Below, in pieces: positions 1 to 64,000 of a stretch of DNA of 64,000 bases. A model generated the notes under the pieces. The model was given only the letters and a program-made list of their open reading frames with translations, made no database searches and was not told the DNA's origin. Source of the DNA: Oculina patagonica (Eukaryota); contig NC_135759.1 in assembly GCF_052425735.1 (NCBI RefSeq), positions 35,154,001-35,218,000 on the forward strand, read 5' to 3'. Position numbers and translations under genes: made by a program. Position 1 is the stretch's first letter. Every line of letters begins with the position of its first letter.

Positions 1-3000
1 ATGATTGAAATTGAGAAGTCGCGGCCATCCTCTCCAGTAACCGAGGACCAGAGAAATGTACCCGTGAGCATCGGAGAGGCCGTGCGAAATTATATTGAGT
101 CTGGGCAAGAGCCTCAAGTTCGCGATAGATCCGCGCGAAGCCGTCGCGGTTCAGAAACTGGTGCCCAGGAAAAAGAGAGTGAAAAGAAAGCTTCTGAAAA
201 GTCAAGCACCTCAAGTATGGAGGGAGAACCGAGATTACGACCTAAACCCGAAGCTGCTAAAACTACAGTGAACAGACAAGCTAAACCTGCGCCGTCTAGT
301 TTAAGCGAAAAGCCTAAAGGGTCATCGGCTGGTAAGAACAAAGCTGATTCGAAACCTGCTCTGCCAGGATTGAGCTTAGTAAAAAGCGATGAGAAGAACA
401 AAGAGGTAAAAGAGCCGACGGATGAAGAAAGGGAAGCCCGCCGTCAAATGGTCAGCAGTTTATTTTCCAAACGCGAAGCACCAAAAGACGGCAAGCTGGA
501 GCTAGAGGGGATTGGTAAAGAGGGCGAGGATAGCGAGTCGACTTCAGGGGGACTGGTCACTAGAACGAGTCCTCCAGTAGCTGAGAAAAAGAATGACTTG
601 TCGGATCTGGCGGCGCTGGTTTCTAAGAACAAGACACCAAGTAAACCTAAAGATAAGGTACGTAAGTCTTTCTATGACGTCACAGTTTTTCTCAGAAGTA
701 TAGTAACTATACAAAGCATTTGGAAGTTATTTTTTGCTAAAGATGAAAATTTGCACATGTACTAGGGGAAATGGAGTATAAAGGCCCGGTAATACGGGCA
801 ACATTTTTGTTCAACTTGTCTCGCAACATTGTTGCATTGCAAGTTGAACGAGTTGTTGCCCGTATTACTACCGCGCGCTCAACTTGTCTCGCAACAAATG
901 TCGGTGTTGCAAGTTGCAGCAACATGTTGCACAAAGTAGAACCGACTTCTACTTTCTGATTGTGCAAAAATTTTTTTCAACTTGCAACACCGAAATTTTT
1001 TGCGAGACAAGTTGAGCGCGCGGTAGTCATACGGGCGACAACTCGTTCAACTTGCAATGCAACAATGTTGCGAGACAAGTTGAACAAAAATGTTGCCCGT
1101 ATTACCGGGCCTTAATGCTGATAATAATAATGAACTGTCCTGCCAATGCACTTTTACTCATGCCGGCGTAATTAAGAGCTCATGCGCGATAGGTTACAAT
1201 GCGACTACTCCAACCGGAGCACTTAAAAGAAAGTTGACCAATCAAAACGTTAATTGTGTACAATGGATGGTTACTACCAGTAACGTTGAAGAATACGTAC
1301 AAACAAGTAGTTCAGCAACAAAACTTAAAAATCCAACAAAGTTACAGAAGGTGCAGACTTCTCGGGAAAGTTTGTAATTTTTTGATTGGTTAGTTTCGAT
1401 CCTAAATTTTGAACGGTTGTCAACAATTTCGGTTTTGCAGTCACAATACAAGTTTTCAAGTTAATTTTTTCTAGTAAAATAAATAATTATTATCCTTTCT
1501 GCCGAGGGTCGGATCTGTAGAGTGCGTACAATATAGCGGAGTCGATCGTATGCTAATTGAGGTAAAACAGAAAAAACAAATTGTTGTTGAGCAGTTTTCT
1601 GAATGCTCCAACGCCTTTGGTCTGTTTACGTAAAGGATAACAATCCATTGTTCTCGATTATCGTTTTGATTGGTCAACTTTCTTCCAAGTGTCTGGCTCA
1701 GGCAGCCGCACTGTCAGTTGCAGTATCTTCTGCAACTTCTTCTTCTTCTGCTTCTGTCCACAAGGTTGACGCTTTGCTTGAAAGGAGGAGACTTATTTCG
1801 ATGATTGATGATTATTGAATATGTTCCTACATTAGAAGAGAATCGTGTCATTATTGTAGTTAACTGGAAAGGATATCCACCCCTATTGTGAAAACATCTT
1901 TATGAGTAATTAAGAGCAGAGTGTGGTGAATTAGAAATTAAAGCGGTTTATTTCTATAATTGCAGAAAGCTGATTTGAAAAAGAAACCCGGCAAACCACC
2001 CAAATCTTCAAAGAAGAAAGACGAATCTCCTATAGACCCGGAAAACATAGATTTTGATGCATTCAACACGCCCGAAATGTTAGAGGGGATGGACGATGAA
2101 CTACGACAGTTCATTCAGGAGCAGAGTAAAAGTGACGTCACTTCCGCCACTGTCAATCAACCGAGTGATGGTGCTGTTGCAAATGAAACAATCAAAAGAC
2201 AAGAGTCTGTGCAAACCATAGAAATGCCGCAGGTCGCCCGTGAAGTTCCACCAGAGAAAAAAGATGCACACGCGCCGTCTAAACCCAAGAAATTGTCCAA
2301 GAAGGAGCTGGCGAAACTAAGAGCAGATCAACGAAAAGAGGAAAGGAAAAGAAAGGAAGAAGAGAAGAGAATAAGAGAGGAAGAGATGCGCTTGATGAAG
2401 GAGCGCGAAGAAGAGGCAGCCAGAGCTAAGGCAGAGGCGGAAGAGAAGCAGAGAAACATTGAAGAAGAGAAGATGAAAAGGGTGGAGGAGGAGGAAGAAG
2501 CCAAAAAACACGAACAAGAAGCGCTGGAGAAACTGAAGGAAGCCAAGAAAAAGGCACGCGAAGAGCGAGAATCGCGGAGAGCGGCTGAAGCCGAGCGAAG
2601 AAGGCTTGAGGTACAAAAGAAACGTGAAGAGAAGAAGAAGCGAGAAGAGGAGTTAAGAGAGCGAGAGAAAGAACTTGAACAACAGCGAATGAATCGCGAG
2701 AAAAGAATGGCCGAAATTGAGGAAGCGAGGCGGCGGAAGGAAGAACTTGAGCGCCTTGAAGAGGATCAAAGACTGGAGGAAGAACGTCTCCTGGCGCTTC
2801 AGGAAGAGGAGGAAGAACGACGGCTGGAGGAGGAGAAGATACGCGAAGCAGAAGAAGAGTTGCGCAGGATACAAGAAGAGCGAGAGTATCGCGAGCAGAT
2901 GAGGCGGATAGCTGAAATGCAGGAGGCAAAGCTAAGGCAGGAAGAGGAGGAAAGGCTGAGGCGAGAAGAAGAAGAGCGCCAGCGGGCTGAGGAAGAAATG

Positions 3001-3330
3001 CGCAAACGGGAAGAAGCCGAGCAGGAACGACTTCGCGAGGAACAGAAACGCATTGAAATGGCACGCCGGTTGGAAGCTTTAGCGCGCATGCGTTCTGCTC
3101 AAGCGGCCGCCAGGAGGAAGGCGTTGTTGTTGAAACGAAGGGAAGATAACATGGAAAGAATGACGAGTTTAAAGCACACACGTTGCGGACAACACATTAC
3201 CCGAGCCTTTGTATTCACATACTATACGCACATACCGAGAAAGGTGTGGGAAGTACCAATTGGTTTCAACAAGAAAAAGAAAGGTTTTGGAATGCCAAGG
3301 AGAAAACCAGCCCCACCTAAACCTCCTTGA
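1..3330 (+). CDS. E/R/K-rich helical (trichohyalin-like, possibly KIAA2012-like) protein; exons 1-657 and 1966-3330, probably 5'-incomplete
   Basis: Donor AAG|GTACGT after 657 and acceptor TTGCAG|AAA before 1966 are both phase 0. They join a disordered S/K/E-rich ORF to a 455-codon exon with a long E/R/K tract and a C-terminal ITRAFVFTYY motif. The family assignment is tentative. Confidence 0.75.
782..1112. mobile_element. PIF/Harbinger-type palindromic MITE
   Basis: Long terminal inverted arms AGGCCCGGTAATACGGGCAACATTTTTGTTCAAC... / ...GTTGAACAAAAATGTTGCCCGTATTACCGGGCCT, flanked by TAA on both sides (779-781, 1113-1115). Confidence 0.85.
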
Positions 3331-4497
3331 TAAGAAAAAGCAAGCCTTTGGCTTTTAGGCTTTGAGAGTTGACTTGCAGCAAAGGTAATTAATAACGCCC
3401 AGTATCACGGAAATTAGACCAAATCGTGGACTCAATTTACAAAATCGCTTTAGCATTTGAAAATCAGTCTGTAGATCAAATGCAGAAGACCCTGGAGACG
3501 AGATAACTACTACATAGTATTTTCTAAGATTAAACAAAAAGTTTTGAGGTCTTTGAAAGATTAATACGCCATCCAGGGATGACCAACCAGCTAGTTGTAG
3601 GTTTTTTTTTCCATGGGTGATCAGTTTTATTTATGCCTGTTCACAGTGTGAACGGCTATGTATTTTTTAAAGTTCCTTAGCGGGCCAGTTTTCTATTAAC
3701 GGTATTTATTCCCGTGATGTTTTGGTTATTTAATAAGGGGGACTATAATTTTCCAAGTATTAAGTTAGAGAAATCGTACAGTTTTAAGATCCAAAATCAA
3801 TACTTTGTAAAAATACGTGCTTCGAAATTTACCTTCAATTGCTTTAAACTGTTTGAAGTTTAGCCGAAGTCAAGGAATCTTTTAATCTGTTCAATGTAAA
3901 AAAAAAGGCCAGAGCCCAGAAGAATGTTTCGAGCGTTGAAAAACTCTAGGAAAAAGGGTTTTTTTGAATGAGTTACAGCAAAACAGGATCGATCGAGATA
4001 CTTTAATTCGGAAGGTTCAAGATATAGATTATTGTAAAAAGAATGTAAAATAATATAATTGGGTAGATTCATATAGGTTCATTTCGTCTTATTTATTTTT
4101 TGATAGATTTTAGATTTCTTAGTTTCAAATGATGTGAACAAACTATTTAATATTATCTCCTAATTTGTTAATGTAGAAGAAAAGAATATATTTTTAGAAT
4201 TAAGCTTACAGAAGAGAATAACTTGAAAATAGGTTTTGCAAATTAAAAAAAATATGACATCATGAATGTGGAGAAATAATTAGTTGCGTGTTAAGGTGTG
4301 TGTGGTATAGTCTGCGTTAAGTAAACCTTTCCCTTTTGCTTCATGCCCCAACTTCGATCCCTGAAAAGTGGCAAAGCAATTGACACAGGTCATGCATCGC
4401 TCGCATGCTCTCGGGAGAGATGGGCCAAGGGTCGGTCTAGGGACAATTGTCTGTCCATGCTGGTAGCTTGTAGCTCAAACTGATAAAACCAGTTTGG

Positions 4498-4674
4498 TTG
4501 CAAGGCTGGTACTACGGCTGAAGAGCCAAATTTATTGGCCAATATTTTAACCAGCAGAGCTATTCGTCTTTAGGAAAATAACGGCTCTAAAATTGGCCCT
4601 GAAGAAGAACAGCTCTGCTAGTCGAAATATTGGCCGATAAATTTTGCCCTTCAGTCGTTGTACCAGCCTTGCAA
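4498..4674. mobile_element. Imperfect palindromic element whose arms resemble a Penelope-type minimal hammerhead motif
   Basis: TTGCAAGGCTGGTAC...GTACCAGCCTTGCAA arms. The right arm contains ATTGGCC-CTGAAGA-A-stem-GAAA-TATT-GGCCGAT (4592-4638). Confidence 0.55.
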
Positions 4675-4920
4675 TTATTCTGATTTTATTTACACTTGGA
4701 GTGACGACTGGTACGAGCATTTCGTAAACAAGAGATCCGTCCGGCAACAGACAAGCTAAGTCGTTTTATTCATCGTTGTGTGGTCCCCTGCATCCAAACT
4801 GTTTTTGTAGCTAGTAACTGGTGTCACCGCTGTTGGTTTTATTTTGTGAAAGTGAGTATTTTTCAGTCAAATTATAGCGCCCAAGATAGGATTAGACTTT
4901 TAGTTTGAATCAACGAGTTC

Positions 4921-4979
4921 TCCTGCAGTTGTTTACCGTCCGGTTCGTTGATATCAAACACGGCTATTGCAGCTCCATC
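4921..4979 (-). pseudogene. Inverted 59-bp fragment of SDR1 exon 1
   Basis: Reverse complement of 5400-5458 with one mismatch. Confidence 0.9.
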
Positions 4980-5051
4980 GTCAGCAATCACGTGACAAAG
5001 AGGGAGGGGCTTTACCTCTTTTAATTTATTATTCCAGTTCTGGTTTTCTCT

Positions 5052-5150
5052 CTGTCACGCCGATTCTACGCTCTCGGGACTGTCGGGAGAGATCGAGAAA
5101 GGATCCCGCTTAGATACGTACCCTCCCGAGAGCGTAGCGTTGCGTGACAG
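5052..5150. repeat. Short imperfect palindrome (MITE-like) upstream of SDR1
   Basis: CTGTCACGC..CTACGCTCTCGGGA / TCCCGAGAGCGTAG..GCGTGACAG arms. Confidence 0.6.
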
Positions 5151-5276
5151 AAAATGGGCCAGAACTTGCGTGCGAAGCATGACGTGACCGGTGTCATTTG
5201 TCGCGCGTCACGATACGGATAACGAGAGTGACACTTGAGAACAAAGCAGTCAAAGTTGTAGTGAACCCCGTCAGGA

Positions 5277-8200
5277 ATGGCTCAATCAAACCCTCCGCTT
5301 GACTCGCAGTACACGAAAGGTCGATTTGCTAACAAGGTGTCCATTATAACTGGTGGATCATCGGGGATCGGACGAGCTACTGTTAAAAGATTTGTCAATG
5401 ATGGAGCTGCAGTAGCCGTGTTTGATATCAACGAACCGGACGGTAAACAACTGCAGGATGAACTTACAGCTTGTGGATACCATGGCAAGTTCTACAAAGT
5501 GGATGTGGCAGATAAAGAGCAGTGTGTACAAGGAGTTAAGAAAGTTGCTGAAGATCATGAGGGAAAAATACATTTTCTGGTGAACAACGCAGCCATCGGC
5601 GCGCCTTGTAAGGGTGAGTATGACCTGACCCGGGTTTTTAGCAAGTCAGTTAATTTACCGGTATTTTGAAATTCTCTTGTTCCTATTAAAACTCGACTAT
5701 TCGCACAACAAATCTAAGCCAATTTCAAAAGCATCGACTATTCATTCAAAGAGCTGGTTTATAGACTCTTTATACGGTTCCCGAATACGACGAATACGGA
5801 ATACACCGCAGCTATGAAACTCCAGTGGGTGTGCATGTGATTCATATTAAGTGTCACGTGAAGTCACGCAATGAGGAGACCGACGGATTTATCCTTTATA
5901 CATAATTTTCTGCGTTAATTCTGAAGACCAGCGGGAAATAATATAATGGAGAGACTGATAGATTTCTACGCTAGATTTGAAAGGTGGGCACCGGGATTGA
6001 AAACGACCTGACTGAAAAAAAAAATGGTTCTTTGAACGGGCCTCAAGGGAACCTAAATGGTCCCTTCCCTGTAGCCGCTACTAAATTTCCCCCAATTTTG
6101 TCCTTTTTAAGCGATGACGTCAGGAAATCGCTTATTGCCATCGCAAGACCGACCCGATCTTTTTGTCTGTTTCGGTCGAACAGAAATCAAGTTAAACTTA
6201 ATAACAAGAAATCGCCGCATAGAACACAAAAGCAAAATACTCCCGTGCAGTTAGAATGGAACACTACAATGTATAAACGAAAGAGACTAATTACATATGA
6301 TGGGATCTATTAGAATTAGTAGACAGAAATTTCTAACTCTTATAATAATAAGGGCCGCCGTGGGCAAGAGACCGTTTGACCTCTCTCGCAGCTTAAAAGC
6401 TAGCTCCCGCGTATCGTATGTCGTTTATCGGAAGTCACACACTACAATATAACGCAATCTACTGTTGTTCAATTGAGCAAATCTACGAAGAAAATGTATT
6501 ATTAACTTTGCATCCTTGACCTGCCTACTGTTAATTCTGTATTTATTTGAATTCCATCATATCCTAACTTAATGCTATTTAGACAATCACCAACATTGCT
6601 TCTTTGGTTTAAAAAATGTACACTGCAATTGGATAACAGTCTTTTTCCCGCCCTCAATCCCGTCATCGCTTCTGCATGCACTGCATGCCGTTTATTAAGC
6701 GATGACGTCAGGAAATCGCTTATTGCCATCGCAAGACCGACCCGATCTTTTTGTCTTTTTGTCTGTTTCGGTCGAACAGAAATCAAGTTTAACTTGATAA
6801 CAAGAAATCGCCGCATAGAACACAAAAGCAAAATACTCCCGTGCAGTTAGAATGGAACACTACAATGTATAAACGAAAGAGACTAATTACATATGATGGG
6901 ATCTATTAGAATTAGTAGACAGAAATTTCTAACATTTATAATTTTAAGGGCCGTCGTGAACAAGAGACCGTTTGACCTTTCTCGCAGCTTTTAAAGCTAG
7001 CTCCCGCGTATCGTATGTCGTTTATCGGAAGTCACACACTACAATATAACGCAATCTACTGTTGTTCAATTGAGCAAATCTACGAAGAAAATGTATTATT
7101 AACTTTGCATCCTTGGCCTGCCTACTGTTAATTCTGTATTTATTTGAATTCCATAATATCCTAACTATGCTATTTAGACAATCACGAACATTGCTTCTTA
7201 GGTTTAAAAAATGTACACTGCAATTGGATAACAGTCTTTATCCCGTCCTCAATTATGTTAGACCCTTTGTGAAACGTCATCGCTTCTGCATGCACTGCAT
7301 GCCGTTTTTTCCCTAATGAGACAGCCCGCTTGCGGGCTACGTACCCCATAGTTAGCTATTGCCTCTAATCCAACCTGGCCCTGGGTCCTTTAAAGATTTT
7401 TCTATATTCGGGAAGAGAAACGTCGAGACACACTTTGGAAAGACAAAATGCACGCACTTGAGAACAGGGCAAAGAAAGGAAAGGAGACAATGTTAAAAAT
7501 GGTGAAACGAAACTGGAAATATTTTTTCCAGTTACAGCTTTTTTTGCTGACGCGTTTTATAATATTCTCAGGTAGTGCATTTAAACATTTTAGATTTTAG
7601 ATTAACTGCAGACAGTACTGTTTCGGCCTTCTGGGCCTCATCAGTGCAGTGCTGATGCTAGGATGGAGGTTAAGCTGTATTGTATTGTATTGTATTGTAT
7701 TGTATTGTATTGTATTGTATTGTATTGTATTGTATTGTATTGTATTGTATTGTATTGTAAAAGGGTTTAAGTGAATTTTAGACGCGCCCCTTTTGACAGT
7801 ATTTGGAGATCTGAATAGAAGTAATAAGAGCTTACCATCTACTACCTTTTCACAGGTTTGGATTCTTCAAAGGCAGACTGGGATAGAGTTTTGGGAATAA
7901 ATCTCATTGGTTATTCCAACATGGTGCAAGCCTGTTACCCATTTATGACTAAAGGTAACTCGGTGGCCACGTGTTTGTATTTTTGTGTCAATATAGTGTT
8001 GTGGAAGAGTAATAGCCTGTGTAACGCGCAGATCGACGTTTTCCCTTTCGAGAACGAGACAACATCATATTGACAAGGAGAAACCTCATTTGCATTCACT
8101 TTCAACACACATTTACATAAGTTACTACTGTCTCGCGTCCTGAGCTTTACGCGGCACCTCTCATGCTCTCGGCAAGGAAACGACGGCTGTGCAGGCTAGA

Positions 8201-9691
8201 AGTTTCAAACTTGAACTTACTCAAGTTGGTTGATTGACCAATAAACGCTACTGCTCTCGGCAAATTACTGTTTTCGATTTCCGTTTTAAACTTCTCAAAT
8301 TTTGATCTTTCGCACTCTTCTGCAGTTTCCTTGTATTTCGCTACTGTTTTCCTGTCATTTTTGATTTAACGCGAATTAAAGGTTCAACATGTTCCGCTGC
8401 TTATTTGCCAAACTAAGTGGAGAAGGGATACTCCATCTTTTTTCCTTAAATTTTTTACTTGAATAAACCCCGACCAACGAACTAACCGTTCAGTTGGTCT
8501 GTTCGATATACTTGGAAAGACCCTCATATGGCAGTTTTCCCTACTCTTTTCTATGCTCCAATTCGTGCAATACCTACACTTTTCTTAGGCCACTATAGGG
8601 GTACTCCCCCCCCCCCCCACCTCCCAGCATAAATGATTTTAGTTTACTGTCTTTTGGTTTTGCAGCAGAACCCTGGGACTGCGCTGTCGTTAACATAAGT
8701 AGTGTCCAGGCCCATCGTGCTCAACCTTTCTTTTCAGCGGGCTGGACATATCAGGCAAGTAAAGGAGGTGTGACAACAATGACCAAGTGTATGGCCCTGG
8801 ATTTATCAGCTCATGGAATCAGAGTAAACTCCATTAGTCCGGGATATACCTGGACTGAACTGGTAAGCCTTATATCTTGCTTGTTTTCATTAAAAACTAC
8901 GACAGCCTGTCAACAATTAAATTTATCTTAATCCTTCTCGAAAGTTCAACAAGTTCAAAACTGCATTAGAATCTTGTTGTATTATTAAAACGTAAATACG
9001 ACAGTTAGTCAGACAGTCTGTCGGTTAGACAGCCAGTCAGTCATTCAGTTAGTCAGTTAGTCAGTCAACCGGTCAGTCAGTTAGTCAGTTAGTCCGCGGA
9101 CAGTCAGTCGGACAGTCAGACTGTCTGTCTGTCTTACTGTCTTTCATTTATCTGTGAGTCAGTCAGTCAATCCGTCAGAGAGTTAGTCAGTCAGTCAGTC
9201 GGTCGGTCAGTCAGTCAGTCAGTCGGCAGTCAGTCAGTCAGTCAGTCAGTCAGTCAGTCGGTCATTAAACTTGTGACGTGGTTTGTTAGTTCATTTTTTT
9301 TAAAAATAAACTACAATAAAGTCTTAACACGCGATCATGCATTTTTAATTATTAAATTGGATCTTTGTGGTGAGACTTACAATTTCAAAACTTGGTTACC
9401 AAATAAGTAGTCATAAGTAGCATTTCCAGTGCTTGTGGTATTTTTGGTTGGCATTTCAGAAATAATCTTGAAATATGTTATTTGCAGACAGGTAAAATAC
9501 TAGGCGAAAGCCGGGAGAGCTATGAGCCAAACGTTTCCAAGCGACAGATGATCGGGCGTTTCTGTGAGGCTGAAGAGGTAGCAGCAGCCATTGCCTTCCT
9601 ATGCAGCAAAGATGCTTCAGCTATAACTGGCACAGACTTGCCAGTCGATGGAGGGTTATTAGCTTTAGGTCCCGAGGGAACTGGACAGTAA
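5277..9691 (+). CDS. Classical short-chain dehydrogenase/reductase (SDR1), ~278 aa; exons 5277-5613, 7856-7954, 8666-8862, 9488-9691
   Basis: TGGSSGIG cofactor motif, acidic VFDIN (NAD-preferring), NNAA, VNISS, YQASK (YxxxK), IRVNSISPG and ITGTDLPVDGG. GT-AG introns have consistent phases 1,1,0. Confidence 0.93.
6104..6693 (+). mobile_element. Non-autonomous Helentron/DINE-1-like (HINE) element, tandem copy 1
   Basis: T-run, subterminal inverted repeat AAGCGATGACG (6109-6119) / CGTCATCGCTT (6661-6671), 3' stem-loop GCATGCA-C-TGCATGC, then TTT. Confidence 0.65.
6695..7310 (+). mobile_element. Non-autonomous Helentron/DINE-1-like (HINE) element, tandem copy 2
   Basis: Head-to-tail diverged repeat of 6104-6693 with the same subTIRs (6697-6707, 7275-7285) and the same 3' hairpin. 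Confidence 0.65.
7605..7650 (-). ncRNA. Type I hammerhead ribozyme
   Basis: Minus strand reads ACTGCA-CTGATGA-GGCC-CAGAA-GGCC-GAAAC-AGTACT-GTC-TGCAGT: 6-bp stem I, intact CUGAUGA and GAAA core, 4-bp stem II, short palindromic stem III, GUC cleavage triplet. Confidence 0.92.
7676..7758 (+). repeat. (TGTAT)n microsatellite, ~16 units
   Basis: Direct reading; ~14 units in copy B (34536-34608). Confidence 0.98.
9002..9264 (+). repeat. Degenerate (GTCA)n tetranucleotide tract in SDR1 intron 3
   Basis: Direct reading; a homologous (GACT)n tract lies in the paralogue at ~13638-13752. Confidence 0.9.
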
Positions 9692-10329
9692 AAAAGGATT
9701 CACAATGACATAGAGCTGAAAGTCAGGCCGGAAACTTCTGCTTTGAGACAGATTATATTAAAAAGTATCTGTACAGACCTGACGTTAAATGTAAACTAAC
9801 AGTCGTTTCTGAGCAATTTCTTAACCCAATTTTAATACTAGCATGCCGCTTATACCCCTAGAAATCGTTTATTCCGAACTTGATTCCAAAAAATGCACGA
9901 GATTCATATCTCGTGAAGCTAGAACCTTTTGAACCACTCGGAATTAACGTACATGATGAGTGTTATTTTATCATTTTGTAATTTTATCATCTTCTCTTAT
10001 GGGAAATATTTCCCTGGTACGTCAATAATAAATACAGTATCCAGTAAGTACGACTTTTTCTTGTTGATATGAACTACGCAGTAATCATCGATTGCTAATC
10101 TCGTAGTAGTTTGATTCCATTTAAAATCGCGTGTAAAACAGTGATGGGAATTGCTTTGGCTGATTGCGAGAAAAAGGGTTTGATGAGCGTGCATTCATTT
10201 TTTTTGGTCTATGCCTGCAAAAGTGATAATTTGGAAACCGCTCTATGAATTTTTTTTAAAATTGGACAATCTCGAGATTCATCATCAATTGATATGGCTC
10301 GCAAGTTTCAAGGTCATTAAAACCATGTT

Positions 10330-10735
10330 AGGCCATCCCAATAAAACGTTTCGGTTTCCCATCGCCCCGTGTCTTGTGATGGTGGGTCGGTCGGTCGGGC
10401 AAAAAAAAAAGAATGAACACTTAAAGGGATCTGGGTTTATTTAAGAAGCCAGGAGATGCAGAACCGAAAGATTTTGTTTCAGTTGATCTCGCTGAAAATG
10501 TTGGAACAATCGTTAATGCCCTTGGCACGAAACAGCCTTTGAAAAACTTAGTATCGATGTTAATTAAGGTTAGGAACATCACATCATAACAATTGTTGTT
10601 AATAAAACAAGATCGTGTGCTTGTAACTTCAACTACTTGCCTCTTTGACTAGTGAATCTGGAATTTTTTTTTACATTTCGAAAAAAAAAGGGTCGGTCGT
10701 GCGATGGGAAACGAAACATTTTATTGAGATGGCCT
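10330..10735. mobile_element. MITE (Harbinger-like ends)
   Basis: TIRs AGGCCATCCCAATAAAACGTTTCGGTTTCCCATCGC / GCGATGGGAAACGAAACATTTTATTGAGATGGCCT in a TTA/TAA context. Confidence 0.75.
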
Positions 10736-10930
10736 AAGGCAATAAAATTGGGCCTCCAATGTTTCCAAGTGAGTGTCCTCATTATTCACGGCTATTGTTT
10801 CAGCTTTTATATCCACGTCCGATGCCTTACACTTCCTTTACAAACAATATAAACTTTACCTTTTAAACACCCAATTCTACTTTTCTGCATAATTTGTTTG
10901 TATTTTGCAAATAGCTTATTTACGATTGAT

Positions 10931-11142
10931 TCCATCCTCGGAGACCCAGAGGCAGTTAGCGGGGGCGAGGGAAACGCTAAACTTCGAGAAAAAAAGTTCG
11001 GCATAGAAAAGTTGGAGTGAATGAAAGGTGCCCCTGGGGAAAGAGTTTTTACCAGGCCAGTTCCAAACAGCTTTCTGAATACTGCCTCCTGATTGGGCAG
11101 AAAAGTTCTTTGTATTCCCTTTGTATTATTCTGCCCTATCGG
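10931..11142 (+). repeat. Dispersed repeat, homologous to 58056-58297 (inverted)
   Basis: Shared CATCCTCGGAGACCCA..GGCAGTTAG and CTGAATACTGCCTCCTGATTGGGCAGAAAA..CTTTGTATTATTCTGCCC blocks. Confidence 0.8.
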
Positions 11143-11365
11143 CGGCCTGCAGGTCTGCAGTCCATTTTACTCAGGCGATTGCAGGCTTTTCCCGCTCTTT
11201 TCTTTCTTCTCTCTCTCCTCTATATTATCCCCAAGCGGGAGAGACTATTCGCTGGCTATCGGTCAAATCTGAAGCTACATGCTGTACGTCAAAATTCTCG
11301 GGAATTAATTCTTTTTCATTTAAATCAACTGCCCAGAAGTTTAGCCGGTGAGCCTCTCTGGGTGA

Positions 11366-11990
11366 ACAGGGGCAGTTCCAGGAATTCCTAAAGGGGGGGG
11401 GGGGGGGGGGTACACCTTCAATAGGTTCAACGTCATGTGCGTGGATGGCGAGCGTCGAGGGCGCGATCTTCTATGGGAGTCGGGGAGGCATACTCCCCGA
11501 GGAATTATTTTTCCGATTTTACCATCTAAAACGCCATTTCCAGCATTCCTGAGGCTCGAAAAGCGTTTGTGAAGGCATGAAGTAAAATCTGGAGGCTACC
11601 TTATTTTTTAACCAGAAAACCAAAAATAATAATGCATGATGAAAAGGGATAGCCGTATCAACTACAGTTAATTGTCGTTTTTCTATGTGCTTCGTTGATC
11701 GACCAATGTAGCTTAAGAGATTCTTCTTGGATGAGCTATTTCAATGCCCTTTCATATCTCTCTTCTATCTCGAATCTCTCAGAGTAATGCACAGCAATAA
11801 CAGCGAAATCGGAGAAGCGCTCTTGAAACAGTTTCATGGGCAAAAAGGACTGCTCAGCATCCGCACTACTGATTGCTAGAATGCATGCAATGCGGAAAAG
11901 GCGATGGTGTTTGGAAAAGCATTCTCGTCACCGGCACCAAGGGCTAGTACAAAATTGCTTGGAAGTTCCTTCTCTGTTGACTGCCAATTG
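11366..11990 (-). mobile_element. Decayed hAT transposon (C-terminal dimerisation-domain remnant plus one terminus)
   Basis: Minus-strand translation across frameshifts and a stop gives AFPN/HRLFRIACILAISSADAEQSF...ERFSDFAVIAVHY...HPRR, matching hAT dimerisation motifs. A CAGGGGC...CCAGG-polyG terminus lies at 11366. Confidence 0.7.
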
Positions 11991-12635
11991 TCAGCGTAGC
12001 AAATAAAAGCAACGATGGACACACTTTGAGTTAAAGAATTGCTCGGGAACCGAGGCTATTCACTCGTTAAATAAAGTTGATTATTATTATCATAAACGTT
12101 TCTTGCTTGAGATTATATAACCTGCCTTTATAAAACCCGAAAGATAGTTTTCCGTTCGGGGTCCTTTTAAAAGAAAGAGAGTCAATGCGAAGCCGGGATG
12201 CATTAATGCTTTGAAAAACTGATCATGAAGACACGAAGTTCAAGGAAATTAGAAAGGGAGAGAGATAAAACGAGAAAGAAACACTACCACAAAACACTAC
12301 CGCCTAAACACTACCACAAGAACCGTCCTGCAAGGCTCCAGATAAACAGAAAGAGTAATTTTGCGCAATGATTCCTGTAACGACAGCTTGGGTTGCCTTT
12401 AGGATGCTGTCCGTTAGGGAGTTATGACTTTTATGTTCCAACCCCTTCCCTCCCAAAGGGCATTGAACATCGAAGTCTCGAGCTAAAGGATGTTGCAATA
12501 TCCATTCATTCACTGCGCTCTAAAAATGTTAAAGGTGTATAGTATATAAAAGGGTAAAGGTTTAGACTTCGGGCAGAACCGACTATTAGGCAAACTAAAT
12601 CTGATTGACTATGATTATGGGTTTCTGCTATGATT

Positions 12636-12756
12636 AACAATTATTCCACGAGCGTGCGTTAGATATGATTGGTAGATAGCCAAAGAGGCGCATAGCGCCG
12701 AGACCGAGTTGGCTATAACGATCTCATATCCAGCAAGCGCGAGTGGAATAACTGTT
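12636..12756. repeat. Hairpin-forming dispersed repeat
   Basis: AACAATTATTCCACGAGCGTGCGTTAGATATGA / TCATATCCAGCAAGCGCGAGTGGAATAACTGTT inverted arms. Confidence 0.65.
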
Positions 12757-13173
12757 TTATTAAAAACGCCTCAAGAATTGACCAATATTTGAGCTCACCA
12801 GCTGTTTTCGTTGACGTGTATCGGCTACCATATTTGTGGTCAATGGTATATGAGCTCATATACCATTGCCTGTTAACCAATCAAAATGCAGGAATTGCAA
12901 TATACCATTACTAGTTTTTAATAATTTTCGATACACTGCCCTGGGAATGTGCATGCACAAGTATAATTGCCCAAAACCAAAAAAAAAAAGAAAATCCAAA
13001 TCCAAAACATGAATAAACCACTTCCACTGAACTTTTTCTCGAATATATCAGTCTCTGGTTCATGCTAAACTGTCTTGCTAGACTGTCTTGCTCTCGGCTT
13101 GTGTCTTCTTTTGATAGTCGACTCAGGGCTTTACCCCCTCATCCACTATCAGCCGACAGAATCTATTTTTCTT

Positions 13174-15442
13174 TTATTTTCCAACTCCCTCGGGACCTAA
13201 AGCCAAATATCCTCCATCGACTGCCAAGTCTGTGCCAGTTATAGCTGAAGCATCTTTGCTGCACAGAAAGGTGATGGCTGCTGCTACCTCCTCAGGCTCA
13301 CAGAAACGCCCGATCATCTGTCGCTTGGCAACATTTGGCTCATAGCTCTTCCGGCTTTCACCCAGAACTCTTTCTGCCTGCAAAATAATATGTCAAGATC
13401 ATTTTTTAAATGTCGGCCAGAAATACCAATAAGCACTTGTCTGCTTGTATTTGGCAACCTTAGCTTCCAAAATTGGGAATTCAATATTGATGGTATAAGT
13501 TGCCTATTTTGTGTTTCAGTCTCACCACAGAGCCCAAACTACTCCAAAATGTATGATCGCGAGTAGTAAGTTGGGATCTACGGGTCACTATATTTTAGTT
13601 TATTTGACAATTGAACTAACAAAATGCGTCCAGTTTAATGACTGACTGACAGACAGACTGTCTGACTGACCAACCAACTGACTGAATATGACTGAATGTC
13701 TGACTGACCAATTGCAGTGACTGACTGAATAACACACTGACTTTCGCTGACTAATCAAATGCAATTTTGCAGCAATTTTTTAGTAGGATTTGGATAAATT
13801 GAGGCCCTGCCAGGGTAAATTCCGACAAGCGACATGGCCCAAAAAGTAGTGACAGCAAATCAAATCAAATCGCGACAAACGACAACCCTTTTGGAAAAAT
13901 TTAAATTCCGACAATGACAAGTAATTTTCCTTCAATTTTACTAGCGACAGCAACGCGAAGTTTGATAAAACAATGACACGGCGCATTTTTATATTTAGAC
14001 AAGCAACACGGCAACCCCCCCCAGTAGCAAAAGCAGTAGCAAAAGGTCAATCAACCAACCTGATGAGTATGTTAAAATTTAAATCATTCTTGCACTTCTA
14101 GCCTGCATAGCAGTCGTTTCCTTTCCAAGAGTGCACGAGGTGCCCTGTAAAGCTTAAGACAAAGTCGAGCCAGAGCATGCCGTCTCCGTCTCGTGCCCAA
14201 GATTTCATGTGCCTCTTGCCTTGATCTCGAAAAGGAAACATGGGTCTGCTACACACACAGGGTGTATGCGCTTCTACAACACTGAGTTGACACAAAACAA
14301 CAAGCACATGGCCATGCAGTAAGGTACCTTTTGTCATAAATGGGTAACAGGCTTGCACCATGTTGGAATAACCAATGAGATTTATACCCAAAAGTCTATC
14401 CCAGTCTTTCTTTGAAGAATCCAGACCTGTGAATAGATAGAGGGTCATCTCTTATTACTTATATCATCTTCAAATACTGTCATTTATAAGGGCACGTCAC
14501 CAAAACCCTTTTTAAAAAAACACCAGCAAATAAACTGTAACTGAAAAAGAATTTCCTTTCCAGTTTTGTTTTACCCCCCCCTTTTATACATATTTGTTCT
14601 TCGTAATTTTTCTTTCTTCCTTTTAGATGTAATTCAGGGACGACGGAACATTTTTCCAAGTGGGGGGCTGACTAGTGACGGAAGAGGCCCCCCTTCTAAT
14701 TTCAACTCAAGTGTAGAAATCGGCTAGTCCCTCCGTCATTTTATTTTCTGCTGGTCTTTGGAAACTAAGTAAAGATAAAAATTTAACATGTTTTGACCTG
14801 TTTTTAAAATGTGTATAAACTCGGCTCCTCATTGCGTGACTTCACGTGACACTCAATATTCAGCTGGATTTTAAAAGTTGCAGTGTGAATCCAGTGTATT
14901 CTGTATCCGGGAACCTTACAAACGAGAGAAGAAGGAAAAGAATTCCCCTTCCTGTTAGCTCCTTGAATAAATTTTGTTGACTTTTATAGAAATTGGCCCA
15001 GTTTTGTTGGTTCAAGTTCAGTTCAATGGTTCAGTTTTAATAGTCCCGAACAGTATTAAACAATATCATGATAATATGATTACGTACGGACTCCGGTATT
15101 CTTACCCTTACAAGGCGCGCTAATGGCTGCGTTGTTCACCAGAAAATGTATTTTTCCCTCATGATCTTCAGCAACTTTCTTAACTCCTTGTACACACTGC
15201 TCTTTATCTGCCACATCCACTTTGTAGAACTTCACATGGTATCCAGAAGCTGTAAGTTCATCCTGAAGTTTTTTACCGTCTGGTTCGTTGATATCAAACA
15301 CGGCTACTGCAGCTCCATCATTGACAAATCTTTTAACAGTAGCTCGTCCGATCCCCGATGATCCACCAGTTATAATGGACACCTTGTTAGCAAATCGACC
15401 TTTCGTGTACTGTGAGTCAAGCGGAGGGTTTGATTGAGCCAT
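13174..15442 (-). pseudogene. SDR paralogue (SDR2) lacking the catalytic exon; exons 15442-15106, 14426-14328, 13377-13174
   Basis: Exons 1, 2 and 4 have the same lengths as in SDR1 (337, 99, 204 nt), open frames and intact splice sites. No counterpart of exon 3 (VNISS...YQASK...SPG) is visible between 13378 and 14327. Either a pseudogene or a non-catalytic isoform. Confidence 0.8.
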
Positions 15443-15821
15443 TCCTGACGGGGTTCACTGCAACTTTGATCTCAAGTGTCACTGAGTGCCATCTCCCGTG
15501 TTACGTCATGCATTCTGGCCCTCTTCTGTCACGCAACGCTATCTTCTCAGGATGGGGTTTCCAAAGTACATAGGCGTTTTTCTGCAATCCTACGCCTTGG
15601 GATAGACACATAGAAAATGTGTAATTTTAATAATTATCGGAATGGACTTCTGTTCTGTTGGGCAGCCGCTGCGACAATCTTGAAAGCGCTGAAAGCGGTC
15701 ATGCCCTAGGGACAAGCTTGTAACTTGCGACCGGGTAAGGCTTGGGTCCCAGTAAAACTGGAAGCGAAAGCGAAAGCGAAAAGCGAGGGACGAGGGAAGT
15801 GCGAACTTTGAAGAATCAAAC
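15443..15821. promoter_or_regulatory. Putative bidirectional promoter between SDR2 and the exonuclease gene
   Basis: Divergent ATGs 380 bp apart, CpG-rich sequence and a CRE-like TTACGTCA near 15501; inferred from geometry. Confidence 0.5.
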
Positions 15822-18800
15822 ATGTACAAACAATTTTTTAGGCTTCGAGGCTTCAAAGTTGCACAGAACTTCGCAGTTGTTATTGAAGTGAAGAAGAAAT
15901 CCTTAAAGTGTCTTTCTACATCCCGAGTTAATCGCGATGGGAAGTCAAACAAAACAACAGCGTTGAACTTTCTTCATAGGACGTTTGCCTTACCAAGTGA
16001 CTATTTCATAAGAAAATCTACTGGAATGGAACCCTGTAAATTTGAAGGAAAAATTCACGTTGTAAAAGATGAGGAAGACGAACGACGGTTAGTACAAGAT
16101 GGTGAAGTTTGTAAGGATTTTGAGAAGCAGGAAGCTCTTGGTATGGATATAGAATATTCTAATGACTCTCCACTCCAAAGAATATGTTTAATTCAACTGG
16201 CCTCAAAGGAAAATGCTGTTTTGTGGACATGTAATCAGGGCAATTTTCGTGATAAACTTCCTCCGTATCTGTTGTCCATCATCAAAGGTGAAGTTTTGAA
16301 GGTAAGTAAAGTTAGTAAATAAACGTGCTCAGATGTCTTTTTCAACTGAGATAGTGGATATTGGATAAATTTATTTATCCAATATTTATTTGGTAGTCAG
16401 TACTAGCAGATACTTCTACATATATCAGGGATCATGTTTACTATGGGTATTCTTGTCCGATATGTTGGTCATTATATCAGTCGACAGTCAGTTAACACAT
16501 TGACCAATAGTCCGCCGATAGTGGGTGGCAACACTTGGTCAATAGTCGGTGGACATATTGGTTTATTATTGGCCGAGTGTTGGTAGACTATTGGCTGAGT
16601 GTAAATCCCTAAAATTTACTACGAGGGTGTGCTGCTGAGTCGCTGAGACTCTGGACCTGTTCCAGAATTTGCAACCCTGTTCCATACAAACATTGCAAAA
16701 TAGGTACCCTGTTCCAGACAATATCCACAATGTAAATATATGTAGATAAATATAAAAACACTGGCGTATATCACAAAGCGCTCAATTGACTTCGTCTGTG
16801 GCTCAGAGATAAAGTGATGAGAGGAGCGGAGTTTCATAGCTAAACTTGATCGTGTTTAATCAGGATTCTGGGAAAAGAATAGACCCTGTTCCAAAGTCAA
16901 AAGGCTGAATTCTATACCCTGTTCCAGAGTCAGAGAGACAAAAAGCATACCCTGTCGAGCGGCACATACCCATATAGCCATTATATGGGAGTACCCCCCG
17001 GGGTGTAAATTGACTATCTGCTGACACTGACAGACCATCGACAGACTATCGGCTTCCGACACTGAGTGTCAAGCGACCATAGGCTGACTCTCAATAGTCG
17101 GTCTATATATATCGGTTGATTATCACAAGCATGGGACAAAGAGAAAAATTTGAGTCCCTGATGGGAACAAACCCATGACCTCCCAAACAGGGGTGTCTTC
17201 CGGAAAATTGATCATACGCGGTTTCTTTTTTCAAAACCTTGGAAAAGTATATATCACTGAAAAGCTAATAAAATGTAGAATCTAAAGAAATAATTATTTT
17301 AAAGATTAGGTCTAATGGTAAGCTCGCGCAAGCCTTAAACCGCAACACTGACGATGTTTGCTAAATTGAATTACCTGCTTTCGTGTTTGCACGTACGACC
17401 AAACAAACTGCACAGTGTCAATCAGCAGGTAATGGACTACAAAAGTGTGTGAGGCTTTTTGGATATTCCTATTGGTTGCTGAGAAAATCTATTGTAAACT
17501 CAAATAGAATATTTGCCGATCTTCGTCACATAAGAAGGTGTCACATAAGAAGGGGGGTGAGCATTCTATCCACAGAGCTACAGAGAGACTCATGACTCAA
17601 GGCCATCAAGTGCATGTAGGTTCACATGAGGCACGTGTCCTTCATACTGCTAGGACTGAGATTTCTAGCCTGGTTTCAAAAACCAGGCTGGAAATCTAAG
17701 CCCGGGCAAAATGTCGACAGCATATTGTATGAGGACTCAGATTTTTTGTTTGTCCCACGCTGAATGAACATTACATCTTTCTTGTTTCACTACCAAGTTT
17801 AAAATTTATCATCCTTCCTTATTTATCACAGTATAAAGTTTTTGTTTGGCTCTTTCTTGGTGTAGGTGGGCCATGACTTAGCTCATGATGTTGTGTTACT
17901 TCAAAAGCATTATGGAGAGTGTATAAACAACATAGTGGACACCCTCACTTGGGCAAAAGAAATGAACTGTGACCCATTAAACTTGAGAGCAATGTGTGCT
18001 ATTTTTCTTCATCAACGACTCTCCAAACTTCTTCAGCAATCTGACTGGTCAAAAGAAGATTTGACTGAAAAACAACTTCACTATGCTGCTACAGATGCAT
18101 GGGCATCACTCAGAGTCTATGAGGAAATGAAAAGGTGAATTGTAAAATACATTATTCTTTCTTTGAAACTAATCTCATGAGTTGAACCTCCTTGGGTTTT
18201 CCAAAAGAGCTAGCAAGTTATGCACTGTAGCGCTTTTGCACTTAGAAAGGTAGAACTTTCTTTCTTGATCCAAGGGGGAGGGAGAGGGGCATTTTTTTTT
18301 TTACCTTTGTTCCTTGTGTTTTTCAGCAAAATGTGACAAGGGGGAGGGGGAGGGGTTATCTGCCTGGTCCTCTCCCCTTAGGTCTTGACTGCTGACAAGG
18401 GAGGAGCATTTGTCTGCAAGTTAAAGACAATTTGAGACAAGAACGTAGACGTAACTAAAGCAGACGCAAAAAAGACCAGGAAAAATGTTTGGTTTCGATG
18501 GCAGGGATACAAACTTATAGCGACATTGAATGGTCTTTGCGAGCATTTTTCTTTGTGAGCACAAGTATTGTTAAAGGTTAGCCTTGCGAGTAATGAGCAC
18601 TCTTCAGAAAGCTGCCTCCACTAAAAAGCGAGCAAGTGAGCACTTGTAAAAATATGTGACTACGAGCAAACAAGCATCCATTAAAATTTTGCGAGCATTT
18701 TGAGCAGAAACCTAATTTTGCGAACACTGCAAAATTTTGGAGGGCAATTCTGATCCTTAATTATGAAGGGGAGAGAATGGTAATGACAATGTTTCAGTAC

Positions 18801-19122
18801 CTGTTTTAAATCAACTTGAGCAGTTGAGACTGATTGAGTTTATTTTTTTGTCTTTTATGCTCTATAAAGATATTTACCGGTACATTTGGGTGAATAAAAT
18901 CTAATTTTTCTGCTTTGTTTCTCTTGAAACAGGACAACTGAAGTAATTGGTATGCCTCTTTCTTTACCGCTGAAATCAACTTTGGATGTGTTTCAGTTAA
19001 GACAGGCAGTTAAGACTGATAGAAACAGAAGAAAACGTAGAAGAGAAAGTGAAAGAAAAAAGGCATTGAGTGAAATGAGAATAGCACAGGAAAAAGCAGA
19101 AGTCTCTGAAAATCTGGCTTAA
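15822..19122 (+). CDS. Stand-alone WRN/EXD-like DEDDy 3'-5' exonuclease, ~312 aa; exons 15822-16301, 17866-18134, 18933-19122
   Basis: ExoI LGMDIEY, LIQLAS, ExoII KVGHDLAHD, and SDW...QLHYAATDA (ExoIII). Splice phases 0 and 2 are consistent. Exon 3 adds a basic RNRRKRRRESERKK tail. The start codon is uncertain. Confidence 0.85.
16607..17002. mobile_element. Non-autonomous DNA transposon with 8-bp TSD (hAT- or P-like)
   Basis: GTGTAAAT direct repeats at 16599-16606 and 17003-17010; right end TATATGGGAGTACCCCCCGGG; internal TACCCTGTTCCA repeats. Confidence 0.65.
17130..17761. repeat. Nested interspersed repeats in exonuclease intron 1
   Basis: Inverted ends GGGACAAAGAGAAAAATTTGAGTCC / GGACTCAGATTTTTTGTTTGTCCC, plus an internal small palindrome at ~17656-17700. 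Confidence 0.5.
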
Positions 19123-19871
19123 CCCGATTACTTCATTGGACATGTGTTGGTACATTATTCCAAGAATACGTGCTACTTTATCTTTCAGTAACACGCGAAT
19201 TTTGAAGTGAAAACCCAACTAACGACTGCATTTTGGCTTCTGCTTCATAATATGGTGCCAACCGAATTTGAAAAACAGAAACAATCAAAATGGATCAATA
19301 TCTACCAATCACAACCAACAATCATGACCTTTTGAATCAGTTGAAGTTAACTTTGATTCCCGAGAGGTCTGCTTAGATGATTGACTTACGCAGGCTAATG
19401 ATTGACTGCAGCAAAAATGTAACTGCTGGTTGAGCAGAGTTTGTGTTTATTGAAAGGTGCAGTAATGAGTTTTTGTCAAGCTGAATTTGATAGGACTACT
19501 TTTTTCGGAATGTGGAGGGAAGGTTGCACAGTATCTGAGGTTGCCCAATAAAAATTAAAACCACATTTTTGATTAGAAACTTGTCTTTACTTTTTTGCTA
19601 TACAAACATAAGAAAGATAAAAGTAAACCAAAATAATTTTGGACACTTGAAGATGGAGAGTTGTTGTTTCTGGGAGAGAATCCACTCAAGGAAAAAGATG
19701 GTGGTTGTAAATTTTACTACAATACCTTGCGAACCTAACACAGCCAATAGTCGCATGGAAAGCCACCCAGGGTCACCCTGCCCCCCAAGCCAAATTTTCG
19801 ATTTCTCATATAAACGGTTCGCAGCTATCTATAAAGAAACTTATGAAAAGTTATCTTGTGATTTGTTTTGC

Positions 19872-19924
19872 AACCTAACCTAACCCTAACCTCTCACCCT
19901 AACCCTTACCAACCCTAACCCTAA
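19872..19924. repeat. Degenerate interstitial (CCCTAA)n telomere-like tract
   Basis: AACCTAACCTAACCCTAACC...CCCTAACCCTAA. Confidence 0.75.
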
Positions 19925-20621
19925 GGGCTCGGTATGGAGGGATACCCTCATACTAGGGACAACTCTTCTCCATGTAAACAGGTCCTTTTAGGGTTAGCAG
20001 GTGGAAAGAGGAGAGCTTGCACAGACCTCTCAGCCTTTTAAATGTGGCCTCTCAAAACCCACACGGTTTCCGGCTGTTTCATGATCACTCAATGAGCCGT
20101 CAAATTTTGGCCAACCAGTGCAAATCAAAACTTAAAAGATCAAATCGAAAAACATCACTATGAACAGTTTTACAACAACGCAGATGGATGATTTGTTATC
20201 CTGTGCAAAGGTTTGCATATCTAAATTACGATACAAACTGAATCTCAAGGTCTCCCATCTCAAGATGAAGAAAGATGAACAACGTGTGAAGTTTTACACT
20301 CACTCTTGCAGATGAGGAAATTTGGGATGTTTAACTAAGTAAGTGTATGGATCACTTAAATGCGACGGATGTGACTTAAGAAACACCAAAACTAACGTTA
20401 TCTTCACGGCTTGGTCATGGATTGTGCCTTGCCTTGCCTCAGTAAGTCAAATGACATTATACAAGGAAATCGTATCCTTACAGCTTGCTGCGCTTGTGAC
20501 TCTGTTTTAATACCGTCCTTTTGTATCTCATCGTGAGACCGTGAGGTTGAATTGCGCGACATTTAAATGACATTTTTTTCTTAAAAGGCTGAGGTATACA
20601 CATGGCAAATCACGCGACACC

Positions 20622-20872
20622 GGCAGGTATTTTGCGATGGTTGCAGGTTGAAAGACTTGAAACAAGCCGTTTATTTGAGTTACCTGAACCTGCCGATCAC
20701 CTTGCAACCTTGCTTGCGTGACCAGGGAGTCTCGCCATTAACCAACTCGCCACCAAGCGAAGTCACTTCCCCACGCTTAAAGAATGAAAAATATTCAGGG
20801 TTTTCACTCCTTCTCTTGGTGGAGAGATGACCGGATACCGCAGCAACCTGCAACCTGCAAAAAATACCTGCC
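20622..20872. mobile_element. MITE upstream of the serpin
   Basis: TIRs GGCAGGTATTTT..GGTTGCAGGTTG / CAACCTGCAACCTGCAAAAAATACCTGCC. Confidence 0.7.
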
Positions 20873-21221
20873 CTTGCGTTACTTACAAGCGTTACAATGC
20901 CGTTACAATTCATCAAGAACACTTCCAAGGCCAGCGGTTTTCCATAGGAACAAATCCAACATGGCTGCTCTTTGTTGGCTAAATTGAGTTGGAAATCCAC
21001 CAAAGAAAAGCGGGGTAACACCAAGAAAATGTCTTCAGTCGTCAACGATTCCGTTACAGCAAATCCAATATCACTGGTGCGCGTATAAATGCCCGTTCTC
21101 CAATGCGTTTATACGTGTCTTCGAGAACGTGTACAGGAGCACGAAATCGAGCAAAAAAAAGAAAAAAAAGCAAACAAGCCAGAACGGGACAATAAGACAC
21201 GCCCCCATGTACAGCTTCCAC

Positions 21222-21229
21222 TATATAAA
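21222..21229 (+). promoter_or_regulatory. TATA box of the serpin gene
   Basis: TATATAAA 49 nt upstream of an ATG in good context (AAAATGG). Confidence 0.6.
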
Positions 21230-21270
21230 GGAAGACTTAGAACAACTTGTTAGTTGAAGAAACCATCAAA

Positions 21271-22443
21271 ATGGCTGCTTCAGAAAGTGGGGTCGTGGCA
21301 AAAGCAGCAAACCAATTCGCTGTTGATCTTCACAAATGCCTCGCAGATGGCAATGAATTTGCCAGAGAAAACCTGTTCTATTCTCCTGCAAGTCTCCTCA
21401 TTGCTCTTGCGATGACATCTTATGGAGCGAGGGGAAATACTGCTGCAGAAATATTGAAAGTTCTCCATGTTGCTTCAGTTTCGTCAGCTGACCTCAACGA
21501 GAGCATGAAGAACTTCATTGACGCCATAAATGGAGCAAGCGACGAGGATAACAAGCTGCTTACAGCAAATAGGCTGTTTGTTCAAAAGAGCTTTGAAATC
21601 CTGGAAGCCTTTAAAGAAGGAACTCGCGAATTTTACGATGCAGAACTCGCTCTGGTCGACTACATCACAAATGTTGAGAAAGCCAGAGAAGAGATCAACT
21701 GCTGGGTGGAGGAGAAAACAAATGACAAGATCAAAGATCTCATTCCTTCTGGAATGCTGAGCTCAGACACAAGGCTGACCCTAGTAAATGCTATTTACTT
21801 CAAAGGCTTGTGGCTTGACAAATTCAAGAAGGAAGCAACATTTCCTGGGTCGTTCTTTGTGACTCAGAATGAAGAGATCAAGGTCCAAATGATGCATCAG
21901 AAAGCTGATTTCAAGTATTCCAAATCAGAGAAGCTGGCTTGCCAAATACTTGAAATGCCGTACACTGGCAAAAAGATGTCTATGGTAATCTATCTTCCTA
22001 ATGAAACCCAAGGCCTTGCCAAGTTGGAAGAAAAGATGACCTATGACAACCTTCACGAGTCTCTTTCCTTGCTTGATGAGTCAGTCTTGATGGTCGAGGT
22101 GGAAGTGTTCTTGCCAAAATTTAAGCTGACTCAGCAGTTTGACCTCAACAACATCTTGACCAAGATGGGAGCCAAAGAGATGTTCATTCCTGGTAAAGCC
22201 GACCTCTCTGGTATCTCAACTGAGCCACTGTTTGTCTCCAAGGTGGTTCACAAGGCCTTTGTCGAGGTGAATGAGGAGGGTACTGAAGCAGCAGCAGCTA
22301 CTGGTGTTGGTGTGAATTTGACGAGCTTTCACCCAATGCCAACATTCAAAGCTGACCACCCTTTTCTGTTTCTCATTCGGCACAACAGCTCTGGTGCCAT
22401 ATTGTTCCTGGGCCGTCTCATGAAGCCAAGTAATGAAGAATAA
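21271..22443 (+). CDS. Intracellular (clade B-like) inhibitory serpin, intronless, 390 aa
   Basis: NLFYSPAS, LVNAIYFKGLW, inhibitory hinge VNEEGTEAAAAT and FKADHPFLFLIR; no signal peptide; predicted P1-P1' Thr-Ser (or Leu-Thr). Confidence 0.96.
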   Translation: MAASESGVVAKAANQFAVDLHKCLADGNEFARENLFYSPASLLIALAMTSYGARGNTAAEILKVLHVASVSSADLNESMKNFIDAINGASDEDNKLLTANRLFVQKSFEILEAFKEGTREFYDAELALVDYITNVEKAREEINCWVEEKTNDKIKDLIPSGMLSSDTRLTLVNAIYFKGLWLDKFKKEATFPGSFFVTQNEEIKVQMMHQKADFKYSKSEKLACQILEMPYTGKKMSMVIYLPNETQGLAKLEEKMTYDNLHESLSLLDESVLMVEVEVFLPKFKLTQQFDLNNILTKMGAKEMFIPGKADLSGISTEPLFVSKVVHKAFVEVNEEGTEAAAATGVGVNLTSFHPMPTFKADHPFLFLIRHNSSGAILFLGRLMKPSNEE

Positions 22444-22445
22444 AC

Positions 22446-22480
<35 letters not shown>

Positions 22481-23775
22481 TGGGCATACATTTAGAGGTT
22501 GTATTGTACTGACATTTTGTTCCAAAGTAATTATTAGTCCAGAAACCAGTGAAATTGTCAGTTAGAAATTATTATTTTTTAACTGAGAGGTACAATGTTG
22601 ATTTCTGTGAAGACTTGAAGATTCCTGACCAGACCACTGTCAATATGGGAAGGCGTTCCTTCGAAAAAAAGATGATAATAATGGTGTTTAAGGAAATATG
22701 AAACATTTGTAGAGGTGTATGTAATTGTTTTGAAGCATCAGGCATAAAATTTACCAGAAATATCATTAAATAGTTTTCTAAAATATGATCTTTGAGACTG
22801 ATGTGGCGTTATGAAATATTATGATTTGTTTTATAGGAATTTATTTTGTAGAGAATAAAATTATTTTAATAAATAAAATAGACATGTATTAAACAAATTG
22901 TAATGAATAATATTTCTGTCAAGAATATTTTTCCCAGAGGGGATGGGGAATTCAGAAAAAGTAGAAAGAAACCTGTTTTTGACTCGTATTCTGGGGGGTT
23001 TGGGGAGGGACTACTTAGAATAAGAAAACTTAAAGCAACCTTGTTGAATGTTCCCAGGGCAAAGTTTATTGGTGTTTTTTTGGTTTTTCTCTTTTGCCCT
23101 TAACAAAGAAAACAGTTTCAGTTTACAGATTACTAAATTAGCCATGTAAACTCCAATAACATGGCCATCCCAAAGAAAGGATGTATGTACATCGTCAACT
23201 ACTTACAATAAATTATTAAAATGAATAAATAAATAAATTAAACTAGTTATAAATCTACAGCAATTCTATTTAACACTTTTTACAAAACGGATTTCTGAGG
23301 CAGTTATTTTGACATTCATATATTGGTCTTATAAAATAATTTTCTGTTCTCACAAGTTTCCTAAACAAATTGTGTTATTTTGAATAATTACCAAACATAA
23401 ACCCATGGCCTCTAACCTAGTCAACCCCCACTCCACAAAGTGATGTCCCAAGCATGACATGGCCCAAAATTTAGCGACAACACCAAGAATTAAATCGCGA
23501 CAAAAGAAAACTCTTCTCCTTAAAATTCCGCCAGCCAGCGAAGTCAAGCAACAACACCGCGACTTGAGGCATTTTTAAAACAGTTAAAACAGGGAAGACT
23601 GGGTACCCTGTGTTGCTCTGTTTGTTGTTGGTTCCGGTACTCCTCGTCCATATGCAGATTAGGTATGTCACATGCAAAAGTTCGCTTGGCGGTTGATTCA
23701 AATAATTTGCCGGCGGCAAATACTTGCGCTAGATCTGTAGATATTTCTTTTGATGCCTGAAATGCCAAACATACT

Positions 23776-24786
23776 ATGACAGAGTATCACCGAGGTATTG
23801 ACAATGTCGTGGATCGCGGACCATTCAGGGCGACGAAAATCTGGAACGAACTAATCGAACACCTACGAACGAAAGTCGAGCAACGTCGAAGGCGATGGAA
23901 ATTTCAATACTACGAGAACTGTTTTCGTGGCGGAGATGTAGTCGAAGTTCTCCATGCCTACGTCCAAAACAATCCTCATTTGTCGAAAAATGCCACTCGT
24001 AGTCAAGTCCGATCTCTGTGTCAGATTTTGCTGGAGAAAAGAGTTATCGAGTGCGTGGCTGCGGATAACAGCAAAAGGGACAGCTTCGAAGATAACAACA
24101 GATTGTACAGATTTTCATCCGGCCCAGTTGAACATGTTATTGCTTCACCCGTTCAGGTTGAGAGAAAGACAAGTAGAAGAAGAAGTCTCCTTGGTCAAAG
24201 GGACAAAAAAGCAGCAAGAAGAAAGTCGTTAAGTTTTACACCGAGGGCACAGAAGCGATTTGCTGATCTGCTCATGTCCACAGAATCCCCTAAAGATGTT
24301 TCTATAGATACCGGAACACAAGAAATACCAAAGAAGCGAAGAAGACTCAGTTTGGATGCAGGACTTGGTTTAAGGTACAAAATATTTTATAGAAGCTGCC
24401 AGAGAACACGTATCTGTAGTTGTGGATAGATAATCAATGATCTTTACAAAAGAAATATGTTAATGAGTTTTCAATAGTCCTTCCTATTGCTTTCTATGGT
24501 CTGTTTACCTTTGTTGCTAAAATGACCGCTAGAATGGGGATGGCGGTGTAGGTGGTGATGGTTATGGGTGGTCGTGCTGGTGGGGGGGGGGGGGTGAGGG
24601 GTTAGTGATTAGGCTTTGGTAGATTGTGCTCCTAAAATGGGCATTTTTTGTTATTACCATAACAATTTTACCAAATTAAAAAAAATTTTTCCCTAATTTC
24701 CCAAATTTTTTTTTTTTTTCCAAATTTTTCCCCAAAAAATTACATAATTTCAATAAAAAAGGGGGCAAAAAAGAAATTTTTTTTTT

Positions 24787-24823
<37 letters not shown>

Positions 24824-27157
24824 CATTTTTTTACCAAAAAACATTAAAAAAATGAAAAAATTTTTTTTTTTTATAAAAAATTTTTTTTTTTTTTTTTTTT
24901 CTACAAAAATAAATTTTTTTTTTTTTTCCCATTAAAAAAATCAAGTAGTGATGTGTCAGAGATGAGAAACATTCATCACACAAGCACTGCATTTAGCAAA
25001 TCTCCCAATGCTACGCTGTGAAATGGGAGTATTTGGATTTTCCAGTCTAGTGGCAAATGCCTTTGGATAACCCAAGATTTGATTTACACTAGTCTAGCAA
25101 CATATGCTTACAAGTACTAAATGTTGTACAGGTCAGAAAATGGTCAGGGAAAAATAAAATTCGTGAAGGTCAGGGAAATGTCAGGAAATTTTATTTTGGG
25201 TCAGCGAAAATTGATATTTTGAAGAAAAGTCAGGGAAAGTAATTTATTACAGTTGAACCTTCATTAGTGGACACCTACCATAGGTGGACACCTTCAATAT
25301 GCTGACACAAAGTTGTGGTCCTGACAACAACATACAATGTTCATGTTGTAGACACTACAATACTTTAATTTTCAAACCTCCCATAAGTTAGCCTCCTGTA
25401 CAGACGCTCTTTGGGGTTGGCATGTATTACGTGACATAGGAGGCTACCCATGAGTGGACACTTTCTGAATCCAAGGATGGCTGTTTATGGTTTGCAACAG
25501 TGACAGCTCTGTATAGAGGTAATTGATTACTTTTCTTTTTTCACACAGAAAAAATAAGTTGTCAATGTTGTCTAGCTCGACTGATCAAGGAGATTTGATC
25601 AGTGAGGTCTGGTTTGAAGTGGCCCTATCTCGACTCCTTCAACTCACAGACGTTCCCTTTCTGGAGGACATATTGACTCCACCAATTAAAGATGATAGGA
25701 CAGGAGTTATAGTTATCTCAAACAGCGTCCCAGAACCTTGTATTCAACATTCACAACAGATTGACTGCAACAAAGAAAACATTGACAACTCAGAGATGAA
25801 CAATGTTTGGGTTACAGCAGGGATGGAGTGTATTCAGTTACAGAGAGACTGTCCTTTGCCGCAGCGTGGCAACATGGGTTATTTAAATGTGATGAATGCC
25901 AAGGAGGCAGGAATTCAGCAGATTCTGTTGCAGTATTATGGCTCTCTTGTTGATACGCTGATCCCTTCAAACTTAACAGACTTGGTAGATGGTATTCTCT
26001 GTGCATTGGCTAATGATTGGACTAAGGCAATAACATTTCTGCCGATGTTGGTCTTGATGCTACCAAGCAGTCAAAGAAGACACCTAAAGAAATTGTTGAA
26101 CTTCATGGGGCGGTCTACAGGCACAAGCAGTGGCAGGTTCATTGTAAAGAAGTTCATGGGTGCTATCTTACCAAAGGACGTGAAAAATAAGGTGGGTTCA
26201 CTTGAGCAGACCAAATTAAACAAAGGGTTAAGATAATGCAATTGAGATGCTTAACATTTGGCATGTATTTTTGGTCCAGTGTACAAGTAGCATCTCAAGT
26301 GCATTATGTGTACATTGTATTTTAATCCTACGGCAGAGATAAAATCAGTATTTTAGCCTAGAGGCACATCAGGGCAGTGCTTATCTCCCATTTCAGTAGA
26401 ATAGAGTGACTGGTAACTGTATTTTCCTCTTAGTATTTTCAACTACCTCTGAATGGGATGCCAGTCCCCTGCCCCCCCCCCCCCCCCCCCACTGGGGTGA
26501 AGAGAAGCCTCGTCTCTCTTGGCCAAGAACACTTGTAACAAATTGACACTAGCCAGGACTCCAACTTGGACTGCTTGATCCGGAGTCCAGTGCACTAAGC
26601 ATTTGGCCACCATTCTTCCCATTTCTCAATCCTATATTATAATATATCAATTGTAAAATAATATACCACAGGTAAGGGCAAGATATTCTTCATGTTGCTA
26701 GATCCGTTTTGAAGGAATTATGTGGCGAGCTGACAAAATGCATTTTCTTGGCAAATGACTGTTTTTGAAGTTTTGTAGCTGAAATGATGGTAAAGTTACA
26801 TTGTTCATGTACTTTCTCTCTTAGGATTCAGGTCAAAAATTGGTTTCATCCATGGTGAAGAATCGGCAACAGATGTTTACAGTACCAACTCAACTCAAAG
26901 AGCATTTCAGGAGAAACATCTCATATGCACAGAGGGGGATGTGCCCACCCCTGCCATCCACAGTTTGTCAACAGATGTCTATTGCAGAGTACACAAACCA
27001 GACAAAATTAACAACATGTCTAGCTTTGAACATGCTTATGACGCATATTATCAACAACCTTCAGATGACTCTAAAAGAAAAGGAGGAACGACTGAAACTT
27101 TTCCAGAAACACCACAATGACTTATTTTTGCAGCAATTCCCAAGTGGCCAGTTGTGA
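23776..27157 (+). CDS. DEPDC1/DEPDC7-family protein (DEP + RhoGAP-like), ~524 aa; exons 23776-24374, 25549-26191, 26825-27157
   Basis: N-terminal GPFRATKIWN...YENCFRGGDVV...FEDNNRLYRF DEP domain, RLLQL motif, LLP..RR.L..LL.FM-type RhoGAP-like segment and C-terminal LKLFQKHH..LF...FP. Splice phases 2 and 0 are consistent. Confidence 0.88.
24605..24945. other. Low-complexity poly-T/poly-A stretch, probable sequencing or consensus error
   Basis: Homopolymer-rich noise follows a poly-G run and is absent from copy B (51450-51465). Confidence 0.7.
26370..26611 (-). mobile_element. tRNA-derived SINE (degenerate) in DEPDC intron 2
   Basis: Minus strand starts GGTGGCCAAATGCTTAGTGCACTGGACTCCGGATC...; the body TGTTCTTGGCCAAGA...GGACTGGCATCCCATTCA is shared with the SINE at 59855-60039. 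Confidence 0.65.
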
Positions 27158-27664
27158 AAAGTGGCCTAACAATTACTTGCATAATTTATTAAATCTTAAT
27201 ACTCTCGTGCGAATGCTTCCGTCTTACATCCAGAACACTACACACCTTCTGGTTCGGCAATAAACTTAAAGTTAATAAATTATTGACACCACAGTGTCGT
27301 GAGCAAACTGTAGTGTTGCTAGAGGATGTGTGGAGCCAGCCATGCTTGATTGGGGCAATTCTGGTCAGAATGAACTCAAAATAATGTTATGTTTTTAATT
27401 TATAAAACACTAGCAGGGGAAGCTGCCTGGAAGAGAATGAAAAGTCTTGTGTAATCTCAGTCATGAACTCTAAAGTTCAAAACCTAACTAATGATTGCAT
27501 ATTTTGCTGCCGTCAATCAAAATTGTCATTGAATCATGACAACAATCAATGAACTTTGAGAAAAAAAATTTTTAACTTTTTTTACTTCATTTTATTAATA
27601 TTTTTATCGTAAAGCGCCATGGGCAATTAGTGGATTTTGGCACTATATAAATAGTTTTAGTTAT

Positions 27665-28164
27665 NNNNNNNNNNNNNNNNNNNNNNNNNNNNNNNNNNNN
27701 NNNNNNNNNNNNNNNNNNNNNNNNNNNNNNNNNNNNNNNNNNNNNNNNNNNNNNNNNNNNNNNNNNNNNNNNNNNNNNNNNNNNNNNNNNNNNNNNNNNN
27801 NNNNNNNNNNNNNNNNNNNNNNNNNNNNNNNNNNNNNNNNNNNNNNNNNNNNNNNNNNNNNNNNNNNNNNNNNNNNNNNNNNNNNNNNNNNNNNNNNNNN
27901 NNNNNNNNNNNNNNNNNNNNNNNNNNNNNNNNNNNNNNNNNNNNNNNNNNNNNNNNNNNNNNNNNNNNNNNNNNNNNNNNNNNNNNNNNNNNNNNNNNNN
28001 NNNNNNNNNNNNNNNNNNNNNNNNNNNNNNNNNNNNNNNNNNNNNNNNNNNNNNNNNNNNNNNNNNNNNNNNNNNNNNNNNNNNNNNNNNNNNNNNNNNN
28101 NNNNNNNNNNNNNNNNNNNNNNNNNNNNNNNNNNNNNNNNNNNNNNNNNNNNNNNNNNNNNNNN
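27665..28164. other. Scaffold gap (500 N)
   Basis: Run of exactly 500 N. Confidence 1.
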
Positions 28165-28822
28165 GTAGTTCAGCAACAAAACTTAAAAATCCAACAAAGT
28201 TACAGAAGGTGCGGACTTCTCGGGAAAGTTTGTAATTTTTTGATTGGTTAGTTTCGATCCTAAATTTTGAACGGTTGTCAACAATTTCGGTTTTGCAGTC
28301 ACAATACAAGTTTTCAAGTTAATTTATTCTAGTAAAATAAATAATTATTATCCTTTCTGCCGAGGGTCGGATCTGTAGAGTGTGTACAATATAGCGGAGT
28401 CGATCGTATGCTAATTGAGGTAAAACAGAAAAAAAAATTGTTGTTGAGCAGTTTTCTGAATGCTCCAACGCCTTTGGTCTGTTTACGTAAAGGATAACAA
28501 TCCATTGTTGTCGATTATCGTTTTGATTGGTCAACTTTCTTCCAAGTGTCTGGCTCAGGCAGCCGCACTGTCAGTTGCAGTATCTTCTGCAACTTCTTCT
28601 TCTTCTGCTTCTGTCCACAAGGTTGACGCTTTGTTTGAAAGGAGGAGACTTATTTCGATGATTGATGATTATTGAATATGTTCCAACATTAGAAGAGAAT
28701 CGTGTCATTATTGTAGTTAACTGGAAAGGATATCCACCCCTATTGTGAGAACATCTTTATGAGTAATTGAGAGCAGAGAGTGGTGAATTAGAAATTAAAG
28801 CGGTTTATTTCTATAATTGCAG

Positions 28823-30187
28823 AAAGCTGATTTAAAAAAGAAACCCGGCAAACCACCCAAATCTTCGAAAAAGAAAGACGAATCTCCTATCGACCCGGAA
28901 AACATAGATTTTGATGCATTCAACACACCGGAAATGCTAGAGGGAATGGACGATGAACTACGACAGTTCATTCAGGAGCAGGGTAAAAGTGACGTCACTT
29001 CCGCCACTGTCAATCAGCCTAATGATGGTGCTGTTGCAAATGAAACAATTAAAAGACAAGAGTCTGTACAAACCATAGAAATGCCACAAGTCGCCCGTGA
29101 AGTTCCACCGGAGAAAAAAGATGCACACGCGCCGTCTAAACCCAAGAAATTGTCCAAGAAGGAGCTGGCGAAACTAAGAGCAGATCAACGAAAAGAGGAA
29201 AGGAAAAGGAAGGAAGAAGAGAAGAGAATAAGAGAGGAAGAGATGCGCTTGATGAAGGAGCGCGAAGAAGAGGCAGCCAGAGCTAAGGCAGAGGCGGAAG
29301 AGAAGCAGAGAAACATTGAAGAAGAGAAGATGAAAAGGGTGGAGGAGGAGGAAGAAGCCAAAAAACACGAACAAGAAGCGCTGGAGAAACTGAAGGAAGC
29401 CAAGAAAAAGGCACGCGAAGAGCGAGAATCGCGGAGAGCGGCTGAAGCCGAGCGAAGAAGGCTTGAGGTACAAAAGAAACGTGAAGAGAAGAAGAAGCGA
29501 GAAGAGGAGTTAAGAGAGCGAGAGAAAGAACTTGAACAACAGCGAATGAATCGCGAGAAAAGAATGGCCGAAATTGAGGAAGCGAGGCGGCGGAAGGAAG
29601 AACTTGAGCGCCTTGAAGAGGATCAAAGACTGGAGGAAGAACGTCTCCTGGCGCTTCAGGAAGAGGAGGAAGAACGACGGCTGGAGGAGGAGAAGATACG
29701 CGAAGCAGAAGAAGAGTTGCGCAGGATACAAGAAGAGCGAGAGTATCGCGAGCAGATGAGGCGGATAGCTGAAATGCAGGAGGCAAAGCTAAGGCAGGAA
29801 GAGGAGGAAAGGCTGAGGCGAGAAGAAGAAGAGCGCCAGCGGGCTGAGGAAGAAATGCGCAAACGGGAAGAAGCCGAGCAGGAACGACTTCGCGAGGAAC
29901 AGAAACGCATTGAAATGGCACGCCGGTTGGAAGCTTTAGCGCGCATGCGTTCTGCTCAAGCGGCCGCCAGGAGGAAGGCGTTGTTGTTGAAACGAAGGGA
30001 AGATAACATGGAAAGAATGACGAGTTTAAAGCACACACGTTGCGGACAACACATTACCCGAGCCTTTGTATTCACATACTATACGCACATACCGAGAAAG
30101 GTGTGGGAAGTACCAATTGGTTTCAACAAGAAAAAGAAAGGTTTTGGAATGCCAAGGAGAAAACCAGCCCCACCTAAACCTCCTTGA
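28823..30187 (+). CDS. Terminal exon of the E/R/K-rich helical protein, copy B (upstream exon missing)
   Basis: Same as 1966-3330 apart from two amino-acid changes (S>G, S>N); copy B starts inside the preceding intron. Confidence 0.7.
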   Translation, partial: KADLKKKPGKPPKSSKKKDESPIDPENIDFDAFNTPEMLEGMDDELRQFIQEQGKSDVTSATVNQPNDGAVANETIKRQESVQTIEMPQVAREVPPEKKDAHAPSKPKKLSKKELAKLRADQRKEERKRKEEEKRIREEEMRLMKEREEEAARAKAEAEEKQRNIEEEKMKRVEEEEEAKKHEQEALEKLKEAKKKAREERESRRAAEAERRRLEVQKKREEKKKREEELREREKELEQQRMNREKRMAEIEEARRRKEELERLEEDQRLEEERLLALQEEEEERRLEEEKIREAEEELRRIQEEREYREQMRRIAEMQEAKLRQEEEERLRREEEERQRAEEEMRKREEAEQERLREEQKRIEMARRLEALARMRSAQAAARRKALLLKRREDNMERMTSLKHTRCGQHITRAFVFTYYTHIPRKVWEVPIGFNKKKKGFGMPRRKPAPPKPP

Positions 30188-32133
30188 TAAGAAAAAGCAA
30201 GCCTTTGGCTTTTAGGCTTTGAGAGTTGACTTGCAGCAAAGGTAATTAATAACGCCCAGTATCACGGAAATTAGACCAAATCGTGGACTCAATTTACAAA
30301 ATCGCTTTAGCATTTGAAAATCAGTCTGTAGATCAAATGCAGAAGACCCTGGAGACGAGATAACTACTACATAGTATTTTCTAAGATTAAACAAAAAGTT
30401 TTGAGGTCTTTGAAAGATTAATACGCCATCCAGGGATGACCAACCAGCTAGTTGTAGGTTTTTTTTTCCATGGGTGATCAGTTTTATTTATGCCTGTTCA
30501 CAGTGTGAACGGCTATGTATTTTTTAAAGTTCCTTAGCGGGCCAGTTTTCTATTAACGGTATTTATTCCCGTGATGTTTTGGTTATTTAATAAGGGGGAC
30601 TATAATTTTCCAAGTATTAAGTTAGAGAAATCGTACAGTTTTAAGATCCAAAATCAATACTTTGTAAAAATACGTGCTTCGAAATTTACCTTCAATTGCT
30701 TTAAACTGTTTGAAGTTTAGCCGAAGTCAAGGAATCTTTTAATCTGTTCAATGTAAAAAAAAAGGCCAGAGCCCAGAAGAATGTTTCGAGCGTTGAAAAA
30801 CTCTAGGAAAAAGGGTTTTTTTGAATGAGTTACAGCAAAACAGGATCGATCGAGATACTTTAATTCGGAAGGTTCAAGATATAGATTATTGTAAAAAGAA
30901 TGTAAAATAATATAATTGGGTAGATTCATATAGGTTCATTTCGTCTTATTTATTTTTTGATAGATTTTAGATTTCTTAGTTTCAAATGATGTGAACAAAC
31001 TATTTAATATTATCTCCTAATTTGTTAATGTAGAAGAAAAGAATATATTTTTAGAATTAAGCTTACAGAAGAGAATAACTTGAAAATAGGTTTTGCAAAT
31101 TAAAAAAAATATGACATCATGAATGTGGAGAAATAATTAGTTGCGTGTTAAGGTGTGTGTGGTATAGTCTGCGTTAAGTAAACCTTTCCCTTTTGCTTCA
31201 TGCCCCAACTTCGATCCCTGAAAAGTGGCAAAGCAATTGACACAGGTCATGCATCGCTCGCATGCTCTCGGGAGAGATGGGCCAAGGGTCGGTCTAGGGA
31301 CAATTGTCTGTCCATGCTGGTAGCTTGTAGCTCAAACTGATAAAACCAGTTTGGTTGCAAGGCTGGTACTACGGCTGAAGAGCCAAATTTATTGGCCAAT
31401 ATTTTAACCAGCAGAGCTATTCGTCTTTAGGAAAATAACGACTCTAAAATTGGCCCTGAAGAAGAACAGCTCTGCTAGTCGAAATATTGGCCGATAAATT
31501 TTGCCCTTCAGTCGTTGTACCAGCCTTGCAATTATTCTGATTTTATTTACACTTGGAGTGACGACTGGTACGAGCATTTCGTAAACAAGAGATCCGTCCG
31601 GCAACAGACAAGCTAAGTCGTTTTATTCATCGTTGTGTGGTCCCCTGCATCCAAACTGTTTTTGTAGCTAGTAACTGGTGTCACCGCTGTTGGTTTTATT
31701 TTGTGAAAGTGAGTATTTTTCAGTCAAATTATAGCGCCCAAGATAGGATTAGACTTTTAGTTTGAATCAACGAGTTCTCCTGCAGTTGTTTACCGTCCGG
31801 TTCGTTGATATCAAACACGGCTATTGCAGCTCCATCGTCAGCAATCACGTGACAAAGAGGGAGGGGCTTTACCTCTTTTAATTTATTATTCCAGTTCTGG
31901 TTTTCTCTCTGTCACGCCGATTCTACGCTCTCGGGACTGTCGGGAGAGATCGAGAAAGGATCCCGCTTAGATACGTACCCTCCCGAGAGCGTAGCGTTGC
32001 GTGACAGAAAATGGGCCAGAACTTGCGTGCGAAGCATGACGTGACCGGTGTCATTTGTCGCGCGTCACGATACGGATAACGAGAGTGACACTTGAGAACA
32101 AAGCAGTCAAAGTTGTAGTGAACCCCGTCAGGA

Positions 32134-35100
32134 ATGGCTCAATCAAACCCTCCGCTTGACTCGCAGTACACGAAAGGTCGATTTGCTAACAAGGTGTCCA
32201 TTATAACTGGTGGATCATCGGGGATCGGACGAGCTACTGTTAAAAGATTTGTCAATGATGGAGCTGCAGTAGCCGTGTTTGATATCAACGAACCGGACGG
32301 TAAACAACTGCAGGATGAACTTACAGCTTGTGGATACCATGGCAAGTTCTACAAAGTGGATGTGGCAGATAAAGAGCAGTGTGTACAAGGAGTTAAGAAA
32401 GTTGCTGAAGATCATGAGGGAAAAATACATTTTCTGGTGAACAACGCAGCCATCGGCGCGCCTTGTAAGGGTGAGTATGACCTGACCCGGGTTTTTAGCA
32501 AGTCAGTTAATTTACCGGTATTTTGAAATTCTCTTGTTCCTATTAAAACTCGACTATTCGCACAACAAATCTAAGCCAATTTCAAAAGCATCGACTATTC
32601 ATTCAAAGAGCTGGTTTATAGACTCTTTATACGGTTCCCGAATACGACGAATACGGAATACACCGCAGCTATGAAACTCCAGTGGGTGTGCATGTGATTC
32701 ATATTAAGTGTCACGTGAAGTCACGCAATGAGGAGACCGACGGATTTATCCTTTATACATAATTTTCTGCGTTAATTCTGAAGACCAGCGGGAAATAATA
32801 TAATGGAGAGACTGATAGATTTCTACGCTAGATTTGAAAGGTGGGCACCGGGATTGAAAACGACCTGACTGAAAAAAAAAATGGTTCTTTGAACGGGCCT
32901 CAAGGGAACCTAAATGGTCCCTTCCCTGTAGCCGCTACTAAATTTCCCCCAATTTTGTCCTTTTTAAGCGATGACGTCAGGAAATCGCTTATTGCCATCG
33001 CAAGACCGACCCGATCTTTTTGTCTGTTTCGGTCGAACAGAAATCAAGTTTAACTTAATAACAAGAAATCGCCGCATAGAACACAAAAGCAAAATACTCC
33101 CGTGCAGTTAGAATGGAACACTACAATGTATAAACGAAAGAGACTAATTACATATGATGGGATCTATTAGAATTAGTAGACAGAAATTTCTAACTCTTAT
33201 AATAATAAGGGCCGCCGTGGGCAAGAGACCGTTTGACCTCTCTCGCAGCTTAAAAGCTAGCTCCCGCGTATCGTATGTCGTTTATCGGAAGTCACACACT
33301 ACAATATAACGCAATCTACTGTTGTTCAATTGAGCAAATCTACGAAGAAAATGTATTATTAACTTTGCATCCTTGACCTGCCTACTGTTAATTCTGTATT
33401 TATTTGAATTCCATCATATCCTAACTTAATGCTATTTAGACAATCACCAACATTGCTTCTTTGGTTTAAAAAATGTACACTGCAATTGGATAACAGTCTT
33501 TTTCCCGCCCTCAATCCCGTCATCGCTTCTGCATGCACTGCATGCCGTTTATTAAGCGATGACGTCAGGAAATCGCTTATTGCCATCGCAAGACCGACCC
33601 GATCTTTTTGTCTTTTTGTCTGTTTCGGTCGAACAGAAATCAAGTTTAACTTGATAACAAGAAATCGCCGCATAGAACACAAAAGCAAAATACTCCCGTG
33701 CAGTTAGAATGGAACACTACAATGTATAAACGAAAGAGACTAATTACATATGATGGGATCTATTAGAATTAGTAGACAGAAATTTCTAACATTTATAATT
33801 TTAAGGGCCGTCGTGAACAAGAGACCGTTTGACCTTTCTCGCAGCTTTTAAAAAAGCTAGCTCCCGCGTATCGTATGTCGTTTATCGGAAGTCACACACT
33901 ACAATATAACGCAATCTACTGTTGTTCAATTGAGCAAATCTACGAAGAAAATGTATTATTAACTTTGCATCCTTGGCCTGCCTACTGTTAATTCTGTATT
34001 TATTTGAATTCCATAATATCCTAACTATGCTATTTAGACAATCACGAACATTGCTTCTTAGGTTTAAAAAATGTACACTGCAATTGGATAACAGTCTTTA
34101 TCCCGTCCTCAATTATGTTAGACCCTTTGTGAAACGTCAGCGCTTCTGCATGCACTGCATGCCGTTTTTTCCCTAATGAGACAGCCCGCTTGCGGGCTAC
34201 GTACCCCATAGTTAGCTATTGCCTCTAATCCAACCTGGCCCTGGGTCCTTTAAAGATTTTTCTATATTCGGGAAGAGAAACGTCGAGACACACTTTGGAA
34301 AGACAAAATGCACGCACTTGAGAACAGGGCAAAGAAAGGAAAGGAGACAATGTTAAAAATGGTGAAACGAAACTGGAAATATTTTTTCCAGTTACAGCTT
34401 TTTTTGCTGACGCGTTTTATAATATTCTCAGGTAGTGCATTTAAACATTTTAGATTTTAGATTAACTGCAGACAGTACTGTTTCGGCCTTCTGGGCCTCA
34501 TCAGTGCAGTGCTGATGCTAGGATGGAGGTTAAGCTGTATTGTATTGTATTGTATTGTATTGTATTGTATTGTATTGTATTGTATTGTATTGTATTGTAT
34601 TGTATTGTAAAAGGGTTTAAGTGAATTTTAGACGCGCCCCTTTTGACAGTATTTGGAGATCTGAATAGAAGTAATAAGAGCTTACCATCTACTACCTTTT
34701 CACAGGTTTGGATTCTTCAAAGGCAGACTGGGATAGAGTTTTGGGAATAAATCTCATTGGTTATTCCAACATGGTGCAAGCCTGTTACCCATTTATGACT
34801 AAAGGTAACTCGGTGGCCACGTGTTTGTATTTTTGTGTCAATATAGTGTTGTGGAAGAGTAATAGCCTGTGTAACGCGCAGATCGACGTTTTCCCTTTCG
34901 AGAACGAGACAACATCATATTGACAAGGAGAAACCTCATTTGCATTCACTTTCAACACACATTTACATAAGTTACTACTGTCTCGCGTCCTGAGCTTTAC
35001 GCGGCACCTCTCATGCTCTCGGCAAGGAAACGACGGCTGTGCAGGCTAGAAGTTTCAAACTTGAACTTACTCAAGTTGGTTGATTGACCAATAAACGCTA

Positions 35101-36547
35101 CTGCTCTCGGCAAATTACTGTTTTCGATTTCCGTTTTAAACTTCTCAAATTTTGATCTTTCGCACTCTTCTGCAGTTTCCTTGTATTTCGCTACTGTTTT
35201 CCTGTCATTTTTGATTTAACGCGAATTAAAGGTTCAACATGTTCCGCTGCTTATTTGCCAAACTAAGTGGAGAAGGGATACTCCATCTTTTTTCCTTAAA
35301 TTTTTTACTTGAATAAACCCCGACCAACGAACTAACCGTTCAGTTGGTCTGTTCGATATACTTGGAAAGACCCTCATATGGCAGTTTTCCCTACTCTTTT
35401 CTATGCTCCAATTCGTGCAATACCTACACTTTTCTTAGGCCACTATAGGGGTACTCCCCCCCCCCCCCCACCTCCCAGCATAAATGATTTTAGTTTACTG
35501 TCTTTTGGTTTTGCAGCAGAACCCTGGGACTGCGCTGTCGTTAACATAAGTAGTGTCCAGGCCCATCGTGCTCAACCTTTCTTTTCAGCGGGCTGGACAT
35601 ATCAGGCAAGTAAAGGAGGTGTGACAACAATGACCAAGTGTATGGCCCTGGATTTATCAGCTCATGGAATCAGAGTAAACTCCATTAGTCCGGGATATAC
35701 CTGGACTGAACTGGTAAGCCTTATATCTTGCTTGTTTTCATTAAAAACTACGACAGCCTGTCAACAATTAAATTTATCTTAATCCTTCTCGAAAGTTCAA
35801 CAAGTTCAAAACTGCATTAGAATCTTGTTGTATTATTAAAACGTAAATACGACAGTTAGTCAGACAGTCTGTCGGTTAGACAGCCAGTCAGTCATTCAGT
35901 TAGTCAGTTAGTCAGTCAACCGGTCAGTCAGTTAGTCAGTTAGTCCGCGGACAGTCAGTCGGACAGTCAGACTGTCTGTCTGTCTTACTGTCTTTCATTT
36001 ATCTGTGAGTCAGTCAGTCAATCCGTCAGAGAGTTAGTCAGTCAGTCAGTCGGTCGGTCAGTCAGTCAGTCAGTCGGTCAGTCAGTCAGTCAGTCAGTCA
36101 GTCAGTCAGTCAGTCGGTCATTAAACTTGTGACGTGGTTTGTTAGTTCATTTTTTTTAAAAATAAACTACAATAAAGTCTTAACACGCGATCATGCATTT
36201 TTAATTATTAAATTGGATCTTTGTGGTGAGACTTACAATTTCAAAACTTGGTTACCAAATAAGTAGTCATAAGTAGCATTTCCAGTGCTTGTGGTATTTT
36301 TGGTTGGCATTTCAGAAATAATCTTGAAATATGTTATTTGCAGACAGGTAAAATACTAGGCGAAAGCCGGGAGAGCTATGAGCCAAACGTTTCCAAGCGA
36401 CAGATGATCGGGCGTTTCTGTGAGGCTGAAGAGGTAGCAGCAGCCATTGCCTTCCTATGCAGCAAAGATGCTTCAGCTATAACTGGCACAGACTTGCCAG
36501 TCGATGGAGGGTTATTAGCTTTAGGTCCCGAGGGAACTGGACAGTAA
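32134..36547 (+). CDS. SDR1 copy B; exons 32134-32470, 34706-34804, 35517-35713, 36344-36547
   Basis: Same motifs and splice sites as 5277-9691. Confidence 0.92.
32961..34170 (+). mobile_element. Tandem HINE-like pair, copy B
   Basis: Duplicate of 6104-7310. Confidence 0.65.
34465..34510 (-). ncRNA. Type I hammerhead ribozyme, copy B
   Basis: Identical to 7605-7650. Confidence 0.92.
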
Positions 36548-39500
36548 AAAAGGATTCACAATGACATAGAGCTGAAAGTCAGGCCGGAAACTTCTGCTTT
36601 GAGACAGATTATATTAAAAAGTATCTGTACAGACCTGACGTTAAATGTAAACTAACAGTCGTTTCTGAGCAATTTCTTAACCCAATTTTAATACTAGCAT
36701 GCCGCTTATACCCCTAGAAATCGTTTATTCCGAACTTGATTCCAAAAAATGCACGAGATTCATATCTCGTGAAGCTAGAACCTTTTGAACCACTCGGAAT
36801 TAACGTACATGATGAGTGTTATTTTATCATTTTGTAATTTTATCATCTTCTCTTATGGGAAATATTTCCCTGGTACGTCAATAATAAATACAGTATCCAG
36901 TAAGTACGACTTTTTCTTGTTGATATGAACTACGCAGTAATCATCGATTGCTAATCTCGTAGTAGTTTGATTCCATTTAAAATCGCGTGTAAAACAGTGA
37001 TGGGAATTGCTTTGGCTGATTGCGAGAAAAAGGGTTTGATGAGCGTGCATTCATTTTTTTTGGTCTATGCCTGCAAAAGTGATAATTTGGAAACCGCTCT
37101 ATGAATTTTTTTTAAAATTGGACAATCTCGAGATTCATCATCAATTGATATGGCTCGCAAGTTTCAAGGTCATTAAAACCATGTTAGGCCATCCCAATAA
37201 AACGTTTCGGTTTCCCATCGCCCCGTGTCTTGTGATGGTGGGTCGGTCGGTCGGGCAAAAAAAAAAAGAATGAACACTTAAAGGGATCTGGGTTTATTTA
37301 AGAAGCCAGGAGATGCAGAACCGAAAGATTTTGTTTCAGTTGATCTCGCTGAAAATGTTGGAACAATCGTTAATGCCCTTGGCACGAAACAGCCTTTGAA
37401 AAACTTAGTATCGATGTTAATTAAGGTTAGGAACATCACATCATAACAATTGTTGTTAATAAAACAAGATCGTGTGCTTGTAACTTCAACTACTTGCCTC
37501 TTTGACTAGTGAATCTGGAATTTTTTTTTACATTTCGAAAAAAAAAAGGGTCGGTCGTGCGATGGGAAACGAAACATTTTATTGAGATGGCCTAAGGCAA
37601 TAAAATTGGGCCTCCAATGTTTCCAAGTGAGTGTCCTCATTATTCACGGCTATTGTTTCAGCTTTTATATCCACGTCCGATGCCTTACACTTCCTTTACA
37701 AACAATATAAACTTTACCTTTTAAACACCCAATTCTACTTTTCTGCATAATTTGTTTGTATTTTGCAAATAGCTTATTTACGATTGATTCCATCCTCGGA
37801 GACCCAGAGGCAGTTAGCGGGGGCGAGGGAAACGCTAAACTTCGAGAAAAAAAGTTCGGCATAGAAAAGTTGGAGTGAATGAAAGGTGCCCCTGGGGAAA
37901 GAGTTTTTACCAGGCCAGTTCCAAACAGCTTTCTGAATACTGCCTCCTGATTGGGCAGAAAAGTTCTTTGTATTCCCTTTGTATTATTCTGCCCTATCGG
38001 CGGCCTGCAGGTCTGCAGTCCATTTTACTCAGGCGATTGCAGGCTTTTCCCGCTCTTTTCTTTCTTCTCTCTCTCCTCTATATTATCCCCAAGCGGGAGA
38101 GACTATTCGCTGGCTATCGGTCAAATCTGAAGCTACATGCTGTACGTCAAAATTCTCGGGAATTAATTCTTTTTCATTTAAATCAACTGCCCAGAAGTTT
38201 AGCCGGTGAGCCTCTCTGGGTGAACAGGGGCAGTTCCAGGAATTCCTAAAGGGGGGGGGGGGGGGGGGGGGGGTACACCTTCAATAGGTTCAACGTCATG
38301 TGCGTGGATGGCGAGCGTCGAGGGCGCGATCTTCTATGGGAGTCGGGGAGGCATACTCCCCGAGGAATTATTTTTCCGATTTTACCATCTAAAACGCCAT
38401 TTCCAGCATTCCTGAGGCTCGAAAAGCGTTTGTGAAGGCATGAAGTAAAATCTGGAGGCTACCTTATTTTTTAACCAGAAAACCAAAAATAATAATGCAT
38501 GATGAAAAGGGATAGCCGTATCAACTACAGTTAATTGTCGTTTTTCTATGTGCTTCGTTGATCGACCAATGTAGCTTAAGAGATTCTTCTTGGATGAGCT
38601 ATTTCAATGCCCTTTCATATCTCTCTTCTATCTCGAATCTCTCAGAGTAATGCACAGCAATAACAGCGAAATCGGAGAAGCGCTCTTGAAACAGTTTCAT
38701 GGGCAAAAAGGACTGCTCAGCATCCGCACTACTGATTGCTAGAATGCATGCAATGCGGAAAAGGCGATGGTGTTTGGAAAAGCATTCTCGTCACTGGCAC
38801 CAAGGGCTAGTACAAAATTGCTTGGAAGTTCCTTCTCTGTTGACTGCCAATTGTCAGCGTAGCAAATAAAAGCAACGATGGACACACTTTGAGTTAAAGA
38901 ATTGCTCGGGAACCGAGGCTATTCACTCGTTAAATAAAGTTGATTATTATTATCATAAACGTTTCTTGCTTGAGATTATATAACCTGCCTTTATAAAACC
39001 CGAAAGATAGTTTTCCGTTCGGGGTCCTTTTAAAAGAAAGAGAGTCAATGCGAAGCCGGGATGCATTAATGCTTTGAAAAACTGATCATGAAGACACGAA
39101 GTTCAAGGAAATTAGAAAGGGAGAGAGATAAAACGAGAAAGAAACACTACCACAAAACACTACCGCCTAAACACTACCACAAGAACTCCTGCAAGGCTCC
39201 AGATAAACAGAAAGAGTAATTTTGCGCAATGATTCCTGTAACGACAGCTTGGGTTGCCTTTAGGATGCTGTCCGTTAGGGAGTTATGACTTTTATGTTCC
39301 AACCCCTTCCCTCCCAAAGGGCATTGAACATCGAAGTCTCGAGCTAAAGGATGTTGCAATATCCATTCATTCACTGCGCTCTAAAAATGTTAAAGGTGTA
39401 TAGTATATAAAAGGGTAAAGGTTTAGACTTCGGGCAGAACCGACTATTAGGCAAACTAAATCTGATTGACTATGATTATGGGTTTCTGCTATGATTAACA

Positions 39501-40034
39501 ATTATTCCACGAGCGTGCGTTAGATATGATTGGTAGATAGCCAAAGAGGCGCATAGCGCCGAGACCGAGTTGGCTATAACGATCTCATATCCAGCAAGCG
39601 CGAGTGGAATAACTGTTTTATTAAAAACGCCTCAAGAATTGACCAATATTTGAGCTCACCAGCTGTTTTCGTTGACGTGTATCGGCTACCATATTTGTGG
39701 TCAATGGTATATGAGCTCATATACCATTGCCTGTTAACCAATCAAAATGCAGGAATTGCAATATACCATTACTAGTTTTTAATAATTTTCGATACACTGC
39801 CCTGGGAATGTGCATGCACAAGTATAATTGCCCAAAACCAAAAAAAAAAAGAAAATCCAAATCCAAAACATGAATAAACCACTTCCACTGAACTTTTTCT
39901 CGAATATATCAGTCTCTGGTTCATGCTAAACTGTCTTGCTAGACTGTCTTGCTCTCGGCTTGTGTCTTCTTTTGATAGTCGACTCAGGGCTTTACCCCCT
40001 CATCCACTATCAGCCGACAGAATCTATTTTTCTT

Positions 40035-42304
40035 TTATTTTCCAACTCCCTCGGGACCTAAAGCCAAATATCCTCCATCGACTGCCAAGTCTGTGCCAGT
40101 TATAGCTGAAGCATCTTTGCTGCACAGAAAGGTGATGGCTGCTGCTACCTCCTCAGGCTCACAGAAACGCCCGATCATCTGTCGCTTGGCAACATTTGGC
40201 TCATAGCTCTTCCGGCTTTCACCCAGAACTCTTTCTGCCTGCAAAATAATATGTCAAGATCATTTTTTAAATGTCGGCCAGAAATACCAATAAGCACTTG
40301 TCTGCTTGTATTTGGCAACCTTAGCTTCCAAAATTGGGAATTCAATATTGATGGTATAAGTTGCCTATTTTGTGTTTCAGTCTCACCACAGAGCCCAAAC
40401 TACTCCAAAATGTATGATCGCGAGTAGTAAGTTGGGATCTACGGGTCACTATATTTTAGTTTATTTGACAATTGAACTAACAAAATGCGTCCAGTTTAAT
40501 GACTGACTGACAGACAGACTGTCTGACTGACCAACCAACTGACTGAATATGACTGAATGTCTGACTGACCAATTGCAGTGACTGACTGAATAACACACTG
40601 ACTTTCGCTGACTAATCAAATGCAATTTTGCAGCAATTTTTTAGTAGGATTTGGATAAATTGAGGCCCTGCCAGGGTAAATTCCGACAAGCGACATGGCC
40701 CAAAAAGTAGTGACAGCAAATCAAATCAAATCGCGACAAACGACAACCCTTTTGGAAAAATTTAAATTCCGACAATGACAAGTAATTTTCCTTCAATTTT
40801 ACTAGCGACAGCAACGCGAAGTTTGATAAAACAATGACACGGCGCATTTTTATATTTAGACAAGCAACACGGCAACCCCCCCCCCAGTAGCAAAAGCAGT
40901 AGCAAAAGGTCAATCAACCAACCTGATGAGTATGTTAAAATTTAAATCATTCTTGCACTTCTAGCCTGCATAGCAGTCGTTTCCTTTCCAAGAGTGCACG
41001 AGGTGCCCTGTAAAGCTTAAGACAAAGTCGAGCCAGAGCATGCCGTCTCCGTCTCGTGCCCAAGATTTCATGTGCCTCTTGCCTTGATCTCGAAAAGGAA
41101 ACATGGGTCTGCTACACACACAGGGTGTATGCGCTTCTACAACACTGAGTTGACACAAAACAACAAGCACATGGCCATGCAGTAAGGTACCTTTTGTCAT
41201 AAATGGGTAACAGGCTTGCACCATGTTGGAATAACCAATGAGATTTATACCCAAAAGTCTATCCCAGTCTTTCTTTGAAGAATCCAGACCTGTGAATAGA
41301 TAGAGGGTCATCTCTTATTACTTATATCATCTTCAAATACTGTCATTTATAAGGGCACGTCACCAAAACCCTTTTTAAAAAAACACCAGCAAATAAACTG
41401 TAACTGAAAAAGAATTTCCTTTCCAGTTTTGTTTTACCCCCCCTTTTATACATATTTGTTCTTCGTAATTTTTCTTTCTTCCTTTTAGATGTAATTCAGG
41501 GACGACGGAACATTTTTCCAAGTGGGGGGCTGACTAGTGACGGAAGAGGCCCCCCTTCTAATTTCAACTCAAGTGTAGAAATCGGCTAGTCCCTCCGTCA
41601 TTTTATTTTCTGCTGGTCTTTGGAAACTAAGTAAAGATAAAAATTTAACATGTTTTGACCTGTTTTTAAAATGTGTATAAACTCGGCTCCTCATTGCGTG
41701 ACTTCACGTGACACTCAATATTCAGCTGGATTTTAAAAGTTGCAGTGTGAATCCAGTGTATTCTGTATCCGGGAACCTTACAAACGAGAGAAGAAGGAAA
41801 AGAATTCCCCTTCCTGTTAGCTCCTTGAATAAATTTTGTTGACTTTTATAGAAATTGGCCCAGTTTTGTTGGTTCAAGTTCAGTTCAATGGTTCAGTTTT
41901 AATAGTCCCGAACAGTATTAAACAATATCATGATAATATGATTACGTACGGACTCCGGTATTCTTACCCTTACAAGGCGCGCTAATGGCTGCGTTGTTCA
42001 CCAGAAAATGTATTTTTCCCTCATGATCTTCAGCAACTTTCTTAACTCCTTGTACACACTGCTCTTTATCTGCCACATCCACTTTGTAGAACTTCACATG
42101 GTATCCAGAAGCTGTAAGTTCATCCTGAAGTTTTTTACCGTCTGGTTCGTTGATATCAAACACGGCTACTGCAGCTCCATCATTGACAAATCTTTTAACA
42201 GTAGCTCGTCCGATCCCCGATGATCCACCAGTTATAATGGACACCTTGTTAGCAAATCGACCTTTCGTGTACTGTGAGTCAAGCGGAGGGTTTGATTGAG
42301 CCAT
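40035..42304 (-). pseudogene. SDR2 copy B lacking the catalytic exon; exons 42304-41968, 41289-41191, 40238-40035
   Basis: Duplicate of 13174-15442; exon 3 is also absent here. Confidence 0.8.
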
Positions 42305-42682
42305 TCCTGACGGGGTTCACTGCAACTTTGATCTCAAGTGTCACTGAGTGCCATCTCCCGTGTTACGTCATGCATTCTGGCCCTCTTCTGTCACGCAACG
42401 CTATCTTCTCAGGATGGGGTTTCCAAAGTACATAGGCGTTTTTCTGCAATCCTACGCCTTGGGATAGACACATAGAAAATGTGTAATTTTAATAATTATC
42501 GGAATGGACTTCTGTTCTGTTGGGCAGCCGCTGCGACAATCTTGAAAGCGCTGAAAGCGGTCATGCCCTAGGGACAAGCTTGTAACTTGCGACCGGGTAA
42601 GGCTTGGGTCCCAGTAAAACTGGAAGCGAAAGCGAAGCGAAAAGCGAGGGACGAGGGAAGTGCGAACTTTGAAGAATCAAAC

Positions 42683-45600
42683 ATGTACAAACAATTTTTT
42701 AGGCTTCGAGGCTTCAAAGTTGCACAGAACTTCGCAGTTGTTATTGAAGTGAAGAAGAAATCCTTAAAGTGTCTTTCTACATCCCGAGTTAATCGCGATG
42801 GGAAGTCAAACAAAACAACAGCGTTGAACTTTCTTCATAGGACGTTTGCCTTACCAAGTGACTATTTCATAAGAAAATCTACTGGAATGGAACCCTGTAA
42901 ATTTGAAGGAAAAATTCACGTTGTAAAAGATGAGGAAGACGAACGACGGTTAGTACAAGATGGTGAAGTTTGTAAGGATTTTGAGAAGCAGGAAGCTCTT
43001 GGTATGGATATAGAATATTCTAATGACTCTCCACTCCAAAGAATATGTTTAATTCAACTGGCCTCAAAGGAAAATGCTGTTTTGTGGACATGTAATCAGG
43101 GCAATTTTCGTGATAAACTTCCTCCGTATCTGTTGTCCATCATCAAAGGTGAAGTTTTGAAGGTAAGTAAAGTTAGTAAATAAACGTGCTCAGATGTCTT
43201 TTTCAACTGAGATAGTGGATATTGGATAAATTTATTTATCCAATATTTATTTGGTAGTCAGTACTAGCAGATACTTCTACATATATCAGGGATCATGTTT
43301 ACTATGGGTATTCTTGTCCGATATGTTGGTCATTATATCAGTCGACAGTCAGTTAACACATTGACCAATAGTCCGCCGATAGTGGGTGGCAACACTTGGT
43401 CAATAGTCGGTGGACATATTGGTTTATTATTGGCCGAGTGTTGGTAGACTATTGGCTGAGTGTAAATCCCTAAAATTTACTACGAGGGTGTGCTGCTGAG
43501 TCGCTGAGACTCTGGACCTGTTCCAGAATTTGCAACCCTGTTCCATACAAACATTGCAAAATAGGTACCCTGTTCCAGACAATATCCACAATGTAAATAT
43601 ATGTAGATAGATATAAAAACACTGGCGTATATCACAAAGCGCTCAATTGACTTCGTCTGTGGCTCAGAGATAAAGTGATGAGAGGAGCGGAGTTTCATAG
43701 CTAAACTTGATCGTGTTTAATCAGGATTCTGGGAAAAGAATAGACCCTGTTCCAAAGTCAAAAGGCTGAATTCTATACCCTGTTCCAGAGTCAGAGAGAC
43801 AAAAAGCATACCCTGTCGAGTGGCACATACCCATATAGCCATTATATGGGAGTACCCCCCGGGGTGTAAATTGACTATCTGCTGACACTGACAGACCATC
43901 GACAGACTATCGGCTTCCGACACTGAGTGTCAAGCGACCATAGGCTGACTCTCAATAGTCGGTCTATATATATCGGTTGATTATCACAAGCATGGGACAA
44001 AGAGAAAAATTTGAGTCCCTGATGGGAACAAACCCATGACCTCCCAAACAGGGGTGTCTTCCGGAAAATTGATCATACGCGGTTTCTTTTTTCAAAACCT
44101 TGGAAAAGTATATATCACTGAAAAGCTAATAAAATGTAGAATCTAAAGAAATAATTATTTTAAAGATTAGGTCTAATGGTAAGCTCGCGCAAGCCTTAAA
44201 CCGCAACACTGACGATGTTTGCTAAATTGAATTACCTGCTTTCGTGTTTGCACGTACGACCAAACAAACTGCACAGTGTCAATCAGCAGGTAATGGACTA
44301 CAAAAGTGTGTGAGGCTTTTTGGATATTCCTATTGGTTGCTGAGAAAATCTATTGTAAACTCAAATAGAATATTTGCCGATCTTCGTCACATAAGAAGGT
44401 GTCACATAAGAAGGGGGGTGAGCATTCTATCCACAGAGCTACAGAGAGACTCATGACTCAAGGCCATCAAGTGCATGTAGGTTCACATGAGGCACGTGTC
44501 CTTCATACTGCTAGGACTGAGATTTCTAGCCTGGTTTCAAAAACCAGGCTGGAAATCTAAGCCCGGGCAAAATGTCGACAGCATATTGTATGAGGACTCA
44601 GATTTTTTGTTTGTCCCACGCTGAATGAACATTACATCTTTCTTGTTTCACTACCAAGTTTAAAATTTATCATCCTTCCTTATTTATCACAGTATAAAGT
44701 TTTTGTTTGGCTCTTTCTTGGTGTAGGTGGGCCATGACTTAGCTCATGATGTTGTGTTACTTCAAAAGCATTATGGAGAGTGTATAAACAACATAGTGGA
44801 CACCCTCACTTGGGCAAAAGAAATGAACTGTGACCCATTAAACTTGAGAGCAATGTGTGCTATTTTTCTTCATCAACGACTCTCCAAACTTCTTCAGCAA
44901 TCTGACTGGTCAAAAGAAGATTTGACTGAAAAACAACTTCACTATGCTGCTACAGATGCATGGGCATCACTCAGAGTCTATGAGGAAATGAAAAGGTGAA
45001 TTGTAAAATACATTATTCTTTCTTTGAAACTAATCTCATGAGTTGAACCTCCTTGGGTTTTCCAAAAGAGCTAGCAAGTTATGCACTGTAGCGCTTTTGC
45101 ACTTAGAAAGGTAGAACTTTCTTTCTTGATCCAAGGGGGAGGGAGAGGGGCATTTTTTTTTTTTACCTTTGTTCCTTGTGTTTTTCAGCAAAATGTGACA
45201 AGGGGGAGGGGGAGGGGTTATCTGCCTGGTCCTCTCCCCTTAGGTCTTGACTGCTGACAAGGGAGGAGCATTTGTCTGCAAGTTAAAGACAATTTGAGAC
45301 AAGAACGTAGACGTAACTAAAGCAGACGCAAAAAAGACCAGGAAAAATGTTTGGTTTCGATGGCAGGGATACAAACTTATAGCGACATTGAATGGTCTTT
45401 GCGAGCATTTTTCTTTGTGAGCACAAGTATTGTTAAAGGTTAGCCTTGCGAGTAATGAGCACTCTTCAGAAAGCTGCCTCCACTAAAAAGCGAGCAAGTG
45501 AGCACTTGTAAAAATATGTGACTACGAGCAAACAAGCATCCATTAAAATTTTGCGAGCATTTTGAGCAGAAACCTAATTTTGCGAACACTGCAAAATTTT

Positions 45601-45984
45601 GGAGGGCAATTCTGATCCTTAATTATGAAGGGGAGAGAATGGTAATGACAATGTTTCAGTACCTGTTTTAAATCAACTTGAGCAGTTGAGACTGATTGAG
45701 TTTATTTTTTTGTCTTTTATGCTCTATAAAGATATTTACCGGTACATTTGGGTGAATAAAATCTAATTTTTCTGCTTTGTTTCTCTTGAAACAGGACAAC
45801 TGAAGTAATTGGTATGCCTCTTTCTTTACCGCTGAAATCAACTTTGGATGTGTTTCAGTTAAGACAGGCAGTTAAGACTGATAGAAACAGAAGAAAACGT
45901 AGAAGAGAAAGTGAAAGAAAAAAGGCATTGAGTGAAATGAGAATAGCACAGGAAAAAGCAGAAGTCTCTGAAAATCTGGCTTAA
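42683..45984 (+). CDS. WRN/EXD-like 3'-5' exonuclease copy B; exons 42683-43162, 44727-44995, 45795-45984
   Basis: Duplicate of 15822-19122. Confidence 0.85.
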
Positions 45985-48130
45985 CCCGATTACTTCATTG
46001 GACATGTGTTGGTACATTATTCCAAGAATACGTGCTACTTTATCTTTCAGTAACACGCGAATTTTGAAGTGAAAACCCAACTAACGACTGCATTTTGGCT
46101 TCTGCTTCATAATATGGTGCCAACCGAATTTGAAAAACAGAAACAATCAAAATGGATCAATATCTACCAATCACAACCAACAATCATGACCTTTTGAATC
46201 AGTTGAAGTTAACTTTGATTCCCGAGAGGTCTGCTTAGATGATTGACTTACGCAGGCTAATGATTGACTGCAGCAAAAATGTAACTGCTGGTTGAGCAGA
46301 GTTTGTGTTTATTGAAAGGTGCAGTAATGAGTTTTTGTCAAGCTGAATTTGATAGGACTACTTTTTTCGGAATGTGGAGGGAAGGTTGCACAGTATCTGA
46401 GGTTGCCCAATAAAAATTAAAACCACATTTTTGATTAGAAACTTGTCTTTACTTTTTTGCTATACAAACATAAGAAAGATAAAAGTAAACCAAAATAATT
46501 TTGGACACTTGAAGATGGAGAGTTGTTGTTTCTGGGAGAGAATCCACTCAAGGAAAAAGATGGTGGTTGTAAATTTTACTACAATACCTTGCGAACCTAA
46601 CACAGCCAATAGTCGCATGGAAAGCCACCCAGGGTCACCCTGCCCCCCAAGCCAAATTTTCGATTTCTCATATAAACGGTTCGCAGCTATCTATAAAGAA
46701 ACTTATGAAAAGTTATCTTGTGATTTGTTTTGCAACCTAACCTAACCCTAACCTCTCACCCTAACCCTTACCAACCCTAACCCTAAGGGCTCGGTATGGA
46801 GGGATACCCTCATACTAGGGACAACTCTTCTCCATGTAAACAGGTCCTTTTAGGGTTAGCAGGTGGAAAGAGGAGAGCTTGCACAGACCTCTCAGCCTTT
46901 TAAATGTGGCCTCTCAAAACCCACACGGTTTCCGGCTGTTTCATGATCACTCAATGAGCCGTCAAATTTTGGCCAACCAGTGCAAATCAAAACTTAAAAG
47001 ATCAAATCGAAAAACATCACTATGAACAGTTTTACAACAACGCAGATGGATGATTTGTTATCCTGTGCAAAGGTTTGCATATCTAAATTACGATACAAAC
47101 TGAATCTCAAGGTCTCCCATCTCAAGATGAAGAAAGATGAACAACGTGTGAAGTTTTACACTCACTCTTGCAGATGAGGAAATTTGGGATGTTTAACTAA
47201 GTAAGTGTATGGATCACTTTAATGCGACGGATGTGACTTAAGAAACACCAAAACTAACGTTATCTTCACGGCTTGGTCATGGATTGTGCCTTGCCTTGCC
47301 TCAGTAAGTCAAATGACATTATACAAGGAAATCGTATCCTTACAGCTTGCTGCGCTTGTGACTCTGTTTTAATACCGTCCTTTTGTATGTCATCGTGAGA
47401 CCGTGAGGTTGAATTGCGCGACATTTAAATGACATTTTTTTCTTAAAAGGCTGAGGTATACACATGGCAAATCACGCGACACCGGCAGGTATTTTTCGAT
47501 GGTTGCAGGTTGAAAGACTTGAAACAAGCCGTTTATTTGAGTTACCTGAACCTGCCGATCACCTTGCAACCTTGCTTGCGTGACCAGGGAGTCTCACCAT
47601 CAACCAACTCGCCACCAAGCGAAGTCACTTCCCCACGCTTAAAGAATGAAAAATATTCAGGGTTTTCACTCCTTCTCTTGGTGGAGAGATGACCGGATAC
47701 CGCAGCAACCTGCAACCTGCAAAAAATACCTGCCCTTGGGTTACTTACAAGCGTTACAATGCCGTTACAATTCATCAAGAACACTTCCAAGGCCAGCGGT
47801 TTTCCATAGGAACAAATCCAACATGGCTGCTCTTTGTTGGCTAAATTGAGTTGGAAATCCACCAAAGAAAAGCGGGGTAACACCAAGAAAATGTCTTCAG
47901 TCGTCAACGATTCCGTTACAGCAAATCCAATATCACTGGTGCGCGTATAAATGCCCGTTCTCCAATGCGTTTATACGTGTCTTCGAGAACGTGTACAGGA
48001 GCACGAAATCGAGCAAAAAAAGAAAAAAAGCAAACAAGCCAGAACGGGACAATAAGACACGCCCCCATGTACAGCTTCCACTATATAAAGGAAGACTTAG
48101 AACAACTTGTTAGTTGAAGAAACCATCAAA

Positions 48131-49303
48131 ATGGCTGCTTCAGAAAGTGGGGTCGTGGCAAAAGCAGCAAACCAATTCGCTGTTGATCTTCATAAATGCC
48201 TCGCAGATGGCAATGAATTTGCCAGAGAAAACCTGTTCTATTCTCCTGCAAGTCTCCTCATTGCTCTTGCGATGACATCTTATGGAGCGAGGGGAAATAC
48301 TGCTGCAGAAATATTGAAAGTTCTCCATGTTGCTTCAGTTTCGTCAGCTGACCTCAACGAGAGCATGAAGAACTTCATTGACGCCATAAATGGAGCAAGC
48401 GACGAGGATAACAAGCTGCTTACAGCAAACAGGCTGTTTGTCCAAAAGAGCTTTGAAATCCTGGAAGCCTTTAAAGAAGGAACACGCGAGTATTACGATG
48501 CAGAACTCGCTCTGGTTGACTACATTACAAATGTGGAGAAAGCCAGAGAAGAGATCAACCGCTGGGTGGAAGAGAAAACAAATGACAAGATCAAAGATCT
48601 TATTCCTTCTGGAATGCTGAGCTCAGACACAAGGCTGACCCTAGTAAATGCTATTTACTTCAAAGGCTTGTGGCTTGACAAATTCAAGAAGGAAGCAACA
48701 TTTCCTGGGTCGTTCTTTGTGTCCCAGAATGAAGAGATCAAGGTCCAAATGATGCACCAGAAAGCTAATTTCAAGTATTCTAAATCAGAGAAGCTGGCTT
48801 GCCAAATACTTGAAATGCCGTACACTGGCAAAAAGATGTCTATGGTAATCTATCTCCCTAATGAAACCCAAGGCCTTGCCAAGTTGGAAGAAAAGATGAC
48901 CTATGACAACCTTCATGAGTCTCTTTCCTTGCTTGATGAGTCAGTCTTGATGGACGAGGTGGAAGTGTTCTTGCCAAAATTTAAGCTGACTCAGCAGTTT
49001 GACCTCAACAACATCTTGACCAAGATGGGAGCCAAAGAGATGTTTATTCCTGGTAAAGCCGACCTCTCTGGTATCTCAACTGAGCCACTGTTTGTCTCCA
49101 AGGTGGTTCACAAGGCCTTTGTCGAGGTGAATGAGGAGGGTACTGAGGCGGCAGCAGCTACTGGTGTTGGTGTGAATTTGACGAGCTTTCACCCAACGCC
49201 AACATTCAAAGCTGACCACCCTTTTCTGTTTCTCATTCGGCACAACAGCTCTGGTGCCATATTGTTCCTGGGCCGTCTCATGAAGCCATCTCATGGAGAA
49301 TAA
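48131..49303 (+). CDS. Serpin copy B (divergent allele or paralogue)
   Basis: Full serpin ORF with 8 amino-acid differences from copy A in the provided translations. Confidence 0.96.
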   Translation: MAASESGVVAKAANQFAVDLHKCLADGNEFARENLFYSPASLLIALAMTSYGARGNTAAEILKVLHVASVSSADLNESMKNFIDAINGASDEDNKLLTANRLFVQKSFEILEAFKEGTREYYDAELALVDYITNVEKAREEINRWVEEKTNDKIKDLIPSGMLSSDTRLTLVNAIYFKGLWLDKFKKEATFPGSFFVSQNEEIKVQMMHQKANFKYSKSEKLACQILEMPYTGKKMSMVIYLPNETQGLAKLEEKMTYDNLHESLSLLDESVLMDEVEVFLPKFKLTQQFDLNNILTKMGAKEMFIPGKADLSGISTEPLFVSKVVHKAFVEVNEEGTEAAAATGVGVNLTSFHPTPTFKADHPFLFLIRHNSSGAILFLGRLMKPSHGE

Positions 49304-50623
49304 ATGATTCCAGTTTTCTTTTATTTAGAAACTTTAGTGGCCATACATTTAGAGGTTGTATTGTACTGACATTGTGTTCCAAAGTAATTTTTAGACCAGA
49401 AATCAGTGAAATTGTCAGTGAGAAAGTAATTTTTTTTAACTGAGAGGTACAGTGTTGATTTATGTGAAGACTTGTAGAGTCTTGTCCAGACCATTGTCAA
49501 TATGGCAAGGTGTTCCTTTGAAATATTACTTTGATGGATTGAAAAAAAGGATGATAACAATACTGAATAGTGTTTAAAGGAAATATGAAACATTTGTAGA
49601 GGCGTATGTAATAGTTTTCTAAAATGTGATCTTTCAGACTGATGTGACGTTATGAAATATTATAATTTGTTTTAATAGGAATTTATTTTGTAGAGAATAA
49701 AATTATTTTGATAAATAATATAGACATGTATTAAACAAATTGTAATGAATAATATTTCTGTCAAGAATATTTTTCCCAGGGGGATGGGGAATTTAGAAAA
49801 AGTAGAAAGAAACCTGTTTTTGACTCGTATTCTGGGGGGTTCGGGAAGGGAGGGACTACTTAGAAAAATAAAACTTAAATCAACCTTGTTGAATGTTCCC
49901 AGTGCAAGGTTTATGTTTTTTTTTCTTTTTTTGCCCTTTACAAAGAAAACACTTTCAGTTTACAGATTACTAAATTAGCCTTGTAAACTCCAATAACATG
50001 GCCATCCCAATAAAAGAATGTATGTATCATTGTCTACTACTTACAATAAATTATTATTAAATAAAACTACTTAATTTACAGCAATTCTATTTAACACTTA
50101 TTACAAAACGGATTTTTGAGGCAGTTATTTTGTCATTCATATATTGGTCTCATAAAATAATTTTCTAATAAAAAAATATATATATATTTCCTAAACACTT
50201 TTATTATTTTGAAAAAATTACCAGACATAAACCCATGGCCTCTAACCTAGTCCACACCTTCCAAAAAGTGATGTCCCTAGCATGAAAAATAGTTTCGACC
50301 AGTTCCCTTAAAGAGACCATGGCCCCAAATTTAGTGACAACACCTAGAATAAAATCGCGACAAAAGAAAACCCCTCTCCTTAAAATTCCGACAGCGAAGT
50401 AAAGCCACAACACAAACTTGCGGCATTTTAACGCAGTTGAAACAGGGAACCCAGTGTTGCTCTGTTTGTTTGTTGTTGGTTCCGGTACTCCTCGTCCATA
50501 TGCAGATTAGCTATGTCACATGCAAAAGTTCGCTTGGCGGTTGATTCAAATAATTTGCCGGCGGCAAATACTTGCGCTAGATCTAAAGATATTTCTTTTG
50601 ATGTCTGAAATGCCAAACATACT

Positions 50624-53600
50624 ATGACAGAGTATCACCGAGGTATTGACAATGTCGTGGATCGCGGACCATTCAGGGCGACGAAAATCTGGAACGAACT
50701 GATCGAACACCTACGAACGAAAGTCGAGCAACGTCGAAGGCGATGGAAATTTCAGTACTACGACAACTGTTTTCGCGGCGGAGATGTAGTTGAAGTTCTC
50801 CATGCCTACGTCCAAAACAATCCTCATTTGTCCAAAAATGCCACTCGTAGTCAAGTTCGATCTCTGTGTCAGATTTTGCTGGAGAAAAGAGTTATCGAGT
50901 GCGTGGCTGCGGATAACAGCAAAAGGGACAGCTTCGAAGATAACAACAGATTGTACAGATTTTCATCCGGCCCAGTTGAACATGTTATTGCTTCACCCGT
51001 TCAGGTTGAGAGAAAGACAAGTAGAAGAAGAAGTCTCCTTGGTCAAAGGGACAAAAAAGCAGCAAGAAGAAAGTCGTTAAGTTTTACACCGAGGGCACAG
51101 AAGCGATTTGCTGATCTGCTCATGTCCACAGAATCCCCTAAAGATGTTTCTATAAATACCGGAACACAAGAAATACCAAAGAAGCGAAGAAGACTCAGTT
51201 TGGATGCAGGACTTGGTTTAAGGTACAAAATATTTTATAGAAGCTGCCAGAGAACACGTATCTGTAGTTGTGAATAGATAATCAATGATCTTTACAAAAG
51301 AAATATGTTAATGAGTTTTCAATAGCCCTTCCTATTGCTTTCTATGGTCTGTTTTCCTTTATTGCTAAAATGACCGCTAGAATGGGGATGGCGGTGTAGG
51401 TGGTGATGGTTATGGGTGTTCGTGCTGGTGGGGGGGGGGGGGGGTGAGGGGTTAGGGGTAGTGTTGTGTCAGAGATGAGAAACATTCATCACACAAGCAC
51501 TGCATTTAGCAAATCTCCCAATGCTACGCTGTGAAATGGGAGTATTTGGATTTTCCAGTCTAGTGGCAAATGCCTTTGGATAACCCAAGATTTGATTTAC
51601 ACTAGTCTAGCAACATATGCTTACAAGTACTAAATGTTGTACAGGTCAGAAAATGGTCAGGGAAAAATAAAATTCTTGAAGGTCAGGGAAACGTCAGGAA
51701 ATTTTATTTTGGGTCAGCGAAAATTGATATTTTGAAGAAAAGTCAGGGAAAGTAATTTATTACAGTTGAACCTTCATTAGTGGACACCTACCATAGGTGG
51801 ACACCTCCAATATGCTGACACAAAGTTGTGGTCCTGACAACAACATACAATGTTCATGTTGTAGACACTACAATATTTTAATTTTTAAACCTCCCATAAG
51901 TTAGCCTCCTGTACAGACGCTCTTTGGGGTTGGCATGTATTACGTGACATAGGAGGCTACCCATGAGTGGACACTTTCTGAATCCAAGGATGGCTGCTTA
52001 TGGGAGCTTTAATGGTTTGCAACAGTGACAGCTCTGTATGGAGGTAATTGATTACTTTTCTTTTTTCACATAGAAAGAATAAGTTGTCAATGTTGTCTAG
52101 CTCGACTGATCAAGGAGATTTGATCAGTGAGGTCTGGTTTGAAGTGGCCCTATCTCGACTCCTTCAACTCACAGACGTTCCCTTTCTGGAGGACATATTG
52201 ACTCCACCAATTAAAGATGATAGGACAGGAGTTATAGTTATCTCAAACAGCGTCCCAGAACCTTGTATTCAACATTCACAACAGATTGACTGCAACAAAG
52301 AAAACATTGACAACTCAGAGATGAACAATGTTTGGGTTACAGCAGGGATGGAGTGTATTCAGTTACAGAGAGACTGTCCTTTGCCGCAGCGTGGCAACAT
52401 GGGTTATTTAAATGTGATGAATGCCAAGGAGGCAGGGATTCAGCAGATTCTGTTGCAGTATTATGGCTCTCTTGTTGATACGCTGATCCCTTCAAACTTA
52501 ACGGACTTGGTAGATGGTATTCTTTGTGCATTGGTTAATGATTGGACAAAGGCTGTAACATTTCTGCCAATGTTGGTCTTGATGCTACCAAGCAGTCAAA
52601 GAAGACATCTAAAGAAATTGTTGAACTTCATGGGGCGGTCTACGGGCACAGGCAGTGGCAGGTTCATTGTAAAGAAGTTCATGGGTGCTATCTTACCAAA
52701 GGACGTGAAAAATAAGGTGGGTTCACTTGAGCAGACCAAATTAAACAAAGGGTTAAGATAATGCAATTGAGATGCTTAACATTTGGCATGTATTTTTGGT
52801 CCAGTGTACAAGTAGCATCTCAAGTGCATTATGTGTACATTGTATTTTAATCCTACGGCAGAGAAAAAATCAGTATTTTAGCCTAGAGGCACATCAGGGC
52901 AGTGCTTATCTCCCATTTCAGTAGAATAGAGTGACTGGTACCCCCCCCCCCCCCCCCACTGGGGTGAAGAGAAGCCTCGTCTCTCTTGGCCAAGAACACT
53001 TGTAACAAATTGACACTAGCCAGGACTCAAACTTGGACTGCTTGATCCGGAGTCCAGTGCACTAAGCATTTGGCCACCATTCTTCCCATTTCTCAATCCT
53101 ATATTATAATATATCAATTGTAAAATAATATACCACAGGTAAGGGCAAGATATTCTTCATGTTGCTAGATCCGTTTTGAAGGAATTATGTGGCGAGCTGA
53201 CAAAATGCATTTTCTTGGCAAATGACTGTTTTTGAAGTTTTGTAGCTGAAATGATGGTAAAGTTACATTGTACATGTACTTTCTCTCTTAGGATTCAGGT
53301 CAAAAATTGGTTTCATCCATGGTGAAGAATCGGCAACAGATGTTTACAGTACCAACTCAACTCAAAGAGCATTTCAGGAGAAACATCTCATATGCACAGA
53401 GGGGGATGTGCCCACCCCTGCCATCCACAGTTTGTCAACAGATGTCTATTGCAGAGTACACAAACCAGACAAAATTAACAACATGTCTAGCTTTGAACAT
53501 GCTTATGACGCATATTATCAACAACCTTCAGATGACTCTAAAAGAAAAGGAGGAACGACTGAAACTTTTCCAGAAACACCACAATGACTTATTTTTGCAG

Positions 53601-53624
53601 CAATTCCCAAGTGGCCAGTTGTGA
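50624..53624 (+). CDS. DEPDC1/DEPDC7-family protein copy B; exons 50624-51222, 52074-52716, 53292-53624
   Basis: Same structure as 23776-27157 with a few substitutions. Confidence 0.88.
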
Positions 53625-54072
53625 AAAGTGGCCTAACAATTACTTGCATAATTTATTAAATCTTAATACTCTCGTGCGAATGCTTCCGTCTTACATCCAG
53701 AACACTACACACCTTCTGGTTCGGCAATAAACTTAAAGTTAATAAATTATTGACACCACAGTGTCGTGAGCAAACTGTAGTGTTGCTAGAGGATGTGTGG
53801 AGCCAGCCATGCTTGATTGGGGCAATTCTGGTCAGAATGAACTCAAAATAATGTTATGTTTTTAATTTATAAAACACTAGCAGGGGAAGCTGCCTGGAAG
53901 AGAATGAAAAGTCTTGTGTAATCTCAGTCATGAACTCTAAAGTTCAAAACCTAACTAATGATTGCATATTTTGCTGCCGTCAATCAAAATTGTCATTGAA
54001 TCATGACAACAATCAATGAACTTTGAGAAAAAAAATTTTTAACTTTTTTTACTTCATTTTATTAATATTTTT

Positions 54073-54140
54073 ATTGTAAAGCGCCATGGGCAATTAGTGG
54101 ATTTTGGCGCTATATAAATAGTTTTAGTTATTATTTATTA
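54073..54140 (+). mobile_element. L2/CR1-type retroposon 3' tail fragment
   Basis: TGTAAAGCGCC...GGCGCTATATAAAT followed by a TTA-rich tail. Copy A ends at the gap within this same sequence. Confidence 0.5.
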
Positions 54141-56813
54141 AAATGTAACAAACTGGATCGAAATCTGCGAATCACAACCATGGACATGAGAGGTATGGTT
54201 AGATCATTGATGGCAGTGAAAAATACAACTATTTTAGCAGTGAGAGTTACATGTAAATGTGTTATTGAAAGGCATAGCTATGTTTGTGCAGAATCAGCTG
54301 CTGTTTGCAAAATCAGTTTTGTTTGTTCTTTGTTTATCTTGCTTCCAGTCCGTTCCTCCCCACCAACCTCAAATCTTAACGTCCTCATTCTCTTTTTCCA
54401 CATTAAGCACATTACATGAATTACCGGTAAGTAAGCATGAAATATTTTCTCTGTGGGAAGAAAACCAACAAACAAAGAAAACCTTCTAGGTATAACATTT
54501 CCACAAGTTCTTTTACCCTCAACTAGTGTAATATCTGAAAAAAGCTAAATACAGTTGATTTTCAAGGCCCAGCTCAGATGGGTTCCTATATTTATTTTGA
54601 AGCTTTTAATATTTATTGATTTAGGAAAAAAGGACCAGTTGCCTTGGGGTGAAACGTCTAGGATTTTTTTTTCAAGACTAATTTGACCTTATTTGTTAAA
54701 TACTGTAAAAGAAAACAATGCAAATCCATCTTGCAGAATATTTACAGAAAGAAATTTATTTGTTTCAGATTTACACTTGTTTTTTCACCTTGACAAATTG
54801 AACTTATTAGACTTGGCAGTATATTTTGTCGACCTGCCATCATTCTACTAAGTACAAAAGTGTTTGTTGCAGTTTGCCTAGTTCTTAGGCCTCGTGATTT
54901 CACTTCCGGTGATCAATCTGTTTTGGGCCATGTGGTGTGGCCATCTGTCCAAGTGAGGCATGGGCAAAAGAACTAGGCAAGCCTGATAGACCGATACCTG
55001 ATTCCAAATATTTGATACTGCGATACTGAGAAAATATCAGAAAATAGCAGTACTTGCAAAAAATATCATAATTGCTTTTTCATGTGGTCTTCTGGTCATG
55101 ATGTTTATAAGTTTGATATTGAGCAAGACCCGAGTAACAATATTATTACACTGTTCTTGCCAAAGCCAATTGGTTCTTGCCATTTGCCAGACTTACTTGG
55201 TCAAACAAATCATGTGACAACAGCTAAGTCAATGGTCTCATAGAAAAGTATCAGTATTGTATCTTTATCATCTCGATTTGAAAACAAGTATCGGCCCATA
55301 TTTAGTTTATATAAGGTTGCATATACTGTTGAGCACTACAGCTGCTGTACGCAGTTGTCAATACAAGATCAAAGTAACAAAACTTACTATCATCCCCCTA
55401 GTTTCCAAGAAAAAACTTACAAATATGTTCAAGTTATCTAGCCTGCCTATTGTATTTTCATTGTTACAAATGCTTTTGCTGGAATGAAAAAGGTTTCAAG
55501 CAAAGCTTGAAGACACCTTTTCTACGTATAATGCCTGCACAGCAGCCATTTTTTTGCCTGTTATTATACACTGGCAACAGCAGGCAAAAAAGCATACTGT
55601 GCTAAAGTAGATTGAAGTGATCCAAATCTTCTACTATGGCTATACCAAAAAACTGTCTTCAGTTGCTGAAGTATTAAAGATATAGAATGTTTCACTAATA
55701 TCAAAACGTCCTTCAATTTACAATATTGAGCTACAACTGAGACTCCTTTCACAGAGGTTCCCTCCTACTCATACTAATACAAAAGACCATCCGTCAAAAT
55801 CTGTCAGACATTACACCTGCTTTCAGTGTTACGTGCATAGCCATCTTTCGACATGCTGTTTGAAATGAGCCAAAGTAATTCTGTCAATTTAGCAAAAAGA
55901 GCTAATCATGCAAGGTCATTTTTTACTGAGACTGTACATGTAGACTGTGAACAGTTCCTAAGGTTCTCTGGATTAGATCGTGTGTACTTGATCCAGAAAG
56001 TGGTAAAAAATAAGGGGGTTCTCCTTAAGCTCATTGTTCAGGGAGCACCTTTTTTATGTAACTGGATTATAGCAGTACTCCTAACAATGATTACATTCTG
56101 AAAGAAAGCCGAAGTGAAAAGAGGGCAACCCATCCTTTTTTGCTGCCCTCCTCGCCAAAAAATACAAAACTAAATGGTAAGTAGATTTTTTTTCTGTTGT
56201 TTATTTGTCCATTTCTCAAACAAGAAGTGCCTGTTATGCGGATCCAACATGTATGACTGCTAATAGAAGCTGTTCGCAGTCTGTTGTACATCTACTGTTC
56301 CATTGTACGTAGTTTCATGTTTCACTTTTGAAATTCTTTATGTTGCGTGTTCTTGCTCTTGGACTAAACTTGAAAAACTAGTTCAGTGTCTAATGACATT
56401 ACTGACAGATTTTTTGAAGAGGAGGGGGTGGGGTAGCTCACCTGGGGGGGGGGGGGAATATCAAAGATGGGAATATACAAAAATGGAAAAACAAATTACG
56501 GTAGATGCAAAGGACCCAATGATCCAGCAGACATTTCTTGACAGACAGACAGACCTCTTTTAGTACAACAATATTACTGTCTCATTTATCGCTGTTGAGG
56601 TTCTTTTTAACTTTGCCTGTCAGTGGGTGTTCAATTCATCATTCCTTGAAATACAATAGCCACCCACGGATTCTTCACCTCCTATGAAATTACTTGCACA
56701 AAATTTGTGGAAATTGTGATGTGATCCATTCATTGAGCAGAAGCATTCTTCCTGAGCTGTTTTGACTTGACTTCTTGATTCACCCATACAGTGCAAGTCT
56801 GAAGTCTGTTGTT

Positions 56814-59800
56814 TCAATTGTTTGGTCTACTGTCATCTGTATAAATTTTTAGAGCTCTTTCTTTGTATGAAAATCTGCCAACTCTTGTGTTTGAACTGTT
56901 GTTTCTGTGTGAAAATAATAAACAACTGTAAGTAAAATATAATAATAGACTAGTGCATGTCTTCAAGCATCTTGGGCTCCAGTTGTTCAAAAATAAATTC
57001 TTAGCACATCTTTAGTAAAGCATTAAGCTACAAAAACTGAAAATTCATGAAAGAAAAACGGAATAAGCCCCAGCTGTCCAAAGGTGGATAACACTATCCA
57101 CTGGAGATTACTGGATAAATGAATATCCCGTGGATAGCGCAGTATGTTTTCAGTGTTAAGACTTATCCACTAGATAGTGATTATTTTATCCGTTGGATAG
57201 TGTTATCCACCTTTTGAAGAACTGGGCCCTGAATTTTAATCAATACAGTCATCTTTAAAGTTAAATAAAAATTAAAGTTACTGGTATTTTCAAGTTTTGA
57301 AATATCAGGTCACATGATTACCTAGCCTGCGTTGCAGACGTACAAAACCACGGTCATATAACCGGGGTTTTATTCGTCTGCAACGCAGGCTAATGATTAC
57401 CAAACACAAAATACTTTAGCCTTTGTTCTGTGCAATAAGATTTGCACTTCTTACTTGGCATTTTCCTTTTTCAAGATTTCTTGTTTCTTTTCTTCTGTTA
57501 TTTCCATGAGTTCTTCTGTTTTATCTCTGAAAAAATAAAGAATACATTTTTTGTAAGGCAAATGGTCTTAAAACATGAAATTTAAAGATTTCAATAAATA
57601 AACAAACAAACAAACAAACAGTGTCAGAACTGGCCGGCCAGACTGGTATATTCGAGAATAAAATTCCATTGTTAGTCAGATTTGTTCTATCAAATCATTC
57701 AAATATATAAATACTGTACATTGTTATGGTGGATTTGTGGGAAAATCTTGTGGAAAAGGCCTATTTCATACTCAAAACCACAAGACTGGCTGGCCAGTTC
57801 TGGCTAATGGAAAGCGCCCTAAAATTGAACATTAAATGAAGAATTTTTAACAAATTCAGATTTATATTTTATCAAGTAAAGGTTTCACATTGACAGTATT
57901 ACTTAAAATGATTTACAAGATTATGTACTAGCTGAAAGTTTTCCTTCGCGAGCAAATTCGTGGCGAACAAGCAAGACAGATATTGTGAGCGAACTGGCTT
58001 TGTGGACATACTTCGCATGAGAACACACCAAAAGGACTGCAGTCAGGCTGGTTGCCGATTGGGCAGAATAATACAAAGGGAATACAAAAGATTTTTCTGC
58101 CCAATCAGGAGGCAGTATTCAGAGAGCTTTTTGAACTGGTCTGGTAAGACTCTTTCCACAGGGGCACCTTTCAGTCGCTCCAACTTTTATATGCTGATAC
58201 CTCCCCCCCCCCCCCGCCCCGCAGTTGAGCACTATTTTTTACCCGCATTTTCGCGTTTCCCTCGCCCCACTAACTGCCCATGGGTCTCCGAGGATGGTGC
58301 TTGCGTGATGTCCCTCTGCATTTTAATAATTTCCCCAATTCCAAAAATGAACTCAAAACATTTGAATGACAAGCAAAAAAATAATTCATTTCTCGCTAAC
58401 AGAACTGGCTCCTGTTTGAATAACATGAGTTACATAAACATCAAAAATAAAATGTTCACTACACAAAAGATTTAGAACAATTTATAACACAGACACAAGG
58501 TTTTGATAATTCACGATATCATGTGAAAACTGAATTCAATAATAATAATAATAATAATGTTAATTATTATACGTTTTCAAACAATTTGCAAACGAAGACT
58601 TTTTTAATCTTTTATCTTTTCTAGCGCCGGCGTAAAACTTCGTCAGAACATTGGCCAAAGCGGTTTTATCTTGTGGTTCCTCCAGGTTCTTCTTCCTCAA
58701 ATAATCATTCAGAATTTCTACATTTGTTTTTGTTGTTCTCTTGGTGTTTTTAGAATCTTTGTTCTCGATCAAAACTTTCAACTCCTCTTCGGAAACGGAG
58801 GCGATTCGCTCAGCCATATTTTCAAAACTTATATTTTTGGAAACTAGGCAGACTTTGAACTCGACATGATTACCCAATAATTATCTGCTGCAGATATTGG
58901 GCTATCATGTCAAGTTCACATGCTACTGCATATTGACTGAATGCTCTCGACCAATGACATGTTTCAAAGTAATTCTAATGTATAATAATAACTCTTATCG
59001 GAAAACGACAAGTGTACGTCTCAAATCCAAAATAATGTAAACTTCAAAAGCCTAAAATTAAAAGACCCAACTAAATGTGAAGAAATAAAAGAAACTTAAA
59101 AAAAAATGTTTCAGTTTTATTCAAGATGAGGCCAAGAAACTTTTCGAAAAGCATTTGAGTTTCGAAAGTCTTATAGCCATGAAATCGTGCATGTTTGAGC
59201 TGTGCGAAATTTAATTATACACGTTCACAATTGCTCGTGTCAGCAGGTATTAAATGCACCAGTTTAGGGTCCCCTGCGTGAAAACTTTTCGGCTTATCGA
59301 TCACTGTTGCAAATTTTAGAACTTCAGAAAATTGTGTTTCGATGTTAATTTATTTATTAGACTGGTCATTAGGCTATACAAACATTTCATTTCTTTTCAC
59401 ATGTGCACCTCAGCTTAATCGAAGTTCAATTTGGGTTTTACTAAGCGGAAAGAGGTAGCACGTAAAATTACTTCCGTTCGCGGCAACTTCTGTCTACGGT
59501 CCACAACTTCCGTCAACATCCACATCATCATAATTTCTTATTCATTGATTGTGTGTTCTACAGCACACAATCAGTACGAATAAGCTAAAAATGTTGTTTT
59601 AGCGACAACTAAAATATTAGAAGTGATATCAGATATGGAAGCTAAACTATTAGTTTACTTTGTCTTCATTGTCCATACCTGTAAAATACAACTGCTCCAT
59701 CATCATTAATAAGCAAAGGACTTGCACCAAGAGATGTCATATCACTTGACCAGTCATATTCATCATGAATCTCAAGAATTGGCACTTCACAGGGAAACTG

Positions 59801-62800
59801 ACCACGGCCCTGTAAAGGAAAAACCAGTAAAATGCCCAATTACAGCAAAATCTAATGGTTAGTGGATCCAAAGTCCGGGTTCGAGCCCTGACCAGGGTCA
59901 CTGCGTTGTGTTCTTGGGCAAGACACTTTACTCTCATAATGCTGGGGGGGGGGTACCCTGCAATGGACTAGCATCCCATTCAGGGGCAGAAACTGGGATA
60001 AGCTCCGGCAAGTATGGGCCACTTGGCTGAAGCTTCCCTTTACAGCAAAATCTACATGAGCAGCAACTGCAGTTTTAGCCAGGCTAAACTCTCGAGATTA
60101 TTTTTTCACACAGAACACTAAGCATGGTTTATCCAAAGCAAATTCATCAATCTTTACCTTGCATAACTCCAAATTCTCCACTGGAATGCTACTAAGTTTA
60201 CTTATCTGAAAGACAATACAGGAACCATTCCATCAGTAGTTATACGAGCAACAATCAAATGAGAATAGTCCTAAACTAAAAATAAAATGTCCAGGCAAGG
60301 GCCAGCATTGAGCCGCAAGGGCACTTAAATGCTCTTCAGACTCTGTGGAGAAAATAATGTATAATGGTATAATTCTGAGGAGAAATAAGGCAAAAATAAA
60401 AAAAAGATAAATAAAATAATTCTTCCAAACAAAATTGTTGAAAATTTTTTATATTAAATGATTACAAGTGTGTTTTACATTGGTCATACTTTGAGACAGC
60501 TTGTTTCCAGGCATGCAGGGGAAACAAATATTTCAAATAAAAGTAACATGGTTAAAAATGCCAACTGGCAGGAGGAAGACCAGTTGGCTTTTTCCAAAGC
60601 GTGATTGAGGAGTTGAACTTGGGACTACCAAGAACAAATCCAGCTAGTCGCAGGGTGCAGGGCTTAAACTTGGGTTCCTCAGACTACAACACCACTTGGC
60701 ATCTTAGTCTTCTCCTCAAGGTACAGTAATTTAACTTCACATTACTTTTAAATACTCGTTTGCCTCTTACTTCATCTTTCAACTCTTCAACCACACTCTC
60801 CAGCAAAACAACTTCTTTTGGAAGGTCAAGAGTTAAAGTTGAAGGGTGCCATTGCCGTACATAGACTGAAAGCTGTTCTGTTGAGGTCATTCTTTCAGGA
60901 CCTGCAACAAAAAAAAATCATTTTCCTTCTATATTAAAATAATTAAGAATGTGAAAAATATCAAGGATCCAAAAAGAGCATCCTGAGAGTGAATTCATTT
61001 ATTCAATTAAAATAATGTTGAATTCGGTACAGGGTGTGGGAATTAAGATTTGATCATCCAAAATCCCTACCAATATTATTAACTGTTTCAAAACTGTACT
61101 TCCATATTTGTCTGATGAAACTTCAAACTCCACTTCCTAATTTTTACGTTCCATGCAGTTTTGAGCTTCCATATTAGACAATTTGGCTTATACATGTACA
61201 TGAACAGATTAACACTTTACCTCTTGTCAATACCCGATTCCCTCTATAGCGCGCGCCTGCAGGGAATCACGGTAGTTGTATTCATCAAACCATGCGCGAG
61301 ACTCAGCAGCGTGCATCTTTGCTGAGTCTCGCGCATGGTTTGATGAATACAACTACCGTGATTCCCTGCAGGCGCACGTATAGAGGGAATCGGGTATTCC
61401 TGGTTGACAATTCTACTAAATGTTTTCACCTTCCCACCAGTGTAGCACAACGTTTTGTATTGAATCTAATCTGAGTGATTAACTTCATTAGTTACATGTA
61501 CATACATACCTTCTAATATTTCCAAAAACACTTCAAAGCTCGCATACACTTGAATGTTCTGTTCAAACACCTGGCTGTCAACATAAACTGTTCCAGGATT
61601 TTTCCAGTTCTTTCTTCGCATCCTCAAACTGAAAATATAATGAAAAGCAAAATCATGCCTTAGTGGCAGTTTTTTTTGCAATTTTGAAAATACTAACAGC
61701 TATTTTTTTGTAATACTAAGCTTCCAGTAGCTCTTGCAAAAATTGCATGTCCATGGTTTTTGACATTGCCATGGCAACTGCATTTTGACATGAAGGTTAA
61801 GCCAAATTTTGATTTTTTTGGGGGGAAAAATTTGATTTTAAGGAAAATTGTAGAAAAAGTACATTTGGTATCATTATCTCTTATTTTTCGACTTCCAAAG
61901 AAAATTGTGAAATCCAAGATGGCAGATTTAATGTCACAGGATATCACATAACATAACCAACACAAATTGTATCTCTTTGAGATCTATTCAATGGAAAATA
62001 ATATTGATATGTCTTAACCTTAAGAGGTTGGTTCAATCACCCGAAAAACCCCACTCCCACACCTACCCTAACCCCTGTACCACTGTGGGGGGGGGGGGGG
62101 GATGGATTATACATCCAAGGGTTAATTAATTTTTCAGTTAATCTTAGCCTGCTAACCATCATAAGCTCTGACTAGGTTTTCAAGGGAAAACATTCTAATT
62201 TGTTTAGTTTACTTTAAGAATTGTGCCTAAGAGTTGTGTGAAGATATGTAGCTACCAGTGATGAGAGGTTAAATGCAATAATTTTTTTTGGCTCCACATG
62301 TGTTTGTGTCATTGAACAAACTTAGAAGTGTGCTGTTGAAACTTATTATTTATCAATTATTTGAATCTGGGTTTATTTAGTACCCAGCAGTTAATCAAGA
62401 AAATATTATTGGTACATAAATCCATTTCTTTCTGGTATTTTATATCTTAGATTACTAAGTACAGTAGGACATACTTTTCCACTGGTACATCAATACCACA
62501 TCTTTGACAGATTTCCGGTTGCAGGAGCTCTTTACATTGCTTCACTGTCATGCCATCAGTTACAATCCAGTCACAAAAGTACTTAAAAGGCTGAAAGAAG
62601 CAAGGCTCATTTATCAAATTAGAATAATAAAATCAAAAATAAAACAAGGGCAAAGTTACCCCCCCCCTCCAGTCTAGTCTTTCCTTCCCTCCCTCCCTCG
62701 GTATATTCCTCTCACCCTCCCTCCCTTCAGTAATTAGATGTATAAAATCTCTTGTCTGAGACTAGTCTGGTACAAATTGGACACTGCATTGTTTAAATAA

Positions 62801-63557
62801 TGGTACTACACAGTAAGTCATAAAATTATTGTGAAAAAATTCTAGAACTACCTTATTCTTACTAATTTTTGCGCGTACTTAATTTCGCGAAATTCGGGAG
62901 CTGAATTTCGCGAGTATTAATTTTAGCGATTGCAAGAAAATATAAAGCAGAAGTGTATTAAATTTCGCGATTTTGTCAGTGGTTTATGGATCAGTCGTCA
63001 AAAACTAAGGAACTACTGAAAATATACAAAGATCTGGCTCAATGTAGCTACAAGGAGCCTGCAAACGGAAACTTTGGTGACTGTACTTAAATAATAGGTT
63101 TTGGCCGATTTACAAGCTGAAGAAAACAGTAATCAGAGGAAGGGTGCTAGTCAAAGAATGCAGAAAGGTATTTTCAAGAGTTGAGGGGGTCGTTGAGAGT
63201 GGCAGTTCCAAACACTAAAAATTTTTAATGTTTTGATCTACAAATTTATGTGGTATTAATTTTTGTGTGTGTAAATTTCGCGCAATGTATTTTTCGCGCA
63301 TATTAAATTCCGTGATTATTTTGAAATCGCGAAAATCGCGAAAATTAGTAAGAATAAGGTAGGCAGTATTTCACTTATCAGTAAATCAAGCCTGGGAACC
63401 CTAGGACTTAACATCCTGTGAGAAGACTGAGACATCTCTCAAATTCTACAGAAATAAATCTGTCAGCAAATCTCACCTCCTTTTCAGTGGGATTCAGCAA
63501 GAATATTTTCAGTTGATGTTCCCCTTTCTTGAGAGCACGACTGTACTTCACTCGCAA
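56814..63557 (-). CDS. USP47: Ubiquitin-specific protease 47, last 8 exons (63557-63477, 62590-62475, 61628-61510, 60901-60771, 60205-60158, 59809-59679, 57526-57455, 56904-56814); the 5' part lies beyond the window
   Basis: Spliced translation reads SRALKKGEH...GMTVKQCKE...LRMRRKNWKNPGTV...RQWHPS...GRGQFPCE...DDGAVVFYRDKTEELME...KERALKIYTDDSRPNN*, matching the USP47 C-terminus as recalled. All intron phases are consistent. Confidence 0.92.
57067..57228. mobile_element. Palindromic MITE
   Basis: GCCCCAGCTGTCCAAAGGTGGATAACACTATCCA / TGGATAGTGTTATCCACCTTTTGAAGAACTGGGCC. Confidence 0.75.
57323..57392. mobile_element. 70-bp MITE with 9-bp TSD
   Basis: TAGCCTGCGTTGCAGACG / CGTCTGCAACGCAGGCTA TIRs, with ATGATTACC on both flanks (57314-57322, 57393-57401). 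Confidence 0.85.
58056..58297 (-). repeat. Dispersed repeat, same family as 10931-11142
   Basis: Reverse-complement similarity seen by eye. Confidence 0.8.
58613..58817 (-). mobile_element. Crypton-like (DUF3504 tyrosine-recombinase family) N-terminal remnant
   Basis: MAERIASVSEEELKVLIENKDSKNTKRTTK...LANVLTKFYAGARKD resembles the N-terminus of Crypton/KIAA1958/ZMYM-type proteins, then truncates. Confidence 0.65.
59855..60039 (+). mobile_element. tRNA-derived SINE with 15-bp TSD
   Basis: B-box GGTTCGAGCCC, body GTGTTCTTGGGCAAGACACTT...GGACTAGCATCCCATTCAGGGG; TTACAGCAAAATCTA duplicated at 59840-59854 and 60040-60054. Confidence 0.85.
61229..61398. repeat. Near-perfect 170-bp palindrome (hairpin element)
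   Basis: ~80-bp inverted arms AATACCCGATTCCCTCTATA...GAGACTCAGCA / TGCTGAGTCTC...TATAGAGGGAATCGGGTATT with a short loop. Confidence 0.9.
62851..63359. mobile_element. Tc1/mariner-type MITE with TA TSD
   Basis: TA|CCTTATTCTTACTAATTTTTGCG ... CGCGAAAATTAGTAAGAATAAGG|TA, with subterminal AATTTCGCG repeats. Confidence 0.8.
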
Positions 63558-64000
63558 CTATCAGGGTGAAAAAAATATTATTATCAAGAATAGCGGTAAA
63601 TGTACATACAATATATCAGTTTGGATATAAATGATAAGATCTCAAGGTACAACTACTTTTACAACAGATTGGCTATTTTCTAGGCATGTCACTCAGATAG
63701 GAGGCTGACTGAGTAGTTGATCTTGGGACTACAACAAGTGGCAGGATGGGCTTGAGAATAGGATCAGTGGATTTCACAAACTCAAACAAATTTACAAATG
63801 AACATCCTCAGAGAATCCTGGTACTTCACATCTCAAGGTAATGAAGTACTGAGAGCAAACCAATGAATGAGCTGAGGGCTAAATTACTATTAATATTCTC
63901 TTCAATCTGACTTTCACAGAGGCAAATCCTCTTAATCACTAAATGCAAACAATGTACTGTATTGATAAATAATATAACCACATCTAGTATTGGCTTTTAT

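Follow-up and report, generated by a model that had tools for sequence, protein, structure and literature searches.

Retrozymes have been demonstrated experimentally in the coral Acropora millepora as hammerhead repeats of 220-240 bp, with abundant circRNA and fast self-cleavage (Cervera and de la Pena, NAR 2020, PMC7229834). In the same work, the hammerheads of invertebrate retrozymes were reported to cleave well as monomers, and Penelope-like elements (PLEs) were proposed as the mobilisers of retrozymes (PMC7229834). The PLEs themselves are characterized by 5' truncation, partial tandems and a (TA)n bias, and the bias toward insertion in (TA)n microsatellites has been found in the Naiad and Neptune PLEs (Craig et al. 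2021, PMC8557442). The locus analyzed here lies in a stretch of coral DNA of 64 kb (the window) and was compared with these elements. It includes a hammerhead motif that belongs to a multi-copy retrozyme family. The element is of a kind already known in corals from Acropora.

Hammerhead motif in intron 1 of SDR1

The host gene, SDR1, is located on the plus strand and codes for a short-chain dehydrogenase (adh_short, E=2e-21). Its exon 1 extends from 5277 to about 5613, intron 1 occupies about 5614-7855, and exon 2 starts at 7856. The gene SDR2 is on the minus strand, convergent to SDR1. The hammerhead is antisense within SDR1 intron 1, and 96 nt separate the right end of the insert that carries it from the acceptor downstream. 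Read on the minus strand, 7605-7650 is ACUGCA-CUGAUGA-GGCC-CAGAA-GGCC-GAAA-CAGUACUG-UC-UGCAGU. The sequence itself, a sub-threshold HH9 alignment and a pattern scan all identified a type I hammerhead motif here, with its three stems and a catalytic core. Stem I, again on the minus strand, is open and has 6 bp, formed by ACUGCA (7650-7645) and UGCAGU (7610-7605), and it is followed by CUGAUGA at 7644-7638. Stem II consists of 4 bp between GGCC at 7637-7634 and GGCC at 7628-7625, with the 5-nt loop CAGAA. The GAAA is located at 7624-7621, the stem III palindrome ACAGUACUGU at 7621-7612, and C17 of the GUC triplet at 7611, which places the predicted cut between 7611 and 7610. Between 7611 and 7644, the same strand includes all the components of a type I core, i.e., CUGAUGA, GAAA and a GUH triplet. 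The layout is also the three-helix arrangement of type I, with helix I open and, in the monomer, a stem III of 3 bp closed by a GUAC loop. In the fold predicted for a dimer, stem III becomes a helix of 10 bp between two molecules. The core, the 6-bp stem I and the GGCC/GGCC stem II were found in the sequence at the coordinates given by the initial annotation, and stem III is palindromic, as had been noted there, with two copies predicted to pair as a double hammerhead.

A hammerhead pattern scan of the 64-kb window produced matches only at this location and at its duplicate, 34471-34504. The comparison with the Rfam hammerhead models, which had been proposed as a check, gave a divided answer. 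No family was reached when the whole window was scanned at gathering scores. In E-value mode the best match was Hammerhead_HH9, with 23.1 bits versus a gathering score of 52 (E=0.0019), and this sub-threshold alignment covered the entire core. As a separate observation, hammerhead variants with a short stem III are poorly covered by the Rfam models.

The paralogous SDR2 intron has an empty site on the minus strand at 14500-14527, which reads ...GGTGTTTTTTT|AAAAAGGG with a run of TTTTTTT before the break, and a second copy of the empty site is found at 41363-41390. The filled site in SDR1 reads ...GCGTTTT, followed by the insert at 7559-7759 and by AAAGGG. The absence of ~200 bp from the SDR2 intron that had been reported before was confirmed, with the bounds of the missing segment placed here at 7559-7759, and the empty SDR2 site bears out that the insertion took place after the SDR duplication.

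The window contains two direct repeats, 1307-27664 and 28165-54131, which share 98.8% identity and are separated exactly by a 500-N gap (27665-28164). A second copy of the whole composite insert is present at 34419-34609, within the 26.9-kb repeat that abuts the gap. The insert is identical in both repeats with the exception of the number of pentamers, (TGTAT)14.8 in this copy and 16.8 in the first. Since repeats that flank a gap exactly are typical of haplotype contigs joined end to end, the copy at 34419-34609 probably represents the other haplotype, and a single insertion, not two, would have occurred. The numbers of genes and repeats in this region of the assembly are probably doubled.

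The retrozyme family in the genome and in assembled contigs

Dozens of sites in the assembly (529 Mb) match the nucleotide sequence of 7604-7675, many of them at intervals of 244-245 bp. Units of 245 nt are found in 2-3 or more copies at many loci, and one of these loci, L012, has three full units arranged head to tail. The segment 7604-7680 shares 100% identity over 77 nt with the unit at L012:1747-1991. On the minus strand it is a 5'-truncated fragment, 77 nt long, of a 245-nt non-LTR retrozyme, and corresponds to unit positions 1-77, the 3' end in the RNA sense. The ribozyme piece is this fragment and not a full unit, and the description of the insert as a ribozyme element of ~200 bp did not hold. 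At up to 3 mismatches the genome contains 65 occurrences of the 42-nt core, including 47 exact ones, while the reversed control produced 0, and a chance origin of the motif was ruled out by this comparison. These 65 cores and the tandem arrays of 245-nt units answer the question about copy number and tandem arrays raised in the initial annotation: the sequence is multi-copy and not single-copy, and the proposal that a small, non-coding hammerhead retroelement with many copies left a solo copy here was upheld. Several of the genomic copies have mutations in the core, as expected if there is no selection on inserted copies.

The L012 locus lacks ORFs of at least 100 aa, and no tRNA was found in the 245-nt unit, which has a GC content of 45.7% and folds as a circle with 67% of the nucleotides paired. 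The family consists of non-coding tandem repeats with low GC, each with a type I hammerhead, which are the features of metazoan non-LTR retrozymes. The repeat length considered for this assignment was about 170-400 bp with one type I hammerhead each.

All copies of the family begin at unit position 1, which is the 3' end of the RNA (...GUC^UGCAGUU), and they stop at different points: 53, 77, 87, 93, 97, 109, 147-165, 202 or 245, or after n x 245 plus a partial unit. The sequences TATATA or ATATAT were found within 15 nt of 13 of the 20 left junctions (P about 1e-18) and 11 of the 20 right junctions (8e-15), against a background of 1.8% determined at random positions within the same loci. Retrozyme copies elsewhere have (TA)n at their borders and in no case (TGTAT)n, and target-site duplications are visible at copies such as that in L008, where the duplication is 12 nt long. 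The shared 3' end, the variable 5' truncation, the partial tandems and the (TA)n bias are traits expected of mobilization of the PLE type. The combination of a common 3' end with variable 5' truncation points to target-primed reverse transcription of the hammerhead-sense RNA, and the copies with several units fit a multimeric or circular template. Term searches of PMC7229834 returned neither a fixed 3' end, nor a ladder of 5' truncations, nor a (TA)n bias.

Assembled contigs were compared with a single-unit copy that has unique flanks (L003:1350-1900). Contigs X7, derived from RNA-seq on record as 'coral metagenome', cover the unit (1502-1748) and not the flanks of the L003 copy. The same was observed with contigs X1 and X9, from runs that are only guessed to be RNA. 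All three sets have a joint that goes back 244 nt, as in a tandem or circular form, and one contig of 274 nt is a circular permutation of the unit. The contigs with the back joint fit a tandem or circular RNA, with the qualification that contigs are blind to strand, ends and circularity and that carry-over of DNA from the 65 copies is possible. The unit is present in runs under at least 10 organism codes, and variants at 90-95% identity were found in runs from other species. There is also a 1.2-kb RNA contig with a related hammerhead, the 30-nt loose end of which is absent from this genome.

Composite structure and proposed history of the insert

The retrozyme fragment does not stand alone in the insert. 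The plus-strand segment 7559-7604 is the 5' part of a 5'-truncated fragment of a LINE 3' UTR, named X here, and ends with ...TTAGATTA just before an internal TATATA site of X. The segment 7676-7759, also on the plus strand, is (TGTAT)16.8 and constitutes the microsatellite tail of X; the pentamer tract itself was present as the initial annotation had reported. The 45-mer at 7559-7604 has 43 copies in the genome at up to 3 mismatches versus 0 in the control. The 19 other X copies that were examined all read ...GATTA|TATATTTTTAC..., for 112 nt, and then continue with a (TATTG)n tail, which is the same pentamer repeat as (TGTAT)n. These tails have from 2 to about 30 units and are followed by unique DNA, and the 5' ends vary among the 19 copies. 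In longer copies of X, the C-terminus of ORF2 is contiguous (...WNELPNEIR...RIRTVNF*), and elsewhere in the genome a homologous segment directly follows an RVT_1 domain (E=1.5e-18). With a simple-repeat tail, variable 5' truncation and an RT ORF upstream in the long copies, X is, judging by these sequence comparisons, the 3' end of a LINE whose tail is a pentamer repeat. Since the pentamer tail was found in 19/19 X copies, (TGTAT)16.8 is attributed to the LINE and not to the ribozyme element.

The retrozyme piece is antisense between the two parts of X, in place of 112 internal nt of this sequence. The canonical 3' terminus of the retrozyme abuts X exactly at TATATA, the favored target of the family. 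At the other end, the first tail unit (7676-7680) is common to the truncated end of the retrozyme (...GCTGTAT), which constitutes a microhomology of 5 nt. The TTTT/AAAA target that had been assigned to the whole insert stands for the LINE fragment and fails for the retrozyme, the target of which is the TATATA inside X. In the genome, the X-retrozyme junction was found only at this locus and at its duplicate, 34419-34535.

These junctions bear on the possibility that the insert is one non-autonomous element, with a hammerhead and a (TGTAT)n end of its own, inserted whole at TTTT/AAAA. All of the ~200 bp are missing from the SDR2 intron, as this explanation would demand, and it coincides with the earlier interpretation of the insert as a single element with a microsatellite end. 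That interpretation had to be abandoned, because both the 45-nt left part and the pentamer tail belong to LINE X in 19/19 copies, the combination of hammerhead and (TGTAT)n is unique to the locus and its duplicate, and the retrozyme copies are bounded by (TA)n. We consider the single-element explanation already contradicted by these observations and hardly credible.

The arrangement is instead likely to be the product of two nested retrotransposition events, first of a LINE fragment and then of a retrozyme fragment inside it, with the local copy left as an inert relic. The first step would have been the landing of a severely 5'-truncated LINE at TTTT/AAAA in SDR1 intron 1, after the SDR1/SDR2 duplication. 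This LINE would have brought only about 160 nt of its 3' UTR and the (TGTAT)n tail, in the sense orientation. In a second step, later and recent, the 245-nt retrozyme would have been reverse-transcribed into the TATATA site of X on the opposite strand. Priming would have taken place at the fixed 3' end of the retrozyme, a few nt beyond the hammerhead cut, and reverse transcription would have halted after 77 nt. The cDNA end, ...GCTGTAT, would then have joined the (TGTAT)n tail by microhomology with the deletion of 112 nt of LINE sequence. We infer the order of the two steps, since an allele that has only the LINE fragment was not observed, and the 112 nt could have been lost before the retrozyme arrived.

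Alternatively, the insert could be a single chimeric retrocopy. The LINE RT would start on the (TGTAT)n tail, switch templates to the retrozyme RNA at the TGTAT microhomology, return to the LINE at TA, and end by integrating at TTTT/AAAA. Such a pathway would agree with the microhomologies at the two inner junctions, TGTAT (5 nt) at one and TA (1-2 nt) at the other, with the two parts of X being collinear and in the same orientation, and with the apparent abundance of retrozyme RNA (contigs; PMC7229834). However, the left junction is located exactly at the canonical unit position 1, which is common to independent insertions, and at a TA site, while a random template switch is not expected to strike the canonical terminus. 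Moreover, an antisense retrozyme RNA template and two switches would be required. We regard the chimeric origin as quite unlikely, and two nested events as the preferred reading.

Insertions of LINEs with 5' truncation and microsatellite tails are known, and L1 retrotransposition is associated with deletions of the target that are joined by microhomology. Fragment X resembles such LINE insertions in its variable 5' end and simple-repeat tail. The 5' junction of the retrozyme, with a microhomology of 5 nt and a loss of 112 nt of target, resembles the deletions linked to L1. Unlike the L1 cases, the second insertion is that of a ribozyme element, probably driven by a different machinery of the PLE type.

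Ribozyme activity, mobilization and comparison with known elements

The folding of the local ribozyme was predicted for one and two copies of the 46-nt sequence. In the monomer, the hammerhead fold has -11.1 kcal/mol versus an MFE of -14.7 kcal/mol, which corresponds to a competing hairpin, and it represents 0.06% of the ensemble. For two copies the prediction is a double hammerhead at -38.2 kcal/mol, in which an intermolecular stem III of 10 bp joins the molecules, versus 2 x -14.7 kcal/mol for the separate molecules. A reading of the sequence, rather than a tool prediction, indicates that stem I of the native unit can be extended past an internal loop. In the window copy, LINE sequence is found 3' of UGCAGUU and the distal extension of stem I is lost. 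A distal stem I usually supplies the tertiary contact between loop 1 and loop 2 on which activity at cellular Mg depends. The disfavored monomer fold and the missing distal part of the native stem I suggest that the local hammerhead is most likely an inert relic that was dead on arrival, with a small possibility of local pairing in trans with RNA of the family.

Within the retrozyme RNA the hammerhead is confined to the 47 nt at the 3' end, and any 5'-truncated copy longer than about 50 nt therefore keeps an intact core. The local core is intact owing to its position and youth, and not to selection. This point weighs on the possibility that the local hammerhead is functional and cuts minus-strand read-through RNA from SDR2, limiting antisense RNA over SDR1. 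The cut would be made by the ribozyme alone or in trans, once abundant retrozyme RNA had paired with its palindromic stem III. The intact core, the convergent arrangement of SDR1 and SDR2 and the energy predicted for the double hammerhead (-38.2 versus 2 x -14.7 kcal/mol) speak for this role. Against it, truncated copies retain the ribozyme by position, which makes intactness no sign of selection, the native distal stem I was replaced by LINE sequence, and the hammerhead fold is a minor species of the monomer. A local function is, in our estimation, highly improbable, and an inert relic is the reading that we favor. Selection is not required to account for an intact solo hammerhead in an animal genome, and this locus harbors an ordinary intronic relic of nested transposons, of little local importance.

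The hammerheads of newt satellite 2, Schistosoma Sm-alpha and avocado sunblotch viroid act as double hammerheads. As in those RNAs, stem III is here too short to be stable in the monomer and its palindrome permits a long helix III. In contrast to them, dependence on the dimer is at this locus a prediction only.

The existence of PLEs with hammerheads in pseudo-LTRs was reportedly described by Cervera and de la Pena in 2014. In this genome, the only match to the pattern of core plus stem III outside the retrozyme family was a 5'-truncated PLE at about 78.9 kb of C13. In this PLE a remnant of the RT (YRDD) is followed by an ORF that has a Cys-rich linker together with GIY/YVG and C..C..EK motifs, and then by the hammerhead, and the element terminates with ...AATTAT beside (TA)n. 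Pfam produced no matches on the PLE ORFs, which were recognized by their motifs and by their Atlas neighbors that carry GIY-YIG/HTH_animal. The family of this PLE had 57 candidate matches at first look, of which 40 were scored, and 42 matches were reported. Its other copies have ACAGAACUGU as stem III, and their targets are (TA)n, (TGTA)n or similar sequences. The ribozymes of the C13 PLE and the retrozyme have in common only the core and the stem III design, with different stems I and II, and the remainder of the 245-nt unit showed no detectable similarity to the C13 PLE. A direct derivation of the retrozyme from this PLE cannot be asserted, as the stem III match is a variant of a single copy and the other copies read differently. 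PLEs with suitable habits exist in this genome, and on these analogies they are a candidate class of mobilizer for the retrozyme.

From the literature and the insertion scars we infer that the family has the life cycle of a metazoan non-LTR retrozyme. The arrays would be transcribed, and the hammerhead would cut the RNA to monomers, probably aided by the pairing of double hammerheads through the palindromic stem III. The monomers would then be circularized, and a Penelope-like machinery would insert copies of them at (TA)n sites. In a more specific and unlikely version of this cycle, a Penelope-like enzyme that targets (TA)n would carry out rolling reverse transcription on circular or multimeric retrozyme RNA, and solo hammerheads would be cut in trans. 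Rolling copying primed at TA is suggested by the fixed 3' end, by copies that span n x 245 and part of a further unit, and by the (TA)n targets adjoining the AUAUA tract of the element. If the scattered solo hammerheads were cut in trans, once their palindromic stem III had paired with abundant retrozyme RNA, antisense transcripts of the host would gain a cleavage site that depends on the retrozyme.

The retrozyme shares with PLEs the 5' truncation, the partial tandems and the (TA)n bias, and its hammerhead, like theirs, is a minimal type I ribozyme in which stem III is very short. In contrast to PLEs, it encodes neither RT nor endonuclease. The insertion signatures, that is, the shared 3' end, the ladder of 5' truncations and the (TA)n sites, support the link proposed between animal retrozymes and a machinery of the Penelope type, and could help to select the partner with which retrotransposition is assayed. 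The closest likeness is to the retrozymes of A. millepora as described in PMC7229834: short, AT-rich tandem repeats without ORFs, with a type I hammerhead and a coral host, which form arrays from dimers to multimers as well as solo copies and appear to occur in RNA libraries with a permuted or tandem joint. The unit is 245 nt long here and 220-240 bp in A. millepora, a comparison made by description and not by sequence, and unlike the full units of A. millepora, the copy in the window is a fragment of only 77 nt.

Repeated segments in the window and the SDR genes

Positions 1307-27664 and 28165-54131 of the window form a 26.9-kb direct repeat with 98.8% identity, and both copies abut exactly the edges of a gap of 500 Ns (27665-28164). 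The repeat is probably an unmerged haplotype overlap, i.e., a false duplication. Therefore, the four SDR genes found in the window may be two in reality. The SDR1 intron also includes, upstream of the insert, a tandem duplication of ~560 bp (6104-6658 and 6691-7253, about 95% identity), with a counterpart in the window at 32961-34113.

Junctions and copies of the 245-nt retrozyme

About half of the 3′ junctions of the 245-nt retrozyme family consist of TATATAACT followed by AACTGCAG, i.e., they include an additional ACT or AACT, while the remaining junctions read TATAT followed by AACTGCAG. This two-form pattern was found in many copies, such as those at the genomic loci L008, L013, L014, L017, L019, L022, and L025. 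The two forms would mean that reverse transcription starts at two slightly different points adjoining the retrozyme's own AUAUA tract. Three copies on contig C4, 245 + 97 nt each (47550110-47550451, 47652996-47653337, and 47698373-47698714), have identical flanks; they ride on a larger segmental repeat and are not independent insertions.

Other hammerhead-containing elements

A different type I hammerhead is present on the plus strand of L012, the locus with three full retrozyme units, at 1380-1425 and 2373-2420 (contig C6, about 26296040 and 26297035). It includes CUGAUGAG, an 8-bp stem II, CGAAAC, an AU-rich stem I, and the cleavage triplet GUA. This hammerhead is housed in a ~240-nt repeat with its own (TA)n tract, which is the insertion point of the 245-nt retrozyme array. 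L012 is a case of one retrozyme family nested within another.

Locus L055, located roughly 78.9 kb into contig C13, contains a 5′-truncated Penelope-like element on the minus strand (6850-8410), with a reverse transcriptase remnant carrying YRDD and a 251-amino acid open reading frame that combines a Cys-rich linker and a GIY-YIG-like region. Its 3′ region contains a hammerhead and the element terminates in (TA)n. The family, with 57 first-look candidates, has (TA)n, (TGTA)n, or (ATAC)n as insertion targets.
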